DNA of 64,000 nucleotides. It comes from a virus. The DNA is taken from IMG/VR virus record IMGVR_UViG_3300012009_000091, positions 32,001 through 96,000 of that record; one strand, given 5' to 3'. Below are positions 1-64,000 of this stretch, in pieces; within the stretch, counting starts at the first letter, position 1, and each line of letters begins with the position of its first letter. The notes beneath the pieces were generated by a model. It did no database searches. It worked only from the letters and a program-made list of their open reading frames with translations, and was not told where the DNA came from. The position numbers and the translations under genes are program-made.

Positions 1-1
1 G

Positions 2-796
2 CGACTCGGGCTTCTTTGATTTCTTGACGCTCTCTTCGGTTTCTTTGGTTCGCAAGATTACGGCGTTCTGTAAGTGGTCCAAAGCCTCCTGCAAAACAGT
101 CGGACACTCCTCCTCTGAGAGCGGCGGATCTTCACCCTTGACAGCGGCGTCTGTTGATCCAATGAGGAGGAGGATGGCTTTGTGGATGTCCAGAAGGGTC
201 TTATGTTGGGCGGCCAAGACTTGGACCATTTGCCGCAGATCTTCGATGGAGCTGTCAACTCCGTCGAACCGCTTCCCGATATGTTTTGCTACGGGGGTCA
301 GTACCTCGAACAGGGTTTCTTGAACTTCTTTTTTGGTCAAGTGAGTCACAGGTTCTCCTCCGGAGACGGTCATTGTGACTGTGGAGGGTTTTGTCTCTTC
401 CGGCTCTTTTTCTACCGGTTTGTTCTCCACCTTCTCTACCTTCTCCGTTTTTGTCTTCTCCGGCGCTTCTTCGACTTTCTCTTCCTCTTTCGGTGTATCG
501 TTGACTTCTGCGTCTTTGATGTCCGGACGAGGTGCTGTGTTCTTCAACGTAGTACTGCCGGCATGCCCCTCCTCTTGGTATTTCTCCCAGATGAAGTCGA
601 TGCACTGTTCTGGCTTACGCAGATCCCCGGTGAATGGGCCACTAGAAGGGTACCCGGGAGGTGCTTTGGATTTGCCACGGGGGACATCCCATCTTTCCTC
701 GATGTATTTCATCAAGGGGACGCGATTGATCTGGCGCAATTCTGGTCGCGTGTAACAGAATTGTGGGTCAAGAGATGTTACTTGTTGAGTAGCCAT
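2..796 (-). CDS. Hypothetical protein, partial (runs off the left edge), E/K/P-rich middle
   Basis: Not in the ORF track. Read manually: GGAGG then ATG at 796, MATQQVTSLDPQFCYTRPELRQI..., open to the window edge. Confidence 0.75.
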   Translation of the reverse strand, partial: MATQQVTSLDPQFCYTRPELRQINRVPLMKYIEERWDVPRGKSKAPPGYPSSGPFTGDLRKPEQCIDFIWEKYQEEGHAGSTTLKNTAPRPDIKDAEVNDTPKEEEKVEEAPEKTKTEKVEKVENKPVEKEPEETKPSTVTMTVSGGEPVTHLTKKEVQETLFEVLTPVAKHIGKRFDGVDSSIEDLRQMVQVLAAQHKTLLDIHKAILLLIGSTDAAVKGEDPPLSEEECPTVLQEALDHLQNAVILRTKETEESVKKSKKPES

Positions 797-1104
797 TGGT
801 CCTCCACTGGAAGATAGCCTCCTCTTTTCATGGTTCTGTGCTGGAGCAGGAAGCAATGCGCCAGCACACCAAATGGACACGCAATACAATCCAGTTCACC
901 TGGATGTTGCGCTTTGATCCGGTCCCAATGATCTTCGATCCAATCAAACATCAGGACACGGAGTTCACGTTCCGGGTCTTCACCGCCCATCCCTTCGCCG
1001 GTTTTCAGACAGCGTAGAGCCTCACGAGCGGTCGCCGCGGAGGAGATCTGCAATCCTTGCAGCCGAGCTGTGTGGATCAGATCCCGTCTGTTCAGTCGCT
1101 TCAT
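778..1104 (-). CDS. Hypothetical protein with CxxC
   Basis: AGGAGG before MKRLNRRDL at 1104; C-terminal CIACP..HC. Confidence 0.6.
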   Translation of the reverse strand: MKRLNRRDLIHTARLQGLQISSAATAREALRCLKTGEGMGGEDPERELRVLMFDWIEDHWDRIKAQHPGELDCIACPFGVLAHCFLLQHRTMKRGGYLPVEDQWLLNK

Positions 1105-1594
1105 AGTCCTCCTGTGTAACCGGATTTTCATTCTCCGGCAAGAGTTGAATACGTACTTCGACGCGCGGGTCACTGGCGTCTTCTTTCTTGTCCAGTGTCC
1201 ATGGGAAGAAGTTGCTATCGTCGATGCCCAACAGGTCCTCGAGGCAATCTGAGAACAGCTTGATGAAGTTCTGGACATCCTCCCGTCGGTAGATGGATGT
1301 CCATTTGGCCCGACGTTTGGGTCCCGGATCTTTCTTCAGCAGGCGGGGCAGCCAAAACAAAGCCGTGACCGAATAGTGTGCGTCGATCCTTTTGAAATCG
1401 TCGGTCAACTTTAGGAGGTCAACGTTACGTGGATCTTCAAGTACGGTCTGAGTAAAGGCTGTCTCATACTTGCGTGCCTCCGACGTTTTCAGAATCGTAG
1501 CAATCTGTTTCCCGTTAATCTCTTGAATGGCCGGCTTGTAGAGCTTGTTTGAGCTCGGCGGCAATGGACAAACAAATGTGAGTTCATGATCCAC
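1022..1594 (-). CDS. rusA: RusA-family Holliday junction resolvase
   Basis: N-terminal PLPPSSN, EDVQNFIKLFSD...GIDDS acidic/Lys motif, PRVEVRI. Confidence 0.8.
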   Translation of the reverse strand: MDHELTFVCPLPPSSNKLYKPAIQEINGKQIATILKTSEARKYETAFTQTVLEDPRNVDLLKLTDDFKRIDAHYSVTALFWLPRLLKKDPGPKRRAKWTSIYRREDVQNFIKLFSDCLEDLLGIDDSNFFPWTLDKKEDASDPRVEVRIQLLPENENPVTQEDYEATEQTGSDPHSSAARIADLLRGDRS

Positions 1595-2288
1595 GGCGTA
1601 ATTTCCGTCTGTCTGCGGGGCTTATACTTCTTCTCTCGCGCCCGGGGGCCGCTCCTAGTCCAGGACTGTCGGAGTCGCGAGCCATGCGTTGTCGGTTCAA
1701 GCTCTCGACGATGTCTTTGCGACCGGACACAATGGCAGAGGCGTAGTCGTAGGTAGTGTCTCCTATCAACACTCGTTCTTCTGCCTCCTCGACTCGAGGA
1801 TCTGTTTCCGCTGCTTGTTTTCGGGCCGCGTCGGTGTACTTTTTGTCTGTTGATGGGTCGATTTCTCCCTTTAGTGTCGCCAAGATCATCTTCTTGGTCT
1901 GTTTCAGGTTGGCTCTTGCGATGTCTCGATCTGCTTGGAGATCAGCCAGTTTGTCTCGATATGCCGCCAGTTCTGCATGGAAGAATTGACTTAGACCTCG
2001 AAGAGTTTCGTCATCTAGTTTGTCTGCGTTTGCTGGCGGAACGAGGGAGAGTTCTTCTTCGGGGATATTCTCACCCAGATCGCTCAGGTAGTACTTACGG
2101 CCTTCCCACTCAACCTGGATGTGGGCTTTCAAGTACTCGGGTATGTCTGGCATGGCCAATCCCCGTAGTCGTTTACTGGCCAGAAGTGCGTGGACTCGGG
2201 CCTTGAGTTCGTCTACACCCGCGCTCGCTCTTGAAATGTCGTCGGCGAGCGGCACTTGGAATCGTCGTATTTGGAAGTTGTCGCTCAC
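1584..2288 (-). CDS. Helical protein, possibly a UvsY-like recombination mediator
   Basis: Coiled-coil with TDAARKQAAETDPRV segment, inside the recombination cluster; function is inference. Confidence 0.4.
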   Translation of the reverse strand: MSDNFQIRRFQVPLADDISRASAGVDELKARVHALLASKRLRGLAMPDIPEYLKAHIQVEWEGRKYYLSDLGENIPEEELSLVPPANADKLDDETLRGLSQFFHAELAAYRDKLADLQADRDIARANLKQTKKMILATLKGEIDPSTDKKYTDAARKQAAETDPRVEEAEERVLIGDTTYDYASAIVSGRKDIVESLNRQRMARDSDSPGLGAAPGRERRSISPADRRKLRRGS

Positions 2289-3058
2289 CAGACGTCCTCC
2301 TTACAAGGTTGAGCGTACGGGCACCGGTAGCACCAGCTCCCCTCGCTCTTTTCGGGGGCTTCTCCCAGTTCATCGATCGGAGCGGTCACTCGGTTTCGGA
2401 TGCGGTCTTCGAAGTATGTCCAGCGAGCCTCCTCGAATGTAGCGACTATTGGTTCCACGTCGGCTTTCTCGAGTTCCCCCTGAATATACTCTTCAGAGAC
2501 GTAATCAGCGGGCAACATGATTTGGGTTTCGAGGTCATTCAACGCGTCCATATTGATGTACAGATACGTACAAGCTTCCCACCCGAAGCCTTTGAACAGG
2601 AACAGCCCTTGATCCAGGTGTTGCCGTGTTGGCTTTCCGGATCGTACGACGGCGTCGAACACTCGAGCAGAGGCGGTTTTGATCTCTAGTCCAAAGCGTT
2701 TGTCCAGAATGCCATCTGCGAACATCCGCAGGTACAGATCTGGAATTCGAGCTTCGGACTCGACGGACACCCTGTTGCCTCCGTAGATGTCAACTATATA
2801 GTTCTGGTACAGCTTATGGATTGCGCTGCCTGCATCCATTCGCCGACGCATAGCGGGTTCGATTTTGGGTGTCCCCGGCATACCGACTAGTTTGTATCCC
2901 AGAAACAGGTCACACCTCGGCCCCTGTTCTGTGGACAGAATGAGTGACGGCGACAGGTTAGCAGAGCCTGTATAGATCTTTTCTGCCGGTTTGTTCTTCT
3001 CAAGATGGTACTTGAGAATCTTTCGTTTGAGATCCCACGGATCTCGGATGTGTATCAT
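2285..3058 (-). CDS. Cas4-like PD-(D/E)XK exonuclease
   Basis: GSAIH, ADG...LEIKT, Q motif, one N-terminal Cys plus C-terminal CYRCPYAQPC; GGAGG and ATGA overlap at 3058. Confidence 0.8.
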   Translation of the reverse strand: MIHIRDPWDLKRKILKYHLEKNKPAEKIYTGSANLSPSLILSTEQGPRCDLFLGYKLVGMPGTPKIEPAMRRRMDAGSAIHKLYQNYIVDIYGGNRVSVESEARIPDLYLRMFADGILDKRFGLEIKTASARVFDAVVRSGKPTRQHLDQGLFLFKGFGWEACTYLYINMDALNDLETQIMLPADYVSEEYIQGELEKADVEPIVATFEEARWTYFEDRIRNRVTAPIDELGEAPEKSEGSWCYRCPYAQPCKEDVW

Positions 3059-3567
3059 TGGTCCTCCTTGTATGTGGCGACAAACCGTTCCCACGTTGTC
3101 AATAGAAGAAACCCTAAAGGGGTATCAAGCAGTAGGCTCTCCTCAGGTTCTAGGATGCGGACAAGTCCGCTATGGATACGGAAGCTTTTCCGTCCCTTGT
3201 TTAGCTGGAGGGGTACGAGATCTAGTGAAGGTTTTCCGCTGATCTCTTCCCAATCAGATGGCATGAGGACGGCTACCGGTTCTTGCCGTTCGACTGTGAT
3301 TCGGAAGACGGGGATCTTTCCTCCTTTAGCTTGTGCCCCGTCTTTCAGTTTTTGCCAATCGATTTTGGTCAAGTAGAAATGGCCCGTTCTATACTTGTCC
3401 TCTATCAGCAAGTCGTCACAGTAAACATCCCCAAACCATCCGCGTGCAGCCCCGCTATTAGGGGTAGTTTGCCCGTTTAGGTCGGCGGCTGCACGCTTCT
3501 CGGAATGGAGAGATCTACGCTTCCTCTCCTTCTGGGATTTCTTCCTCTTTTCCCACATTGAGCGCAT
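3055..3567 (-). CDS. PD-(D/E)XK nuclease, Holliday-junction-resolvase-like
   Basis: EKRAA...PNSGA...GDV...LIEDK pattern. Confidence 0.65.
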   Translation of the reverse strand: MRSMWEKRKKSQKERKRRSLHSEKRAAADLNGQTTPNSGAARGWFGDVYCDDLLIEDKYRTGHFYLTKIDWQKLKDGAQAKGGKIPVFRITVERQEPVAVLMPSDWEEISGKPSLDLVPLQLNKGRKSFRIHSGLVRILEPEESLLLDTPLGFLLLTTWERFVATYKEDQ

Positions 3568-4825
3568 TCAGTACCTTCTCACGAAGCGCGTGATCATTTC
3601 GAAGCCGTGCATCTACATGGTTCCTTTTGCCAGGGATGACGACCATCTCGTCGGTTCCTGGGACGGTCAGGTGGTACTCAGATCCTCTTCTGACCAAGAA
3701 TTTCTGTTTCACCAGCTCAGCGCGCAATGTGCCGCTCTCATCAATGGTTCCTATCGGCACGGTGAGCTCTTTTCCGTCGTAGTGATTGTGGTGATAAAAT
3801 CGGAATTCACACATCTCGCCTGTGGCGATCCCATATTTCCCTTTGTTGATGTATACGCGGTGCATATCAGACGTGGGAACGTGGGATGGGTTGCGGTCGT
3901 CTTTCGGGCCTATATATGTGCGTTCGTCCTTTTTCCCTTTCTCCACTTCAATGGTCACTGCTGAGTAGTACTGAACAGATTGACCACCACTGATTGATTT
4001 GTGGCTGACGGAATATGAAGATGTGTGAGCCATTCGAAATTGAGATACCCAGAAGAATGTCGTCTCTCGAAGTTTGTCCTCCTCTTCCATTTCTTCAAAA
4101 GGAGCCATCATGATTGCGTTCTGATTACGGTAGTGGGCGCTGAGAAGTAGTGCGCGCCCTTCGCCTCCTCTACCTTTACCAAACTCTCCAATGCCGCCTT
4201 CATCTACAGCGTCCCGTTCAGCGGCAGATGACATAGCGTCGATTGAGTTGAGAATTACGATTTGATAGATCCCGCTCTCCGCGAAGAGGCGCATGTAATC
4301 GAGTGCCGCTTCGGTCGTATCTGGCGTAACGACGTCGACTTCGCCAATCTGACACGATTTCATGGATTTCTTCTCAGCGGCCGTGAACTTTTTCTGTTCA
4401 ATCTCCTCTAGAATGTTGAGCTCTTCTGAGCTGTAGTTCACCTGCACACCGACATTGCGGGCGTGCTGCTTGTCCCATCCACCCTGTTCTAGGTAGATAA
4501 TGCCGACTGCGGATTCGTCTCCGTATCGTCTCTGGTTCTCTCGGATAGCGAGGTTCAAGAGGAGGTCTTTGCCAGAGCCTGGTTTTCCCACTAGTACAAC
4601 ATTGCATCCATGGGGGTAACCGCCGTTGGTGATCCGATCCAGTCCTATGACTCCGGTACTGCGTCTACGTAGGTAGACATTGGTGAGGTCTGATGCAGGG
4701 GTGAATACTGATCCGTCCAAATGCTTACGGGCATTTCGGATAAGTTCTTGTCGTTTTTTCCTTCTCCAGGCTAGACGGTCAGTCTTGTTGGCCTTCGATG
4801 TCTTCTTCGTTTTCTTCGTAGTCAT
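3515..4825 (-). CDS. recA: RecA/UvsX-family recombinase with variant Walker motifs
   Basis: STGVIGLDRITNGGYPHG, GKPGSGKD, YLE, ILNSIDAM, SQFR, SGGQSVQYYS. Confidence 0.85.
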   Translation of the reverse strand: MTTKKTKKTSKANKTDRLAWRRKKRQELIRNARKHLDGSVFTPASDLTNVYLRRRSTGVIGLDRITNGGYPHGCNVVLVGKPGSGKDLLLNLAIRENQRRYGDESAVGIIYLEQGGWDKQHARNVGVQVNYSSEELNILEEIEQKKFTAAEKKSMKSCQIGEVDVVTPDTTEAALDYMRLFAESGIYQIVILNSIDAMSSAAERDAVDEGGIGEFGKGRGGEGRALLLSAHYRNQNAIMMAPFEEMEEEDKLRETTFFWVSQFRMAHTSSYSVSHKSISGGQSVQYYSAVTIEVEKGKKDERTYIGPKDDRNPSHVPTSDMHRVYINKGKYGIATGEMCEFRFYHHNHYDGKELTVPIGTIDESGTLRAELVKQKFLVRRGSEYHLTVPGTDEMVVIPGKRNHVDARLRNDHALREKVLNALNVGKEEEIPEGEEA

Positions 4826-4964
4826 GGTCCTCCCATGGTTCTGTGCCGCATCGCGGACACCAGGTGACGGGGCCGTGGTGTTGTACTTCGGCTCCGCACG
4901 AACAGGTACCGCTTGGGGCTGCTGTCTTCTTGGTGACTTTTTGTTCTACTCCATACTTGTCCAT
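4779..4964 (-). CDS. Small zinc-ribbon protein
   Basis: MDKYGVEQ...CSCG...CPRCGTEPWE; fills the polA-recA gap. Confidence 0.6.
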   Translation of the reverse strand: MDKYGVEQKVTKKTAAPSGTCSCGAEVQHHGPVTWCPRCGTEPWEDHDYEENEEDIEGQQD

Positions 4965-4971
4965 GATGCAC

Positions 4972-6927
4972 CTATGGTTTTGCGTTTGCCCATTCCCTGG
5001 CCCAGCCACCGTCTGATTCAATGGGGACATCGAATGGCAGGCCTGGCCAGCCAATGGGATTATCCATAATTTGACCATAGCGTGCATCCGCTTCTTCTGC
5101 ATATTTTTCTGGACACTCAGCAGCCAGCTCGTCATGCACTTGAAGGACGGTCCGTACGCCCATTCTACGGAGTTCCTCGTCTTCTTCGATTTGAATCATC
5201 GCCAGTGTGATGAGATCGGCTGCTGTACCCTGAATCGGCGTGTTTATGGATTGCCTCTCTGCTCGAAGTCTTGAGGACCAGTTTGAATCGTAGATCCCGC
5301 CCGGACGACGCTTGCGCCCCAAAATGGTTGTGATGAATCCGTTCTGGAATACTTCTCGTTTGTACCGTTCAATACCCTCTTGGATACCTGGACGGACTTG
5401 GAAATAGAGTTCGATGAGTTGTTCGCCTTCGGTGCGTGTGGTGGCGATACCTGTCTCTTGTGAGATCTGCGAGGCGAGTTTGGCGGGCCCTACGCCATAG
5501 TTGATGCCAAAGCCTGTCCGTTTGGCTGCCGTTCGGCAGTTCACTAGGTAGTTCTGGTGCTGCGTAGGATTGTCAGCTTTCTTAGCTTCGATGATCTCCT
5601 CATAGTCGAGATTATACATCATAGAGGCAGTGAGGGCGTGTAAATCACGGCCCGCGAAGATGTCTTCGATCATCCCTTCATCACCGAATAATGCGGCGGC
5701 GATGCGCATTTCAAGACCGCTGTAATCTCGACAAAGGAGCACATGATTCTCAGGTGCAATGAATGCCCGTCGAATGCGTTTCCCTTCTTCACTTCTCGCA
5801 GGGATATTCTGTAGATTGGGACTGCTCATACGCAGACGACCACTGACTGTGGTATGTAGCAGAGAACCGTGGACTCGGCTATCCGCTTGTACTGCTTTTT
5901 GAAGACCTACAATGTACGTGGAGTGTAGCTTCTTTAGATCGCGGTATATGAGGATATCGGTTGCGACTTGGTGACCGTCGGCTTGGATGTCTTCCAGTAC
6001 TTCTCTCTTCACTGAGTAAGCGCCTTTGGCTGTTCGTATTGTTCCTTTGAGTCCGAGGTCTTCAAATAGCAGTTTGCGTATTTGTGCGTCACTGCCTGGA
6101 TTGACCGGGCTGTTGGTGGACTCGCAGATCCGTTGGGTAATTTCCACCAACCTCCGCTTCATGGGAGCGTCCTGAGATTCGAGATAGCCGACATCGACGA
6201 GTACACCTCTCTGTGCGTACTTTTGGAGTACGGTATTCAAGGGCATGTCAAACACTTGATGGAGGTCCCAGTAATTGTGCGGAGGATCGGGCAGGTATTC
6301 TTCAGGTGTATTCCATTCCTCGTCCTCAAGGATTTCCCGGAAGTACTCGTAGAGTTCCAAAGTGGCCCAGGCATCGAGAGTGGCATACTCCACCGCTCGT
6401 GGACGACGTTCTGGGTCGTCGAAGACCTCTTTGACTTTGTCTCGAACTTTCCCCCCTGGCTTGATGTCAAAGACTTTTGTGAATGCTAGTAGGTTGAGGT
6501 GAAGAATGTTTTTGGCCAAGGTTTTTAGATCGTGTCGTTCCTCTTCATCTATCAAGTGGTGCATCTTCATGGTGTCCGCGATCACATTGTTGACCTGGAT
6601 CTGGTGACGCTTCATGACTCGATAGTCGTACGGGGCGTTGTGGGCGATTTTGCTACAGTTTGTCGATTCAAACCATGGTTGAAGCAAATCGAAGAACTGG
6701 TATTGCTGTGGGTGTATGACCGGGACCACAAGACGTCGACTTCCATGCACAGGAGACCGATAGGCGAGAGCGATGAGGTAACAAACAACCGCCCACTCGA
6801 GCCCACTGGTCTCTGTGTCATAGGCCACAGGGCCGGGGGACGACATCATGTCGTCCACCAGCGCCTGTACGCCTTCAGGAGTGTCGACAATCTCCGGTTC
6901 CGGTAAGTCTAACCGGAATCGTGGCAT
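4972..6927 (-). CDS. polA: Family A DNA polymerase (3'-5' exonuclease plus polymerase, no 5'-3' exonuclease)
   Basis: DTETSG, HNAPYD, YATLDA, SGRL..PNLQNIP, DYSGLEMR, AKRTGFGINYG, PIQGTAAD, QVHDEL. Confidence 0.96.
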   Translation of the reverse strand: MPRFRLDLPEPEIVDTPEGVQALVDDMMSSPGPVAYDTETSGLEWAVVCYLIALAYRSPVHGSRRLVVPVIHPQQYQFFDLLQPWFESTNCSKIAHNAPYDYRVMKRHQIQVNNVIADTMKMHHLIDEEERHDLKTLAKNILHLNLLAFTKVFDIKPGGKVRDKVKEVFDDPERRPRAVEYATLDAWATLELYEYFREILEDEEWNTPEEYLPDPPHNYWDLHQVFDMPLNTVLQKYAQRGVLVDVGYLESQDAPMKRRLVEITQRICESTNSPVNPGSDAQIRKLLFEDLGLKGTIRTAKGAYSVKREVLEDIQADGHQVATDILIYRDLKKLHSTYIVGLQKAVQADSRVHGSLLHTTVSGRLRMSSPNLQNIPARSEEGKRIRRAFIAPENHVLLCRDYSGLEMRIAAALFGDEGMIEDIFAGRDLHALTASMMYNLDYEEIIEAKKADNPTQHQNYLVNCRTAAKRTGFGINYGVGPAKLASQISQETGIATTRTEGEQLIELYFQVRPGIQEGIERYKREVFQNGFITTILGRKRRPGGIYDSNWSSRLRAERQSINTPIQGTAADLITLAMIQIEEDEELRRMGVRTVLQVHDELAAECPEKYAEEADARYGQIMDNPIGWPGLPFDVPIESDGGWAREWANAKP

Positions 6928-6935
6928 GTCTTCTC

Positions 6936-8093
6936 CTACTGATTACGCCGACTACGACGGCGCTTGCTCCGAGGATCTTCCTTCGGAGCATTGTTGTTTT
7001 GTGAGTTGGTGTATTCTTTCCCGTAAGCCCTAGCGGCCGAGTCGAATGGGAATGCCATTCCTAGTTCTTTTGCTTGGTCTTCCAAGGAGAGGATGCGGAG
7101 CGAGCTAGTGAAGTCCCTGCCTTCCGCGAAAGCGTCCCAGGCTCCTTGAGGGACTTCGTAGTTCACCCAATCTTGCCAGGAGATGCGGTCGTCCCGAGTC
7201 CAGATGTAGACCGTGTCTTGTGCTTCCCCCGTCCGGTTGACCAGGGCGGGTTTCATGAAGGGAGAGCATGGGGTAGCGCCTGGGCAGGCGGTTTCTCCGT
7301 TCTCCACATGGTTGAGACAGGAATATTCCGGCTTCAGAATGTAGCCAGGGTGGTCATTTGCCACCTTGTCCTGGTTCCAGCACCCGCCTTCGTCTTCGTC
7401 TAAGCAGGGGTGTAGCTCATTCAGGATGTTGTCCCGAATCTGTTGGGCGGTTCCTTCCGCGTCCAGATCGTCAACGTCGAAGACGACGGCTCCGCATTCC
7501 GGACACACGGCCTGCTCGACGGTGCAGAGAGACAGATCCGGATTGTTCGTTTTGGCGACGCAGGTACACACGTCCTCGAGGGTGCCGACGTACTTCATGA
7601 AGTTCATCCAATGGGTGATGCCCATCCGAAAATCACGAGCGCCGCCGATGATCGCCCCGTCCGGTGCTTTGGTTCCTGTCCGTCTGGGTTGCCAGATGGT
7701 GTACCGTTCTCGGCCATTGCGACCTGTTTCGATGACGTAGTGGTTCGGGTCCCAAACGCCGAGGAAAACGTATTCTATCTCTTGGATTTGGTACTTTCGA
7801 TCGTTCCACTTGGTTCCAGCTTCCGCCTCACGGCCCGCACAGAAAACGCAGTGACCGTCGAAACCGTCAACTTCGGCGGTACATCGGAAGAGGGATCGTC
7901 CTGTCACTTTCGACTTGTGAGCGACCAGCATCTCGAGCTGCTGATTACCTTCAGCATCTTCCATGGGAATGAAGGGCGCAGTCACGCCATTCGGAACCGC
8001 GATAGGCCACTTTCGCAGGGACTGTAGTGCGTAGTCTTTGTTACGTGCTTTGCCACGGAGTGCGCTTCGTTTTCTCATCTCTGCGATACTCAT
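6936..8093 (-). CDS. Probable single-stranded DNA-binding protein (gp32-like) with Cys-rich insert
   Basis: H...C...CxxC zinc site, RTGEAQDTVY motif, position between primase and polymerase. Confidence 0.5.
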   Translation of the reverse strand: MSIAEMRKRSALRGKARNKDYALQSLRKWPIAVPNGVTAPFIPMEDAEGNQQLEMLVAHKSKVTGRSLFRCTAEVDGFDGHCVFCAGREAEAGTKWNDRKYQIQEIEYVFLGVWDPNHYVIETGRNGRERYTIWQPRRTGTKAPDGAIIGGARDFRMGITHWMNFMKYVGTLEDVCTCVAKTNNPDLSLCTVEQAVCPECGAVVFDVDDLDAEGTAQQIRDNILNELHPCLDEDEGGCWNQDKVANDHPGYILKPEYSCLNHVENGETACPGATPCSPFMKPALVNRTGEAQDTVYIWTRDDRISWQDWVNYEVPQGAWDAFAEGRDFTSSLRILSLEDQAKELGMAFPFDSAARAYGKEYTNSQNNNAPKEDPRSKRRRSRRNQ

Positions 8094-9060
8094 GTTGTTT
8101 TCTCCATTCGAGAAATGTTTGAGGTTTGCGGACTAGACGTGTGATCTCTCTGAGATCTGATACATCACTGATGTCCTTTACCTCTTTTGTTAGGACGACT
8201 TTCGGATGAGTAAACCGAAGAAGTCGCCGGCCCAATTTGTCGACAGCTTGCTGTCCCGGTTTATCATTGTCTAGAGCAATAATGAACCGACACTTAGTTC
8301 GGTAGTGCAGCCGTCTGAGGATGTCTACTTGTTGGCGGGTGAATTGAACTCCCAAAAGCCCTACTCCAACGATCCCAGCTTGATGCAGTCTCATTACTTC
8401 CTTGAACCCTTCACAGATCAGCACAGATTCTCGTGCGTTGACAGTGTACGCTCGTTGGATGTTGTAGATCAGCTGAGCCCGTTTTGGGGTGTAGTCTTCT
8501 GGAGCTAGGTTGTATAGGTCCTCCTCTCGATAGATTTTGTATTTCGGAATGACGTTCGGATATGGGGTCCTCCCTGATATGGCCATGAGTTGATTGTATT
8601 GGTTTCGGATGGGAAATGTGATTCGTCCAATGCCTGTATCGTAACCGATTTCAAAGGCGTAGAGGAGTTCTTCCGGCCATCCGTCATTCAGCATGGTCTT
8701 CGGACATTTGTGAAACAAAGCGAGGGTTTCTTCCGGAAGAATGGAGTCGGCATTCCGCTGTCCGACCGGTGTGATCTGCTTGCGTTTAGCTGGACGTCTT
8801 GGCCTTTTGGCTCCTTGTAGAAGCTGTTTGACTTGTTCCTGACTGTATCCCAAGCGGAGCAGTAAAGAATCGATCCAACCACCGCCACACCCAGACCAGC
8901 ACACCCACGTCCCCATATTGAGGCTCATTCCAAAACTGGGATTACGATCTGGATGGAGGGGACAACACGCACGTATACGCGGGTGCCCGTCACCTCCTAT
9001 GTAGTGATTAACTCTCTCCAGCTGGTCGACTACTAGTTGTACTGCAGTCTCTAAGCTCAT
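8041..9060 (-). CDS. dnaG: DNA primase (CHC2 zinc finger plus TOPRIM)
   Basis: CPLHPDRNPSF..CWSGC, RITFPI, ICEG, LDNDKPG. Confidence 0.92.
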   Translation of the reverse strand: MSLETAVQLVVDQLERVNHYIGGDGHPRIRACCPLHPDRNPSFGMSLNMGTWVCWSGCGGGWIDSLLLRLGYSQEQVKQLLQGAKRPRRPAKRKQITPVGQRNADSILPEETLALFHKCPKTMLNDGWPEELLYAFEIGYDTGIGRITFPIRNQYNQLMAISGRTPYPNVIPKYKIYREEDLYNLAPEDYTPKRAQLIYNIQRAYTVNARESVLICEGFKEVMRLHQAGIVGVGLLGVQFTRQQVDILRRLHYRTKCRFIIALDNDKPGQQAVDKLGRRLLRFTHPKVVLTKEVKDISDVSDLREITRLVRKPQTFLEWRKQHEYRRDEKTKRTPWQST

Positions 9061-9061
9061 G

Positions 9062-10357
9062 TCAGTCCCTCTCGTAGAGCTTATCTTGTGGTTTTTTCCG
9101 TCGTCTTCTCCTTGGACTAGTGTCTGATGATGACTTCTGAATTCTCGGGTCGTCGTAAGGAATCTCTGCTAAATTGGTGCAGGGTTCCCACGCTGTGTAC
9201 CAGTCGTCGACGTCTGCTTCTCTGGCAGCACGTACCTCAAATTTTCGGTAGCCTTGCTTCTTATATAGTTCGACGTAGATCACGGCGTCCACTACTTGTC
9301 CGATTTGGCTGGACTCGCCGACCTCTTTCTCTGTGTTTGCTTGTGTAGAAAGGATGATCGGTATGTCTTGTTTGCGGGAGAACTTTTTCAACCGTTTGCA
9401 GATGGCGCCCAATAGATGGCGTAATTCTTTATATCCGCTGAACCCGTCCATGTAGATATATTGCATCTGATCAATCAAGACTATGTCTGGTGTCACCTCT
9501 TCGATGATCCCCTCAACAGAGTCGACGGACATGGTTGCTTCATCATCTCCGCTGTCGTAGATGATGAAGTTCTTCATTTCCGAGAATGATGTAATAACCT
9601 GCAAGAGTTTAAGTCGGTTTTGTTCTGCCGCTGGACTGTCACCGAGGAACAGTTCGCGAGTTCGAAATTCTCGGTAGGGGAACTGTCCTCGAATGGCGTG
9701 GGTACGATCGGTAAGAGTTGAAGCTCGCATTTCCGCAGGTGAGATGAGGAGTACGCGGTATCCTTTCCATGACATGTATTCTGCGATCTCGAGTAGAGCG
9801 AATGTCTTGCCTTGCTTTTTCAAACCGTAGAAGACAAAGACTTCTCCGCCGTGAATGCCGAGAGTGGCATGTTGTAGTGTTTTCCATGGAAGAGGTATGG
9901 ACGTTTCCATTGCGTCTAGAGAAATGCGGCGCTCGAACTCTGCGTCCGCATGAGATCCGACAGTATACAGAGGGGTCTTTCCAAATTTCGCACTCAAAGC
10001 ACTGAACTCACGCGCAAGTTTGCGCGCAGCCTCTTGTGGTGTGTATTGCATCAGCAAGTCTTCTGAGCGCAACTGTAGATCTCGATACCCGATTTCGGTT
10101 AGTTCGGCGGCGACGTGCTCACAGAGAATATCAATGTGCGTGTCGACATGATCTACTAGTTCAACATTAGGCAGGCTGCGCAACAGCGCCTGACGAGACG
10201 GTATTTCTCCTGTTGTTTGGTAGCAATAGGAAATGTACTCGAGTGCATCTTGTGCATCTGGATCAGTGAGTGCCTGCGGCGCGATGTGGTACGTACGTAG
10301 GGTACGAAGATCTCCTGTATCGATGACCCTGGTGATGAGGGCCATTTGATGACTCAT
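9062..10357 (-). CDS. dnaB: DnaB-like replicative helicase
   Basis: GLKKQGKT, AEM, LIDQMQYI, LSTQAN; adjacent to primase. Confidence 0.88.
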   Translation of the reverse strand: MSHQMALITRVIDTGDLRTLRTYHIAPQALTDPDAQDALEYISYCYQTTGEIPSRQALLRSLPNVELVDHVDTHIDILCEHVAAELTEIGYRDLQLRSEDLLMQYTPQEAARKLAREFSALSAKFGKTPLYTVGSHADAEFERRISLDAMETSIPLPWKTLQHATLGIHGGEVFVFYGLKKQGKTFALLEIAEYMSWKGYRVLLISPAEMRASTLTDRTHAIRGQFPYREFRTRELFLGDSPAAEQNRLKLLQVITSFSEMKNFIIYDSGDDEATMSVDSVEGIIEEVTPDIVLIDQMQYIYMDGFSGYKELRHLLGAICKRLKKFSRKQDIPIILSTQANTEKEVGESSQIGQVVDAVIYVELYKKQGYRKFEVRAAREADVDDWYTAWEPCTNLAEIPYDDPRIQKSSSDTSPRRRRRKKPQDKLYERD

Positions 10358-10403
10358 TCAACCCTCCGTATTGGATCATGTAAGGTACTCCGATCAGGCC
10401 TTT

Positions 10404-10700
10404 TCAAGAGTCCATGGTGATGCGGGGAGATTTGTTCTTGGGTGCCTCTTGTCCACTTTCGCCGAGTGTATTCTCCACGTCTCGCTGTACCGACTGTACG
10501 AGCTCTTTCATCTTGGCCGCTGTTTCTGGAGACCATGTTACCACCACCATCGCATCCATGAGCGCGTTGAACTCGACATCAGCCGTCGAGATCTTCACCT
10601 CCGGGATACGTACATCTACTGGCTGATCGTCCCAGTCAAATGCCGCGGTGACTCTGAAGTCGACGGATGGGATATATTTGACCTTACTACTCTTCAACAT
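10404..10700 (-). CDS. Hypothetical protein
   Basis: GGAGG before MLKSSKVKY at 10700. Confidence 0.6.
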   Translation of the reverse strand: MLKSSKVKYIPSVDFRVTAAFDWDDQPVDVRIPEVKISTADVEFNALMDAMVVVTWSPETAAKMKELVQSVQRDVENTLGESGQEAPKNKSPRITMDS

Positions 10701-11070
10701 CTTGATCCTCCATGAATGGGAAACCGCGCCGTTCGGGACGTCCATATTCTGGGATCCACCCATCTTCTAGGGCTTCTATCCAATCCAACGCCCGGTCGGC
10801 ACACAACTCGGCTAGCATACTATGAGGACCTCCGTCAAAGAAGTCTTCATCGTTGACTGCCAGTTTGGCGGACATTTCGACTGTCACCGATTGGTAGTCT
10901 CCGGTTGCCGTGAACCGAACAGTCGCGCCGATCTCATTGTTGCGGTCGGTCTTTCGCGCTATCTTATGTAGATTATCCAATCCAGGATAGTCTACTTCAG
11001 CCACTCTCGTGCCTGTGTTTCGATCTTTGAGTTCGATTCGTCCAGACCAGTAGTTTCTTCTTGTCATCAA
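10687..11070 (-). CDS. Hypothetical protein
   Basis: AGGAG RBS; overlaps both neighbours in the operon. Confidence 0.65.
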   Translation of the reverse strand: MMTRRNYWSGRIELKDRNTGTRVAEVDYPGLDNLHKIARKTDRNNEIGATVRFTATGDYQSVTVEMSAKLAVNDEDFFDGGPHSMLAELCADRALDWIEALEDGWIPEYGRPERRGFPFMEDQDVEE

Positions 11071-11621
11071 TTGTCTCCTGTCGGTTTGAATGATGCTCGC
11101 CGTGTATTCGGTTCGCGGGTGACGATCCCTGCGTCTATGAGTGCTTCTTCGTCGATCTCTCCGGCCTTGACGAGCTTCTTCCAGACGCCGCGATCGACTT
11201 TTATTTCACGTCGGAGAAGGGGCTTTCCTTTGTGTTCCATTTTGAGATCTACATGTTGCTCGAGTTTTTCCAGATCGAATGTGTAGCCGTATCCTCCAGA
11301 CGTACTTTTGCACTTCCATCCCTTGTATTCGATTGCCCTTTGTGTTTTGCGGGCGAGTTCATGGCCCCGAGCTACGAGTGTGTTTCGTCGACTGAGCAAA
11401 GTCGATTCTTGTTCTTCCCAGCTCGTAGGCGCGGGAGTGTTGGTTGAGAGGTCCTCTACTTGCTCGAGGAGATCGGGATGCTGCTTCAGCGTCTCGTAGA
11501 GCAGATGGGCCTGGTTTTTTTCCTGCTGAAGGATCGATAATTTGCCGTCTATTATGTGGATGTTGTCGATGATGCGACGTACAGATCCGGTGCCACGATC
11601 CATTTTCATCGTTGTCTTCAT
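11067..11621 (-). CDS. Hypothetical coiled-coil protein
   Basis: AGGAG before MKTTMKMD at 11621. Confidence 0.6.
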   Translation of the reverse strand: MKTTMKMDRGTGSVRRIIDNIHIIDGKLSILQQEKNQAHLLYETLKQHPDLLEQVEDLSTNTPAPTSWEEQESTLLSRRNTLVARGHELARKTQRAIEYKGWKCKSTSGGYGYTFDLEKLEQHVDLKMEHKGKPLLRREIKVDRGVWKKLVKAGEIDEEALIDAGIVTREPNTRRASFKPTGDN

Positions 11622-11629
11622 GGGGTCTC

Positions 11630-12382
11630 CTATACGACGTACTTGGCGACATCTTTGATGTAGCTGCTGATTTGACTGCCGGTGTATTGCGCCTGGATGT
11701 AATCCACGACCGCTTGGGCTCGAACCAGACTCCACACAAATTGGTAGTAGGGGTGCGTACCTTGAGCCAGTTTGTGGCCATTGGTGATCGATGGGTAGTC
11801 GTCAGTACGGCTGTCCAGTTTGCGGTTCACGTAGGACGGGTGCCATGTGATCATCGCTTCATATGTCAAGTTTCCCTTTACGCGACTAGGAATGGTAAAC
11901 GCGGCCACTTCTCCTCTTACACTGCCGATCGACACATTACCTAGAAGCGCTTTGGCCGCGTGGGTGCCCATAGCAATAATGAGAAGAGGGTCTACGTGGT
12001 AGATTTCTTCGTATAGTCGAGGTCGGCATGCTTTTACTTCGGCATCTGTTGGGGCGATGCTTTTTTTCCAATTGTCGTGATCGCACGGTCGACACATCAC
12101 CGCGTTGGTGATCCGAATGGAGCTTCTATCGATGTCGATAATGCTCAATACATCGTCGAGTAGCTCCCCTGATTGACCGGTAAATGGCATGCCAGTTTTC
12201 TCATCATGTCGTCCTGGGGCTTCCCCGATGATCATGATGTCGGCATTCAAATCACCTGCCCCCCAAACTGGAGGGCCTCTCCGTCTGGCCGCAATTTCGC
12301 AACGTTCACACTCTTCGTTCCAGCCCTCCTCATCCATCCAGGACTCGAACCGGTTGGGGTCCAGAATTCCTATGTTTTCCAT
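11630..12382 (-). CDS. udg: Uracil-DNA glycosylase family 4
   Basis: CERC, IIGEAPG, PFTGQSG, TNAVMCRP, TWHPSY. Confidence 0.92.
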   Translation of the reverse strand: MENIGILDPNRFESWMDEEGWNEECERCEIAARRRGPPVWGAGDLNADIMIIGEAPGRHDEKTGMPFTGQSGELLDDVLSIIDIDRSSIRITNAVMCRPCDHDNWKKSIAPTDAEVKACRPRLYEEIYHVDPLLIIAMGTHAAKALLGNVSIGSVRGEVAAFTIPSRVKGNLTYEAMITWHPSYVNRKLDSRTDDYPSITNGHKLAQGTHPYYQFVWSLVRAQAVVDYIQAQYTGSQISSYIKDVAKYVV

Positions 12383-13722
12383 GTGGTCCTCCTGATTTGA
12401 TATGCATAGCGAATACAGTTCCGTTCAAACCCACGAAAGGTGCGATTGAGCAGCGGAACGTCTGTGGGGTTGTAGGCGAAAACCATGGGTTGTTTCTTGT
12501 CAGGGTGCTCTCTGACGATTCTTCCTAGTCCTTGGATGAATCGCCGTGTCCCAGACCACGGCAGACAGATGTGTAGCGTGTCCAACTCCGGTTTATCGAG
12601 CCCTTCTGTTGCAATCGACGCGCTGGCGAGAATCGTGTCACATGTTGTGAGGATGTCTTGCCGTTTCTTTGCGTCCGTATCGCCGACGAGGACTTTTGAG
12701 TTCGGTATACGGTTGGACAAGAGACGCAACTGTTCGATTCGATCACTCAAGATTAATTGAAGTCGTCCGTTTTTTTGATTCTCTACAATGTAGTGGGTGA
12801 TAGCGTCGTTGATGCGGCTGGCCGCCACTTCGTTAATGGTGCGCGCACGTTCAGAATCTACACCAGCGTCGAAGGCAAAGATCCGCCGCTTCGCCAATGC
12901 GGATAATTGCGCTTCGACATCTACGATAGTGACCATCGGGTCTAGATCCGTCTCTTCACTTCGATAGATGACGCGGCCGATATGGTTCAAGAAAACTCTT
13001 TCTCGACCGGCCATCGCCACTGTTGCGCTGAGACCAACTCGAACACCGTTGCAGATTGGAAGGGCATGTCGAAATGATCGGCCTTGATAGTGGTGAACCT
13101 CATCGTAAATGGCCAATCCGAATTGCCCGCTGAGGTGTAGGCTTTTATCTCGATTGCGGGATAAAGATTGAGCCATACCGACTACCAGATCTTTTCCTTG
13201 CCAGGTCCACTTCCCTCGCTCCCCACCGATGCTCCCGATCTTCTCTTCTGGAAGCCCCATGAGTTGGACAGCCCCTTTTATCCATTGCGATTGGATAATG
13301 GCTGTGTTTACCACTACGAGTGTTGGAACTGCGTAGTGTTGCATGAGTTGATATCCAACGGCCGTCTTTCCTGTGCCTGGCGGTAACTCGATGATACCTC
13401 CTCCAGCTTCGAGGAGACAGTCAATTGCCTCGGCTTGTACGCGCTGAGCCCGCACTGATTTGGCGCCTTGTGGGCTTACGGAGCGCGTACAAGCCGCAAA
13501 GGCCACGGGGACTGGCGGATCCAGTCGATCTACTGGCAGACTGAGCTGCGCCATTGTTTCGTCTGTCAGTAACTCACGAGGTACTGCCCACACATCCCCC
13601 AGATCCCGGAATTCTTGAATGACCGTGTTGTCTGGATAAACACACGCTGCTTTGCGTTTCAAGAAGTGCGGATTGAGGGATCCTTTGGGAAAGTAGGCCC
13701 ATGACCCTTTGATGACCTTCAT
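12370..13722 (-). CDS. Superfamily 2 DExH helicase
   Basis: PPGTGKT, DEVHH, GLSAT, EGLDKPELD, QGLGRIVR. Confidence 0.92.
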   Translation of the reverse strand: MKVIKGSWAYFPKGSLNPHFLKRKAACVYPDNTVIQEFRDLGDVWAVPRELLTDETMAQLSLPVDRLDPPVPVAFAACTRSVSPQGAKSVRAQRVQAEAIDCLLEAGGGIIELPPGTGKTAVGYQLMQHYAVPTLVVVNTAIIQSQWIKGAVQLMGLPEEKIGSIGGERGKWTWQGKDLVVGMAQSLSRNRDKSLHLSGQFGLAIYDEVHHYQGRSFRHALPICNGVRVGLSATVAMAGRERVFLNHIGRVIYRSEETDLDPMVTIVDVEAQLSALAKRRIFAFDAGVDSERARTINEVAASRINDAITHYIVENQKNGRLQLILSDRIEQLRLLSNRIPNSKVLVGDTDAKKRQDILTTCDTILASASIATEGLDKPELDTLHICLPWSGTRRFIQGLGRIVREHPDKKQPMVFAYNPTDVPLLNRTFRGFERNCIRYAYQIRRTTWKT

Positions 13723-14219
13723 TTGATGTCCTTCTTAGTGAGCCAGTCATTTGTCAGTACCATCAAGCCGACTCCGTATGCTCCGTTCAGGAGCGCTTTT
13801 GTTTTATCGGCGATCCGGGCTTCCATCGGTCGTTTGCGCTCCGCGGGTTTCGACCGGCCGGTGAACAGTGTACTACTGATGTCCAGCAGAGTCTCGCGGT
13901 TCACCATTCGCTGGACCCGCCTTCTTCTTTTCTGATACTCGAACTCTTCGGCGTCCAGTTCATCCACCTCTTCTTCTTCGTCCTCCTCGTCCTCCTCGTC
14001 CTTCGCGTCCACAAGGACGTCTCCGTATTCTTCTTCCAGTAGGGCAAGCTCTTCCTCTAACTCGCGTTCCTTTTTTCTTTTGCGCCTTCGCCTGTGTGCT
14101 AGAGTCTCTCGAACAGATCGTCGATGTCGTTTTCGGCGACGTCTCTTCTGGGGACTTTCTTCGTTTTCGTCAAGGGCATCTGTGTCGTCTCCATACTTCG
14201 ACGTGTACCAGTCATTCAT
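13719..14219 (-). CDS. Highly charged protein with alternating Arg/Lys and Asp/Glu tracts
   Basis: GGAGG RBS; first gene of the minus-strand operon. Confidence 0.7.
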   Translation of the reverse strand: MNDWYTSKYGDDTDALDENEESPQKRRRRKRHRRSVRETLAHRRRRKRKKERELEEELALLEEEYGDVLVDAKDEEDEEDEEEEVDELDAEEFEYQKRRRRVQRMVNRETLLDISSTLFTGRSKPAERKRPMEARIADKTKALLNGAYGVGLMVLTNDWLTKKDIK

Positions 14220-14250
14220 AGCGTCGTAACCTCCGGTTTAGGTGCTGCCA

Positions 14251-14257
14251 CTTATAC
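14251..14257 (-). promoter_or_regulatory. GTATAAG motif, candidate phage-RNAP promoter for the replication operon
   Basis: 32 nt upstream of ATG 14219; the same heptamer lies upstream of other non-structural units. Confidence 0.7.
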
Positions 14258-14271
14258 GGAGTGTCCACTCG

Positions 14272-14300
14272 TTGACGCCCCTGATTTCTCAGGGTAAGCT
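14272..14300 (+). promoter_or_regulatory. Sigma70-type promoter for the first virion operon
   Basis: TTGACG (14272-14277), 17-nt spacer, TAAGCT (14295-14300), then GGAGG and ATG 14326. Confidence 0.7.
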
Positions 14301-14325
14301 GGGGATCGAATAACGGAGGATAGTC

Positions 14326-15429
14326 ATGCTTCAAGTAGATCCTTACGACGATAATCGAGAGCGGTTGAATCAACTTCCAGTCGAACTACGTGATGAATTG
14401 CTCAAAACAGGAGCAGATTTGACGTCGACACTCAATTCTCTTCCAGATGTTGACTTTGCTTTGGTCGTAGTGGCTCCCGGTGAGGACAATCGGATTCATA
14501 AGTTTCGGAAGTTTGCGTGTGTGGATGAGGGAAACACAGCCCAGTCCGTGTGGTACTTTTTACAGACGCGCAATCATCTGCCGGATGAGATGCGGAAGGT
14601 GGCTGCACAAAATCTTTTGCGAAGTGCGCGGGATTTTGAGCTCACCCCACCGCCCGATTTGGTGCTGTTGGCCGAAGAGGAAGATCCTTTGCCCGTCACC
14701 AATGTTGTTATCTCCTCTATGGACAAGATCGCGTCGTTTCTTCCTCCGCCAGAAACGGTGGAAAAGATCGCGTCCGAACCTGTTCCTGTGATCAACTGCA
14801 AAGAAGATGTCTTCGACGCTCTTGCTTACTACCACGACAACGCCTTTGCTTTGGATGGGTGGGAAAAGCAAGCACTGGCCCGTCTGCTCGTTCCAGCGGC
14901 CGAAAGATTCGAGGTATCTGTGCCGACGGAGATCGAAAAGCGCGCGGCAGATACCTATGCCGCGGATCTGGTGGAAGCCGTTGTGTGTCGTCAGGTTATG
15001 TTGGCTCCTGAGGATGACTCAGAAGAGTCTTTCCAGAAGGTCGCTCATGTGAACGGCCAGTATCAAAGTCTACTGTGGAGCCGAGCTGATATGGGCCCTA
15101 CCGAATTCGCGCATGAACTTGATCGGATCGACAGTCTGGCTCAACTAGACGGATTTGTTCCAGATGCGGTGTATTCGACCTTCGGGAAGGTTGCGCAAAC
15201 TCAGCCAGATCCTATTTTTGATAACGGGGTCAACAAGCTTTATGAGGACGAGCTCGTCTGGTTTTGTCAGAGCTATCCCAAGATGGTGGAAAACCAATTC
15301 GGAGAGGAGCTTGCAACCGCCATTCTGAAGAAGCCCGTTGTGATTTTTCAATCCCTACCGAAGCCAGTTCAGGTCGCGTTAGCTCGTCTGATTGCTCAGA
15401 AGAAGTCTGAGTACGGGGTTCAACTGTGA
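14326..15429 (+). CDS. Probable head/core protein with multiple KxA motifs
   Basis: RKVAA, DKIAS, EKIAS, EKRAA, QKVAH, GKVAQ; first gene of the virion operon. Confidence 0.6.
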   Translation: MLQVDPYDDNRERLNQLPVELRDELLKTGADLTSTLNSLPDVDFALVVVAPGEDNRIHKFRKFACVDEGNTAQSVWYFLQTRNHLPDEMRKVAAQNLLRSARDFELTPPPDLVLLAEEEDPLPVTNVVISSMDKIASFLPPPETVEKIASEPVPVINCKEDVFDALAYYHDNAFALDGWEKQALARLLVPAAERFEVSVPTEIEKRAADTYAADLVEAVVCRQVMLAPEDDSEESFQKVAHVNGQYQSLLWSRADMGPTEFAHELDRIDSLAQLDGFVPDAVYSTFGKVAQTQPDPIFDNGVNKLYEDELVWFCQSYPKMVENQFGEELATAILKKPVVIFQSLPKPVQVALARLIAQKKSEYGVQL

Positions 15430-16235
15430 CGAAGGACGCCAAACCGGAAGTTCGTGTTCTGACGATCCACGGCTGGTTGGACGATCTGGATACTCTTTTC
15501 CAGGATGTCCCCGAAGGGACAGTAGATGATTTTGAGATCGACGAAGATCCTGATGAGGATCTCGATCCAGGCGTGCCCGAAGTAGTCACTACAACGTTTA
15601 CGTTGACAGATCTAGAACCGACCACCCTTCTTTTTATTCTCCGACATCAATTCGGAAAAGATTGGTGGCAGCAAGATCGAGAAGCTCTGTTTGAGCTACT
15701 ACGCACTATCGGGCAGACGGTGGATGAGCCTGACAAAGACGCTATTCGTGCGCTGCAACTTCTTCATGTGGATGAGGCGTTTTGGACAGAGTGGGAAGTA
15801 TTTAACTGGATCACGCAGGGGCTGACCGACGGACAAGTCGATTTCACCAATCTGCCTGTTCTCTCGCTGAAAGACATCATGCGATCGATGTTGATGGCCA
15901 TGATCGTAGCACAGAGTCAAAAGGTAGAAGCACATTACAGCGAGGAGACTCTCTCGTACATTGCTGCAACGTGCGTGGAGCACGGTCTTTGGGCTTTGCC
16001 CTTCCCTATGGATGTGGCACAATCCCGCATTCAGCAGATCTTGAAGTGGCGGGGAGCGTCGGATCTGCCTATTGGTCACGTGAAGCAGCTCGTCAAAGAG
16101 AGTGCGACTCCTACGCCCGTAGACGAAGTGTCTACGCAAGCGTACCGATTCCGACTCCTCTTGGATTTTGCCATTCAAGGTCTGAAAGAGACGAAGTCGG
16201 AAATTGACGCTTACAGAGACGCAGTCAAGGAATAG
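15426..16235 (+). CDS. Hypothetical virion-module protein
   Basis: GTGA overlap with the upstream gene; precedes the portal candidate. Confidence 0.65.
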   Translation: MTKDAKPEVRVLTIHGWLDDLDTLFQDVPEGTVDDFEIDEDPDEDLDPGVPEVVTTTFTLTDLEPTTLLFILRHQFGKDWWQQDREALFELLRTIGQTVDEPDKDAIRALQLLHVDEAFWTEWEVFNWITQGLTDGQVDFTNLPVLSLKDIMRSMLMAMIVAQSQKVEAHYSEETLSYIAATCVEHGLWALPFPMDVAQSRIQQILKWRGASDLPIGHVKQLVKESATPTPVDEVSTQAYRFRLLLDFAIQGLKETKSEIDAYRDAVKE

Positions 16236-16238
16236 AAT

Positions 16239-18236
16239 ATGTTCGGATCTTCGGCCAGTCTTTCCTCTCCGATGACCCAGCGGCATAATACACGCGGCTC
16301 TGGGCGAATCGGGATTAACTACCCGAACCCCTTCTTTGATTTGTCGCAGATTTACCTACCCCAGAACATGCGCTCGTTGTTCAAGTGGTGTAGATACTAT
16401 GCACTCACGTACGGGCCCATTTTCGCGTTTGTCACCAAGATGGCCTCGTACGCATTGACTCGGTTAGTATGGGGAAGTGATGCCCAGGCAGACCCTGAAA
16501 GGAGGGCTAATCAGAATCTAGCGACGCAGTGGAAAGATTTCTTTGAAGATACGCTGCAGATCTACAAGGCGTGTTATCGAGGTGGGCTGCATTACTGGAC
16601 GTACGGTAATTGGTACTTGTCTATTCACTATCCGTTTGATCGGTGGCTCGCCTGTCCTTCATGTAAACATGAGATGCTGGCGAGAAGATTCCCCAAGAAG
16701 GGGTATCGGTGGCATAGTTACAAGTTCCACGGTAGGTGTACAGCATGCGGATCTGATGTGACTTTCAAAGTCAAGGATGTGCCAGTCCGTTCAAGCAAAC
16801 GCATCAAGCTCAAGCTGTGGAATCCCGAACGTGTGTATCCAGTCGTCAATGAAGCGACGGACGATGTGGAATACTACTATAAGCCGACTCAACAGCTCAT
16901 CAAACGTATCGATCGAGGCGATCGGAAAGTCGTAGAAACTACGCCTTGGCCTTTTATTCAAGCGGCTAAGAAAAATAAAGACGGGTTGGTCAAGTTCAAC
17001 AATCGGAACTTCTTGCACATCTCCGCTCCATCACCCGACGGAAACGAGACGGGGATGGGGCACCCGCCGATACTAGCGGCCATCAAGGATGTGTTTCACT
17101 TACAGTTGATGAAGAGGGCACAGGAGGCTAATGCTGTAGAGCGGACTATTCCTCTTACCGTAGTGCACCCTCTCCCGATGGGAGATGATACGATCAATCC
17201 TCTTCAGTCCACGAATTTAGTCAACTTGATGGACTTCCTCAAAGATGAGGTGGCGATCGCGCGCCGAGATCCCAACTACATTCCATTTTCTCCTCTTCCT
17301 GTCGGCACGTCGCATATCTGGGGAGAAGGGAAGAATCTCCTCCTCGTCCCGGAGATTCGTGGGTGGACCGAGTTGATTGCAGCTGATCTCGCGGTGCCCA
17401 TTGAGTTTATGTTTGGCGGGATGCAATGGTCAGGGTCCAACGTCAGCTTGCGTATGCTCGAGAATCAGATCCTGACTTTCACGACTGGGTACAAGCAGGT
17501 CACTAGGTTCGTCACCAAAGCTGTGGCTAGATTCTTATGGTGGCCTGAGTGTCCGCATGACTGGACTCCGTTCAAAATGGCCGATGACATACAGCTCAAG
17601 CAGCACATGTTGATGTTGTCGCAGCTGAACAAGATTGGTGATTCTACTCTACTCTCTCACTTCGGGAAGAACCCTGTCGATGAAAAAGCCGACATCGAAG
17701 CTAGCATGAAGCAAGCGAATCGCATCGCAAAAGATCAGTTGCTTGCTCAAGCGGAGGCTCAGGTTGAGGCCATGGAGATGCAGCAGAATGCTCAGATGGA
17801 GATGCAGCAACAGCAGAGTACGGGACTTCCTACCGAAACCAGTCAGGCTGCGGCGGGAGCGCCACCTCCTGTGCAAGAGGAGGAATCACAAGAGGAGTTT
17901 GCATATCGTATGGCGGAGCAGCTTGTGAATCAGTCTGAAGATGTGATCCAGCAGACGTTACAACAGGTGTCTGCTCAGTCTCCAGAATTAGCTCAGTTCA
18001 TCTATCAGTTGATTCAACAGCTTCGCGCGGAGACGCAGCAGCCTGTGCAATATGGTCAGCAGCCTGCCCAACAGCCTGCCCAACAGCCTGCTATGGGCGG
18101 ATACAATCAAGCTCAGGTTGTTAGCGGTCCAGAAGGCCAGCTACATCAACAATATGCAGCATCGACTCGACAGATGATGCAGCCTCAACCGCAGATGCGT
18201 CCTCCACAGCGGGGACCTGCTAGTACAGCAATCTGA
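16239..18236 (+). CDS. Probable portal protein with zinc-ribbon insert and Gln-rich tail
   Basis: Portal-like layout (YGNWYL, WNPERV, GHPPIL, LAVPIEFM); CPSC/CTAC insert. Assigned from pattern and context. Confidence 0.65.
   Translation: MFGSSASLSSPMTQRHNTRGSGRIGINYPNPFFDLSQIYLPQNMRSLFKWCRYYALTYGPIFAFVTKMASYALTRLVWGSDAQADPERRANQNLATQWKDFFEDTLQIYKACYRGGLHYWTYGNWYLSIHYPFDRWLACPSCKHEMLARRFPKKGYRWHSYKFHGRCTACGSDVTFKVKDVPVRSSKRIKLKLWNPERVYPVVNEATDDVEYYYKPTQQLIKRIDRGDRKVVETTPWPFIQAAKKNKDGLVKFNNRNFLHISAPSPDGNETGMGHPPILAAIKDVFHLQLMKRAQEANAVERTIPLTVVHPLPMGDDTINPLQSTNLVNLMDFLKDEVAIARRDPNYIPFSPLPVGTSHIWGEGKNLLLVPEIRGWTELIAADLAVPIEFMFGGMQWSGSNVSLRMLENQILTFTTGYKQVTRFVTKAVARFLWWPECPHDWTPFKMADDIQLKQHMLMLSQLNKIGDSTLLSHFGKNPVDEKADIEASMKQANRIAKDQLLAQAEAQVEAMEMQQNAQMEMQQQQSTGLPTETSQAAAGAPPPVQEEESQEEFAYRMAEQLVNQSEDVIQQTLQQVSAQSPELAQFIYQLIQQLRAETQQPVQYGQQPAQQPAQQPAMGGYNQAQVVSGPEGQLHQQYAASTRQMMQPQPQMRPPQRGPASTAI
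18060..18092 (+). repeat. 12-bp tandem repeat encoding QQPA x3
   Basis: CAGCCTGCCCAA units in the portal C-terminus. Confidence 0.75.
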
Positions 18237-21200
18237 TGCAAGAGATATATAATTTCGATCAAATCAAAGAATCGGTTCAGGAGGCTCTCGGCCAGATTTT
18301 TCCTGTCGCTGGAAGAAACTTGGTTGTCGATCTCAATTCTCTTGATATACGAGATCGGAAGAATCCCGCATCGGTTCATGAGCAGTACGGAGCGTTGACG
18401 TCAGGTCGTTCGTGGACCATCCCGGTCTATGCCAACGTTACGCTTCGCGGCCCGGACGGGGAGTTGGATCGAGGACGGGTTAAAGTACTTGAACTTCCGA
18501 AACTGACCGAGAGAAATACGTTTATCGTCGATGGGAACGAACGTCAGTTGCACAGTGTGCTTCGACGGAAATCCGGAGTGTACACGCGACATGATGAAGT
18601 GGGGGACCTTGTTTCCGAGTTCAATTTGGATAACGGTCTGCATGAGGGAGGAAAGACTGACCGAGGTCGGAAGTTCGCCATACATTTCGACAACACGACC
18701 AACCAGTTCTACACACGTTTAGGTGGAAAGAAGAAAATCAATGCCTACACGCTTCTCGAGTCTCTGGGTCACGATATGGAGGGTCTCCGACAGCGCTTTG
18801 GGGATGAGATCCATTCGAAGAATCTCAAACGGACGTCGAAGAAGATCAAGCAAGATGTTTCGAAGATCTATGACACGATCTACGGATCGAAGGCCAAATC
18901 AGGATTGACTTCAGACCAGATGCGGCAACAGATCCAAGAGGCTTTCCGTAGAACGAAAGTAGATCCGGATACGACTAAAGTTACCCTTGGTACGCCAGCC
19001 GATTCCATTGACTCTAACATCCTCGTGAGAAGCATGGACAAGTTGTTGAACATCTCTCGCGGTCAGGAGAAGGAAGATGATCGTGAGAGTTTGGTGTTCA
19101 AGAAGGTCGTGTTCCCCCCGCAATTGATTGCGGAACGTGTGTCGCATCACCGCAACATCGAGCAGATTCGAGGGAAGATTCGGGCCAAGCTCAATGTCCG
19201 CGGTCGTGGTCGGAAATCACCTGAGCGAGTTGGCGAAGCTGTACCTACGCGCTTGTTGGATAAACCTTTACATGATCTCTTCGCTGAGTCGACCGAATCC
19301 GATCTGGTTGATCAACCTAACCCTGTAGGGATTGCGTCGGGCTACAATCGGATCAGCATGTTGGGTACAGGTGCAATTCGGTCTCTTGATCAGATCCCAT
19401 CAAGTGCTCCTCTGATTTCTCCGTCTCACTTAGGATATATTGATCCGCTACATACTCCAGAGTCGCATAAGGCCGGCGTGTCTGTACATCTCCCGATGAA
19501 CACCAAGATGGGAGAGGACAAACGCCTCGTTTCTCGTATGTTGACTCCGGATGGAGAGGAGAAGTGGGTAGCCGCGGAAGACGCTGCTCAAGCGGTGGTT
19601 GCTGCTCCTGATAGTTACGATATGCGTAGCGGTCGTCCTGTGCCCCGCGGTAAGACTGTTCAAGTTCAGCGAAATGGAGAGATTGAAGACGTCGATCCGA
19701 CTGAAGTAGATTACATCATCCCTCATGCGCGTGATGTGTTCGATGTTGCTACGAACTTGGTGCCTTATCTTCAGAACAACCAAGGGAATCGCGCGATGAT
19801 GGCCGGAAAACATGCTACTCAGGCGCTTCCCTTGAAATACAGAGATACTCCTCCAATTCAAACAGGAATCGAAGGAGATTTAGGCGAGACTGCCGGTGCA
19901 CGGAGGTCGCCTGTTTCAGGGCGTGTTTCTGATATCACTGAAGTGGATGGCGCGTATGAAATCCGCATCCAAGAATCAGGAAAGACCCGTCCGACCATCG
20001 TTCGTGCGTATCGCAACTATCCCATGGCGAAAGGCGTGGTGATGGATTCAGACTTGAAGGTCCAACCAGGGGACTCAGTCAAAACGGGTGATCTTCTAGC
20101 GGATTCGTCTTTCACCAAGGATGGTATGCTGTCTATGGGGACGCCTCTTCGTACAGCTTACATGCCTTGGTATGGCAGGAACTTTGAGGATGGGGTCGTC
20201 ATTTCGGATCGGGCCGCAGACCAGCTCACGTCTCTTCATCTCCATGAAAAGTCAAAGTATGAACCTGAGGCTATCAGTGATAAAACTCGGTTTCTGGATT
20301 GGTATCGGGCTCGATTTCAATCGCAAGATGAGATCAATGCTCTTGATGGAAGTGGTGTGATTCAGAAAGGGCAGACTGTCCAACCTGGTCAGATCCTGAT
20401 GGCTCGACTCAAACAGGTCGAGCGAGATAGTGAGGAAGCTAGACTTCGCAAACGGATGAAGCTAACGCCGTTTGATCCAGTCGTCATGACCTGGGATAAG
20501 GAGGTGCCGGGGACAGTCACTGATGTTCGGAAGAACCGAGACGGTACTGTCCGCGTCTTTGTGAAGACCGAAGAGAAGATGCGGGAAGGAGACAAGCTGG
20601 TCAGCCGCAATGCAAATAAAGGGATTGTGGTGAAGATCCTACCTGACGCAGAGATGCCACAAACAAAAGACGGGAAGCAAGTGGATGTTCTCTTGTCACC
20701 ATTAGGTATTCCTAGTCGCATTAATCTAGGACAAGTACTTGAGACGGCGGCGTCCAAAGTCGTAGAGAAAACAGGGAAACCGATCAATCTGTCGGATCAG
20801 ATGTTTGGCCCCAATAGCGATATTAAACATGTCCAACGATTACTGAAAGACGCTAAAATCACTGATACAGAAGAGCTGGTCGATCCTACTCGAGGGAACA
20901 AATCATTCGGGAAGGTTTTTACTGGTCCACAGTATTTCTATAAGTTGGAACATCAAGTCGCAAAGAAAGAGCGCTCTCGAGGACAAGGAAAATATGATCG
21001 ATGGGATGTGCCTGCAGGGGGAGATGGAGGCGCGCAGACCATCGGAGAGTTAGGCACGTACGCCATGTTGTCTCATGGGGCGGTTGAGAATCTACGGGAC
21101 ATGCAGCTCTACAAATCTCAGAAGAATGATGAGCTCTGGGATGCTTTGATCCACGGCCAACCTATCCCGCCTCCTAAACACATTACGCCCAATGTGCGCT

Positions 21201-24200
21201 TCGAGTCTTTATTGCGTACTGCTGGGGTGAAGTTGAAGAAAGGGGATACACTCAGTTTGATCCCACAGACCGACGAGCAGACCGAAAAGCTGGCTCGGGG
21301 ACGTCCTCCGCTGGAGGACGCCGGACGGATGTATGCGTTTCAACGAGATCGGGTTGTGGAAGAGCCTGAAGGCCTGTTTGATCCTGTCAAGACTGGTGGG
21401 TCAGAGGGAGATAGGTGGAGTTACTTTCGGCTTCCGGAACCGATTCCCAATCCAATGTTTGCTCCGGCTATTTCGTCTTTGACGGGTTGGTCTGAGTCTA
21501 CACTCAAACGGGTGGTCGAGGGTAAACAGGAATATGGGGGTTTGATCGGTGGACCGGCGGTCGCGAAGCGCCTTGAGGAGGTAGATCTGGATGCGGAAGA
21601 AGCGAAGCTTCGGGAGCAAGCCCAGAGTGTACAAGGAAGAAAACGCCTCAACATGGAGAACAAAGCCAAGGAGTTGAGTCGGATCTATCGGAGACTTCGG
21701 TATGTAACGGCTTTGAAAGGTCGGGATCTTCGTCCTGAGAAAGTGTATATGATGCAGAATGTTCCTGTTCTGCCGCCAAAGTTGCGTCCTGTTATCGCTC
21801 TTAGTAGTGGGGAGCGGTCGGCTGACGACATGAACAACCTTTATCGAGATCTTGCGCTGGTTTCGAATACTATGAAGGAGAGTCAAGAGCGGGGGGTCTC
21901 TCCTAAGCACCTGCAGCCTTTGCGTGGCGCCTTGTATGATGGCCTCTCTGCTTTGATCTCTGCTAAGAGTGGGGATCGCCCGTTGAGTGGGGCATACAGA
22001 GGGGTCATTGGTTCTATCTCCGGTAAACGCCCTGTAGAGGAGGGAAAAGGCGAAGTAGGGCAGGCCAAAGGCGGATTATTTCAAGATCAAATCACGCGTC
22101 GTCGACAGGATTTCTCAGCTCGGACGACGATCACGGTTGAACCTCGACTCGAGATTGATCAGATTGGTATGCCCTTCAAAATGGCGTACGAGATTTATTC
22201 TCCGTGGGCACAAAAGCGGTTGCGGGAAAAGTATGGGTACGCTACTCGAGACGCGCGTAAGTACTATGAAGAGAAGGGCCCTGATGATCCGCGTGTACGG
22301 GACGTTCTCTCTGATGCGGTAGCCGAGCGGCCTTCACTTGTCAAACGGGATCCCGCTTTGCACAAATTCAACGTGATGGCTTTCAATCCAGTTCTGGTGG
22401 AAGGCAGTGCATTACAAATCCACCCGTTGGTGACCGGAGGATTCAATGCGGACTTTGATGGCGATACGATGTCCGTATACGTGCCTGTGAAAGAGGAGGC
22501 GGTTGAAGAGTCTTATAAGATGTTGCCTTCTAACAACATCTACAATCCGACAAACGGCAAGTTGATGTACGCCCCGAGTCAAGAAATGGTTTGGGGCTTA
22601 CACAGTCTCACTAGCGTAGGAAAGAAGACCAATTGGAAGTTTGGATCTCGCAAAGCAGCGGAAAGCGCGTTGAATCGTGGGGATGTTCACCAAACAGATC
22701 GCATCAAAATAGGCACGCGTGAGACAACTTTAGGGTGGGAAAAAATCAACGACATTCTCCCCGGCCGGTTTCGTTTCAAAGGGTCTTTGGACAATCGAAA
22801 GCCACTTGACAAGCATCGAATTTCTGACTTGTTGAGTAAGGTCGCTGCAAAGGAACCTGAAACATTCGCCCCACTGGTAAACACTCTCAAGGATGTCGGT
22901 AATCAAAACGCTACAGAAGATGCGTCGTCTTTTTCTCTGAAAGACTTTGATGTGGTAGGTCAGGAGTTCCGAGATCGCACTTTTCGGGAAGCCGAAGAAA
23001 AGGCATCTCGAAGTAAAGATCCACTTGGCGTGCTGTCTGATGCGCTCAAGAAAGTTGATCGACACACTCTTGAAGTGCTGAGTTCGCAAAAGAAGCCGAA
23101 TGCGATCTTTCAAATCGTCACGTCGGGATCGAAGGCCAGTTGGCCTCAGCTCAAGCAAATTGTCAGTGCTCCTGCATTGGTGTACGACACTCAAAATCGA
23201 ATTGTCCCGCGATTGATCAAAAAGTCGTACAGTGAAGGTTTACCGTTGATGGATTATTGGACGGGTCTCCACGGAGCCCGAAAAGGGGCTATCAATAAGT
23301 CCATCTCGACGTCCCGTCCCGGATATCTTGGGAAACAGGTGATGCGGTCTGTGATTGATCAGGTTGTTGTGGAAGATGATTGCGGAACGCGACAAGGTCG
23401 ATCGATGTCGCCGGATGATCCAGAAGCGGTTAATCGGTATTTGGCGTCCGGTATTCGAGTTCAGGGCGGGAAGCGAGATCGGAATTTCAATCGTAATTCG
23501 GTGGTAACGCCGAACATAGTGTCCTCTCTTCGTGCCCACAAGACCCCTTCGATACATGTACGATCTCCCATGCGATGCGAAAGTACGGACGGTGTGTGCG
23601 CTAAGTGTATGGGGTTGGACGAGGAAGGACGGGATTATGCCGTTGGAACGAATGTCGGTGTTCAGGCCGCTCAAGGAGTAGGGGAGCCGTCGACGCAGTT
23701 GTCATTGAATGTATTTCATACCGGTGGGGTGGTAGAGGATCCCAATATTCCTGTTGAGAGCGATCGTCTGCAGCGTGCTGAACACTTGTTGCGGCTTACT
23801 CAACGAATCCCCAATAGTGCTGTGCTCTCTCCGAGATCTGGAAAGATCGAAGGAGTACGAGAAGCTCCTCAGGGAGGACATGAGGTTAAGATCGATGGAA
23901 AAGAGATCTACATTCCCCATGAGAAGAAGTTGTTCGGCAGTATCAAACCGGGTCAGGAGATAGGCAAAGGCGATCCGATGACAGCGGGGCCCATCCATCC
24001 GCTCGAGGTATTGAAGTACAAAGGTACGTATGCCGCGCAGGATACTCTCGCGGATCAATTGTACGACCTCTATAAGGGTGCTCGTGGCACCAAGAAGAAA
24101 CACTTTGAGGTGATCGTACGAGGGATGTCCAAGAACACACAGGTATTGGATCCAAAGGACTCTGAGTGGGAGTCTGGACAAGTGACGTCATTGACGAAAG

Positions 24201-24478
24201 TTAAGAAACATAATCGAGAAGCAGGGAAAGACCAGCGGGTCAAACATCTGCCTATCATGCGTGGAATTGGGACGTCTCCCCTGTTGTCTGAAGATTGGAT
24301 AGCTCGGCTCAATGGAGAGCGACTTCGGAGTACTATCGTAGGGGCGGCCACTCAAGGTTGGGAATCTCAGGCGCACAGTACTCACCCTATCCCCGCGATG
24401 ACTTTTTTGAATGAAGAAGAGCTGTCGGAAGAGTCAGGCTTTGGGCGGCCTATCCAACCGATACGATCTCCGTATTAG
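18236..24478 (+). CDS. rpoBC: Single-chain two-barrel DNA-directed RNA polymerase (beta-beta' fusion)
   Basis: Beta motifs TFIVDGNER, IDPLHTPES, GNRAMM, YGRNFED, GDKLVSRNANKG, PLGIPSRINLGQ, YKLEH, GAQTIGE; then beta' motifs VLPPKLRP, RRQDFSAR, RDPALH, NADFDGD, HGARKG, GEPSTQLSLNVFH, KHFEVIVR. Confidence 0.97.
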   Translation: MQEIYNFDQIKESVQEALGQIFPVAGRNLVVDLNSLDIRDRKNPASVHEQYGALTSGRSWTIPVYANVTLRGPDGELDRGRVKVLELPKLTERNTFIVDGNERQLHSVLRRKSGVYTRHDEVGDLVSEFNLDNGLHEGGKTDRGRKFAIHFDNTTNQFYTRLGGKKKINAYTLLESLGHDMEGLRQRFGDEIHSKNLKRTSKKIKQDVSKIYDTIYGSKAKSGLTSDQMRQQIQEAFRRTKVDPDTTKVTLGTPADSIDSNILVRSMDKLLNISRGQEKEDDRESLVFKKVVFPPQLIAERVSHHRNIEQIRGKIRAKLNVRGRGRKSPERVGEAVPTRLLDKPLHDLFAESTESDLVDQPNPVGIASGYNRISMLGTGAIRSLDQIPSSAPLISPSHLGYIDPLHTPESHKAGVSVHLPMNTKMGEDKRLVSRMLTPDGEEKWVAAEDAAQAVVAAPDSYDMRSGRPVPRGKTVQVQRNGEIEDVDPTEVDYIIPHARDVFDVATNLVPYLQNNQGNRAMMAGKHATQALPLKYRDTPPIQTGIEGDLGETAGARRSPVSGRVSDITEVDGAYEIRIQESGKTRPTIVRAYRNYPMAKGVVMDSDLKVQPGDSVKTGDLLADSSFTKDGMLSMGTPLRTAYMPWYGRNFEDGVVISDRAADQLTSLHLHEKSKYEPEAISDKTRFLDWYRARFQSQDEINALDGSGVIQKGQTVQPGQILMARLKQVERDSEEARLRKRMKLTPFDPVVMTWDKEVPGTVTDVRKNRDGTVRVFVKTEEKMREGDKLVSRNANKGIVVKILPDAEMPQTKDGKQVDVLLSPLGIPSRINLGQVLETAASKVVEKTGKPINLSDQMFGPNSDIKHVQRLLKDAKITDTEELVDPTRGNKSFGKVFTGPQYFYKLEHQVAKKERSRGQGKYDRWDVPAGGDGGAQTIGELGTYAMLSHGAVENLRDMQLYKSQKNDELWDALIHGQPIPPPKHITPNVRFESLLRTAGVKLKKGDTLSLIPQTDEQTEKLARGRPPLEDAGRMYAFQRDRVVEEPEGLFDPVKTGGSEGDRWSYFRLPEPIPNPMFAPAISSLTGWSESTLKRVVEGKQEYGGLIGGPAVAKRLEEVDLDAEEAKLREQAQSVQGRKRLNMENKAKELSRIYRRLRYVTALKGRDLRPEKVYMMQNVPVLPPKLRPVIALSSGERSADDMNNLYRDLALVSNTMKESQERGVSPKHLQPLRGALYDGLSALISAKSGDRPLSGAYRGVIGSISGKRPVEEGKGEVGQAKGGLFQDQITRRRQDFSARTTITVEPRLEIDQIGMPFKMAYEIYSPWAQKRLREKYGYATRDARKYYEEKGPDDPRVRDVLSDAVAERPSLVKRDPALHKFNVMAFNPVLVEGSALQIHPLVTGGFNADFDGDTMSVYVPVKEEAVEESYKMLPSNNIYNPTNGKLMYAPSQEMVWGLHSLTSVGKKTNWKFGSRKAAESALNRGDVHQTDRIKIGTRETTLGWEKINDILPGRFRFKGSLDNRKPLDKHRISDLLSKVAAKEPETFAPLVNTLKDVGNQNATEDASSFSLKDFDVVGQEFRDRTFREAEEKASRSKDPLGVLSDALKKVDRHTLEVLSSQKKPNAIFQIVTSGSKASWPQLKQIVSAPALVYDTQNRIVPRLIKKSYSEGLPLMDYWTGLHGARKGAINKSISTSRPGYLGKQVMRSVIDQVVVEDDCGTRQGRSMSPDDPEAVNRYLASGIRVQGGKRDRNFNRNSVVTPNIVSSLRAHKTPSIHVRSPMRCESTDGVCAKCMGLDEEGRDYAVGTNVGVQAAQGVGEPSTQLSLNVFHTGGVVEDPNIPVESDRLQRAEHLLRLTQRIPNSAVLSPRSGKIEGVREAPQGGHEVKIDGKEIYIPHEKKLFGSIKPGQEIGKGDPMTAGPIHPLEVLKYKGTYAAQDTLADQLYDLYKGARGTKKKHFEVIVRGMSKNTQVLDPKDSEWESGQVTSLTKVKKHNREAGKDQRVKHLPIMRGIGTSPLLSEDWIARLNGERLRSTIVGAATQGWESQAHSTHPIPAMTFLNEEELSEESGFGRPIQPIRSPY

Positions 24479-24487
24479 AGGACCACC

Positions 24488-26185
24488 GTGCCACAATCGA
24501 GAATACAGCAGCGTGATCGAACGTCGAGACGACAGCCTCCTGCAGCTATCTCTAAGGGCCGGATTCGAGATGTGCATCCTAGATATTGGACGGTAGATGT
24601 GGAGCTCGAGAATGGCGCATTCATCGAGAGCGCACCTGTGGTCTCTCCGTATTTTCACCAGGAAAATGGAGAAGGGTTCAGCGCTCTTCCGGAAATAGGG
24701 GCTCACTGTCTTCTCCTTACTGGTACCGCAGAGGGGTATGAACCGGCGGTGTTAGCGTTCACGCCGCTTCGATCCACGGAGTATCAAGAATCTGAGGAAC
24801 CAGAAGAAGATCATAGTGCTGGGCGAGGTCCTGCTGTCCCTGGGGATATTTACATCCACGGCCGAGATGAGAATTTCGTACGGCTTCGACGTGGGGGAGT
24901 TGTAGAGATCGGGGCGGATGAAGGCACTCGCTCTTGGTACATTCCATTTGGCAATCTCATTCGGCATATCTGCGCTAACTATGAGCTGTCTGTCAGCGGT
25001 TCGGTGGCGCGGATCAATACCCTCGATTCGCCGGAGATCCCGGAAGAGGGGCCGACCCCTCTTCAACTCGATCTGAGATTGCAAGAGTACGTCGAGAAAG
25101 CCCCTCTCATCGACTTGAAAATGGGACACGTGGTGGATGACGAGGGGAGGTCCTTGGCGGCCAATCAGGGGGATATCGTTGCGCGTATGTTGGTGTTTGA
25201 TCAAACAACCGCAGATGCTGCTCAGCGGGATGGCATTGATCCTAGTCCGGATCAAGCCGCTGTGGCGATTCGTTTTGATAAGAACGGAAATGCTGAGCAG
25301 ATCATGTCGGGTCAGTGGCTCGTGCAAGCAGCTGGTCGCCGTCTGTACCTGACCGATTCCGATGTTCAATTAGTCCGAGGAAATCGACGTGAGGAGATCA
25401 CGGGAAATGCAGACCGTCATATCGGAGGCGATGTTATCGATCGTGCTGATGGTTCGCGGGTGATTCAATCACGAGGCCCCTTGACGATCAGTTGTGAACA
25501 ATTACAGATCGAAGAACAGCGAGCGCGACAGACTTCGATGGCCGGGAATCGAGGTACTATTGTAGGTGGGAATTCGGAAGATCAGGTCGCGGGTGATCGA
25601 ACTACTGGATCGGGTGGTGGGGTCAACGATACGTGTTTGGGGAATCGAGCTGTTACTACTGGTGGGAAGGTCATCGAGACAGTGTTGCATGCAGCAGAAC
25701 CGACTAGCATGTTGCAGGGTGCTGTAGCACATCTACTCGACGTCCTGGACGGCACGATTCGTCAAAAAGCGCGGCTGGGAAATATAGAGCTCGAGGTTGG
25801 TCCTCTCGGCTCTCCGATTTGTAAAATTACAGTACACAACAACCCCACACAACCTACAGAGATAGGACGTGTTTCTATTACCTGGGCGAACCCTGCTATG
25901 AAGTTGATTATCGACGGGTTGACGGGAGCGGCCACATTTACGAATATGATAGGGGAGTGGACACTGGGTGCTGACGGTCGGCAGTATGTCGGCCCTCGTG
26001 GTGGAAGCGGGCCTGGTGCAGGGAATGTCGTGACGACGAATACACATCCGTTCTGTTACGTAACCGGCGCGCCCATTATTGGGTGTTCAGGCTCTACTGC
26101 TGCTGGGGTTCCGGCGCCAGGTCCAGCTGCTCCGGTAGTAGGGCCAGCGGATAACATTCCTGATCCTGACATACCGAGGCCGTGA
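24488..26185 (+). CDS. Baseplate central spike (gpV/gp5-like)
   Basis: N-terminal OB-fold pattern (GRIRDV..WTVDV, PEIG), VGGN/GNR beta-helix repeats, C-terminal HPFCYVTG. Confidence 0.7.
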   Translation: MPQSRIQQRDRTSRRQPPAAISKGRIRDVHPRYWTVDVELENGAFIESAPVVSPYFHQENGEGFSALPEIGAHCLLLTGTAEGYEPAVLAFTPLRSTEYQESEEPEEDHSAGRGPAVPGDIYIHGRDENFVRLRRGGVVEIGADEGTRSWYIPFGNLIRHICANYELSVSGSVARINTLDSPEIPEEGPTPLQLDLRLQEYVEKAPLIDLKMGHVVDDEGRSLAANQGDIVARMLVFDQTTADAAQRDGIDPSPDQAAVAIRFDKNGNAEQIMSGQWLVQAAGRRLYLTDSDVQLVRGNRREEITGNADRHIGGDVIDRADGSRVIQSRGPLTISCEQLQIEEQRARQTSMAGNRGTIVGGNSEDQVAGDRTTGSGGGVNDTCLGNRAVTTGGKVIETVLHAAEPTSMLQGAVAHLLDVLDGTIRQKARLGNIELEVGPLGSPICKITVHNNPTQPTEIGRVSITWANPAMKLIIDGLTGAATFTNMIGEWTLGADGRQYVGPRGGSGPGAGNVVTTNTHPFCYVTGAPIIGCSGSTAAGVPAPGPAAPVVGPADNIPDPDIPRP

Positions 26186-26201
26186 TGGGCTGGCTCCAAA
26201 T

Positions 26202-26671
26202 TGTGAAAAAACGTGGAGCGAGAACGGACAATGAGTAACACAGTTTTACAGGCTTTTGTAACTGCTTTTGAGAAATGTGCAGTTGATCCTGAATCTGCGT
26301 TGGCTGGAGGAGGCGTCGGCACTTTGGTCGGAGGGGCGGGTGGTGCGACCATTGCGGATCGGGCAATGAAGGCGTATATGGCGCGGAAGTACGGGTTGAA
26401 TAAAATCAATCCTGCGTACTTAAAGCACTTGCGAGGGCGGGCTCGTGGGGCGGGAGCTTTGGGAGCCGCTATTCCACTCGGTCTTGCAGGTGCATTAGCG
26501 GGAGGTATGATAGGGGGGTGAGAAAACGGTCAGCAGTGTGAAGACACGTAGAGTGAGAATGGACAATGAATAACACAGTTTTACAGGCTTTCGTGACTGC
26601 TTTCGAGAAGTGCGCAGCTGATCCTGAATCTGCTTTGGCTGCCGAAAGCGTCGGTGCTTTGGTTGGAGGGG
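26202..26671 (+). repeat. Imperfect direct repeat of about 135 bp (26202-26336 and 26537-26671)
   Basis: Covers about 29 nt of upstream sequence and the first ~35 codons of two tandem genes; offset 335 bp. Confidence 0.9.
26231..26521 (+). CDS. Small glycine-zipper protein with AFVTAFEKCA leader
   Basis: MSNTVLQAFVTAFEKCA then two GxxxG-rich hydrophobic segments around a basic linker. Confidence 0.75.
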   Translation: MSNTVLQAFVTAFEKCAVDPESALAGGGVGTLVGGAGGATIADRAMKAYMARKYGLNKINPAYLKHLRGRARGAGALGAAIPLGLAGALAGGMIGG

Positions 26672-26991
26672 GTGAGAAAACGGCCGGTAGGCGGCGGAGG
26701 CTCCTTCTCGGGTTGGGCGGTTTAGGTGCGTTGACAGGTGGAGGGTTGTTAGGTCTGCAAGCATTGGGGACAAAAAGCGGGGACTGGGAGGACTACTTGA
26801 TTCCAAATCCGCAGGCTATAGCTGCGGGAGGGGAGCGTGTAGGCCAGTTGTCTGGGCAGTTGGCCGCTCATTTTGCCCGTCAAAGACCGACTACTATAAG
26901 CGATATGCGCGAAAGCAGTAGAAAGTGGAGGGGCCGACTCGATGGTATCAGTGACCGCATGTCCAATGCCGTTTTAGACTATGATTTGTGA
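26566..26991 (+). CDS. Small glycine-zipper protein with AFVTAFEKCA leader
   Basis: MNNTVLQAFVTAFEKCA...EKTAG RRRR LLLGLGGLGALTGGGLLG. Confidence 0.75.
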   Translation: MNNTVLQAFVTAFEKCAADPESALAAESVGALVGGGEKTAGRRRRLLLGLGGLGALTGGGLLGLQALGTKSGDWEDYLIPNPQAIAAGGERVGQLSGQLAAHFARQRPTTISDMRESSRKWRGRLDGISDRMSNAVLDYDL

Positions 26992-27011
26992 TAATGCTGG
27001 TTGTGTCCACC

Positions 27012-27686
27012 ATGGCGACTTACATGTTTGACGCATGTGTCGTAGCCTTCCCGGAAATGGCGACTTTCTATCGAGCTAATGCATATAGCGTTCCTATCGT
27101 TTCTGCGCATCGTCCAATCGAAGAGATTTGTTCGGCGATTGCGAGTGCAGTAGTTGACCTTCTCCCCACTTCAATGACCTTTGTAGGGGTCGGTCCAGGC
27201 GCTAATGCATCGCCGGGTCCATTTCCTGTAACCCCCGCTGATTTCTCTGTGGCTGGGCCTGCGGCTAAAACCGACGCTGTACAGGACACGCAGACGGCAC
27301 TTGGCTGGGTTGGAAAGAGTGGTCCATCTTTGATCGAGGTATTGATGCGTGCCATGATGGACTACATCACGCTCAATCTTACGCTCTCAACGTCCACAGG
27401 ATTGACTGACGCAGGTTCGGGAGGGACTATGAGTATTTCAGCGGGATCGCTTCCTTCTGGAAGTGCGATCTCCGCCGCTGCTCTTGCTATTTTGTCTGAC
27501 GCGGGGCAGTTTTATAAGAATGACAATCCGTCTTTAGGGTTGGCCCCTTCGTTGGTAAACATGATCGACGCGTATTGTTCTGGGGTTCCTGGCGTGTGTG
27601 CTGCATTGGGTGGCGTGGTCACCATCTCGCCAATTGGTCCTGCTACGGCCACAACTATGTCCATCGCCGCAGGATCGGTATCATGA
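27012..27686 (+). CDS. Ala/Gly/Ser-rich hypothetical protein, possibly baseplate-associated
   Basis: ORF downstream of the spike; start uncertain (26988-27023). Confidence 0.55.
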   Translation: MATYMFDACVVAFPEMATFYRANAYSVPIVSAHRPIEEICSAIASAVVDLLPTSMTFVGVGPGANASPGPFPVTPADFSVAGPAAKTDAVQDTQTALGWVGKSGPSLIEVLMRAMMDYITLNLTLSTSTGLTDAGSGGTMSISAGSLPSGSAISAAALAILSDAGQFYKNDNPSLGLAPSLVNMIDAYCSGVPGVCAALGGVVTISPIGPATATTMSIAAGSVS

Positions 27687-27818
27687 CAGAGTGGACATCT
27701 GTCGACCGCTGTCAGATAGAGGTCGTTCTGGACAAGACGTGTTCGCTGTTGTACTCCATAGTGACGAAGGCTATGCAGGCGGAAGGAATCCGTACAGCGA
27801 ATTTATTGAGGGCCGTAG

Positions 27819-30800
27819 ATGAGCATGTCAGAGTGGAAACAGACCAAACTGTTCAGTCCAGACGCCTCGAGGTTCTTGCTCGAACTATCGAGCGGGACCT
27901 CATCTTACGTAAGGGAGGGGAGTCGATGGCTGGACAATTTAGCGGATTTAGCTGGTCCGCTTCGGGCCATCGTCGAAGCTCTCAATCTGGCCAGCCCCTC
28001 GATTGGTATACTGAATGCTGCTGCAGCAGCGATTCAGGCGCTGATCAATGATTTCTTAGAGTCCGGCGCCTACCTCATCATCCACCACAATTTCCAATCT
28101 GTACTCGATTACTTCGGGATTGCCAATGTACACGGAGATGCTGAGGCAGTTAGCAATCTCGATCCAGTGCCGACAGGTCTAGGGCCAGACGCCTCCTGGG
28201 GCGATCAATGGTTGACAGTAGACGAGCTCGACTTTTTCGAGGGGACACATTTCCAAGATGTTCAAGGATTTGAAGAGTGGGTTCGAGACATTCTCAATGC
28301 GTTCCATGATCCGCTGGATCCACGTCGACCTCGTATTGACGCTGACGGACAGATCGGTGGGTTTTTGTTCTTGACCGGCGCTCCAGACCTTCTCTCGTTT
28401 GCGCCGCTCATTGAATCCGTTGCTACTTTGTTTGAGCTTAGAGAGATTCGTTTGTTGTGGGAAGGTCTCAAGAGATTAGAATCGATTGATCTCACTGATC
28501 TAGCTCGTTTGCGCTCTGCTGGTATGTTTTCTTTCGTGCAAGACAGTGCCTTTCAAGGACGAGGTCAAGCTCCTGATTTTATGAGTTTCAAAGTTGGGGA
28601 TTTGATTCCGCAGATCGGCTCAGTACTGGTTTCTTTTGATGCGCTAGCTGACATCCTCCAAGCATCCGATACTGTCGGTAATGTCGTGCAAGCTTTGCTT
28701 ACGATCATTGAACATAAGCTGCGACGACTCAGCGAAGCTGTTGAGAAAGTCGCAGGCCTTACGGATTGGCTTGGGCGTTTTTCTCAAGCGGCGAGTACGT
28801 GGAGTGTTCTTCCTTTGGAAGTCGAGAGTGGTGGAGTTTCCAATCTAGCCACGCGCATTCAACAGTCTATTAACCGGCCGCCATTCGGGGCAGGTTCCCT
28901 ATTGTTTGGCGGTGGGGTATTTGTCACGCGTCCGGAAATCTATGATCTTCTGGAAAGTCTCTTTGAATTCACTGAAGATCCTCGAGCACACACGACACTC
29001 AATCTTACGCCGTTTGATCGGTTGGCCGGTATGGATGTGTCTGAAGCAGTCATTCCGTCGGAAGATTGGGCAGCTTGGAGTGGGACTGAGTTGTCCATGA
29101 GTAGGATAGCTCGAGGTGTGTACAATCGTCAGGGGTTTCTGAACTCAACATCGCGAGGAGTTGCATTGACACCGACAGAAGGCCTATCTCCAGGTCTTCT
29201 CGGCGGTCTCGGTGGAGGAGAGGATGAAGCGGGTGCAGGAGGCGGTAGGCCCGGCATCGCACCTGGCGGGCGTGGAGACACTTTGAACCCCAGTAGTGGC
29301 GGTAGTGGTCGTCCAGGCGTCTCTCGACCTGGTAGCGAAGAAGGTGAATCTATCGGAGGGATCGGTTCTACTGTAGGAGGGATGACTCTCCAGCGCGCCT
29401 CTTGGGGCGCCCACAAAATCGAAGTCACTGATGTACGTATGGGTACAGAAGAAGGCCGAGCTGTGATTTCAGAAACGGGTCGACGAACCTACTTTGTGAA
29501 TCATGCAGCACATGATGTGCCTCGATCAGAACCTTTCGCATTGAGCGGGTCCGGGGTACTCCCTACAGGGCTTCTTTTGGAAGGAGCTGTTAATAACCAG
29601 TTCTGGGATTCTGATCGTTTGAGTCAGACTACGTTAGGATCTTCACTCATCTCGAGAGAGCTGGTTTTGAATGGAGCGCCAACAACGGATCTCAGTAGAT
29701 TCCGAGATGATGCAGGTCCAGTGGCTAAGTTGACTGCTGAACAGGAGATCGTCTCTTGGTTGTACACAGGGTTGACGGGTAGTGTAGATCATTCGGGGTG
29801 TGCTATCTCGAACGTCAACCAGTCTGATGGAAGTCCACTGATACTTGACTCGTCTTTCATTGGGAAGAGGGTGTATGGCCGGCAGCGAACGAATATTCTG
29901 GCAGTTGAGCGGTGGACCCCATTCATCACTAAGATCATTGATGTGGATCCGGCAACACGTACGATCTTTATTGCTCCATCGGTGTTTACCGAGCCTCTAG
30001 CGCTGAACATGATGATCGAAACGTTCAGCATTACGGAGCTGGATAGCGGGCCCTATTACACTTATGTGGAGCAGCTCATTGATTCCTTCGATACAGGTCT
30101 GGGTACGTTTTCTGTATTCGCTCGTGCAGAGAATGCCTATTCGTCTTGGAATACGGTTTGTCTGGGGTTGACTGGGGACCTTCTTGGGCCCGGGTATTTC
30201 GTTGAGCAAAGTTTGGAGCTGCCGTTACTGCGTACGCTGATCGAGCCTAGCAACGGATTTCAGATAGAAGATGGCGTATTGATCGCAGACCCCGGTTCGC
30301 CCGAAATCCCTGAAGGCTCTCTAGTTGAGCTCTATACCACTTCCGATCAGATCACGGTTTTCTATGTTGCGGAGGTTGAGGAAGATGCCACCAGTGTTCG
30401 CATCACTTTAGAGACGGCGGCAGGAGATCCACTTGAGTTTTTGGATCACACCATAGATTCTGTTCTGATTCGCGATGTGTCTGGTACTTATCAAGGATTC
30501 TTGCGAGCGTCGCTTGAATTGCCTGTTCGGCATACATCTCGTTGCGCCATCGTACCGCCACTGACTGATACACCTATGTTGACCCTGGCTCATCAACAGG
30601 TGCAGGACATTGAAGCAGGTGTGGTAGAGCTAGATGAGACGGTCACTTCTCTGACATATGATGCCGCTCTTGGTGGGGTATCATACCGACTAGAGTTGGG
30701 TGTTGGTCTGGAAGGACGCGCTGCAATTCGCCTATCCGCTTCTGCCCACGCTTTGTATGTTGGTCGTTTGATTCAGGTGGACTATCGGATGGATTTTCGC

Positions 30801-31412
30801 AGTGGATACGCTCGAATCTATCCCAACAAGTTTCAATATCCTGGAGTGATCTACGCTTGGAGAGCCCAGTGGGAGCAAGGGCCGCTTTCAAGTCCCGTAC
30901 CCACAGCTCCCTCCAGCTCTAGACGAAGAGAGCCAGATAAGCTGTTTGCCGAGGGAGGCGTATTTCGGATCCCCGTTGATGCGGAAGCTCAAGTCACTGC
31001 GGTGTACTCTCCTACGAATCGACAGCCGGATGTGTTAATCGACGGCCTCCGTCGGATTCTTTTTTATGGAACATCACATTTTGTGGTCTCTCTCGTGGGG
31101 AATGCGACTGACTGTTCACTACGAGTGAGTGTCGGCAGTGTCGACTTTGATTCCACTGGATTCACTTTCGCCGCTGAGGATCAGATTGAACTGGTCGTTG
31201 GTGTGACTTATGGCCTGGCTGATGTAAAGTATAAAGTGACGATCAACGACTCGGTCGAGATCGACGAGACGAAAAACTTCGCGGTTTCTGTACCGTACAT
31301 TGACGACTTGGTGACTCCTGGTGCTAGAATATATGTCGGATCAGATCCAAATGGGGGGCACTCATGTCTCGGTCGGATCATCAATCTGAAAGTAGAGGAT
31401 GAAATCACATGA
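27819..31412 (+). CDS. Large tail/baseplate protein: helical N-terminus, Gly-rich linker, beta-rich LamG-like C-terminus
   Basis: GLLLEGAVNN motif and terminal IYVGSDPNGGHSCLGRIINLKV; function inferred. Confidence 0.55.
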   Translation: MSMSEWKQTKLFSPDASRFLLELSSGTSSYVREGSRWLDNLADLAGPLRAIVEALNLASPSIGILNAAAAAIQALINDFLESGAYLIIHHNFQSVLDYFGIANVHGDAEAVSNLDPVPTGLGPDASWGDQWLTVDELDFFEGTHFQDVQGFEEWVRDILNAFHDPLDPRRPRIDADGQIGGFLFLTGAPDLLSFAPLIESVATLFELREIRLLWEGLKRLESIDLTDLARLRSAGMFSFVQDSAFQGRGQAPDFMSFKVGDLIPQIGSVLVSFDALADILQASDTVGNVVQALLTIIEHKLRRLSEAVEKVAGLTDWLGRFSQAASTWSVLPLEVESGGVSNLATRIQQSINRPPFGAGSLLFGGGVFVTRPEIYDLLESLFEFTEDPRAHTTLNLTPFDRLAGMDVSEAVIPSEDWAAWSGTELSMSRIARGVYNRQGFLNSTSRGVALTPTEGLSPGLLGGLGGGEDEAGAGGGRPGIAPGGRGDTLNPSSGGSGRPGVSRPGSEEGESIGGIGSTVGGMTLQRASWGAHKIEVTDVRMGTEEGRAVISETGRRTYFVNHAAHDVPRSEPFALSGSGVLPTGLLLEGAVNNQFWDSDRLSQTTLGSSLISRELVLNGAPTTDLSRFRDDAGPVAKLTAEQEIVSWLYTGLTGSVDHSGCAISNVNQSDGSPLILDSSFIGKRVYGRQRTNILAVERWTPFITKIIDVDPATRTIFIAPSVFTEPLALNMMIETFSITELDSGPYYTYVEQLIDSFDTGLGTFSVFARAENAYSSWNTVCLGLTGDLLGPGYFVEQSLELPLLRTLIEPSNGFQIEDGVLIADPGSPEIPEGSLVELYTTSDQITVFYVAEVEEDATSVRITLETAAGDPLEFLDHTIDSVLIRDVSGTYQGFLRASLELPVRHTSRCAIVPPLTDTPMLTLAHQQVQDIEAGVVELDETVTSLTYDAALGGVSYRLELGVGLEGRAAIRLSASAHALYVGRLIQVDYRMDFRSGYARIYPNKFQYPGVIYAWRAQWEQGPLSSPVPTAPSSSRRREPDKLFAEGGVFRIPVDAEAQVTAVYSPTNRQPDVLIDGLRRILFYGTSHFVVSLVGNATDCSLRVSVGSVDFDSTGFTFAAEDQIELVVGVTYGLADVKYKVTINDSVEIDETKNFAVSVPYIDDLVTPGARIYVGSDPNGGHSCLGRIINLKVEDEIT

Positions 31413-33316
31413 TCACCAGCTTGTTCACCCAGCCTGAGAAACTAGCCGCCGGAGCGTCGAGCTCCATCAAGACTCGAGTGGAAGGGCCGCCGGAGACCTG
31501 GGCCGAACAGGCTATGTCAGATCTCTACGAGGAGCACCCGTACGTCGCGGAGTATCAACCAACCATTGATGTGGTACGCATGGATCCGGACCGCGGATAC
31601 ATGGTGGCGTTCATCAGCATTGAAGGGAACAACAAGAAAATCAATATTCCTGTAATCGTACAGGACCATGAGTTGCTTCCCTACGCCACGTTTGCGTCCG
31701 GCGATCAGATCTTTCCTCTTACGGAGGATCGTTTGGCGTCGGAGTTGCTAGATTATGTAGCGGAGCGAGGGGTCGACATGACTGACCGGGAACTGGAACA
31801 GATGCTCCAGTTTCAAGAGCTCGAGCCGCCGGATAGCACAACTTGGGGTGGGAATCGGACTGTTCTTAGCAAACTCAGCTGGGCGCATATGGACGACTTT
31901 CATGACTTCATGGAGAAGTCCAACAGCGCTGTCTATTCGACGGTGAGAGAGCGTGTTCAGCAGCTTGAGAAGAAAGCGAAACCTCTGTCAAACGGCATCA
32001 CTGCATCGGATTGGGATCCTGTGCACGATACCATGCTCATCGAAACCAGTCCGAAGTCTACGCAGAGATATCGTATCACGTCAACCTCCTCGCAGTTTCT
32101 CAAGTCTGCACATGTTCAAGAGGTGACTCGATCCAAGGCAGCGCAGGTTCTCCCTCCTGAAGTGCTGCAGAAGGCGGGGCAGGTAGGGTATGCCGTGATC
32201 GGCGGGCCTCCGGTCAAACTAGCGATGGAGACGCTTACTGAGGCGGAACAAGTTGATCGCGCAGGTATTTGGAGCGTGAAGACAGATACGGGAATGTCAT
32301 TGACGGGATCCGTGATTCCTCATGTAGTGGATTTCAACGGGCAACTGCTACCGTTGGCCTTGTTCTACAACGGCGCTGTTGCCGCCGTACAGGATCAGAT
32401 TGCGGGGGTGTGCATCTCCGAACTCCGTCTACCACCGACGGAATTGAAGTCACACGGGGAGAGTGCCTTTCTCTTTCGACATCCTAGTGGGGGAATCCGA
32501 GCGACTCTCTCTTTTGTGGTCAACAGTGAAATTCCGACTGAGTTCGGGCCTGCACTCGTCGTTGAGACTTATCTGGGGGATGTAGTGCGGTTGGTGCGGG
32601 ATACGTGTGATTCGCTGGCGCAGGTAGATCCGCAGACGTATTTGATACCTGCCAAGTATAGTCTGGTGAACCTTGGCCATCCCAAAAACCGGGTTTCTCT
32701 TGTGGAGATGCCGGAGGATTACGATGCTTTTCACAAGATGGGCCAACAGAAAGCATTGGAAATTATCGGCAACGGCACGTACGATGTGAAAGGAGGAGAT
32801 GTCGCTCTCCACGACTTGGATGAACGTCAAGCGGAGTTCAACTTGACTGCTTTGGGAGCCCCCGACCCGCCACGCCTACTCAAGGCTGCCAATGTCCTCG
32901 GTTCAGTTCGTCTATACGGCACGCCCCCGGTCGATGGGAGTCAGCAGGTGATGGAAAAGGTCGGGATGATGGAGAAACATGCACGCAAGGTGTGTGATAG
33001 TTGGCGGCCTGACTCGAGTGACCTCATCAATGCTGCCGCTTGGATGCTGGCTGAACCTTCTATGGAGAAGATCGGTAATATTCCGGTCGATACTGTAGAC
33101 AACGTCCTTTCCCTTGGGTTCATTCGACCAGAAAACACTAAGACCTATGTGGATTCTCTAGGAGATCTTGAGGACACTGTGGCCAAGCTTGCGTCTCTCG
33201 TGTTGGCTAGTCAACTCGGCTACTCAGAGATTCCAACTGAAGACGCTATCAATGCGATGGAGGGCATGGAGCGCGTGGTCAAGGGACTGCGGAAGTTGAA
33301 AGCGGAAGTTGGGTAA
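31409..33316 (+). CDS. Probable head/core protein with many Kx(A/G/S) motifs
   Basis: EKLAA, EKKAK, LKSAH, VKLAM, HKMGQ, LKAAN, EKVGM, EKHAR, EKIGN, AKLAS. Confidence 0.6.
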   Translation: MITSLFTQPEKLAAGASSSIKTRVEGPPETWAEQAMSDLYEEHPYVAEYQPTIDVVRMDPDRGYMVAFISIEGNNKKINIPVIVQDHELLPYATFASGDQIFPLTEDRLASELLDYVAERGVDMTDRELEQMLQFQELEPPDSTTWGGNRTVLSKLSWAHMDDFHDFMEKSNSAVYSTVRERVQQLEKKAKPLSNGITASDWDPVHDTMLIETSPKSTQRYRITSTSSQFLKSAHVQEVTRSKAAQVLPPEVLQKAGQVGYAVIGGPPVKLAMETLTEAEQVDRAGIWSVKTDTGMSLTGSVIPHVVDFNGQLLPLALFYNGAVAAVQDQIAGVCISELRLPPTELKSHGESAFLFRHPSGGIRATLSFVVNSEIPTEFGPALVVETYLGDVVRLVRDTCDSLAQVDPQTYLIPAKYSLVNLGHPKNRVSLVEMPEDYDAFHKMGQQKALEIIGNGTYDVKGGDVALHDLDERQAEFNLTALGAPDPPRLLKAANVLGSVRLYGTPPVDGSQQVMEKVGMMEKHARKVCDSWRPDSSDLINAAAWMLAEPSMEKIGNIPVDTVDNVLSLGFIRPENTKTYVDSLGDLEDTVAKLASLVLASQLGYSEIPTEDAINAMEGMERVVKGLRKLKAEVG

Positions 33317-34155
33317 TGGAGCGAGCCCCCTACGAGCTCTACCTCTCTTTGATGTTGATCCGCAATTACTCGGATGAACAGATTGATGAGGAGCTCCGTT
33401 TGTTGGACTATCTTCTGCCCGACCCAGAGTTGGTCGATTTCCTTCGAGAGGACACGCCAGTTGTTCGACGACGTTTGTTCCGTGCAACCAAGGAACTGCA
33501 AAAATGGGCCGATGATCGGTTCCTAGATCGCGCACTGCTCAACGTTAACTCGAAGCGGGTCTTGAGCGCCCGAAAGATTTGTTTTCATTCTCGCATTCGA
33601 CATGCACTTGAGCTTTGTCTTCTTCGACCTGATATGCCGTGGGAGACTATCGTCGATCAACTCGACGAGATCGGCAATGTTATCGGGCTCACAGAACAGA
33701 TGGTTCAGGATTACCACCAGCTGTTTTGGTCTTTTGATCACATGTCTCTCCCAGCCAAGCGCGCGTATTTAGAGAGTGCAGGTGCGACTGAAGGGGCAAT
33801 GACCGCTATGGGAGGCCATCCTCGAGTAGGGGTGGCGTTGGATCTAGGGATCCATGTCGGTTTGTCGGATGTAGAACGTCTGTCGTTCATGCGTGATGTG
33901 GCTTTCACTCGGTTTGCTCGAGACGCGAGTATAGGTGTTTTGGCTGCAAAGGAAGCTAAAGACTGGTCGTATATCGTAAAGGATATGATGAGCGAGATCA
34001 GGCGGGTGCAACCTCCTACCGAGAAGACCACGGTTGAGTTGGATGCGGGGGTCATTGACCATATTCCTCACATCGATTATCTACAACAAGAAGACGATGA
34101 GTCTTCGGAGGACCACAATGCCAATGCCGACCTCATCCCGTTCCGACAGCGGTAA
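33316..34155 (+). CDS. Hypothetical protein (small terminase candidate by position only)
   Basis: TAATG coupling; helical; about 1.3 kb upstream of terL. Confidence 0.5.
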   Translation: MERAPYELYLSLMLIRNYSDEQIDEELRLLDYLLPDPELVDFLREDTPVVRRRLFRATKELQKWADDRFLDRALLNVNSKRVLSARKICFHSRIRHALELCLLRPDMPWETIVDQLDEIGNVIGLTEQMVQDYHQLFWSFDHMSLPAKRAYLESAGATEGAMTAMGGHPRVGVALDLGIHVGLSDVERLSFMRDVAFTRFARDASIGVLAAKEAKDWSYIVKDMMSEIRRVQPPTEKTTVELDAGVIDHIPHIDYLQQEDDESSEDHNANADLIPFRQR

Positions 34156-34678
34156 GCGTGTCAAGTACGAGTACCGATCTAAGCGTGAACGCGAAGTACT
34201 TCAAGATTCTGAGAATGTCGGGCACCGGCCCACGGCAGTTCCATTTCGTGTATACGAGAAGCAATTCTACGACGTAGAGGTAGTTTTCAAGGCGAACGGT
34301 GATGTAGATTACCATTTCTTTCCGCTTAAAGGGAGATTCGACTTCCCGTTCAGCTTTCGTATTATCGGCCTTTTAATTGAGGATGCGGCAGTTTGGTCTG
34401 TTGGTCCCAGCGTTCAAACAGAGGCGGACTATTTTGACCGGGAGATAGCACAATGGTTCATGCGCGCCGGTGAAGATCCCTCTCGGTCATTAGGGCAGCC
34501 TACCTTCTTTGTCCGCTTTCAAAAAGTCGGACATCGCATGGGTGCTGAGGAGATTCTCATAGATCGTTTCTTGGGACGGCTGGACATGCTACTGAAAGAA
34601 GTGTCGTCAATGTCCATTCGTGGGATTCCAAGCAGTCAGATCTACCAAGACATTCGTGTCAATCGCCGTCGTTCATAA
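34118..34678 (+). CDS. Hypothetical protein
   Basis: GGAGG then ATG 34118. Confidence 0.6.
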   Translation: MPMPTSSRSDSGKRVKYEYRSKREREVLQDSENVGHRPTAVPFRVYEKQFYDVEVVFKANGDVDYHFFPLKGRFDFPFSFRIIGLLIEDAAVWSVGPSVQTEADYFDREIAQWFMRAGEDPSRSLGQPTFFVRFQKVGHRMGAEEILIDRFLGRLDMLLKEVSSMSIRGIPSSQIYQDIRVNRRRS

Positions 34679-35021
34679 TTCGCCCTTTCCTTTTCATTCG
34701 TCGTAAGGTTAAGTGGGTCGTTCCGACTATGTCTGCCGTGATGATATAGCGCCAGCGAGTACCCACTCGATGTCTTTTCGCTCGAACATGTCTGGTCTCA
34801 TGATCTGGTATTGATAGTGCTTGCACCAGCTCTTTGAGAGATTGAGTCAGCTCTTTAGACAGTGCCGTGACGCGAGCTAAGAGAAAAGTCGGATCGCCCA
34901 ACTTTTCTCCCTCTTTGAGAACTACTTCGGCTGATTCGACCATCAGCTCGAGATCCTTTTGGAGGTTTTTAGCCACTAAGCGCGTATTCAGCAATTTCCC
35001 GAGCGGTGAGTTCTTGTCCAT
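34659..35021 (-). CDS. Hypothetical protein
   Basis: Second gene of a small antisense unit. Confidence 0.55.
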   Translation of the reverse strand: MDKNSPLGKLLNTRLVAKNLQKDLELMVESAEVVLKEGEKLGDPTFLLARVTALSKELTQSLKELVQALSIPDHETRHVRAKRHRVGTRWRYIITADIVGTTHLTLRRMKRKGRIMNDGD

Positions 35022-35385
35022 GCGGACACAGTATACATCGTTCGTACTGTGAGCACACGAACCCTCTCTTGACTGCCTCGTTCAAACAGACCCGATGACT
35101 CACTGTGGCGATCAGCAGATCCTGAACAGCCCATCGTTGCTCTGTATTGAGTTGCCGAAGAGCTTGTCGATCGATGTTGTGCGCTTGCAGAAGCTCGGCC
35201 ACGTCATCCGCATCGACCGTTCGTATCAGTTTTCGTAGAAGGTCTACATCCCGTAATTCGGCTAGTTTCACTTCCAAGTCCTCAGTGGTTCGGTGTTGAT
35301 ACTGATTCAACACACTTCCGCATCGACAGTCCGAAAAGAATCGCGTCTCTGTCCGTTTTTCTATGATCGTCTGTATAGTACGCAT
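34969..35385 (-). CDS. Cys-rich hypothetical protein
   Basis: GGAGG before MRTIQTII at 35385; CRC and CxxxxxCxxC motifs. Confidence 0.65.
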   Translation of the reverse strand: MRTIQTIIEKRTETRFFSDCRCGSVLNQYQHRTTEDLEVKLAELRDVDLLRKLIRTVDADDVAELLQAHNIDRQALRQLNTEQRWAVQDLLIATVSHRVCLNEAVKRGFVCSQYERCILCPHGQELTAREIAEYALSG

Positions 35386-35409
35386 TACTGTCCTCCATGT
35401 GATATGGTT

Positions 35410-35416
35410 CTTATAC
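35410..35416 (-). promoter_or_regulatory. GTATAAG motif
   Basis: 25 nt upstream of ATG 35385; CTCCGTATAAG is shared with the 14251 site. Confidence 0.7.
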
Positions 35417-35425
35417 GGAGGCGTC

Positions 35426-37078
35426 ATGTTGCATATCGAACGTCCGCGTGAACGAGCAGAGTTGAGTGAAAATCGAGCCGTCAGGATATCGACGGCCAAT
35501 TGGATTGACGGGAATTTGCGGGTCAGCGGTAAAGCGCTCAATTTACGTTGGCGACCGTGGTGGAGACTGCCCTACAACTTGGAGCATCATCGATTCCCAG
35601 ATGGTATGTATCGACGTGCATCGGTCATTGTCGCCGGACGACAGGTTGAGAAGTCTACTGCGTTAGCCAATAAACTTTTGAGCGAGAGTCAGGTGCCGTG
35701 GACTAGTTCGCTTTACGTAGCCCCGTCTGCAGCACAGCTCTCTGAATTTAGCTTTCGTCGAATCGATGAAGTGGTCGACACCTCGCCCGCCATTTCGGAG
35801 ACTAAAGATTATGACGCCTGGAGCGTCAGTCGTAAGGGTTTCCTCAATCATTCGAATATTACCTTACGTGCTGCTTTTCGTTCTCCAGATCGAGTCCGAG
35901 GTATTCCTGCTGATGTTCTTGTTCTAGATGAGTCTCAGGATCTTCTGCTCGAAAACATCCCCATCATTCGAGAGACACAAGCGCATTGCATTCGACCGGA
36001 AGGTCCCATCTATCAGATGTTGGGCACTCCAAAGTCCTATGACAATCCATTGGAATATTTCTGGTCTATGACATCCACTCAAGACGAGTGGTGCATCCGG
36101 TGTGAGAGATGTCGAACGTGGGTAGAAGGCATCAGTGAGGATAACATCGGAAAGTCAGGCATTGTCTGCGCGAAATGTGGAAAGTACTTGAACCCATTCG
36201 CCGGCTTGTGGATGCGCACAGGTCCAGAGGATGCCCCTTTGGAGGGGTTTCGGATTCCGCAGTTGCTGCTGCCCTACAGCTATGCCTATGACCCGCGCAT
36301 CTTCTATCGGATATGGAGAGAGATTCTCAACAAGTGGAAGTTGTATCCTCGAGCACAATTTTACAACGAAGTGTTGGGCATTTCGTATGATAGCGGAGAC
36401 AAGCCGATCACTCGAGACGACTTGAAAACTTGTTGTGTCGGAAATCGGATGATACCTCTTCATCTTCCTACCACTGTGTTGGATGCTCGAATCGCCAACG
36501 GTCTGGTATTTTGTGGAGTGGACTGGGGGACAGGGGGCGCGTCTAAGACGGTTTTTTCTGCATGTCATTATCGAGGCGATGTGTTCAACGTCTTCTACAT
36601 GAAGAAATTCGAGGGTCCGGAATCAGACCCTGAATACATCGTGCCGGCAATCTTACAGTTGTTAGAGAGAGTCAAGGCCGATCTGGTGGGGGTAGATTGG
36701 GGTTTTGGATTTGGTCTCAATAGTAGAATTCGGCAGGGCTTTGGAGCGGATCGGACGTTTGAATTTAGCCACTCTCAAATGCAACGCGAAAAGATCAAGT
36801 ACGACTCGTCCGCTAACGTGTTCGTGACGAACCGTACTGCAGTGATGTCTGATTTGTTTCGGCTTATGAAACAAAGGGGTTTTAGCTTGGACGTGTCTTG
36901 GCCTGAGCTAAGAGATTCGGGGTTTTCGCAGGACTTCCTTTGTAACCATCGAGAGGCGACCCGGGTGGGCAAGATGTTATTCAATCACCCACCCGGGACC
37001 GCTGATGACGCGTTACATAGTGTGCTATTTGCGTTTCTCACTTCATTATCGAGATATCCTCGACCTGACTTGAATTAG
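35426..37078 (+). CDS. terL: Terminase large subunit (GpA-like)
   Basis: AGRQVEKST, LYVAPS, RVRGIPADVLVLDESQD, GTPK, CERC/CAKC, GVDWG, DDALHS; GGAGG before ATG 35426. Confidence 0.9.
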   Translation: MLHIERPRERAELSENRAVRISTANWIDGNLRVSGKALNLRWRPWWRLPYNLEHHRFPDGMYRRASVIVAGRQVEKSTALANKLLSESQVPWTSSLYVAPSAAQLSEFSFRRIDEVVDTSPAISETKDYDAWSVSRKGFLNHSNITLRAAFRSPDRVRGIPADVLVLDESQDLLLENIPIIRETQAHCIRPEGPIYQMLGTPKSYDNPLEYFWSMTSTQDEWCIRCERCRTWVEGISEDNIGKSGIVCAKCGKYLNPFAGLWMRTGPEDAPLEGFRIPQLLLPYSYAYDPRIFYRIWREILNKWKLYPRAQFYNEVLGISYDSGDKPITRDDLKTCCVGNRMIPLHLPTTVLDARIANGLVFCGVDWGTGGASKTVFSACHYRGDVFNVFYMKKFEGPESDPEYIVPAILQLLERVKADLVGVDWGFGFGLNSRIRQGFGADRTFEFSHSQMQREKIKYDSSANVFVTNRTAVMSDLFRLMKQRGFSLDVSWPELRDSGFSQDFLCNHREATRVGKMLFNHPPGTADDALHSVLFAFLTSLSRYPRPDLN

Positions 37079-37710
37079 GCGGGGTTGGCTATAGAGGGGG
37101 TTGATAGTTGAGGGTGGAATTGAGGGTAGACGTTAGTGTATGGGTTATGGAGCCGTGTAGCGATTTGCCCGAGCTTGAAGCAAGCGAAAACGCCTAATCC
37201 GATTTTGATGGCGTCCAGAACCCACCCTATATAGGTTGTTCCTTGTCTCGCTTGCACTGCGTCGAGTAGGTGCTCTTCTAGCATGGCGTTGATTTGTTTG
37301 CTTTGTCGCGTTGCCTCTTCAAATGCTTCCGTTGACGCCTCCATTTCTTCTCTCAATGTATCGAGTCCTGCCAATGTGCTGGCCAGGAGTCTTCGATTCT
37401 CTCGTTCGGCTGTGCGTACCCCCTCTTGATCCTTCTGCATCGCGGATATCATCTCACGATGTAGTTCCAGTATGGAGTTGAGATCCATTCCTGCTTCCTC
37501 CGTTTTCTTCTTTTTTGTGTCGCGTTTTAGTTTGGATCGGACTGCATCAACAGCTGCTCCGGATGCACCGGCTAATCGTTCGGCGGCAGATGGCTCTTTC
37601 TCCTTCTTCTGCTTCTTTTTCTCCTTCTCCTGTTTCTTTTCTTCCTCGGAATCTTTGTACGGTGCGAGTTCAGTCGAAGTTCCATAATCCTCTGGCAAAT
37701 TTCCAGGCAT
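37075..37710 (-). CDS. Coiled-coil protein with a C-terminal hydrophobic segment
   Basis: GGAGG RBS; IGWVLDAIKIGLGVFACF segment. Confidence 0.65.
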   Translation of the reverse strand: MPGNLPEDYGTSTELAPYKDSEEEKKQEKEKKKQKKEKEPSAAERLAGASGAAVDAVRSKLKRDTKKKKTEEAGMDLNSILELHREMISAMQKDQEGVRTAERENRRLLASTLAGLDTLREEMEASTEAFEEATRQSKQINAMLEEHLLDAVQARQGTTYIGWVLDAIKIGLGVFACFKLGQIATRLHNPYTNVYPQFHPQLSTPSIANPA

Positions 37711-37736
37711 ACACCCTCCGTAGTATGATGTGTTGT

Positions 37737-37743
37737 CTTATAC
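37737..37743 (-). promoter_or_regulatory. GTATAAG motif
   Basis: 27 nt upstream of ATG 37710. Confidence 0.7.
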
Positions 37744-37745
37744 GG

Positions 37746-38435
37746 CTAAGCGGCTTGGGAGGCGAGGATGAGGCCGTCGATAGGTGAGAGGCGGTGGGGG
37801 ATATGGAATTGACATTTCACAAGGGGATAGCTGGGTTCAAAGGCTTCTAGCAAGTACCGGAGGTGTCGGACAGCTAGGAGGACACGAGTCTTCTCTTTTT
37901 TGGTCGATAAGTATGGAAGTAACCGGTGTCCGAGCTTCATCAACCAAATAGGTAATTCTCGAAGTTCGGGATTCTTAAGACAATATTGGACGACCCCTGC
38001 ATTGAAATGTTCCATCGCCAGAATCCAGCGCGCTTTTTCCTCATCGTTGATCGAATCTGGAGTCAGGTTCCTTCGAATCGCTTCTTCCATCAATGATAGA
38101 AGGCGCGTCTTGCTGATTCCATGGCCTCGCAAACTGATCCCCGAGATATGTTCGAGCACCTCTAGTCTTTCGTGAATACTGGATAGCTCGCGCAGATAAG
38201 TCGAATCGAACCCGCGATAGATTGCTTCTGCTTCTTCTTCGCGAGGATCAACTGGTCCAGACGTCGTTCCCATGAGGCGTTCTACATCTAGTCGATCGAT
38301 GAGAACTCGATTCTTTTGTTTCTTTGTTCGTAGGTGTTTTCTGCGGATGTGATAATCGATAGCGCGCACTCCCAAATCGAGTAGATCTGCGGCTTCTTGT
38401 CTAGTAACGAATCTATGTCTCTGGCTAGTTGACAT
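37746..38435 (-). CDS. Excisionase/MerR-type HTH DNA-binding protein
   Basis: VTRQEAADLLDLGVRAIDYHIRRKHL...VLIDRLDVERL; AGGAG before ATG 38435. Confidence 0.75.
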   Translation of the reverse strand: MSTSQRHRFVTRQEAADLLDLGVRAIDYHIRRKHLRTKKQKNRVLIDRLDVERLMGTTSGPVDPREEEAEAIYRGFDSTYLRELSSIHERLEVLEHISGISLRGHGISKTRLLSLMEEAIRRNLTPDSINDEEKARWILAMEHFNAGVVQYCLKNPELRELPIWLMKLGHRLLPYLSTKKEKTRVLLAVRHLRYLLEAFEPSYPLVKCQFHIPHRLSPIDGLILASQAA

Positions 38436-38458
38436 GTTGTGTGCTCCTACCCTACGAT
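38429..38458 (+). promoter_or_regulatory. Sigma70-type promoter for the head/tail operon
   Basis: TTGACA (38429-38434), 18-nt spacer, TACGAT (38453-38458). Confidence 0.65.
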
Positions 38459-38498
38459 TGCAGAGGAAAACGTCTTTGTGGAACCCCAAGAGGCTTCC

Positions 38499-39578
38499 TT
38501 GAGTGTAACAATTGACAAAGCATTAATCACCAGCCTTGTAGACAAAGCTGCGGATTTGTTCATTGGAGACTGTTCTCCTGACCTGAGTACGGCTGTTGCG
38601 GATGCTATTGGGGATGTGCCATTCAATGAGGACCAGGTGGCGCGAATTGCACAAGCGACTAACCAGACAGTTTGGGCTCGATTGTCGTCCAGCAGAAAAC
38701 CGTGTACGGTAAGGTTTGAGCCCGCAATCGTCGAGGTTATCATGGAAAAGACAAAGGGAGCGCCGGAGAAAACAAAAACGGCGAATCGGGACATGCGCTG
38801 GGCTACAGGTCCTCAAAATCATTTTGAGGACCTGGTAGGTGCAGTTCTTGAGAAGACGGCAGCCAAAAGTAAGAAGCCGTCGGTTAAAAAACAAACCAAG
38901 ATGCGTTCGATCACCCCCAACTATTGGCGGGCACGAAATCTTCGTCGGAAGGGCTCCCAAGCTCCGGGAGCTCCGCCTACAAAAACACCGGAGATCAAAC
39001 GCGCTGCTCAGCTTCTTCCAGATACCCAATCGAGTTGGGGTCGTATTATCGAACAGTTGAAGACTGCGCAAGATGAGCTTGAGCTGCGTTTGCACAAACA
39101 CGAACAAAATTTCGAGGAAGAGCTGTCGGCGTTGAGTAAGACCGCGTCAGATCTTTTGTACGATGGTATCTCCCAGGAGACCGTCGAGAAGGCAGTGCTC
39201 GCTTCAGCAGACGAGCAAACAGGGCCTGCTTTAGTTGCTTGGCTCCAGAAACACGCCTTTCCCAAACATCCTGTGTTCCGAGATGAGTTTTCCTTCTTCG
39301 ATAAAAAGGCTCAACAAGTCTACGGCAACGTTACGGTATGGGATCCGATTTCTCTAGAGAAGACTGCCGAAGCCGACGATGTCGAAGAGTTCGATTCTAC
39401 TGCGCTCAATCCGGATCACCCTCTTGTCAAAGCGGCGGAAAGTTTGTGTGGCTTTCGGGTTGAGGGCCAACGAGCATCTGTCGCCATCGAAAAAATCCAA
39501 CAGCGGATTAAAGAGGCGTCTGATCTGAAACAAGCGGGAATTGAGGTGCCATTTCATGCCAGCGTTGGACACAGCTAA
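38499..39578 (+). CDS. Head core protein with many KxA motifs
   Basis: DKAAD, TKTAN, EKTAA, IKRAA, LKTAQ, SKTAS, QKHAF, DKKAQ, EKTAE, VKAAE, IKEAS, LKQAG; probable TTG start after GAGG. Confidence 0.65.
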   Translation: MSVTIDKALITSLVDKAADLFIGDCSPDLSTAVADAIGDVPFNEDQVARIAQATNQTVWARLSSSRKPCTVRFEPAIVEVIMEKTKGAPEKTKTANRDMRWATGPQNHFEDLVGAVLEKTAAKSKKPSVKKQTKMRSITPNYWRARNLRRKGSQAPGAPPTKTPEIKRAAQLLPDTQSSWGRIIEQLKTAQDELELRLHKHEQNFEEELSALSKTASDLLYDGISQETVEKAVLASADEQTGPALVAWLQKHAFPKHPVFRDEFSFFDKKAQQVYGNVTVWDPISLEKTAEADDVEEFDSTALNPDHPLVKAAESLCGFRVEGQRASVAIEKIQQRIKEASDLKQAGIEVPFHASVGHS

Positions 39579-40653
39579 ATCCCTTCTCGGGTTCGGCCGG
39601 GGTACGGTTGATGATACGTTCACAGGTGCCGCTGGGTTAGGTTCTCTAGCCATGTCTGGGTGGTCTCCGTTGAAAGCCTGGACACATCCTCTATACTACA
39701 GCGCAATGGGTCGCTCACCGACAGCGGCGTTGAAGGGGTACGGTACCACCAAACGGCGTCTGTTAGGGTTGCCTGAACCGCGGTCACAGTCCAATCGACA
39801 GCAGTTTCGGAAAACGGGGGAGGAGAGTTCCATGCAGAAGACAGCGCTGGGAAGATTAGTCAGAAAGGCCAAGAATTGGTTGGCACCAGAACTCGGCACT
39901 CTTGCGCGACAAGCAGCTGATCCCGGCCGTCGTACTCTCCGTCCGTCTCTTCGAGCTCCTCTTGCTGTAGCTGGCCTTTCCGCTGCTGCGTATGGAGGCG
40001 CGCAAGGATTAGGATACTTGGGCGATCAAGCTAGTGTAATCGGGCGAGCGCGTGGGTATCGTCAGTTGATGAAAAAGTATGGACCGGAGCTTCACGCGAT
40101 TGCTGAGCAGACACATGTGCCTGTACCTGAAGAGCGGATGCGTGATGTTTATAACGCTCTCTACAAGATGTCTCCAGATGTTGCGAAAGAGCCGACTCTC
40201 GCTGCAGCTCAAATGGCGCCGCTTATTCGTGAAGCTGGTTCTCCGAGTGGGACTATGGAGGGGGCGGAGGGGCCTGTTCCTCGTGTTATGTTGGAGGGGG
40301 GATTGGAACAAATGGCTGTTCCATCTCGTATCCAGTCTGGGATGCCAGACTCGTTTGCGGACCGTACTCAACCATGGGTACGCAGTGCAGTCGGCGCTTT
40401 TGGGGACTACGACTTAAACACGGCGGCCCAACGTGAGATGATGAGAGCTGAGTTTCAGCAACCTGATTTGAAAGCCAAAAGTGACTTGGCGGCTGATCTG
40501 AGTTCGTTGGGTCGTCGACGTATGGAATTGCAAGCTCTCTATCGACAGAAGGCGGATGCTCTGAGAGCTGGAAACCAGACGGCTATTCAAGCTCTTGAAT
40601 CGCGGATTCGCCAACTTCGCACAGGTAGACCAGAGGCAGCGTCGAGGATTTGA
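39556..40653 (+). CDS. Basic, Gly/Ala-rich probable internal virion protein
   Basis: GAGGTG RBS; internal MQKTAL followed by LAVAGLSAAAYGGAQGLG. Confidence 0.6.
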   Translation: MPALDTAKSLLGFGRGTVDDTFTGAAGLGSLAMSGWSPLKAWTHPLYYSAMGRSPTAALKGYGTTKRRLLGLPEPRSQSNRQQFRKTGEESSMQKTALGRLVRKAKNWLAPELGTLARQAADPGRRTLRPSLRAPLAVAGLSAAAYGGAQGLGYLGDQASVIGRARGYRQLMKKYGPELHAIAEQTHVPVPEERMRDVYNALYKMSPDVAKEPTLAAAQMAPLIREAGSPSGTMEGAEGPVPRVMLEGGLEQMAVPSRIQSGMPDSFADRTQPWVRSAVGAFGDYDLNTAAQREMMRAEFQQPDLKAKSDLAADLSSLGRRRMELQALYRQKADALRAGNQTAIQALESRIRQLRTGRPEAASRI

Positions 40654-43340
40654 TGGAGAAGTTCATCAAAATAGGCGCCAGCTCAGGGGGCCATTGGGAC
40701 TCATTTTACCACATCATGCGCGGAGATCGTGCGGACATGGTGAAATGGGCGGCTGCTGGAAGTTATCATCCACGTATCGAAAGATACCTTGCGACAGAGC
40801 CTTTTACTCGTCGTGACCTCGTGCTCGTCGTGGTTCCTTTAGGAGCTCATGAGGCTTGGGGCTGTAATGTCAATGGAGATGCATTCCAGCAAGAGCAGAT
40901 TGAGCCGGCTCATCGAGATTGGGGTCACGAGAGTTTCGTCCATCACGCCAATGCGTTTGTTCATCATCAGAACAAAGATCCACAGAAAGGATTCGGAAAA
41001 GTACCTATTGCGGTATTTGAACCCGTGATGCGGAGAATCGAAGCCGTCTTCAAGCTTGACCGAGACAAGGCGGATCGTGTCGGGGCTGGCACCTATGTCC
41101 GAAAGCTCGATGAGGGGGGGTCAGCTGATCTCAGCATGGGGTGTTTTCCGGCTGGCACGCTCGTTACTATGGCGGACGGTACTCAGAAACCAATCGAGAC
41201 GGTAGTGGTGGGGGATCTGGTTCTGACGAGTACAGGTCGAGCGCAGCGTGTAACGTCATTACACCCTCGTGAGTACGAGGGGCCACTACTGCGCATCAAA
41301 GTTTTTGGGCAGATAGAAGTGCGAGTTACTCCCGAACACCCGTTTTGGGCCACCCCCCGATCTTCGGTGATCAAAAATCGACGTTGGGTAGGAAAGGAGG
41401 ACGGCGCTCAGTGGGTACACGCAAAGTGTTTGCAGGAAGGGGATTATCTCACCACTCCCGTACTCCAAGAGGTTCTGACTCCGTCATATGCGTCACCTGC
41501 GCTGGCGCGACTGCTAGGATACTACCTCGCTGAGGGTCACGTACTCTATAATAAAAAAGGTGAGTACGTCGGCATCGAGCTGGCTGTAAATCGGATGGAC
41601 GCAGTGCTGGACGAGATCGAAAGCCTGTGTCGTGATTTCGGGTCCAGAAACGCGCCAGCTATCCGTCCACGCACAAATTCCAAACACGCGTTGGCAATTC
41701 AGATATTCGACCCACACTTGGCGGAGCTTTGTTTCAACCACTGTGGGAGTTACGCACGCCACAAGCGACTATCCGAAGATGTCATGTGGTGGGATCCAGA
41801 GTTGCAGCGACAATTGATTGGGGCCTACATTAATGGGGACGGGGGACAGTTGGAATCATGGCAACCTGGGGCTGTGGTCCTCTCCACGTTATCTGATCAT
41901 CTCGCCGCGCAGATCCCGCAGCTTCTCTTTCGTTGTGGCGTCAAATCCAACACTCAGTTGTTACGACATGAATCCGGAGGTGGATTCAATAGCAGTGCCA
42001 CCTTTGAACACCAGATCTACATCGGGAAACATCAAGTTCCGTCGTTGTTGGATGTAGCGCGTCTCAAAATGCCAGAACTGAGTCGTGATACGAACCCTGG
42101 GGCAAAGTTGGAAGGCGGCCTTGTCTTCTCGAAACTCCGAGAGATTTCCACGGAGTTTTTTCAAGGTACGGTATTCAACTTCGAGGTGGAAGAAGACGAG
42201 TCGTATGTGGTGGAGGGCCTAGCTGTACACAATTGCAAGGTGCCCTATGACATTTGTTCCATTTGCGGCCAGGAGTCTAAGTCTGTCGCGAATTATTGTA
42301 CCTGTCTCAAAGATGAGATGTTGAAGATCGAACCGGATGGTCGGATTCACTGTGCCTATAATCCTCGTCCTCGATTCTTCGATCTCAGCATTGTTATTGT
42401 TCGGGCAGCTAAAGAAGCTGCCATCCTAGAAAAGGCCGCGGCAGCGGGTATGGTCATGGATCAGAAAGACCCAGTAGATTGGACGACATCTTCCTTTTCA
42501 TTGGATGATGATTCTGGTCTTTATTTGACTAAAGCCGCCAGCGCGAAGGAAGCTGACACCAAACTAGCGGAAATCGAGAAGAAGCTCCCTGAAGTCTTCC
42601 ATGAGATGGTCTGGCCGATGATACGTTCTGAGGAGGCTCTCCCTGAGAGTCTTATGGATCGGTTGTCGGATCATACTCTCCCTAAAAGTCTGGCCTCTAC
42701 TTCTGCTTGTGGGATTGTCCTTCGCCCGCGTGAGTTCCAGCGTTTGTATCTTAGGCGAACAGGGCGCCCAGAAATGGCTGAGGAATTACACAAAAAGCGG
42801 TGTATTTTTTCTCCGCGTGATAGTCGCCATGCTTATCGTCTCCAATCGGATGACATAGAAGAGAAGATTCTCCCCTTGTTACACGATCTCCTCCCGAAGA
42901 GGAGCGTGTTCCAGCCGTTTGTGAGTAAGCGCATTATCATTGTTCGTCTTCGCGGGGAGAGGCCGACTGAACCAGAACTTGTAGAAAAAACCAGTGAGGC
43001 CCTTGACGAAGTCGGAGAAGAGTACGCAAAATATATCAACGGTCTGGCTCGCTTGCCATCTCTGCTTAAATCTGCGATGGTACGACATGGAGATCTTTAT
43101 GATGCATTTGCGGCAGAATCATATGACCCGATGCGAAAGGTCGCCGGATCTCTTGCATCTATCGTTGGGGCTGGTGTTGGTGTCGTATTGCCGGTATACT
43201 TGATGGCGTCAAAGTGGCGTGCAGATGCGACTCGTGGATATGATCCGGGACTACTTAAGGGAATTGTGGCTGATTACCCCGCCACAACATCCATTGGGGT
43301 GTTGACAGGCCTGCGTTATTTGGGCAAAAGAGGGAAGTGA
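40653..43340 (+). CDS. Prohead maturation protease precursor containing an intein
   Basis: NGDAF, HHQNKDP (His), DLSMG (Ser), FFDLSIV..AAKEA: HK97/assemblin-like motifs; lies upstream of scaffold and capsid genes. Confidence 0.75.
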   Translation: MEKFIKIGASSGGHWDSFYHIMRGDRADMVKWAAAGSYHPRIERYLATEPFTRRDLVLVVVPLGAHEAWGCNVNGDAFQQEQIEPAHRDWGHESFVHHANAFVHHQNKDPQKGFGKVPIAVFEPVMRRIEAVFKLDRDKADRVGAGTYVRKLDEGGSADLSMGCFPAGTLVTMADGTQKPIETVVVGDLVLTSTGRAQRVTSLHPREYEGPLLRIKVFGQIEVRVTPEHPFWATPRSSVIKNRRWVGKEDGAQWVHAKCLQEGDYLTTPVLQEVLTPSYASPALARLLGYYLAEGHVLYNKKGEYVGIELAVNRMDAVLDEIESLCRDFGSRNAPAIRPRTNSKHALAIQIFDPHLAELCFNHCGSYARHKRLSEDVMWWDPELQRQLIGAYINGDGGQLESWQPGAVVLSTLSDHLAAQIPQLLFRCGVKSNTQLLRHESGGGFNSSATFEHQIYIGKHQVPSLLDVARLKMPELSRDTNPGAKLEGGLVFSKLREISTEFFQGTVFNFEVEEDESYVVEGLAVHNCKVPYDICSICGQESKSVANYCTCLKDEMLKIEPDGRIHCAYNPRPRFFDLSIVIVRAAKEAAILEKAAAAGMVMDQKDPVDWTTSSFSLDDDSGLYLTKAASAKEADTKLAEIEKKLPEVFHEMVWPMIRSEEALPESLMDRLSDHTLPKSLASTSACGIVLRPREFQRLYLRRTGRPEMAEELHKKRCIFSPRDSRHAYRLQSDDIEEKILPLLHDLLPKRSVFQPFVSKRIIIVRLRGERPTEPELVEKTSEALDEVGEEYAKYINGLARLPSLLKSAMVRHGDLYDAFAAESYDPMRKVAGSLASIVGAGVGVVLPVYLMASKWRADATRGYDPGLLKGIVADYPATTSIGVLTGLRYLGKRGK
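41142..42233 (+). mobile_element. Intein with LAGLIDADG homing endonuclease (364 aa)
   Basis: Starts CFPAGTLV, block B VTPEHPF, LLGYYLAEG and LIGAYINGDG, VFNFEVEEDESY, ends VHN followed by Cys. Confidence 0.96.
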
Positions 43341-43348
43341 GGTATCCG

Positions 43349-43639
43349 ATGGTCAACTCGCAAGAACAATTGGCCCAGGCAATTCGACAGTTGGTGAGTT
43401 CTGATGGACGGCTTACCAAGTATGCAGCTGCTCAACATCTCGTTCAGAACGAGCAGTTGATGAAGCTGGCACAAGATCGACAGTACTCTGATGAGCTACA
43501 GGGGCAGATCATGTTCGAATCCTTTCTCGATGAATTGGATAAGATCGCATCTGCTGAAATGGCCACAGGTGAACGTTTTTCTCTGACGGACTATGAGAAA
43601 CGCCATCCCCTCGAGTTCGTTCAATACGTATGGAGCTGA
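43349..43639 (+). CDS. Small head core protein
   Basis: TKYAA, MKLAQ, GQIMFESFLDELDKIAS. Confidence 0.65.
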   Translation: MVNSQEQLAQAIRQLVSSDGRLTKYAAAQHLVQNEQLMKLAQDRQYSDELQGQIMFESFLDELDKIASAEMATGERFSLTDYEKRHPLEFVQYVWS

Positions 43640-43640
43640 G

Positions 43641-44432
43641 ATGTCAGGCGATATCCTTTCCAAGTTGTTCTCACAGATCCCTCCTGACCAAGGTGACTTT
43701 CAGAAGACCGCTGGACAATCGGCTCTAACCGACCAGATCCAAGGTTTCTTGGACATGTTCAAGGGTGCCGAAAACAACACCGAGTCGGTGGAAGAGCAAG
43801 CCGAAGAGAAGGCGAAAAAGAAAAAGGAAGAGGCGCGCGGAGCCGCTACGACTTCCGGGAAGGGAACTCAGAGTGAGATCCCGCCCGAATTTCTTGCTCA
43901 GCAAGAGAGTGAGGACAAGAAAAAAGAGGAAGGTTCTGAAAAGGAAGCTTCTTTGAGTCCGGGTGCCGTTCGACAAGCTATCGACTTTTTGGTGCAGAAC
44001 CAACTGCAGTCTTCTTCCGTCAAGCTCGCTGAGGATCAAAAGCGGACCAAGTTGGCCGCCGCTGCCGAGCTGTCTCAAACCAATTGGGGAGGGAAGGTCA
44101 AGGCGGCAGCGGCAGCTGATGAACTGGCCAAGATTGCCTACTATGAAGCGGTCGGTGTTCCCTTCGAGGCTTACTTGAAGATGGCGCAAGGCGCAGATCC
44201 AGCGGCGGCGATGGCTGCCGCAGCTCCGAGTGGTCCTCCGCCTGGAGGCCCCCAGGGACCTCCTCCGGGACCTCCTCCGGGTCCGCCAGCTGAAGGCCCT
44301 CCGGGACCAGGGCCGGGCGGCGGTCCGCCGGTAGATCCCAATGCGGTTCTCGAGGATCTGATGGCACTGCCTCCGGAGGTACAAGCTCAGATCCTCGCAG
44401 CCGTCAGCGGTGGCGGTGGCGGAGGACAGTAG
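43641..44432 (+). CDS. Scaffold/core protein with GPPPG repeats
   Basis: QKTAG, EKEAS, VKLAE, TKLAA, DELAKIAY, LKMAQ; Pro/Gly repeat at about 44230-44330. Confidence 0.65.
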   Translation: MSGDILSKLFSQIPPDQGDFQKTAGQSALTDQIQGFLDMFKGAENNTESVEEQAEEKAKKKKEEARGAATTSGKGTQSEIPPEFLAQQESEDKKKEEGSEKEASLSPGAVRQAIDFLVQNQLQSSSVKLAEDQKRTKLAAAAELSQTNWGGKVKAAAAADELAKIAYYEAVGVPFEAYLKMAQGADPAAAMAAAAPSGPPPGGPQGPPPGPPPGPPAEGPPGPGPGGGPPVDPNAVLEDLMALPPEVQAQILAAVSGGGGGGQ

Positions 44433-44457
44433 TTCATCGAACAAGGGAGTCGCGAGG

Positions 44458-45429
44458 ATGAAGTTCTCACAAATCGAAGATATCATCGCCGAGTCGCTCG
44501 AGGCGGCCGAAGAGGAACGGCGTCAACATTTGAAGGTGGCGTCTGTTCCTATTTCAATAGAGGGTGCTGACCTCGATCATCAAGTCGAAAAGTTAGCAGC
44601 TGTTTACGACTATTTGGCTCGGGAGCCCGATGCCATCGCTAAAGTCTCGATGGCACCGCACAATGGGAGTAATTCCCCAGAAGTGCAACCGCCTACAGAC
44701 GAGTCTCGGAGCACCACTGAGATGATGAGTGCGCAGACCACGCCTAACAGTCCTCACACTGATCAGGACGGGGTTGTGTCTGAACCATCCACTGACGTGG
44801 ATCGAGCTACCGCTGACTTTCAAAGTCCAGAGCCGGTCTTGAAGCAGTCGTCAGATTTGCAAGCACATGTTTATGCGACTGCTCAGATCTTCGATGCGGC
44901 CAACAAAAACCGCATGCCTGATATTGATAAGATCGCCGCTGACTCTGGTCTCAGTCCGGATACTGTCCATGGGATCCTGAAGAACATTGTCAGTACCAAG
45001 AAGATGGCTCAGGAGGACATTCCGGCTGCGAAGGAGGAAGAGGAGGGGCCTCCTCCGAAAGAGGAAGGGAACGAAGGACAACAGCCGGCACCTGAACCGA
45101 CAGATCAGCCTCAAGAAAGTAAAGAGAAGGACAAAAAGTCGTCAGACCAGCCTTCTCCCAAAGTAGCCGGGGCGGAAAACGAGTCGGCTGCTTCGCCTAC
45201 CGAGTTCGCGGCTGGCGAGGGAGGGTCCACTTCTCCAGAAGCCCAGTCCTTTTTGTCTACCCACGAGGCGGCTATTTCCTTCAAAAAGAGGCAAGCTAAG
45301 TTGACGAGCAATCAGAAGGCCCTGAATGGCTTGTTTTCTACTAGTGCCTATCAAGACCCCGTCGTCCACCGGCACTTCGAACATGCCAATGAAGCCGGGG
45401 TAAAGACTACGCCGGGAGGGCAGTCATGA
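44458..45429 (+). CDS. Acidic, low-complexity scaffold-like protein
   Basis: LKVAS, EKLAA, AKVSM, LKQSS, DKIAA, KKMAQ, PKVAG. Confidence 0.65.
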   Translation: MKFSQIEDIIAESLEAAEEERRQHLKVASVPISIEGADLDHQVEKLAAVYDYLAREPDAIAKVSMAPHNGSNSPEVQPPTDESRSTTEMMSAQTTPNSPHTDQDGVVSEPSTDVDRATADFQSPEPVLKQSSDLQAHVYATAQIFDAANKNRMPDIDKIAADSGLSPDTVHGILKNIVSTKKMAQEDIPAAKEEEEGPPPKEEGNEGQQPAPEPTDQPQESKEKDKKSSDQPSPKVAGAENESAASPTEFAAGEGGSTSPEAQSFLSTHEAAISFKKRQAKLTSNQKALNGLFSTSAYQDPVVHRHFEHANEAGVKTTPGGQS

Positions 45430-45806
45430 CTGATCAACGTCAAGAATTGTTTGCCAAAACGGCCCAGCTTCTGCGGAATTTGAATTCTGAAAGACTGGCC
45501 GTCATCCGCGAGCGAGACAACGCTCAAGAAAAGGTGGCGGACGCCGAGAAAAAAGATCGTGCATATGCGCTTGCCAAAACGGCCGTCACTCGTGGTATCA
45601 TTGATGATGACTTCGAGAGCGTGCAAAGCTTTGTTGATGATGTTCTCGATTCGAGTCGACCATTTGAGGTCATCGAAGAAGCGACCAAGATGGCGACAAG
45701 CAGTGCACAGTTCTCAGTCCGGGAAGTTCCGGAGGATGAGACAGGAACCGGCGGACGTCGGGTCGATGCTCTGACCAGCTTGATCATGGGGTCTGTAATC
45801 GAGTAG
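45426..45806 (+). CDS. Small coiled-coil scaffold-like protein
   Basis: AKTAQ, EKVAD, AKTAV, TKMAT; directly before the decoration and capsid genes. Confidence 0.6.
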   Translation: MTDQRQELFAKTAQLLRNLNSERLAVIRERDNAQEKVADAEKKDRAYALAKTAVTRGIIDDDFESVQSFVDDVLDSSRPFEVIEEATKMATSSAQFSVREVPEDETGTGGRRVDALTSLIMGSVIE

Positions 45807-45833
45807 TGAACTCGAGAAGTAAGGAGAATAATC

Positions 45834-46331
45834 GTGTTGAAAGGATTTGGACACTTCCAGGTGCTGACCGCTGAGGAGTTCAACACTCGGTTCGCGCACA
45901 AAGTCGCTGATCCGACTCTACTGAGTCCTATGGACGCAGATGCGTTCGAGCAGGGTGAGTGGCTGAAACCCACCGCCGCTGACGGGACCAAGTTTGAGCG
46001 TGCGGGTGCAGGCGGCAATGGTCCGGGGATCGCATATCCCATAGCGGGCCGGAAAGGCGCGACTGACGCTCAGAGCCGCAAGAAGATCGAACTCTACGCG
46101 GTTTGGGAGCAGGCACACACCACCAGCTTCGATCCCAACGGTACCTACAATGTAGGTACTCCTCTTCGCGTGGAGCTCAAGGATATCGGCGGTGGGGTTA
46201 TGAGATCAGTTCTGACCGATGCTGCAGCCTCCGGTGAAGTTGTAGCAGAGGTGGAAGTACCTCCGGTTGCCCCGCTGACGGATTTCAACCAGATGCGGAT
46301 CAAACGGGCACGATATCAGTTGAATCCCTAG
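45834..46331 (+). CDS. Probable head decoration/cement protein
   Basis: 165-aa beta-rich protein immediately upstream of the capsid gene; AAGGAG RBS. Confidence 0.55.
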   Translation: MLKGFGHFQVLTAEEFNTRFAHKVADPTLLSPMDADAFEQGEWLKPTAADGTKFERAGAGGNGPGIAYPIAGRKGATDAQSRKKIELYAVWEQAHTTSFDPNGTYNVGTPLRVELKDIGGGVMRSVLTDAAASGEVVAEVEVPPVAPLTDFNQMRIKRARYQLNP

Positions 46332-46382
46332 TCGGATTAGCTGAGAACGTTCCGAGGACACATCTTCAGGGAGATGAATAGG

Positions 46383-47450
46383 ATGAGTGGAACCAACGAC
46401 CCCATGCAGTTCAATCAGGCTTTCGTGGCCTATTTGGACAATGAAGGGGGAATGCAGAAGATGGCCGCAGCCGGTCGTGCTTTCGTACGTGATCACCTGA
46501 GAGAAGAGTCGGCAGCTCGTCGACTTCTTCCTCCGGAAAGGCTGTCGCCGCAGAGCCCCAGAGTAATTCCGTCGCTCAACTCCGACACGCTAGTTGTGCG
46601 GAAGGACCTTGAGCCTGGGAGCCGCGCCGTTTCATTGACATTTGGCGCTTCTCCTGCAGCCTCGATCGTCAGTACGCAGCGAATCGATATTCCGGTCTTC
46701 ACGATCAGCTCAGAGATGTTCCATATCCGCGAGCAGCATCTGTTGGCGTATGAGGCTCCAGTCACGCGACTCGTCGAAGATAACACTGGGAAGGACATCC
46801 AAGAGATCGAAGATCTCGAGTGGAGGACCTACTCGGAGGCGGCTGTCGTATCAACGGGTCGCGTGGTTCGAGGAGCACAGGCGGCGGCAGATGCTGCTGT
46901 TCACGGCAATGGCTCTGGATTTCGTGGCGAAATTGAGCGTCCGGATTTTGTGGACCTTGCCAACGTTATGTTGGATGACGGCAATCGGAAGCGTCTCAAC
47001 AAAATCTGGATGAACGACATCGACTTCAACACTATCTTGAAGTGGACGGTCGAAGATGTCGGATCGGCTCATCAGGGTGAGACGTTGGTCAAGGGGTACA
47101 CCTACGATAAGGTTCTGAACTACCTCATCGTGCGTACCATCAAGACCGACCTGCTTCAGACGGGCAACGTCTTTGGTTATGCCGAACCGGAGTTTCTCGG
47201 GTTCTTCTTCATCCTGAATGACGTGAAGTTCTACATCGACAAGGTGGCGAACCTCATTCGGTGGCAGGCCTGGGAAGACATCGCAATTTCCATTTCGAAC
47301 ATCTCCTCGGTTGCCAAGGGGGAGCTGTACAACGGTCAAGGTGGGGGGGACAACAGCCCCGACGCGTTGCCCGAGGAAGAGGACCTGTTCCAGCAGACGA
47401 ACCCGGTGTTCCAGGGTGGAACGGCGTTCCCGTCAGTCACTCTCTACTAA
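46383..47450 (+). CDS. Major capsid protein (HK97 fold expected)
   Basis: About 355 aa, position after protease/scaffold/decoration genes, N-terminal QKMAA site, DIQEIED spine-helix-like segment. Confidence 0.75.
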   Translation: MSGTNDPMQFNQAFVAYLDNEGGMQKMAAAGRAFVRDHLREESAARRLLPPERLSPQSPRVIPSLNSDTLVVRKDLEPGSRAVSLTFGASPAASIVSTQRIDIPVFTISSEMFHIREQHLLAYEAPVTRLVEDNTGKDIQEIEDLEWRTYSEAAVVSTGRVVRGAQAAADAAVHGNGSGFRGEIERPDFVDLANVMLDDGNRKRLNKIWMNDIDFNTILKWTVEDVGSAHQGETLVKGYTYDKVLNYLIVRTIKTDLLQTGNVFGYAEPEFLGFFFILNDVKFYIDKVANLIRWQAWEDIAISISNISSVAKGELYNGQGGGDNSPDALPEEEDLFQQTNPVFQGGTAFPSVTLY

Positions 47451-47484
47451 TCCAGAAGCAGAGAGTGCGATAAAGGAGGGCTCC

Positions 47485-48006
47485 ATGGCGCCCAAGAAAG
47501 AACGGCGCTTCCACATTCGGAACATTTCCGGTCGTCCGGGGGTAACGCGGACTATCATCCCTTATGGGGGTGTGTCTTCATTACCTCCCGGTACTCACCG
47601 GAGACGTAAGCCCCGACGTAAACCAGGAAGGCATACTGCCATCATTGCCGAATCCGAACTCCGGAGGCTGGTCGGGCTCTATCGAGCTGGGCAGATGAGT
47701 GTTGAGGCCATGGATGGCCTACCTCTTCCTTCTTGGTTGTCGTCTGTACCGCAGACGATAGAGACGGTGGTCGAACAGGAAGCCGATAAGGTCGAACAGG
47801 TCGAACAAAAAGTCGACCAGGTCGAGGCCACGATGGAGAAGCGAGGTGTCGTCTCTCCGTCTGACATGACGGTTTCAGAAATCGGGGTTTGGGCTATGCG
47901 ACAAGATCTCGAAAGCTTGAAAGCGGCCTTGAAGTTGGAATCCGATAACAAAGGTCGGAAAACAGCTTTGCAGGTTCTCCAAGATCGTATCGAGGAGCTG
48001 TCATGA
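47485..48006 (+). CDS. Hypothetical protein after the capsid gene
   Basis: AAGGAGG before MAPKKERR. Confidence 0.65.
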   Translation: MAPKKERRFHIRNISGRPGVTRTIIPYGGVSSLPPGTHRRRKPRRKPGRHTAIIAESELRRLVGLYRAGQMSVEAMDGLPLPSWLSSVPQTIETVVEQEADKVEQVEQKVDQVEATMEKRGVVSPSDMTVSEIGVWAMRQDLESLKAALKLESDNKGRKTALQVLQDRIEELS

Positions 48007-48182
48007 AAGCACGCAAGACAGTGGGCGTGGTTCAAGTAGCCGGAACCTTCCTGCGTCCAGGGGAAAACAAGATCGTAGATACCGACAAGATCACGCCTCA
48101 GCAGCGTAAGTGGCAGGGGTCGTTGATTGAGATCAGAGACATGGGCCACGGGAAGAGCCAAGTGGTTCGTCGCCCGGTCTAG
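48003..48182 (+). CDS. Small hypothetical protein (59 aa)
   Basis: Below the track cutoff; GAGGAG RBS, ATGA overlap, MKARKTVGVVQVAGTFLRPGE... Confidence 0.6.
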   Translation: MKARKTVGVVQVAGTFLRPGENKIVDTDKITPQQRKWQGSLIEIRDMGHGKSQVVRRPV

Positions 48183-48194
48183 AGGGCCGGGTTA

Positions 48195-48683
48195 ATGACC
48201 GTCCAATCTCCAGCTCAAACTCTTCAAACCTTCGTTACCGAAGTCCGGAATTATCTCCGCGATTTTCCTTCTCTCAATCTTCTCTTAAACAATCAGGAGG
48301 AGACGTCTGATCGACAGCTCCTTTGGATTATTGCTGAGGTACTGGATGATTGGAACCAGTCTACGCCTCCGATCGGGTTCTTGGATATCAATCAGATCCC
48401 TCGAAGTTACCTCCTGAAGGGTGTCGTCGCTGAAGTTTTGATGTCGGTGGCTATCTTGAATCTTCGTAACTCCTTGCGATACACTGACGGACAGGTTACG
48501 GTGGACCTGGATAAGTATCAGCAGCTCATGGCTATGCGGCAGATATTGCGACAGGAGTACGAAGCGAAACGGAAGGCGTGGAAGACGTCTCGGAATTTGG
48601 AGATGGCTTTAAGTTCTTCCACTGGTGTACACTCTGAGTACTTCTACGTGAGCTGTGGGTGTTTCAGTACGTACACAGACTAG
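48195..48683 (+). CDS. Probable head-tail adaptor (neck) protein
   Basis: Helical, VRNYLRD...DWNQSTPP...YTDGQVTV; position after the capsid gene. Confidence 0.55.
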   Translation: MTVQSPAQTLQTFVTEVRNYLRDFPSLNLLLNNQEETSDRQLLWIIAEVLDDWNQSTPPIGFLDINQIPRSYLLKGVVAEVLMSVAILNLRNSLRYTDGQVTVDLDKYQQLMAMRQILRQEYEAKRKAWKTSRNLEMALSSSTGVHSEYFYVSCGCFSTYTD

Positions 48684-48693
48684 GAGAGATGAG

Positions 48694-49170
48694 ATGAACT
48701 TGTTCGAGCAACTCGTTCTGGGAAAGACGGCTGAAGAAGTTCCGTCGGCAATGACTGAACCGCAGACGGAAGAAGAACAGATCCGGGCTCTAGTCGATGA
48801 GCTGGATATGAACGACCTCTCCAACGAAGAGCTCTTGGAGCTGGCTGAGCAGGCCCGCGCTCAAGAGCTTCAGTTGACTGACGAAGACGACGAGGGCATG
48901 GAAGAGATGGACGCTGGAGCGAAAACTGCGTCTGTCGCAGACTATGAGCAATATGGAGAAGCGCTGAAGCAGGCCAATGCGTTCCTGGGTCGCGTCCGTG
49001 CTCATGCTTTCTGGGATGAACTCGAGAAGATCTCTCAATCTGATGATTTCTCGGAAGAGAAAAAGGACGAGAAGAAGAAGGACAAGAAGAAGAAAGAGGA
49101 GATGGAGAGTGAAAAAGAGGCGAGTTCCAAATTCGCCGAGGCGCTTCGTATCATCTCCGAAGGACTATAG
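48694..49170 (+). CDS. Acidic head core protein
   Basis: GKTAE, AKTAS, LKQAN, GRVRAHAFWDELEKISQ, EKEAS, SKFAE. Confidence 0.65.
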   Translation: MNLFEQLVLGKTAEEVPSAMTEPQTEEEQIRALVDELDMNDLSNEELLELAEQARAQELQLTDEDDEGMEEMDAGAKTASVADYEQYGEALKQANAFLGRVRAHAFWDELEKISQSDDFSEEKKDEKKKDKKKKEEMESEKEASSKFAEALRIISEGL

Positions 49171-49179
49171 GAGAGCACA

Positions 49180-49677
49180 ATGAGCAATCTGTTCATGATT
49201 CCGTTTGTCGAACCCTCTCCGTCGGAAAAAACGGCTTCGGGTGGGCCTGACGAATACGCCCAAGTTTTGGTGTCTGGAGACCCCGAGTCAATCGCATCCA
49301 TCATGAGTGATGAGGATCTGGCCTTTCACAAGTTGGGTGAGGATCTGATGGAGAAATTGGCCGGAGGATCTCCTCTGACCGAGCAGGATGTTGATGTTCT
49401 GGATGACACTGAGGTCGCGGCCCTGTCACTCTTGAGTGATGGAAACGAGCCTGGACCTGAGATCATGTACAAAGTGGCTGCGTATCTCGAGTTCTACAAT
49501 GAACTCGCCGCCAATGAACGCGCTGGCCGTAACTTTGCGCGTGCGTATGTCCAGCAGCAGAAACTGGCTTCTGTCCGACAGGAAGAGGACGTCCAGAAGT
49601 TGGCCAATCATCCGGGTTTTCAGATGGCTATGGCGACGAAGGCACAGCAGATTCTCCACCACCGTGGAGTGAAGTAG
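49180..49677 (+). CDS. Acidic head core protein
   Basis: EKTAS, HKLGE, EKLAG, YKVAA, GRNFARAYVQQQKLAS, QKLAN. Confidence 0.65.
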   Translation: MSNLFMIPFVEPSPSEKTASGGPDEYAQVLVSGDPESIASIMSDEDLAFHKLGEDLMEKLAGGSPLTEQDVDVLDDTEVAALSLLSDGNEPGPEIMYKVAAYLEFYNELAANERAGRNFARAYVQQQKLASVRQEEDVQKLANHPGFQMAMATKAQQILHHRGVK

Positions 49678-49678
49678 C

Positions 49679-50482
49679 GTGCCGTACTCTGCTTTACAGT
49701 TGGGGAGAGCGCATCGCTATCAAGCGGATATGCCTCATCTTCCAGTTGAAGATCGAGCGAGGCATGAACATGCGGCGATGCAGTCCTTTGGGCAGAACCC
49801 AACAGGCTACGTAGCGGAAAGAGGACTTCGCGGTCTTCTCCCCATGGGAGCAACTACTGCTCTTGCGACTGCAGTGGCTGCTCCTAGATTTGCGAGGAAG
49901 TTTCAATACCAAGCGGCAGATGCTTTACATAATCAGGCTACAGGTAGTTGGTTGAGGCTGGCCGGCATACTAGAACCTGACGCCATCAAAGGAGAATTGG
50001 AAAAGCAGGTGGCTCGGCGCCGCTTCACGCAGAAAGGGGTGGACTTCATTGAGAAGGAGGTTCGGCCGCTCGCCGAGTCCCAAATGCAAGCGGCTGAGAA
50101 ACAATTGGGTCGAGTACCGGTTGACCCTTCGACCCTGTCTCGTTCGGTAGACAAACTTCCTACTCCTCAACGAAAGGCTGCGCGGAAAGAGCTGAGGTCT
50201 CTCATTCTGGGGTCTCAGAAAGCTCGTTATTACAAGACTCTCGGCGAGAAAGTATTCGGCCGTCTGCACAAACATAAGCTCCCTTTGATCGCTGGCGCTT
50301 CCATTTTGGGTGGCCTGATTGGTGCCGGAGCCGGAGCTGCTCGATTGTCGAAAGCGGAATCGAAAACGCCTGATGATTACCGAAGAGAGATCGCAGCAGC
50401 AGAAACGGAGCAGGCTATCAACTATCAGAAACCGCGCTCGACGCAAATTGCTGACGTAGCGTGGCAAGCTCTGGCGGAATAG
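49679..50482 (+). CDS. Basic protein with glycine-zipper segments
   Basis: GLLPMGATTALATAVAA and LIAGASILGGLIGAGAGAA. Confidence 0.6.
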   Translation: MPYSALQLGRAHRYQADMPHLPVEDRARHEHAAMQSFGQNPTGYVAERGLRGLLPMGATTALATAVAAPRFARKFQYQAADALHNQATGSWLRLAGILEPDAIKGELEKQVARRRFTQKGVDFIEKEVRPLAESQMQAAEKQLGRVPVDPSTLSRSVDKLPTPQRKAARKELRSLILGSQKARYYKTLGEKVFGRLHKHKLPLIAGASILGGLIGAGAGAARLSKAESKTPDDYRREIAAAETEQAINYQKPRSTQIADVAWQALAE

Positions 50483-50494
50483 GACTCGTGAACT

Positions 50495-51406
50495 GTGTTG
50501 GTCGTTCGGGACATTCGAGTACGCAGCCTCAGCGTAGACTACGCTCATGTCATCTGGCAGATCGAACCGACCACTGAAGACCTCTCTCTTTACAACTTCT
50601 ATGTTCTTCGGTCTGGAGGACAAGAAGGTCCATATGAAACAGTAAGTAGTCCTCTCGTTGATACGTACGTTTGGCGTGATAATTGGAGCCAGGATGTACG
50701 TGCGTGGGGAGGCCATTACTACCGTATTCTCGTCGAGCATCGGGGTACGGGAGAGACTCAAGAGTTCGGTCAACGAACGCCAGAAGAAGTAACTGAAGGC
50801 CACGCAATCGGTGGTGTTTCTTATTTACCGGAACCCACGCCCATTGGACGGGAGATTTCGCGTCGACAGGATCTGGTCAATCGGATTTATGCTGGGAGAG
50901 ACTATTTGATCTTTCAGCGACGTGTGTTCGGACAACGTTGTCCTACGTGTTGGGATCCGATTCAACGTCAAATGTCAGAGAGCCGATGTAAAACCTGTTT
51001 CGGTTCTTCCTTTGTAGGAGGCTACTACCGTCCCATACAGGTTGCTCTTAGTAAGTCCGTGGCGCCTCGAGTAGATGATCTCGGGCCGATGAAAAAACAG
51101 TCGGAGGCCGTGAGTTTTCGTTTAGCAAGCTTTCCAGAGATCAAACCAGGCGATATGATAGTGGAAGTGTTAGGCAACCGAAGGTGGCGTGTGAACCAGG
51201 TCGTTCCGTCATATGTGCAAGGTGCCTTAGTTAGTCAACAGTTGGTAGGTGCATTGATCATCAAGTCCGATATCGAGTACTCTGTACCTGTGAGGGGGAT
51301 CGACCCGATTCGGTTCGAAGCCATTGCAGCGCACCACTACGAGGGTGCAGTGAATACTGAGTCGCAAATCGAAATACGAAATCGTCGCGATCCCCTGGAG
51401 GTGTAA
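50495..51406 (+). CDS. Probable neck/head-closure protein with zinc finger
   Basis: Ig/FN3-like N-terminus, RCPTCWD...CKTCFG..GGY, PEIKPGDMIVE..RWRV. Confidence 0.5.
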   Translation: MLVVRDIRVRSLSVDYAHVIWQIEPTTEDLSLYNFYVLRSGGQEGPYETVSSPLVDTYVWRDNWSQDVRAWGGHYYRILVEHRGTGETQEFGQRTPEEVTEGHAIGGVSYLPEPTPIGREISRRQDLVNRIYAGRDYLIFQRRVFGQRCPTCWDPIQRQMSESRCKTCFGSSFVGGYYRPIQVALSKSVAPRVDDLGPMKKQSEAVSFRLASFPEIKPGDMIVEVLGNRRWRVNQVVPSYVQGALVSQQLVGALIIKSDIEYSVPVRGIDPIRFEAIAAHHYEGAVNTESQIEIRNRRDPLEV

Positions 51407-51409
51407 AGA

Positions 51410-52090
51410 ATGAATATCAACGCGCTAGAGTCTTTTGCCTACGAGTTTGAGAAGATCGCTGCGCCGGAGTTCTCTGTGCCGGATGTCGCGGGTTTCTTTA
51501 CGCCGGATCCCACTGCGTCGGCATCGCCATCGTCAGGAGTACGGCGTGGTTCTTCTGGGTTCGGAGTTCTTGGGGGATACGACGAGGAAGACAACGAGGA
51601 GTACCTGGGTTTTTCGTCTGGTTTTGATCCTGGAGATATTACAGACGTTGGTTCTCGTATCGGGGAGACGGTAGCTGGTCCAGCCGGAAACATCGCTGGT
51701 GGTGCTCTTGCCACCGCACTGCCCTTCCTCGCTGCTTACGCGGGTGTTCGGGGATTAGGCCGACGACTCGGGCGTTCGGCTGTTAATCCTCAGACAGGAA
51801 AGGTCGTCGGAAAGGGGCTCAAAGGATGGCTTGCGAAACGGTTTCCTAAGAGCGAGGTACAGGCAACGCGAATCAAGGCCTTGGAAAGGGCTCGCAGGGG
51901 CACCGGATCGAAATTAACAGAGCAAAAGCGCACGATTCGTGATTTGCAAGATCAAATTGATAGTCGGACGCCGTATTGGCGACATCCTGCGACTTTAGTT
52001 GGAGGAGGTGTACTGGGGAGCCAGCTACTTTCTGACGGGTCTGACGGGTCCGGTGGATCTGGTAGAGGTCGGGTAGTTAATGTTGTGTAG
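51410..52090 (+). CDS. Glycine-zipper protein with SFAYEFEKIA leader
   Basis: MNINALESFAYEFEKIAA; IAGGALATALPFLAAYAG and LVGGGVLG segments flanked by basic tracts. Confidence 0.7.
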   Translation: MNINALESFAYEFEKIAAPEFSVPDVAGFFTPDPTASASPSSGVRRGSSGFGVLGGYDEEDNEEYLGFSSGFDPGDITDVGSRIGETVAGPAGNIAGGALATALPFLAAYAGVRGLGRRLGRSAVNPQTGKVVGKGLKGWLAKRFPKSEVQATRIKALERARRGTGSKLTEQKRTIRDLQDQIDSRTPYWRHPATLVGGGVLGSQLLSDGSDGSGGSGRGRVVNVV

Positions 52091-52093
52091 AGA

Positions 52094-52876
52094 ATGAGCA
52101 CGATTAACCAACAGGTCCTTTATGGCAATTTCCAAAGTGAGACTCTTCAAGCCATCATTGAAGAGTATCGGCGGATTCGTCCAGACGATGACCTGCCTAG
52201 CGACGCCATTCTCAACACTACATTGATTTTTCTTCGTTCCTTGTTCTTTCTCCTCCCCGCTGATTACTCGTATCGGTGGGAAGGGGATGTCTACGGCGAG
52301 ATGGATGAAGCGGCTTCTGGTATTTGGATTGAAGCTGAACCTGATATCCACTCAGAGAAAATCGAAGTCCGCCCTGCTATCCTCCTAAGTTTAGACGGGC
52401 GTAAGTTCAGCGGTTTGCATTTGGACCAGTTCAAATACCACAGCCTCTTACGCGATGCATATACTCAACACGATCTCATCATGGGATCTCTTCGGACAGA
52501 CGTCATCTCGCGTCATTCAAAGGAGTGTCGGCGCCTCGCTGATTGGATCGGATTGGCGTATCGGCTTTTGGTACGTTATCTGACGTTTGACAGGTTTCAT
52601 TCAATCCACCCTGAGATTGGCTGGACGCCAGTCGGATCTGCAGGGGAAAAAGTTCGAGGGACATCTACATACGAATACCGAATGGCCTCTGTCGTCTTCA
52701 AATATAGTTGGGGATGGACGGGACGAACTGAGCTCAAACCAGATGTACCAGGGTCCTCGAAATGGACTCACCATATCGTCTCTTATGGTACCCCAGTCCT
52801 TGACGGGGGTCCTGATGATGATGGTATAGTCGAGCGTGACAAGGTCACGCACATCCTTGAGGTGGAAGACGAATAA
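52094..52876 (+). CDS. Probable tail terminator/completion protein
   Basis: RPAILL motif; directly upstream of the sheath gene. Confidence 0.5.
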   Translation: MSTINQQVLYGNFQSETLQAIIEEYRRIRPDDDLPSDAILNTTLIFLRSLFFLLPADYSYRWEGDVYGEMDEAASGIWIEAEPDIHSEKIEVRPAILLSLDGRKFSGLHLDQFKYHSLLRDAYTQHDLIMGSLRTDVISRHSKECRRLADWIGLAYRLLVRYLTFDRFHSIHPEIGWTPVGSAGEKVRGTSTYEYRMASVVFKYSWGWTGRTELKPDVPGSSKWTHHIVSYGTPVLDGGPDDDGIVERDKVTHILEVEDE

Positions 52877-55578
52877 TGGCTACGATAGCACCAGCAATCA
52901 GAGAACCTTCAGTCGATATCTTTCAGCAGGTTGCTCCGACTGCCACGCCGGCGGCGGTTGTTGGCATGAGCCCCTGTTGTGTGGCTCCGAACTATCAGGT
53001 TGTTCGGGCTCAAGATGACGACGGAAATTTCCGTTCAGCAGCTCTCATGGGAACCTATGAGGATCTGGATGAAACCATCACGTATGCCGTTCCATCTTTG
53101 GAAGATGGGGCTACGTTGGATGATGACAGTCTTCGTGTGTGGTTGAAGATCGGTTCGACCGATCAAGAGCTCGACGGTGAGAGCGATGAAGCGGTCGTTG
53201 TCAGTAGCGAAGCCGATTCGGTTGCGATCAATGGCAGTGAGTTCGATTTGACTGATGCCATTCAGGACTTCGTCGGTAGTGGTGTTCTAGCTAGTCAAGC
53301 GATCAGCGGTTCGGACTATGTTGTTCGGATGCTTGGCACAGATCTACAAACGAGGGACTTCCCCATCACCAATGTTGCGTCTACGGTCTTGACCGTCAGT
53401 CGGGACGCCGAGGGGTACGCGCCTTTACAGGGTGTGCCGCCGGCAACGGATGAGTATGAAGTCATTCTCAATCCGACCAAGTTCGTTGTGAATGCGGCAG
53501 CCATTTCATCTCAGCTTCGAGTTGATACGGAAACCGCCACGCTAACGATTCCTGGAGCAGCCACTCCGAATGGGGATCTGTTATACACTGCGGTTTTGGC
53601 AGGAAACGACGGCAATCAGATCACGGTCGAACATGTCGACGGGGGTGCTGGGTATACACCAATCCTCGTTGAGGTGACGAACTATGTCATCAAAGTGACG
53701 TTCGATGCCTCTGCTGATGATGCTTCGGACATTCGAGATGCTGTGCTGGCTCATGCACAGGCCCCTTTGTTGGTCACTCCGTCGATCAATGTAGACGGGC
53801 TCAGTACAGCAGCCGCTGCTGCTAATCTGACCGGCGGCAGTCACGTCATCTACTCGGCTCCAACAGGGGGTACGGCTGGAGACATCAAGCGGATCCGATA
53901 TGCGGACGGAGGGGCATTGGCGCTGTCGCTCGTCGGAAATGATCTGACGATCACATTGAATACAGGCACCACCACCGACGAAGACATTCGAGATGCCATT
54001 GAGGATCCGCTTGATCCAGCCTACGACTCCACAGTCAATGCCTGGATTAACGCACAGCACTATGGAGGGATAGCAACTCCTGAGGCCGCCGATCTACCCA
54101 ACTACACGAATCTGTCCGGCGGACAAGACGCGGACAGCGTCACTTTGGACGGTAATCTCATCGGCCAGGCGGGTATCAGTGCCAACGTGTATGTGGAATA
54201 TCGGGCGTTGAGACTGGTGTATACAGCCAGTGCTTCAATGGCGACGACGGGAAATAATCCTCGTCTGGTCCAGGCGAACAACCTCACGACCCTCGAGGAG
54301 GTAGTCGGTGAATTTTCCACCGATAATCCTCTTGGTCTGATGATGTATTACGCTCTCCTCAATTTCCCCGGTGGCGCTGTTTATGGGTTGGGGGTGGATG
54401 AGGTTAGCGAGTCGTATCCAGATGGAACCGATGCCGCATGGCAACGAGCTGCTGATTTCATGATCTCTCAGATGCCGTACTTCATGGCGATTGGTTCGCA
54501 ACGCGATGTGGTTCATGACATTTGGGTCAATCACATCAACCTCATGAATGGTGATGGTGTGTCGACAGCTGCTCGAACCGAGCGGTTCTTGTTCATCAAC
54601 AAAGAGACCCCGACCATGAGCCCCGATAGTCTATTGGGGAATGGGGATGATCTGACTGGGTCTGCCGGCACCTATCTCGCCAGCGAGAACTTTTATCTTC
54701 TCGGCGTGGCTGAAGACGACATCCTCGTAGTGGAGGATGGAAGTACGGGACCATATACTCTTCAGAACGGTCTGAAGGGGTACTATTGCAATGCGGCAGC
54801 GGTAGGGAGTCCTTACCAGCTTACTATCAAAGATCCAACGCCTTTGGCGTATCCCAATTTGGCAAGCGATACAAATTGGGCGATCTACAATCCTGGTAGT
54901 GCCCTTCAAACGGCCGGTGTGTGGGACAAAAATCTGATGGCGGAGACTGTCAATCAGTTGGCACAACAAATCTCGAATCGGAAAGTGTCGTACACATTTC
55001 CGGACAATGTGACCGTCACTATCGATGGGGCGGAACAGAGCATTGCCGGGTATTACCGGGACGCCATGCAGATCGGCCAATGTGCAGCTCAGCCGCCACA
55101 ACAATCCAAGTATCGACAATCGCTCACTGGAGCCGAGAGTCTGCGGTTCTCTGGAGACTTCTTCACCGGAGATCAACTGGATCTCATCCAGGGAGGCGGC
55201 GTGTGGGTGTATTATCAGCCTATCCCCAACGGAGCGGTGGTAACGCGACACTCCCTCACTACGGATGTCAGTAACGCGCTTACCCGGAATCCCACTTGCA
55301 GCTGGCAAGTGGACAAGTACTGTCGTGCGGTCCGAACGACCACCCAACGATCACTTGGACCGCCTATCACTCCTGCGCTTCTCTCGAACATCGGAGTGAA
55401 AATCGAAGCAGTCGGACGCTTTTCTGTCGAAAAGGGACAGTTGGCTAGCGCCGGTGTGGATTCCATCGAACAAGGAGATGGGGTCACTGCGGATTACGAC
55501 GAAATCGTGGTCCGCGGAGAGGCCAGTCCGCTGTTACCTAATAATGGTATCAAATACTACGTGGCCATCTCAGCGTAA
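52876..55578 (+). CDS. Contractile tail sheath protein
   Basis: 900 aa; N-terminal PSVDIFQ, LTGG/LSGG insert ends, C-terminal GYY..A..G..AAQPPQQ, GGVWV, VTRHSLTTD. Confidence 0.75.
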   Translation: MATIAPAIREPSVDIFQQVAPTATPAAVVGMSPCCVAPNYQVVRAQDDDGNFRSAALMGTYEDLDETITYAVPSLEDGATLDDDSLRVWLKIGSTDQELDGESDEAVVVSSEADSVAINGSEFDLTDAIQDFVGSGVLASQAISGSDYVVRMLGTDLQTRDFPITNVASTVLTVSRDAEGYAPLQGVPPATDEYEVILNPTKFVVNAAAISSQLRVDTETATLTIPGAATPNGDLLYTAVLAGNDGNQITVEHVDGGAGYTPILVEVTNYVIKVTFDASADDASDIRDAVLAHAQAPLLVTPSINVDGLSTAAAAANLTGGSHVIYSAPTGGTAGDIKRIRYADGGALALSLVGNDLTITLNTGTTTDEDIRDAIEDPLDPAYDSTVNAWINAQHYGGIATPEAADLPNYTNLSGGQDADSVTLDGNLIGQAGISANVYVEYRALRLVYTASASMATTGNNPRLVQANNLTTLEEVVGEFSTDNPLGLMMYYALLNFPGGAVYGLGVDEVSESYPDGTDAAWQRAADFMISQMPYFMAIGSQRDVVHDIWVNHINLMNGDGVSTAARTERFLFINKETPTMSPDSLLGNGDDLTGSAGTYLASENFYLLGVAEDDILVVEDGSTGPYTLQNGLKGYYCNAAAVGSPYQLTIKDPTPLAYPNLASDTNWAIYNPGSALQTAGVWDKNLMAETVNQLAQQISNRKVSYTFPDNVTVTIDGAEQSIAGYYRDAMQIGQCAAQPPQQSKYRQSLTGAESLRFSGDFFTGDQLDLIQGGGVWVYYQPIPNGAVVTRHSLTTDVSNALTRNPTCSWQVDKYCRAVRTTTQRSLGPPITPALLSNIGVKIEAVGRFSVEKGQLASAGVDSIEQGDGVTADYDEIVVRGEASPLLPNNGIKYYVAISA

Positions 55579-55588
55579 GGAGGAGACC

Positions 55589-56371
55589 GTGGCAAAACTC
55601 GAGGAATGGGACTTCTTCAATCGCAATGTCCAGAGTGGTCTGACTGAAGGCCAGTTTATGGCAGCCCAGTATACGATGATCGCTGCTGGACCGCCCAATC
55701 TAGCCTATCTCTCTGATACCAATCCATCAAATGATGATGCTGGAGTGGGTGAGAACGGGAGTGCTGTTGTGTTCCCTATGGGTTGCTCACAGCGATTCGG
55801 GATCAATCAAACACGTCAGCATGCGCGAGTCTGGGAAATTGGCTCTGAAAGGAGCTACTGGATTTCCGGTCGCGCGGTCGGGCAAATCACGCTTGGGAGG
55901 ATCGTATATCACGGTCCTAATCTCTTGCGATCACTATACGCTTACTACAGCACTACGCCGGATCCAGAGACTTTATATCCGTTTCCTTCTCTTATGGGCG
56001 ACAGTCCTGAGATCGAAGAGGCGAATAAAAATCGGAATCCACATAAAATTTCGATCTCTCCAGGGCACAAGAACATCTTCTTGAACCTGGCATCAGATCT
56101 ATTCGCGCAGACAATCGGCTTGCTGATCTACTTCAAGGACAGCAACGATGAGTCGGTGTATGCCTGCTATGCTGAGAATTGTGTGATTCCGACACATAGT
56201 TTAGGGCTCGATGCGGGTGGAACGGTCATGCAGGAGAACGTTCAGATGCAGTTTGAGCGTCTTCAGCCCGTTCACTTGACCAACGTTCTGTCGTTGGTTG
56301 ACATCACTTACTCGGGTTCTATGTCTGGTATTCCAAATAGACGGGACGTCTCGACAGGACGCAACCAGTAG
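55589..56371 (+). CDS. Tail tube protein
   Basis: Follows the sheath; QRFGINQ...RVWEIGS, YAENC, ENVQMQFE; AGGAGG before GTG. Confidence 0.7.
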   Translation: MAKLEEWDFFNRNVQSGLTEGQFMAAQYTMIAAGPPNLAYLSDTNPSNDDAGVGENGSAVVFPMGCSQRFGINQTRQHARVWEIGSERSYWISGRAVGQITLGRIVYHGPNLLRSLYAYYSTTPDPETLYPFPSLMGDSPEIEEANKNRNPHKISISPGHKNIFLNLASDLFAQTIGLLIYFKDSNDESVYACYAENCVIPTHSLGLDAGGTVMQENVQMQFERLQPVHLTNVLSLVDITYSGSMSGIPNRRDVSTGRNQ

Positions 56372-56389
56372 ATTCAATGAGGTAGAAAC

Positions 56390-57280
56390 ATGGCAGTAGT
56401 AGACTATTTCGAGACCTTCGAGCCGGTCGAGGAGCCCGATCCGAGGAGTGCTGTTCTGGAGCAGGCCGAAGCAAAGACCTACTCAAGAGTGGGTCGGCAC
56501 GTTCAAGCGTTCGTCGATGATTTGCGTTGGGATGTAGATGACGCTTTCTCCCGATTGGGAAGCGCCCTGTTCCAGAATCCGGACGACAAAGACTTCACCA
56601 AGATGCTGGGTGTGGCGCTGGTGGATGGCAAGATTTCCAACGCAGCGGCGGACAATACCCCTGTGTTCAAGGGTAACTATGCTGCGGAGAAGGATGGTGC
56701 ATCCCCGTCATCTGCCCGGGCGGTTATCGGTTCGGGAAACGGGGAACTCACACTCAATTCTGTGTTTCCTGGTGCAGGTTCCGATGTTCACCCATGCGGC
56801 AACCGCATTCTCATCACGTTCCGCAATCCTGGAACTCTCGGCGCGGCGCTGGCTGTAGATAGTGCGATCATCGAGCTTGGAGATAACGGCCGGAAGTTCT
56901 TCGCGGTTGACGTGTCTCTCGGCACTGATGGAGCAGGCGCACTTGATCCGGCGAAGAATACTGCTACGCTGGTGGCTGCTGCTCTGAATGGAGACGCGGA
57001 TATCAGCTACTTTTTGAAGATTACGGCTGGTGGTACCGGTGCTGATGCAGTCGGCGAATACGATCCGTTCCAACTTGAAGGAGGTGAGGGCGGGATCTAT
57101 TGTGTGATGATCGGTTCGGCCGCCGGGGCGTGGGAGAAAGCTTCCGTGACCACCTGGACTGATACTGCTATCACCATGGGGGACATCGACGGTACCGCAC
57201 ATACAGTTGATGATACTCTCAACTTTCTTGTCTTGGTCAACGGACTTCAGCTCCCCATTTCTGTCCACGTCGTAGCCTAG
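56390..57280 (+). CDS. Structural protein carrying a sheath-type insert domain
   Basis: GNRILITF...VDVSLGTD...TATLVAAALN...LEGG resembles the sheath inserts in this window. Confidence 0.5.
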   Translation: MAVVDYFETFEPVEEPDPRSAVLEQAEAKTYSRVGRHVQAFVDDLRWDVDDAFSRLGSALFQNPDDKDFTKMLGVALVDGKISNAAADNTPVFKGNYAAEKDGASPSSARAVIGSGNGELTLNSVFPGAGSDVHPCGNRILITFRNPGTLGAALAVDSAIIELGDNGRKFFAVDVSLGTDGAGALDPAKNTATLVAAALNGDADISYFLKITAGGTGADAVGEYDPFQLEGGEGGIYCVMIGSAAGAWEKASVTTWTDTAITMGDIDGTAHTVDDTLNFLVLVNGLQLPISVHVVA

Positions 57281-57293
57281 TTGGAGAGGTAAC

Positions 57294-57701
57294 GTGGCCA
57301 ATACCGACGCGCTCATGCGGAAATTAGCAGCTGCTGCTCTTGAGAAGTCTGCCTTTACTCCCACTGAGACGGATTTCTGGGCAGCGGCTGCTGGTCCTCC
57401 TGGGGCAGCTTTGTCTGCGCCGGAAGGGCAAGGTACGGTCTCTCTGTTGGGATCTCTTGCCGGTCTGGGAGCGGGCTACTTTCTGGGCAAGAAACTCCAA
57501 CCTACTCTGGCGCGTCGTATGGGAACGAGGCTCGGTGGACTCCTTAGTCGCTATCCACAATATGTAGGTATGGCTGGGGGTTCTTTACTCGGAGCTCGAC
57601 TTGCTCGTAAAGCCCTCGCAGCTCGGGATGTTGAGGACCTAAGCCAGCAGTACGCGCAATATCGTTATGGACCGCCCAACCACTATGGCCCGCCCGGTTG
57701 A
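57294..57701 (+). CDS. Small glycine-zipper protein with KLA/EKSA leader
   Basis: MANTDALMRKLAAAALEKSAF; LLGSLAGLGAGYFLG and VGMAGGSLLGA. Confidence 0.7.
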   Translation: MANTDALMRKLAAAALEKSAFTPTETDFWAAAAGPPGAALSAPEGQGTVSLLGSLAGLGAGYFLGKKLQPTLARRMGTRLGGLLSRYPQYVGMAGGSLLGARLARKALAARDVEDLSQQYAQYRYGPPNHYGPPG

Positions 57702-58006
57702 ATGATCGGAAACTGACCCATATCGAATTTCCACATTGTATCATGGGGTCCTGGATAGAGGGTCCAGAGTCCTGCACGCTTGCCCACGATGGCCAGTATA
57801 TTGTCGTCCTGCGGGTTCAAGCCGGCTTCAAGGGCTAAGACTCGAATTGATTTCCCGGAGACGATTTGGAGCCTATTCTGAAGCGTCTCGACGAGATCCT
57901 CCGGCACTGGATCTTCGGGAAGAATGGCGAAGCGGTTAGGACCAACATGGTAGATCTTACCATGTTGTCCTGTTTGCACCCACGGGTGTGTACGTAGCCA
58001 GTTCAT
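57683..58006 (-). CDS. Hypothetical protein
   Basis: MNWLRTHPW...; start uncertain, no clear RBS. Confidence 0.45.
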   Translation of the reverse strand: MNWLRTHPWVQTGQHGKIYHVGPNRFAILPEDPVPEDLVETLQNRLQIVSGKSIRVLALEAGLNPQDDNILAIVGKRAGLWTLYPGPHDTMWKFDMGQFPIIQPGGP

Positions 58007-58068
58007 GTGAGAAGAATATCCGATAGAGGCTAAAAAGACCAGTTTGGGCTGGCCTTGGTAGGTAGGTA

Positions 58069-58245
58069 TTAGGGGCGGGACAGGGCTCTCCTGATCCCCG
58101 TCAGAGTAGCAGGTGGAGATGGCACCCGCGCTACCTGTCTTCCCTCGAGGAAGACGAGGATGTGGGTGCCGTCTTGCACTACTATGACCCGCTGACCGCG
58201 GATCTTGCGGGCCCAGCCCGCCCACTGAATTTTTTTACCTTCCAT
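58069..58245 (-). CDS. Small basic protein (58 aa)
   Basis: Below the track cutoff; GAGG RBS, MEGKKIQWAGWARK...; GTATAAG 32 nt upstream. Confidence 0.6.
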   Translation of the reverse strand: MEGKKIQWAGWARKIRGQRVIVVQDGTHILVFLEGRQVARVPSPPATLTGIRRALSRP

Positions 58246-58276
58246 GGTATTTTCCTCTCTCTAGTCTTTATATATC

Positions 58277-58283
58277 CTTATAC
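58277..58283 (-). promoter_or_regulatory. GTATAAG motif overlapping the upstream stop codon
   Basis: 32 nt upstream of ATG 58245. Confidence 0.6.
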
Positions 58284-58760
58284 GACTTGCTGGATGTATT
58301 CGATGGGCGGCTCATGGTAAATGTTCCAGTGGTATAACAGCCGTTGTTTGTCTGCCATCCGTGGATTTTTCAACCGACCAGGATACCGACCGTCTCGTAC
58401 CCAAGCTTCCATCAATTCACGGGCAACTAGGATAACACCTGGTTCGTTCTCCAGCTCTTCTTCTGCCTCTTGGACAGCCTGGACGATTGTCGGGGTCAAT
58501 ACGTATTGAACTCGATGGATGGAGAACATCTTTGTGTTGTCCACTTCAGATTTCTTGCCGAGGGATAGCGCAATGCGGCGCTCTCGAGATACTCCAGGAA
58601 CAGTGATCCATTGTCCTGTTGCCAAGTCTTGTTTGTTGAAGCGGTATGAATGCTCCGAACTGAAGTTGGCAATCCAGAATCCCGCGCGTGTGCCGTTGTC
58701 TCGATTTTCCCTTACGCTCATATCTACCCAAATTTTGGGCATTTGATCTAGAGGTCTCAT
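58278..58760 (-). CDS. Hypothetical protein
   Basis: AAGGAG RBS; GTATAAG upstream. Confidence 0.7.
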   Translation of the reverse strand: MRPLDQMPKIWVDMSVRENRDNGTRAGFWIANFSSEHSYRFNKQDLATGQWITVPGVSRERRIALSLGKKSEVDNTKMFSIHRVQYVLTPTIVQAVQEAEEELENEPGVILVARELMEAWVRDGRYPGRLKNPRMADKQRLLYHWNIYHEPPIEYIQQVV

Positions 58761-58798
58761 TTCTATTCTCCTTTGTATTAGATGCGGACCGTCTTTGA

Positions 58799-58805
58799 CT
58801 TATAC
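58799..58805 (-). promoter_or_regulatory. GTATAAG motif
   Basis: 39 nt upstream of ATG 58760. Confidence 0.7.
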
Positions 58806-58810
58806 TAAGA

Positions 58811-58831
58811 GGGAAGGGAAAATCCCTTCCC
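58811..58831 (-). terminator. 9-bp hairpin, probable terminator of candidate ncRNA B
   Basis: GGGAAGGGA-N3-TCCCTTCCC followed by TCTT on the minus strand; short U tract. Confidence 0.5.
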
Positions 58832-58838
58832 CCTACGG

Positions 58839-58947
58839 GAGGAAACTACCACGCTGCTGACGAGCTTGAGTCGCACAATATGCGTCTCAATATGCTCAAG
58901 CCAACAGCGTTCTAGTTTCCTCGATGCTTGTCCTTGCGTGCTACCTA
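58839..58947 (-). ncRNA. Candidate ncRNA B, long irregular hairpin
   Basis: GAGGAAACTA/TAGTTTCCTC, ACGCTGTTGGC/GTCAGCAGCGT and CTTGAG/CTCAAG stems; own GTATAAG; no credible ORF. Confidence 0.55.
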
Positions 58948-58954
58948 CTTATAC
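58948..58954 (-). promoter_or_regulatory. GTATAAG motif (TGGTATAAGTAGG)
   Basis: 13-nt identity with the 59139 site. Confidence 0.65.
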
Positions 58955-58970
58955 CATAGTAGCTAACACG

Positions 58971-59138
58971 TCGGGAGGGGGACTCCCCCCAGGGTCCGCT
59001 CGGACCATCCCGGTGGCCGCGGAAAGCTTTGCAGCTGAGCGAACCTTAGTCTAGGGTTTTGCCGTTCATAACGACCGCATCCCCGAGCCGCACCGGGTCG
59101 GTAATCGGTACTCACTCCTCCCGAGTGATTTCACCCTA
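58971..59138 (-). ncRNA. Candidate ncRNA A, multi-stem
   Basis: Closing stem TCGGGAGG/CCTCCCGA, CCCGGTG/CACCGGG, hairpins GGTCC-GAGC-GGACC and GTCGTT-ATG-AACGGC; own GTATAAG. Confidence 0.5.
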
Positions 59139-59145
59139 CTTATAC
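59139..59145 (-). promoter_or_regulatory. GTATAAG motif (TGGTATAAGTAGG)
   Basis: Intergenic; heads candidate ncRNA A. Confidence 0.65.
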
Positions 59146-59160
59146 CACGGTGAGATGTGT

Positions 59161-59397
59161 TCAAAGTTTGTCAATTAGAATCCGTGTCAAGACCCACCCG
59201 CGCCAGCTGGCATCGTGGGATGTCTCGATGTTCTCATCCCACCCTATATTGATCTCTTCATGGCATCGAGGGCAGGTAATCACCGTTGAATGTCCTGGTT
59301 CTTTCCCAAATCCCCAATGGTCGTGGAAGGATTGCATGCACGAAGGACATGTGAACTCGTCTGTCGGATAGGAGATTGTCACATGTTTATGCATCAA
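59161..59397 (-). CDS. Small zinc-ribbon protein
   Basis: FTCPSC...ITCPRC. Confidence 0.65.
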   Translation of the reverse strand: MMHKHVTISYPTDEFTCPSCMQSFHDHWGFGKEPGHSTVITCPRCHEEINIGWDENIETSHDASWRGWVLTRILIDKL

Positions 59398-59725
59398 TCC
59401 CCGCGGAGAAGTCTTCGGCTTCTTCTTCGGTCTGTTGCATCTCTTGGATCACTTGTTCTTCATCTTTTTTCGCGGGCGGAGGTGGAGAATTTTTGACCAT
59501 CTCATAGAATACCATGAGCGCATTCCGAATGATGTGACTCTCGTTTCGTGCATTGGTGTTTGCTAACAGTTCACACAGAGCTTGATGTTCCATCTCGTTC
59601 AACGTAATTGTCATTGAGTAGGGATGTTGTCCTCGCTGCTTTTTCTTCTTCATCTCTTGTCGTCGACGTTTGAGTTTTCTCTTCGCGCCAGGTGGAGGGG
59701 CAGTGTGGGTGTTGTTCTCTGTCAT
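59387..59725 (-). CDS. Ribbon-helix-helix-like DNA-binding protein
   Basis: YSMTITLNEMEHQALCELL...NESHIIRNAL; AAGGAG RBS. Confidence 0.6.
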   Translation of the reverse strand: MTENNTHTAPPPGAKRKLKRRRQEMKKKKQRGQHPYSMTITLNEMEHQALCELLANTNARNESHIIRNALMVFYEMVKNSPPPPAKKDEEQVIQEMQQTEEEAEDFSAGIDA

Positions 59726-59823
59726 TGATCTACTCTCCTTCTTTGTGGTGTGGAGGGGCGGTAAAGGATAGACGTGTCTTACCTTTCACTTCTTATCCCT
59801 CTTACTCCAACGTCACCTTGACT

Positions 59824-60117
59824 TCACTTCTTAGCTCGTAGATTGTCATTCACTTCCGGCGGAGGGCCAGATACCATCTGTGGCCACCCTCCGGTTTTGA
59901 TGTACCAGTAGATGAGATTGCGAACAATTACCTCGGGCGCGATCTTCTCTCTCAATTCGATCCCTAAATCCTTCGCTTCTTTGTTCAGTCGGTGGGCATG
60001 TGAACGTAGTGCCCTCTCCCAACGGTGGGGAATGGGGACCTGTAAATCGAGTGTAAAAACCTCTTCAGTGTGTCTGATCGGCCCCAATAGTATGATATCT
60101 TCCGCTGAGTTCCTCAT
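59824..60117 (-). CDS. Small protein, possibly RHH-like
   Basis: LDLQVPIPHRWERAL...PEVIVRNLIYWYI. Confidence 0.45.
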   Translation of the reverse strand: MRNSAEDIILLGPIRHTEEVFTLDLQVPIPHRWERALRSHAHRLNKEAKDLGIELREKIAPEVIVRNLIYWYIKTGGWPQMVSGPPPEVNDNLRAKK

Positions 60118-60131
60118 GAGTGTAAGATACT

Positions 60132-60228
60132 CTTACAGTGAGCTTTACACAAGTCTGGAAAGTTCGCTTTGCGCCTAATTGAGATGCTTTTACAGGTAAT
60201 TTTACACAGAGGTTTACACCACAGTTTA
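60132..60228. repeat. (C/T)TTACA direct repeats with 12-bp period
   Basis: Copies at 60132, 60144 and 60189, 60201, 60213, (60225 partial); inverted TGTAAG at 60121. Confidence 0.7.
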
Positions 60229-60231
60229 TGT

Positions 60232-60238
60232 GTATAAG
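60232..60238 (+). promoter_or_regulatory. GTATAAG motif
   Basis: Heads the rightward accessory operon at a strand switch. Confidence 0.65.
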
Positions 60239-60334
60239 GCGGATGTTGAACGCCGGCTTGTGTTGCCTGCTTGGCAGCCGGATCCCCGGCGTTCTTCTTT
60301 ATCATGTAGACCAGTAAATCAAAGGAGAACATTG

Positions 60335-60748
60335 ATGGATGCAAGTACGACATTGGCCGTTACAGCTACGTTTGTACCCCCTGAGCGGGTACTGTCCCTT
60401 TTCCGAGCGGACGGGGTGGTGGTTCTTCATGGACTTTATATTGTCTCGCACGGAGGCAAGGCCAGAGGACCAGTGCAGTTGACTGTGGGAGATACGGAAA
60501 TCCTCTCTTCATCACAAGATCATCGGTGGGGTAATCATGAGCAGGTCAATGCCTGCTCTCCCGTACTGGTGTTAGATCAAGCTGAGATTATTTTCCGTAC
60601 GGAGTCTAGCACGTTGACCAGTACCACTTTCACCGTTCTCGCGTTGTACTCCCCGACGTCCGCGAAAGCGCGGCTGGTTAGGGTACCGCTTGAACCCACC
60701 AGACCTAAGCCTGATCCAGAGAAGGCAAGACGATTGCTTAGTCGCTAA
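60335..60748 (+). CDS. Hypothetical protein
   Basis: AAGGAG before MDASTTL. Confidence 0.6.
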   Translation: MDASTTLAVTATFVPPERVLSLFRADGVVVLHGLYIVSHGGKARGPVQLTVGDTEILSSSQDHRWGNHEQVNACSPVLVLDQAEIIFRTESSTLTSTTFTVLALYSPTSAKARLVRVPLEPTRPKPDPEKARRLLSR

Positions 60749-60778
60749 CCTCACGTCAACACAGAGAGAGATAGAACG

Positions 60779-61162
60779 ATGAAAATATCAATCGAGAGCG
60801 CAGAGAAGATCTTTATCGATGCGGGGTTCAAGAAAGACCATTGTGAGCATCTGGATTGTGAAGCCAGTTTCTACAGACGGGAGGAAACGGATGCTCCTAA
60901 ATGTCTGTGCAACGATCGGATTCCTGTTGTAGGAGTCGAACTATATGACATTCCCCATGGGAATTCCAATTACAGGTCTATTGCATTCGGTCTCACTGGA
61001 AAGGCCCCTTGTGGGTGGGTGCAGATCCGTGTCTACGGATTCGATCTCGATGACCAGGTCCTTGAACAGTACGAAAGATCGTCGTCGGCTCTTTTGGAAT
61101 CTTGGACTGCCTTGTTCCAACAGGCCGAAGGAGCAGACAACGATTGTAGAACTACGGAATAG
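60779..61162 (+). CDS. Hypothetical protein
   Basis: ORF in operon; CLCND motif. Confidence 0.6.
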   Translation: MKISIESAEKIFIDAGFKKDHCEHLDCEASFYRREETDAPKCLCNDRIPVVGVELYDIPHGNSNYRSIAFGLTGKAPCGWVQIRVYGFDLDDQVLEQYERSSSALLESWTALFQQAEGADNDCRTTE

Positions 61163-61180
61163 GACTGAGGACGGGAAAAT

Positions 61181-61456
61181 ATGCGTTGTGATTGTTCAGT
61201 GGATGTAGTCGAAGAGCCAACTCTCTATCGAGAGACGTGGCCTCGTGCTCGAAGACTTTATATGTGTTGTGAGTGTGGGGATAAGATCCACACGGGAGAA
61301 CAGTATCAGTGTACTACGGGTCTATGGGAAGATGAGTGGGCTACGTACCGTACTTGTATGCTGTGTGCGAAGATCCGAACTGACTATTGTGCTTGGGGGT
61401 GGGAATATGGACAGCTTGCTGAAGCACTCTGGGAATGCCTGGAGGTGGAGCTGTGA
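61181..61456 (+). CDS. Small Cys-rich zinc-binding protein
   Basis: RARRLYMCCECG..IHTGEQY...TCMLC. Confidence 0.7.
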   Translation: MRCDCSVDVVEEPTLYRETWPRARRLYMCCECGDKIHTGEQYQCTTGLWEDEWATYRTCMLCAKIRTDYCAWGWEYGQLAEALWECLEVEL

Positions 61457-61857
61457 TAAAGCTAGAAGAGTGTGACCGATTCATACATGCCGCAGGGGAT
61501 TTGGCACGTTCCATCGCACACATTAACCCGTTTGGGGGACAACCTGTAGGGGTGTTTGAAAAGCTCCCCGAAGAGACCCGAGCGTTAAATCTTCTGTGTG
61601 GAACTTCTACCGCCACATCTTACATTCGTCTGGGCTGTAGGATCAAAGACAGGTCCTTGCTTAATGAAGAGGAGCAAGAGACGGCGATCCTTACATTGGA
61701 TTTGGCTCCGGAGAATGAAAATCAGGGTATCTACCCGCCGTTCAGTCTTCCCTCTCAAGCAACTCAGCAAGCTGATCTCGTCGAGGAAGATCTTGGCGGG
61801 AGATATCGGATTCTGTTTGTGACGAATGCTCAGGCAATAGTCTGTACTATTCTTTAG
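61453..61857 (+). CDS. Hypothetical protein
   Basis: GGAGG RBS, GTGA overlap. Confidence 0.6.
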   Translation: MIKLEECDRFIHAAGDLARSIAHINPFGGQPVGVFEKLPEETRALNLLCGTSTATSYIRLGCRIKDRSLLNEEEQETAILTLDLAPENENQGIYPPFSLPSQATQQADLVEEDLGGRYRILFVTNAQAIVCTIL

Positions 61858-61867
61858 GAGGGCGAAT

Positions 61868-62935
61868 ATGGACGATCTCGTAGAACCAAGTGTGAAAGAT
61901 TTGATGACAGTTCTCGTCGACTTTGAGTTCGACGGTAAGAAATTGTTCATCTTCGAATATAAAGGACGGAAGTGTTGTCTCGCTCAGAATCTTGGAGAGG
62001 TTTTGGGATACGGCGAGAAGTCTCTGCCCCGGCGGTTGCTCGAGTGGGGTGATGAACTTGAACTCGGTGAGGATGTGGAAACCCTTACAGGAGAGGATTT
62101 GGCCACATTGAAGCAACTGGTAGCGGTATTCGCTACCGGTGGTTTTCTCGGTGCTAGAGCTGCTCAAGCACAGATCCTATACCGAGGCGGAATTCATCTA
62201 GTGCTGATGAAGACGAACAAACCGATCGGGAAGATGGTCCGGGAGGTTCTCAAGAAGGAGATCTTCCCAAAGCTCGAGGATGGGTATTCCATCGCTCAGA
62301 TCGGAACAGATGCTCAGACTGGATGTACAGATGAAATCTTCCGTGAATGGATTGGTGATCTCAAGATGACCAAGACTCTCCCGCAAGAAGTCTATGAAAG
62401 GCTGTTGATGTCTCTACATGCCGCCCGTCTCAACGCGGCTACGGGTGTGGAGATCGCCAACCATCCCATTCAAACATTGCTCTTTTCTCAAGAGGATGTG
62501 GAAAAGCCCGTTGCACGGCTTCATGATCATCAACGGAAACCCAATCCGGATCAGTGGCGGAGTGTTGGGGATATTGCCCGACGTTACGGCTATAAGGGGG
62601 CTGAGCTCATCCGAAGGATTCTTCAGGACGTCGGTCTTTACCAGGATCGAAGAGGTAAATGGATTGAGCTTGCAGGTGTTTCGTATCTGGATATGAACGA
62701 AGAACATGACCAACCATATCTTCGCTATCATCCAGGAGTAGTGTACGTAGTTCTGCTGGAGATCTGGAGGCGAAGTCGAAAGGACAAGCGGATGGATCAG
62801 GATATTCGGCGGAAACTCGAGTCAGGGAACACTACAATGTGGCCTATGACCACCGATGATTTCGTGAGGTGGGAAAAGAGCGTTCGAGTACAATTGCCCA
62901 AGAAGTTTCTTGAGGCAATCAAGGAGGAGATCTAG
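61868..62935 (+). CDS. Bro-N domain DNA-binding (antirepressor-like) protein
   Basis: FEFDG...LAQNLGEVLGY...LYRGGIHLVLMKTNKPIGK...EIFPKL. Confidence 0.75.
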   Translation: MDDLVEPSVKDLMTVLVDFEFDGKKLFIFEYKGRKCCLAQNLGEVLGYGEKSLPRRLLEWGDELELGEDVETLTGEDLATLKQLVAVFATGGFLGARAAQAQILYRGGIHLVLMKTNKPIGKMVREVLKKEIFPKLEDGYSIAQIGTDAQTGCTDEIFREWIGDLKMTKTLPQEVYERLLMSLHAARLNAATGVEIANHPIQTLLFSQEDVEKPVARLHDHQRKPNPDQWRSVGDIARRYGYKGAELIRRILQDVGLYQDRRGKWIELAGVSYLDMNEEHDQPYLRYHPGVVYVVLLEIWRRSRKDKRMDQDIRRKLESGNTTMWPMTTDDFVRWEKSVRVQLPKKFLEAIKEEI

Positions 62936-62974
62936 ATTTGCAGAGCAGCCGTTCCTCGCGTCTGCTCTTAGTGT

Positions 62975-62981
62975 GTATAAG
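62975..62981 (+). promoter_or_regulatory. GTATAAG motif upstream of thyX
   Basis: Follows hairpin AGAGCAG/CTGCTCT (62942-62968); about 35-45 nt before the possible thyX starts. Confidence 0.7.
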
Positions 62982-63026
62982 AATTTGTCTAGACAGCAGT
63001 TCACACGGAACAACATGGAGAAACAG

Positions 63027-64000
63027 ATGACGAAGGAACAGATGAATGATGAAGATCGGACTCTTCTGAGTAATTTCGTAACCAATGTCGAGGGCGATGT
63101 GTTCGCTCTAAAGAATCTGTCGCCGGAACTTCAGGCGGCCGTATTCGGTCGATACGCTCGCAGCTCTAAGGGAGCACGAACGTTGTTGGTGACGGAATTC
63201 CGCGACCAACTGACTGATCCGGAACAGAGTGAGCGGGCTCGAGAATTCAATAATCGTGTGTTCAACGAGTTCGGACATGCATCATTGTCTCAACTGTGCA
63301 CGGTTCATCTCGGAATCGAGGGCGTGAGCCAGATTGCCACGAAACTCATCGAGCGGAGTCGTCTCTGCAGCTACATGGAGCAGAGTACACGTGCCATCGA
63401 CTGGTCCAACAATCCGCAATACGTAGTCCCGTCCGAGCTCACTAATGTTGGGCTCGAGGAGCCGTACCTGGAAATCTGCGATCGTGCGTTTACCTGGTAC
63501 GCTAAGTGGATGCGTCGTTTACTAGATGCCGTCTACAACCCCCAGAAGAAGCGCCGTATAGACAAGTCTGCGGTGCTGGACATTGTACGCGGAGCTTTGC
63601 CGCTGAGTATCAAGAGCTCACTTGGCATGGTGGGTAGCGCACAGTCCTATGCATCGTTGATTTCGCGATTGTGGACTTCACCGTACGTTGAGGCAGTTGA
63701 GATCGGAGACAAAATATTCGATCAGTTGACACAGGTGGCTCCTACGTTCATGCGTCACACTAAAGACAGTGTGGGATTCCGTACACAGCGTGGTCAGTTC
63801 CTCCTCAACGAGGAGGATGATCTATTGGGTCCAGAGAGCGTGACCCTACAGGGTCCAAGTGTTCGGCTCATTGATTGGGACCAAGACTGGTTGCAGAAAC
63901 TGACGTCGGCCGTACTATTCGAGCGAGGTTATGGGCTCGAATACGGAAGACAGGCGGCCAACAAACTGACGTATGCCCAGGCCCTGAGGCTCGTGGAAGG
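63027..64000 (+). CDS. thyX: Flavin-dependent thymidylate synthase, long form, partial
   Basis: Not in the ORF track (runs off the edge). FVTNVEGDVFAL, GRYARS, EFGHASL, IERSRLCSYMEQSTR. Confidence 0.88.
   Translation, partial: MTKEQMNDEDRTLLSNFVTNVEGDVFALKNLSPELQAAVFGRYARSSKGARTLLVTEFRDQLTDPEQSERAREFNNRVFNEFGHASLSQLCTVHLGIEGVSQIATKLIERSRLCSYMEQSTRAIDWSNNPQYVVPSELTNVGLEEPYLEICDRAFTWYAKWMRRLLDAVYNPQKKRRIDKSAVLDIVRGALPLSIKSSLGMVGSAQSYASLISRLWTSPYVEAVEIGDKIFDQLTQVAPTFMRHTKDSVGFRTQRGQFLLNEEDDLLGPESVTLQGPSVRLIDWDQDWLQKLTSAVLFERGYGLEYGRQAANKLTYAQALRLVE

What the first reader, a model, noticed from the sequence alone, without database searches (positions are those of the whole stretch)
58806..58954. 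Promoter-driven long hairpin RNA with a duplicated loop motif (candidate ncRNA B)
Seen: GTATAAG, then an 84-nt irregular hairpin (58839-58922) with 10-, 11- and ~6-bp stems including G-U pairs that work on the minus-strand RNA, an apical region with GCATATTG twice, then a 9-bp terminator-like hairpin. No credible ORF. Inference: a discrete ~140-nt early RNA, possibly a protein decoy or antitoxin-like RNA.
Basis: partly seen in the sequence, partly recalled or inferred. Interest (0 to 1): 0.7.

Follow-up and report, generated by a model that had tools for sequence, protein, structure and literature searches.

The report
Orphan promoter-to-terminator hairpin RNA unit
An uncultured 167-kb phage carries a short gene-less unit, set between its usual start and stop signals, that should yield a ~135-nt rod-shaped hairpin RNA; the structure is real, but it has no relatives and no known function.

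Summary
On the minus strand a GTATAAG motif (58954-58948) is followed by a 19-nt leader, an 84-nt irregular hairpin (58922-58839) and a 12-bp stem-loop (58834-58808). The hairpin has 35 pairs, -49.2 kcal/mol and z -8.9. The stem-loop runs into TTAG fused to the next GTATAAG (58805-58799), which lies 38 nt before a 160-aa ORF.

Both boundary signals are statistically supported across the 167-kb phage genome:
- 15 of 32 GTATAAG copies have an SD plus start codon 20-45 nt downstream (P 3e-12).
- 10 of 32 have TTAG 0-13 nt upstream (P 5e-9).

By the phage's own punctuation, B is therefore a separate transcription unit without an ORF. That makes it most likely a discrete ~135-nt RNA, which may also form the 3' end of a ~330-nt RNA from the upstream promoter.

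B is a singleton. It has no Rfam match, no paralogue in the genome, and no counterpart in the two more distant relatives that keep the locus. In those relatives the conserved upstream leader ("A") runs straight into a gene. No covariation or expression test was possible, so function is inferred only. A type III antitoxin reading fails its tests. This is an ordinary-looking orphan phage small RNA of moderate interest. The scan had noted this same stretch before, in another window of this genome.

The parts
59139..59145 (-). Upstream promoter-like GTATAAG (P1). It shares the 13-nt core TGGTATAAGTAGG with P2 and drives the conserved structured leader 'A'. Transcripts from here probably run on into B.
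   Evidence: fold of the P1-to-terminator transcript
58962..59131 (-). Element A, a ~170-nt GC-rich leader ending in GTTAGC. It is conserved in two related phages, where it is followed directly by SD+ATG. It gives the context for B and is not part of B.
58948..58954 (-). P2, the GTATAAG -10-like element of unit B. GTATAAGTAGGTAG is identical over 14 nt to the promoter of the A-like leader in relative L124.
58923..58941 (-). Predicted single-stranded 5' leader of B, about 19 nt. The start site is inferred at ~58941-58942, 6-7 nt after the -10-like element, and has not been mapped.
   Evidence: inference (leader lengths at other GTATAAG sites)
58839..58922 (-). 84-nt rod-like irregular hairpin with 35 pairs (32 Watson-Crick, 3 G-U).
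   Evidence: (I1)
58876..58895 (-). Two copies of GCATATTG, 12 nt apart, in the apical part of the hairpin.
58808..58834 (-). 12-bp G/A-rich versus C/U-rich stem-loop (loop UUU). It belongs to the phage's 'stem + TTAG' unit-end class.
58799..58808 (-). TTAGTATAAG, where the unit-end TTAG is fused to the next promoter-like GTATAAG (P3). P3 lies 38 nt before the ATG of the 160-aa ORF.
58278..58760 (-). 160-aa ORFan downstream, with its own promoter P3 and SD. It matches no family and the AF2 model is unusable.

Best explanation
B is an independent non-coding transcription unit of an uncultured 167-kb tailed phage.

Proposed working:
- RNA polymerase starts about 7 nt after the GTATAAG at 58954-58948.
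- It transcribes a 19-nt leader and the 84-nt rod-like hairpin.
- It stops or is released at the 12-bp stem-loop + TTAG at 58834-58805, giving an RNA of about 135 nt.
- Transcripts from the upstream promoter P1 (59145) probably read through the weak end of element A and end at the same place, giving an A-B RNA of about 330 nt.
- The next gene has its own promoter fused to B's terminator. The only dedicated product of P2 is therefore the hairpin RNA.

Shown: the structure, the promoter and terminator grammar, the absence of an ORF, and the strand preference.

Inferred: that the RNA accumulates and acts in trans through its ~35-bp double-stranded rod. It might be bound or cut by a dsRNA-specific protein such as RNase III, or act as a protein-binding decoy. 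It is less likely to act by antisense pairing, because no target was found in the phage. The unit lies in a variable cargo slot just downstream of a conserved leader and looks like a lineage-specific acquisition.
For: Structure:
- The hairpin is far beyond chance and well defined: -49.2 kcal/mol, z -8.9, MFE 65% of the ensemble. It folds identically in longer contexts.
- The strand preference points to the minus strand. Three G-U pairs there are mismatches on the plus strand, and the folds give -72 against -62 kcal/mol. This is the strand of the flanking genes.

Promoter:
- GTATAAG occurs 32 times in the genome.
- 15 copies have an SD plus start (ORF of 30 aa or more) 20-45 nt downstream on the same strand, against 4.7% of random positions (P 3e-12).
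- P2 shares 13 nt with P1 and 14 nt with the promoter of the homologous leader in relative L124.

Terminator:
- The 3' stem-loop has the same design as about 8 other unit ends (purine arm, pyrimidine arm, then TTAG).
- 10 of 32 GTATAAG have TTAG 0-13 nt upstream (P 5e-9), twice as the same TTAGTATAAG fusion.

No ORF: there is no ATG in the unit.

Precedent in the same genome: a ~410-nt ORF-poor structured unit (z -4.55) has the same promoter ... TTTTTAGC-promoter layout.
Against: - No conservation. The two relatives that keep the locus (terminase and sheath 52-57% identical) have the A-like leader but no B.
- A covariance model of the hairpin finds only itself in the whole genome and in the held parts of five relatives.
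- No transcript data could be obtained.
- The terminator has no U-run after the stem. The polymerase that reads GTATAAG is unknown: there is no -35 and the last base is G, not T.
- The three G-U pairs give only about 1-in-8 support for the strand.
- A young, unconstrained insertion would look the same.
Confidence: 0.5

Rival explanations
1. B is a cis-acting punctuation element, not an RNA gene. In this reading the long hairpin is an RNase III-type processing or 3'-stabilising structure. Together with the stem-loop + TTAG it ends and insulates transcripts coming from P1, element A and the upstream small-gene operon. P2 would be an incidental duplicate of the P1 core.
For: - About 35 bp of interrupted dsRNA is the right size for RNase III (established knowledge of T7 and lambda sites).
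- Element A ends without a strong stem next to its TTAGC, so read-through from P1 into B is likely.
- The 13-nt P1/P2 identity looks like a duplication.
- In relatives, A is a 5' leader of an mRNA rather than a free RNA.
Against: - Other unit ends in this genome use a single short stem + TTAG. None carries an extra 84-nt rod.
- P2 has a full-consensus core identical to a relative's working-position promoter.
- A processing site has no need for a terminator followed at once by a fresh promoter.
Confidence: 0.22
2. B is a functionless young insertion or inverted duplication. It would be a recombination scar in a variable cargo slot that happens to lie between two promoter copies.
For: - B is absent from all relatives holding the locus, and the slot between A and the conserved 107-aa gene differs in every phage.
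- It has no paralogue and no target.
- The duplicated promoter core suggests promoter-mediated recombination.
Against: - The arms have diverged only in ways that keep a single dominant RNA fold. All three transition differences are G-U on the transcribed strand.
- The unit is cleanly bounded by complete copies of both punctuation signals.
Confidence: 0.15
3. B is a DNA-level palindrome, such as a cruciform or a protein-binding site (operator, origin, recombination site). The two GCATATTG copies would be half-sites.
For: - The inverted repeat also folds as DNA (-27.3 kcal/mol, z -7.8) and on the plus strand.
- Small RHH-like and zinc-ribbon genes lie just upstream.
Against: - The G-U/A-C asymmetry favours RNA on the minus strand.
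- GCATATTG is not enriched elsewhere, and 12-nt spacing does not fit a helical repeat.
- There is no GC-skew turn here.
- No recombinase or replication gene lies next to it.
Confidence: 0.08
4. B is the RNA antitoxin of a type III-like toxin-antitoxin pair, with the 160-aa ORF as toxin.
For: The layout promoter, structured RNA, terminator, ~160-aa gene resembles ToxIN loci (established knowledge).
Against: - There are no tandem direct repeats.
- The 160-aa protein matches no ToxN/AbiQ/CptN or any other family.
- The gene has its own promoter after the terminator.
- The protein has no homologues at all.
Confidence: 0.03

Closest known systems
RNase III processing hairpins of phage early transcripts (T7 R0.3/R1.1-type sites, lambda N-leader and sib), from established knowledge
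   Same: An irregular hairpin of two or more helical turns, with small internal loops, lying in a non-coding gap of a phage transcription unit just downstream of tandem promoters.
   Different: - B has its own promoter and is followed by a terminator and a fresh promoter.
- No cleavage data exist.
- The host and its RNase III are unknown.
Short promoter-proximal terminated phage RNAs (lambda 6S RNA from pR' to tR'; lambda OOP; P22 sar), from established knowledge
   Same: A promoter, then a short structured non-coding transcript of 70-200 nt, then a terminator, set just upstream of genes.
   Different: - No Q-like antiterminator was recognised nearby.
- The downstream gene has its own promoter, so read-through control is not required.
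- No antisense target was found in the phage.
RNA anti-CRISPRs (Racrs, solitary repeat units; PMC10651486)
   Same: A small promoter-driven hairpin-forming non-coding RNA in a phage genome. Another first-reader note, which I did not check, says the phage may carry a Csx3-type ring nuclease.
   Different: - Racrs mimic a 28-37-nt CRISPR repeat of the host, whereas B is an 84-nt rod.
- No host or repeat is known to compare with.
- No second copy or mini-array exists.
Type III toxin-antitoxin antitoxin RNAs (ToxI)
   Same: The order promoter, RNA, terminator, ~160-aa gene.
   Different: There are no tandem repeats, no recognisable toxin family, and an extra promoter.

Membership tests
Any Rfam family | Score at or above the family's gathering threshold | tested here: not met
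   There are no hits in the window or in the rest of the genome. The best sub-threshold match is mir-1388, 22.5 bits against a threshold of 58, which reflects hairpin shape only.
Type III TA antitoxin RNA | Two or more tandem direct repeats of ~34-47 nt | tested here: not met
   TRF finds no repeat array in 58806-58954. The only repeat is an 8-mer occurring twice.
Type III TA antitoxin RNA | Downstream ToxN/AbiQ/CptN/TenpN-type endoribonuclease | tested here: not met
   The 160-aa protein has no match in Pfam, PHROGs or PADLOC. The structure model is unusable, with pLDDT 34.
Type III TA antitoxin RNA | One promoter upstream of the RNA, with the terminator setting the RNA:toxin ratio | tested here: not met
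   A separate GTATAAG lies between the terminator and the gene, 38 nt before the ATG.
RNase III processing site | About 20 bp or more of (interrupted) dsRNA within a transcript | tested here: met
   35 pairs in 84 nt.
RNase III processing site | Specific cleavage by host RNase III | not testable with these tools
   The host is unknown and no RNA data are available.
Canonical intrinsic terminator | GC-rich stem followed by a U-run | tested here: inconclusive
   There is a 12-bp stem, but the tail is UAGUAUAAGU. It fits the phage's own 'stem + TTAG' class, and the simple scan did not call it.
Racr / solitary CRISPR repeat unit | Sequence and structure mimic a CRISPR repeat of the host | not testable with these tools
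   The host is unknown. No other copy is present in the phage.
6S-type RNA polymerase-sequestering RNA | A rod of about 180 nt with a large central bubble | tested here: not met
   The rod is 84 nt and its largest interruption is a 2x2 loop. There is no Rfam 6S match.

The most novel reading that the evidence does not exclude
B is one of several promoter-driven structured RNAs that this phage uses as RNA-based counter-defence. In this reading it is a highly expressed dsRNA-like rod that titrates or misleads a host dsRNA- or repeat-binding immune protein (Racr-like in logic, different in form). It would have been acquired as a cargo cassette in a variable slot behind a conserved leader.
Probability: 0.1. 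Interest if true: 0.75.

Novelty: new member of a known kind. Interest (0 to 1): 0.35.

Why it matters
If the RNA is made, it adds an unclassified small structured RNA to a deeply divergent phage lineage from microbial mats. By the same punctuation, that lineage seems to carry several non-coding units, which would make it a good system for asking what phage-encoded RNAs do.

On present evidence B itself is an orphan with no conservation. Its value is mainly as a well-bounded test case for the phage's promoter and terminator grammar.

Tried and rejected
Searches for relatives of B or its neighbours:
- Phage database, blastn of 1.6 kb around B: no match.
- Relatives through the 160-aa neighbour: none in viral contigs, and only itself among 5.8 billion proteins.
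- Exact 22-nt stem pattern in viral contigs: none.
- Pattern 'GCATATTG N4 GCATATTG' in viral contigs: 106 hits, all limited to the pattern itself with no flanking similarity, so chance.
- Metagenome scan with the conserved 107-aa neighbour: only the already known relative.
- Viral-contig scan with the 112-aa neighbour: none.

Other contigs of the phage and its relatives:
- A second contig of the same phage (ENA ERZ922772, microbial mat) has 1 mismatch in 14.7 kb, so it gives no variation.
- Contigs of the ~80%-nt-identical relative (JGI 3300037504) stop short of B. One ends 200 nt after the sheath gene. The other ends 18 nt inside the 160-aa gene, about 100 nt short of B.

Tests on B itself:
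- Covariance model of the hairpin against the whole genome and five relatives: only itself.
- Antisense or paralogue search in the phage: nothing above 12 nt.
- The 19-nt match at 63786-63804 (I4) is same-sense to B's 3' arm and at chance level.
- tRNA/tmRNA scan: none.

Other attempts:
- AF2 model of the 160-aa protein: pLDDT 34, so it was not searched further.
- Whole-record search of the relatives' contigs by handle: those records are not held.

Full report
**Where it lies**

The window is bases 32001-96000 of a 167,069-bp IMG/VR phage record with direct terminal repeats. A second, virtually identical contig comes from a microbial-mat metagenome, with 1 mismatch in 14.7 kb.

The phage is far from anything in the phage collection. 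It encodes a family A DNA polymerase, a DnaB-like helicase, a gpA-type terminase, an intein-bearing 896-aa protein and a long plus-strand structural block ending at 57701.

The finding lies in a short minus-strand gene cluster (57683-60353) that converges on that block. More exactly, it sits in a 400-nt ORF-free gap between a 78-aa zinc-ribbon ORF (59161-59397) and a 160-aa ORFan (58278-58760).

**The observation**

Read on the minus strand, the unit has these parts in order:
- GTATAAG at 58954-58948;
- a 19-nt unpaired stretch;
- an 84-nt hairpin at 58922-58839;
- five unpaired bases;
- a 12-bp stem-loop at 58834-58808;
- TTAG fused to another GTATAAG at 58805-58799;
- 38 nt later, the ATG of the 160-aa ORF, preceded by an SD.

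The hairpin has 35 pairs in helices of 10, 11, 4, 5 and 5 bp, separated by small loops and bulges. It folds at -49.2 kcal/mol, the MFE is 65% of the ensemble, and z is -8.9. It forms unchanged inside the longer transcripts that could cover it.

Three of the pairs are G-U, and these become mismatches on the plus strand. The 149-nt stretch folds 10 kcal/mol better as minus-strand RNA. The strand evidence is modest: three of three transitions on one side has odds of about 1 in 8. It does agree with the direction of the flanking genes.

GCATATTG is indeed present twice, 12 nt apart. The motif is not enriched in the genome, and a repeated 8-mer in 84 nt is only marginally unusual. The unit contains no ATG and no credible frame.

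**Are the boundary signals real?**

Yes, by genome-wide statistics. GTATAAG occurs 32 times in the genome:
- 15 copies have an SD plus start codon of an ORF of 30 aa or more 20-45 nt downstream on the same strand. Only 4.7% of random positions do (P 3e-12).
- No -35 element is shared, and the last base is always G. The polymerase or sigma factor that reads the motif is therefore unknown.
- 10 of the 32 copies have TTAG 0-13 nt upstream (P 5e-9).

TTAG in turn often follows a stem whose 3' arm is pyrimidine-rich. B's 3' stem-loop is a close look-alike of the one at genome 31674. The fusion TTAGTATAAG recurs at genome 109220.

The same layout (promoter, ORF-poor structured stretch of ~410 nt with z -4.55, TTTTTAGC, next promoter, gene) occurs at genome 157,966-158,392. 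By the phage's own punctuation, B is therefore a separate unit with no ORF in it.

**Comparative evidence**

The 160-aa neighbour has no homologue.

Through the terminase and the 900-aa sheath-like protein I found a small family. It comprises one relative at 89% sheath identity (~80% DNA identity) and five at about 52%.

Two of the distant relatives hold the syntenic locus: L008 from JGI 3300017989 and L124 from a Logan assembly.
- Both keep the conserved 107-aa gene at the end of the cluster.
- Both keep a promoter plus ~190-210-nt leader homologous to the element upstream of B ("A"). GTATAAGTA, a CAAAACCC core, GGGGAG and a terminal GTTAGC are invariant.
- In both, GTTAGC is followed within 15 nt by an SD and the start of a gene. 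In our phage the same point is followed by P2, B, the terminator, P3 and the ORFan.
- The genes between A and the 107-aa gene are unrelated in the three phages.

B therefore sits in a variable cargo slot. L124 also has promoter-unit-TTAGC cassettes in tandem here, but with other contents, one being an 18-codon hydrophobic ORF.

A covariance model of the hairpin finds nothing but itself in the whole genome and in the held parts of five relatives.

The close relative's contigs end 18 nt inside the 160-aa gene, about 100 nt short of B. The one informative comparison is therefore missing, and no covariation test was possible.

**What it most likely is**

The cleanest reading is a stand-alone non-coding transcription unit.
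- P2 has a full-consensus core. It shares 13 nt with P1 and 14 nt with the promoter of the A-like leader in L124.
- The terminator belongs to the phage's own class.
- The next gene brings its own promoter, so the only product P2 can be for is the hairpin RNA.
- Element A ends without a strong stem next to its TTAGC. Transcripts from P1 probably also run through B and end at the same terminator.

What the RNA does is inferred only. No antisense target longer than 12 nt exists in the phage. A ~35-bp rod suggests recognition by a dsRNA-specific protein, either RNase III cutting or a protein-binding decoy role.

**Rival readings**

- A purely cis-acting processing and insulating element for upstream transcripts is the main rival.
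- A functionless young insertion cannot be excluded, given the lack of conservation.
- A DNA-level role is disfavoured by the G-U asymmetry, by the lack of motif enrichment and by the absence of any replication or recombination context.
- The antitoxin idea fails its defining tests: no tandem repeats, no recognisable toxin, and an extra promoter.

**Comparison with known systems**

No Rfam family matches anywhere in the genome. In form, B resembles phage RNase III sites. In layout, it resembles short promoter-proximal terminated RNAs such as lambda 6S and OOP. In logic, it could resemble RNA anti-CRISPRs (PMC10651486). Membership in any of these could not be shown. I file it as a new, orphan member of the broad kind 'phage-encoded small structured RNA unit'.

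**Verdict**

The interpretation as a discrete RNA is plausible (about 0.5). Its function is unknown and its interest is moderate to low until the close relative's sequence or transcript data are obtained.

Noticed in passing
window 58962-59145 (-); L008:11521-11752 (-); L124:12745-12968 (-): The element upstream of B ('A') is conserved with its GTATAAGTA promoter in two phages whose terminase is only ~57% identical. A CAAAACCC core, GGGGAG and a terminal GTTAGC are invariant. In the relatives it is the 5' leader of the first gene of a variable slot. Its fold alone is not exceptional (z -1.6).
   Followed up: partly
window 57683-58760 versus L008:10792-11521 and L124:11997-12744: The genes between the conserved leader A and the conserved 107-aa gene are unrelated in the three phages (160+58 aa, 106 aa, 85 aa). 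This looks like a cargo hot spot.
   Followed up: partly
L124:12968-13128 (-): In the relative, a GTATAAGT promoter drives an SD plus an 18-codon hydrophobic ORF (MEFVLLGTILVGLVLANR). A 9-bp hairpin and a stem + TTAGC follow, just before the next promoter. This could be a small membrane peptide cassette.
   Followed up: no
genome 133,600-138,400; 139,685-139,844; 155,360-155,519; 161,210-162,294 (outside the window; loci L118-L120): These tracts are packed with back-to-back near-perfect hairpins, down to -74 kcal/mol per 110 nt. Some lie inside long ORFs and some in ORF-free stretches downstream of GTATAAGT promoters. No Rfam family or tRNA was found in them.
   Followed up: partly
L118 about 4085-4140 (-), genome about 137,085-137,140: A tRNA-like 3' half (a stem, then a GGTTCGATTCCC T-arm motif, then an acceptor-like closing helix) that ARAGORN does not call.
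   Followed up: no
genome 157,966-158,392 (-), L132:1765-2193: A ~410-nt structured unit (z -4.55) without a convincing ORF lies between a GTATAAGT promoter and TTTTTAGC plus the next promoter. This is the same grammar as B.
   Followed up: partly
window 59128-59152 and 58938-58966 (-): Both P1 and P2 sit inside short inverted repeats of different sequence (TCACC...GGTGA around P1; GCTACTA...TAGGTAGC around P2). These could be operators or chance.
   Followed up: no
whole genome: The promoter-like motif always ends in G (TATAAG) and has no shared -35. This is unusual for a primary sigma factor and hints at a phage-specific sigma or polymerase.
   Followed up: no
window 40650-43340 (+): The 896-aa ORF carries Hint/intein and LAGLIDADG matches, so an intein lies in a structural-module gene. 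The homologue in the relative is 532 aa.
   Followed up: no
L134 and L121 (JGI 3300037504): The assembly of the ~80%-identical relative breaks at window-equivalent 55760-55780 and at 58742. The second break is just before the promoter and hairpin region.
   Followed up: partly
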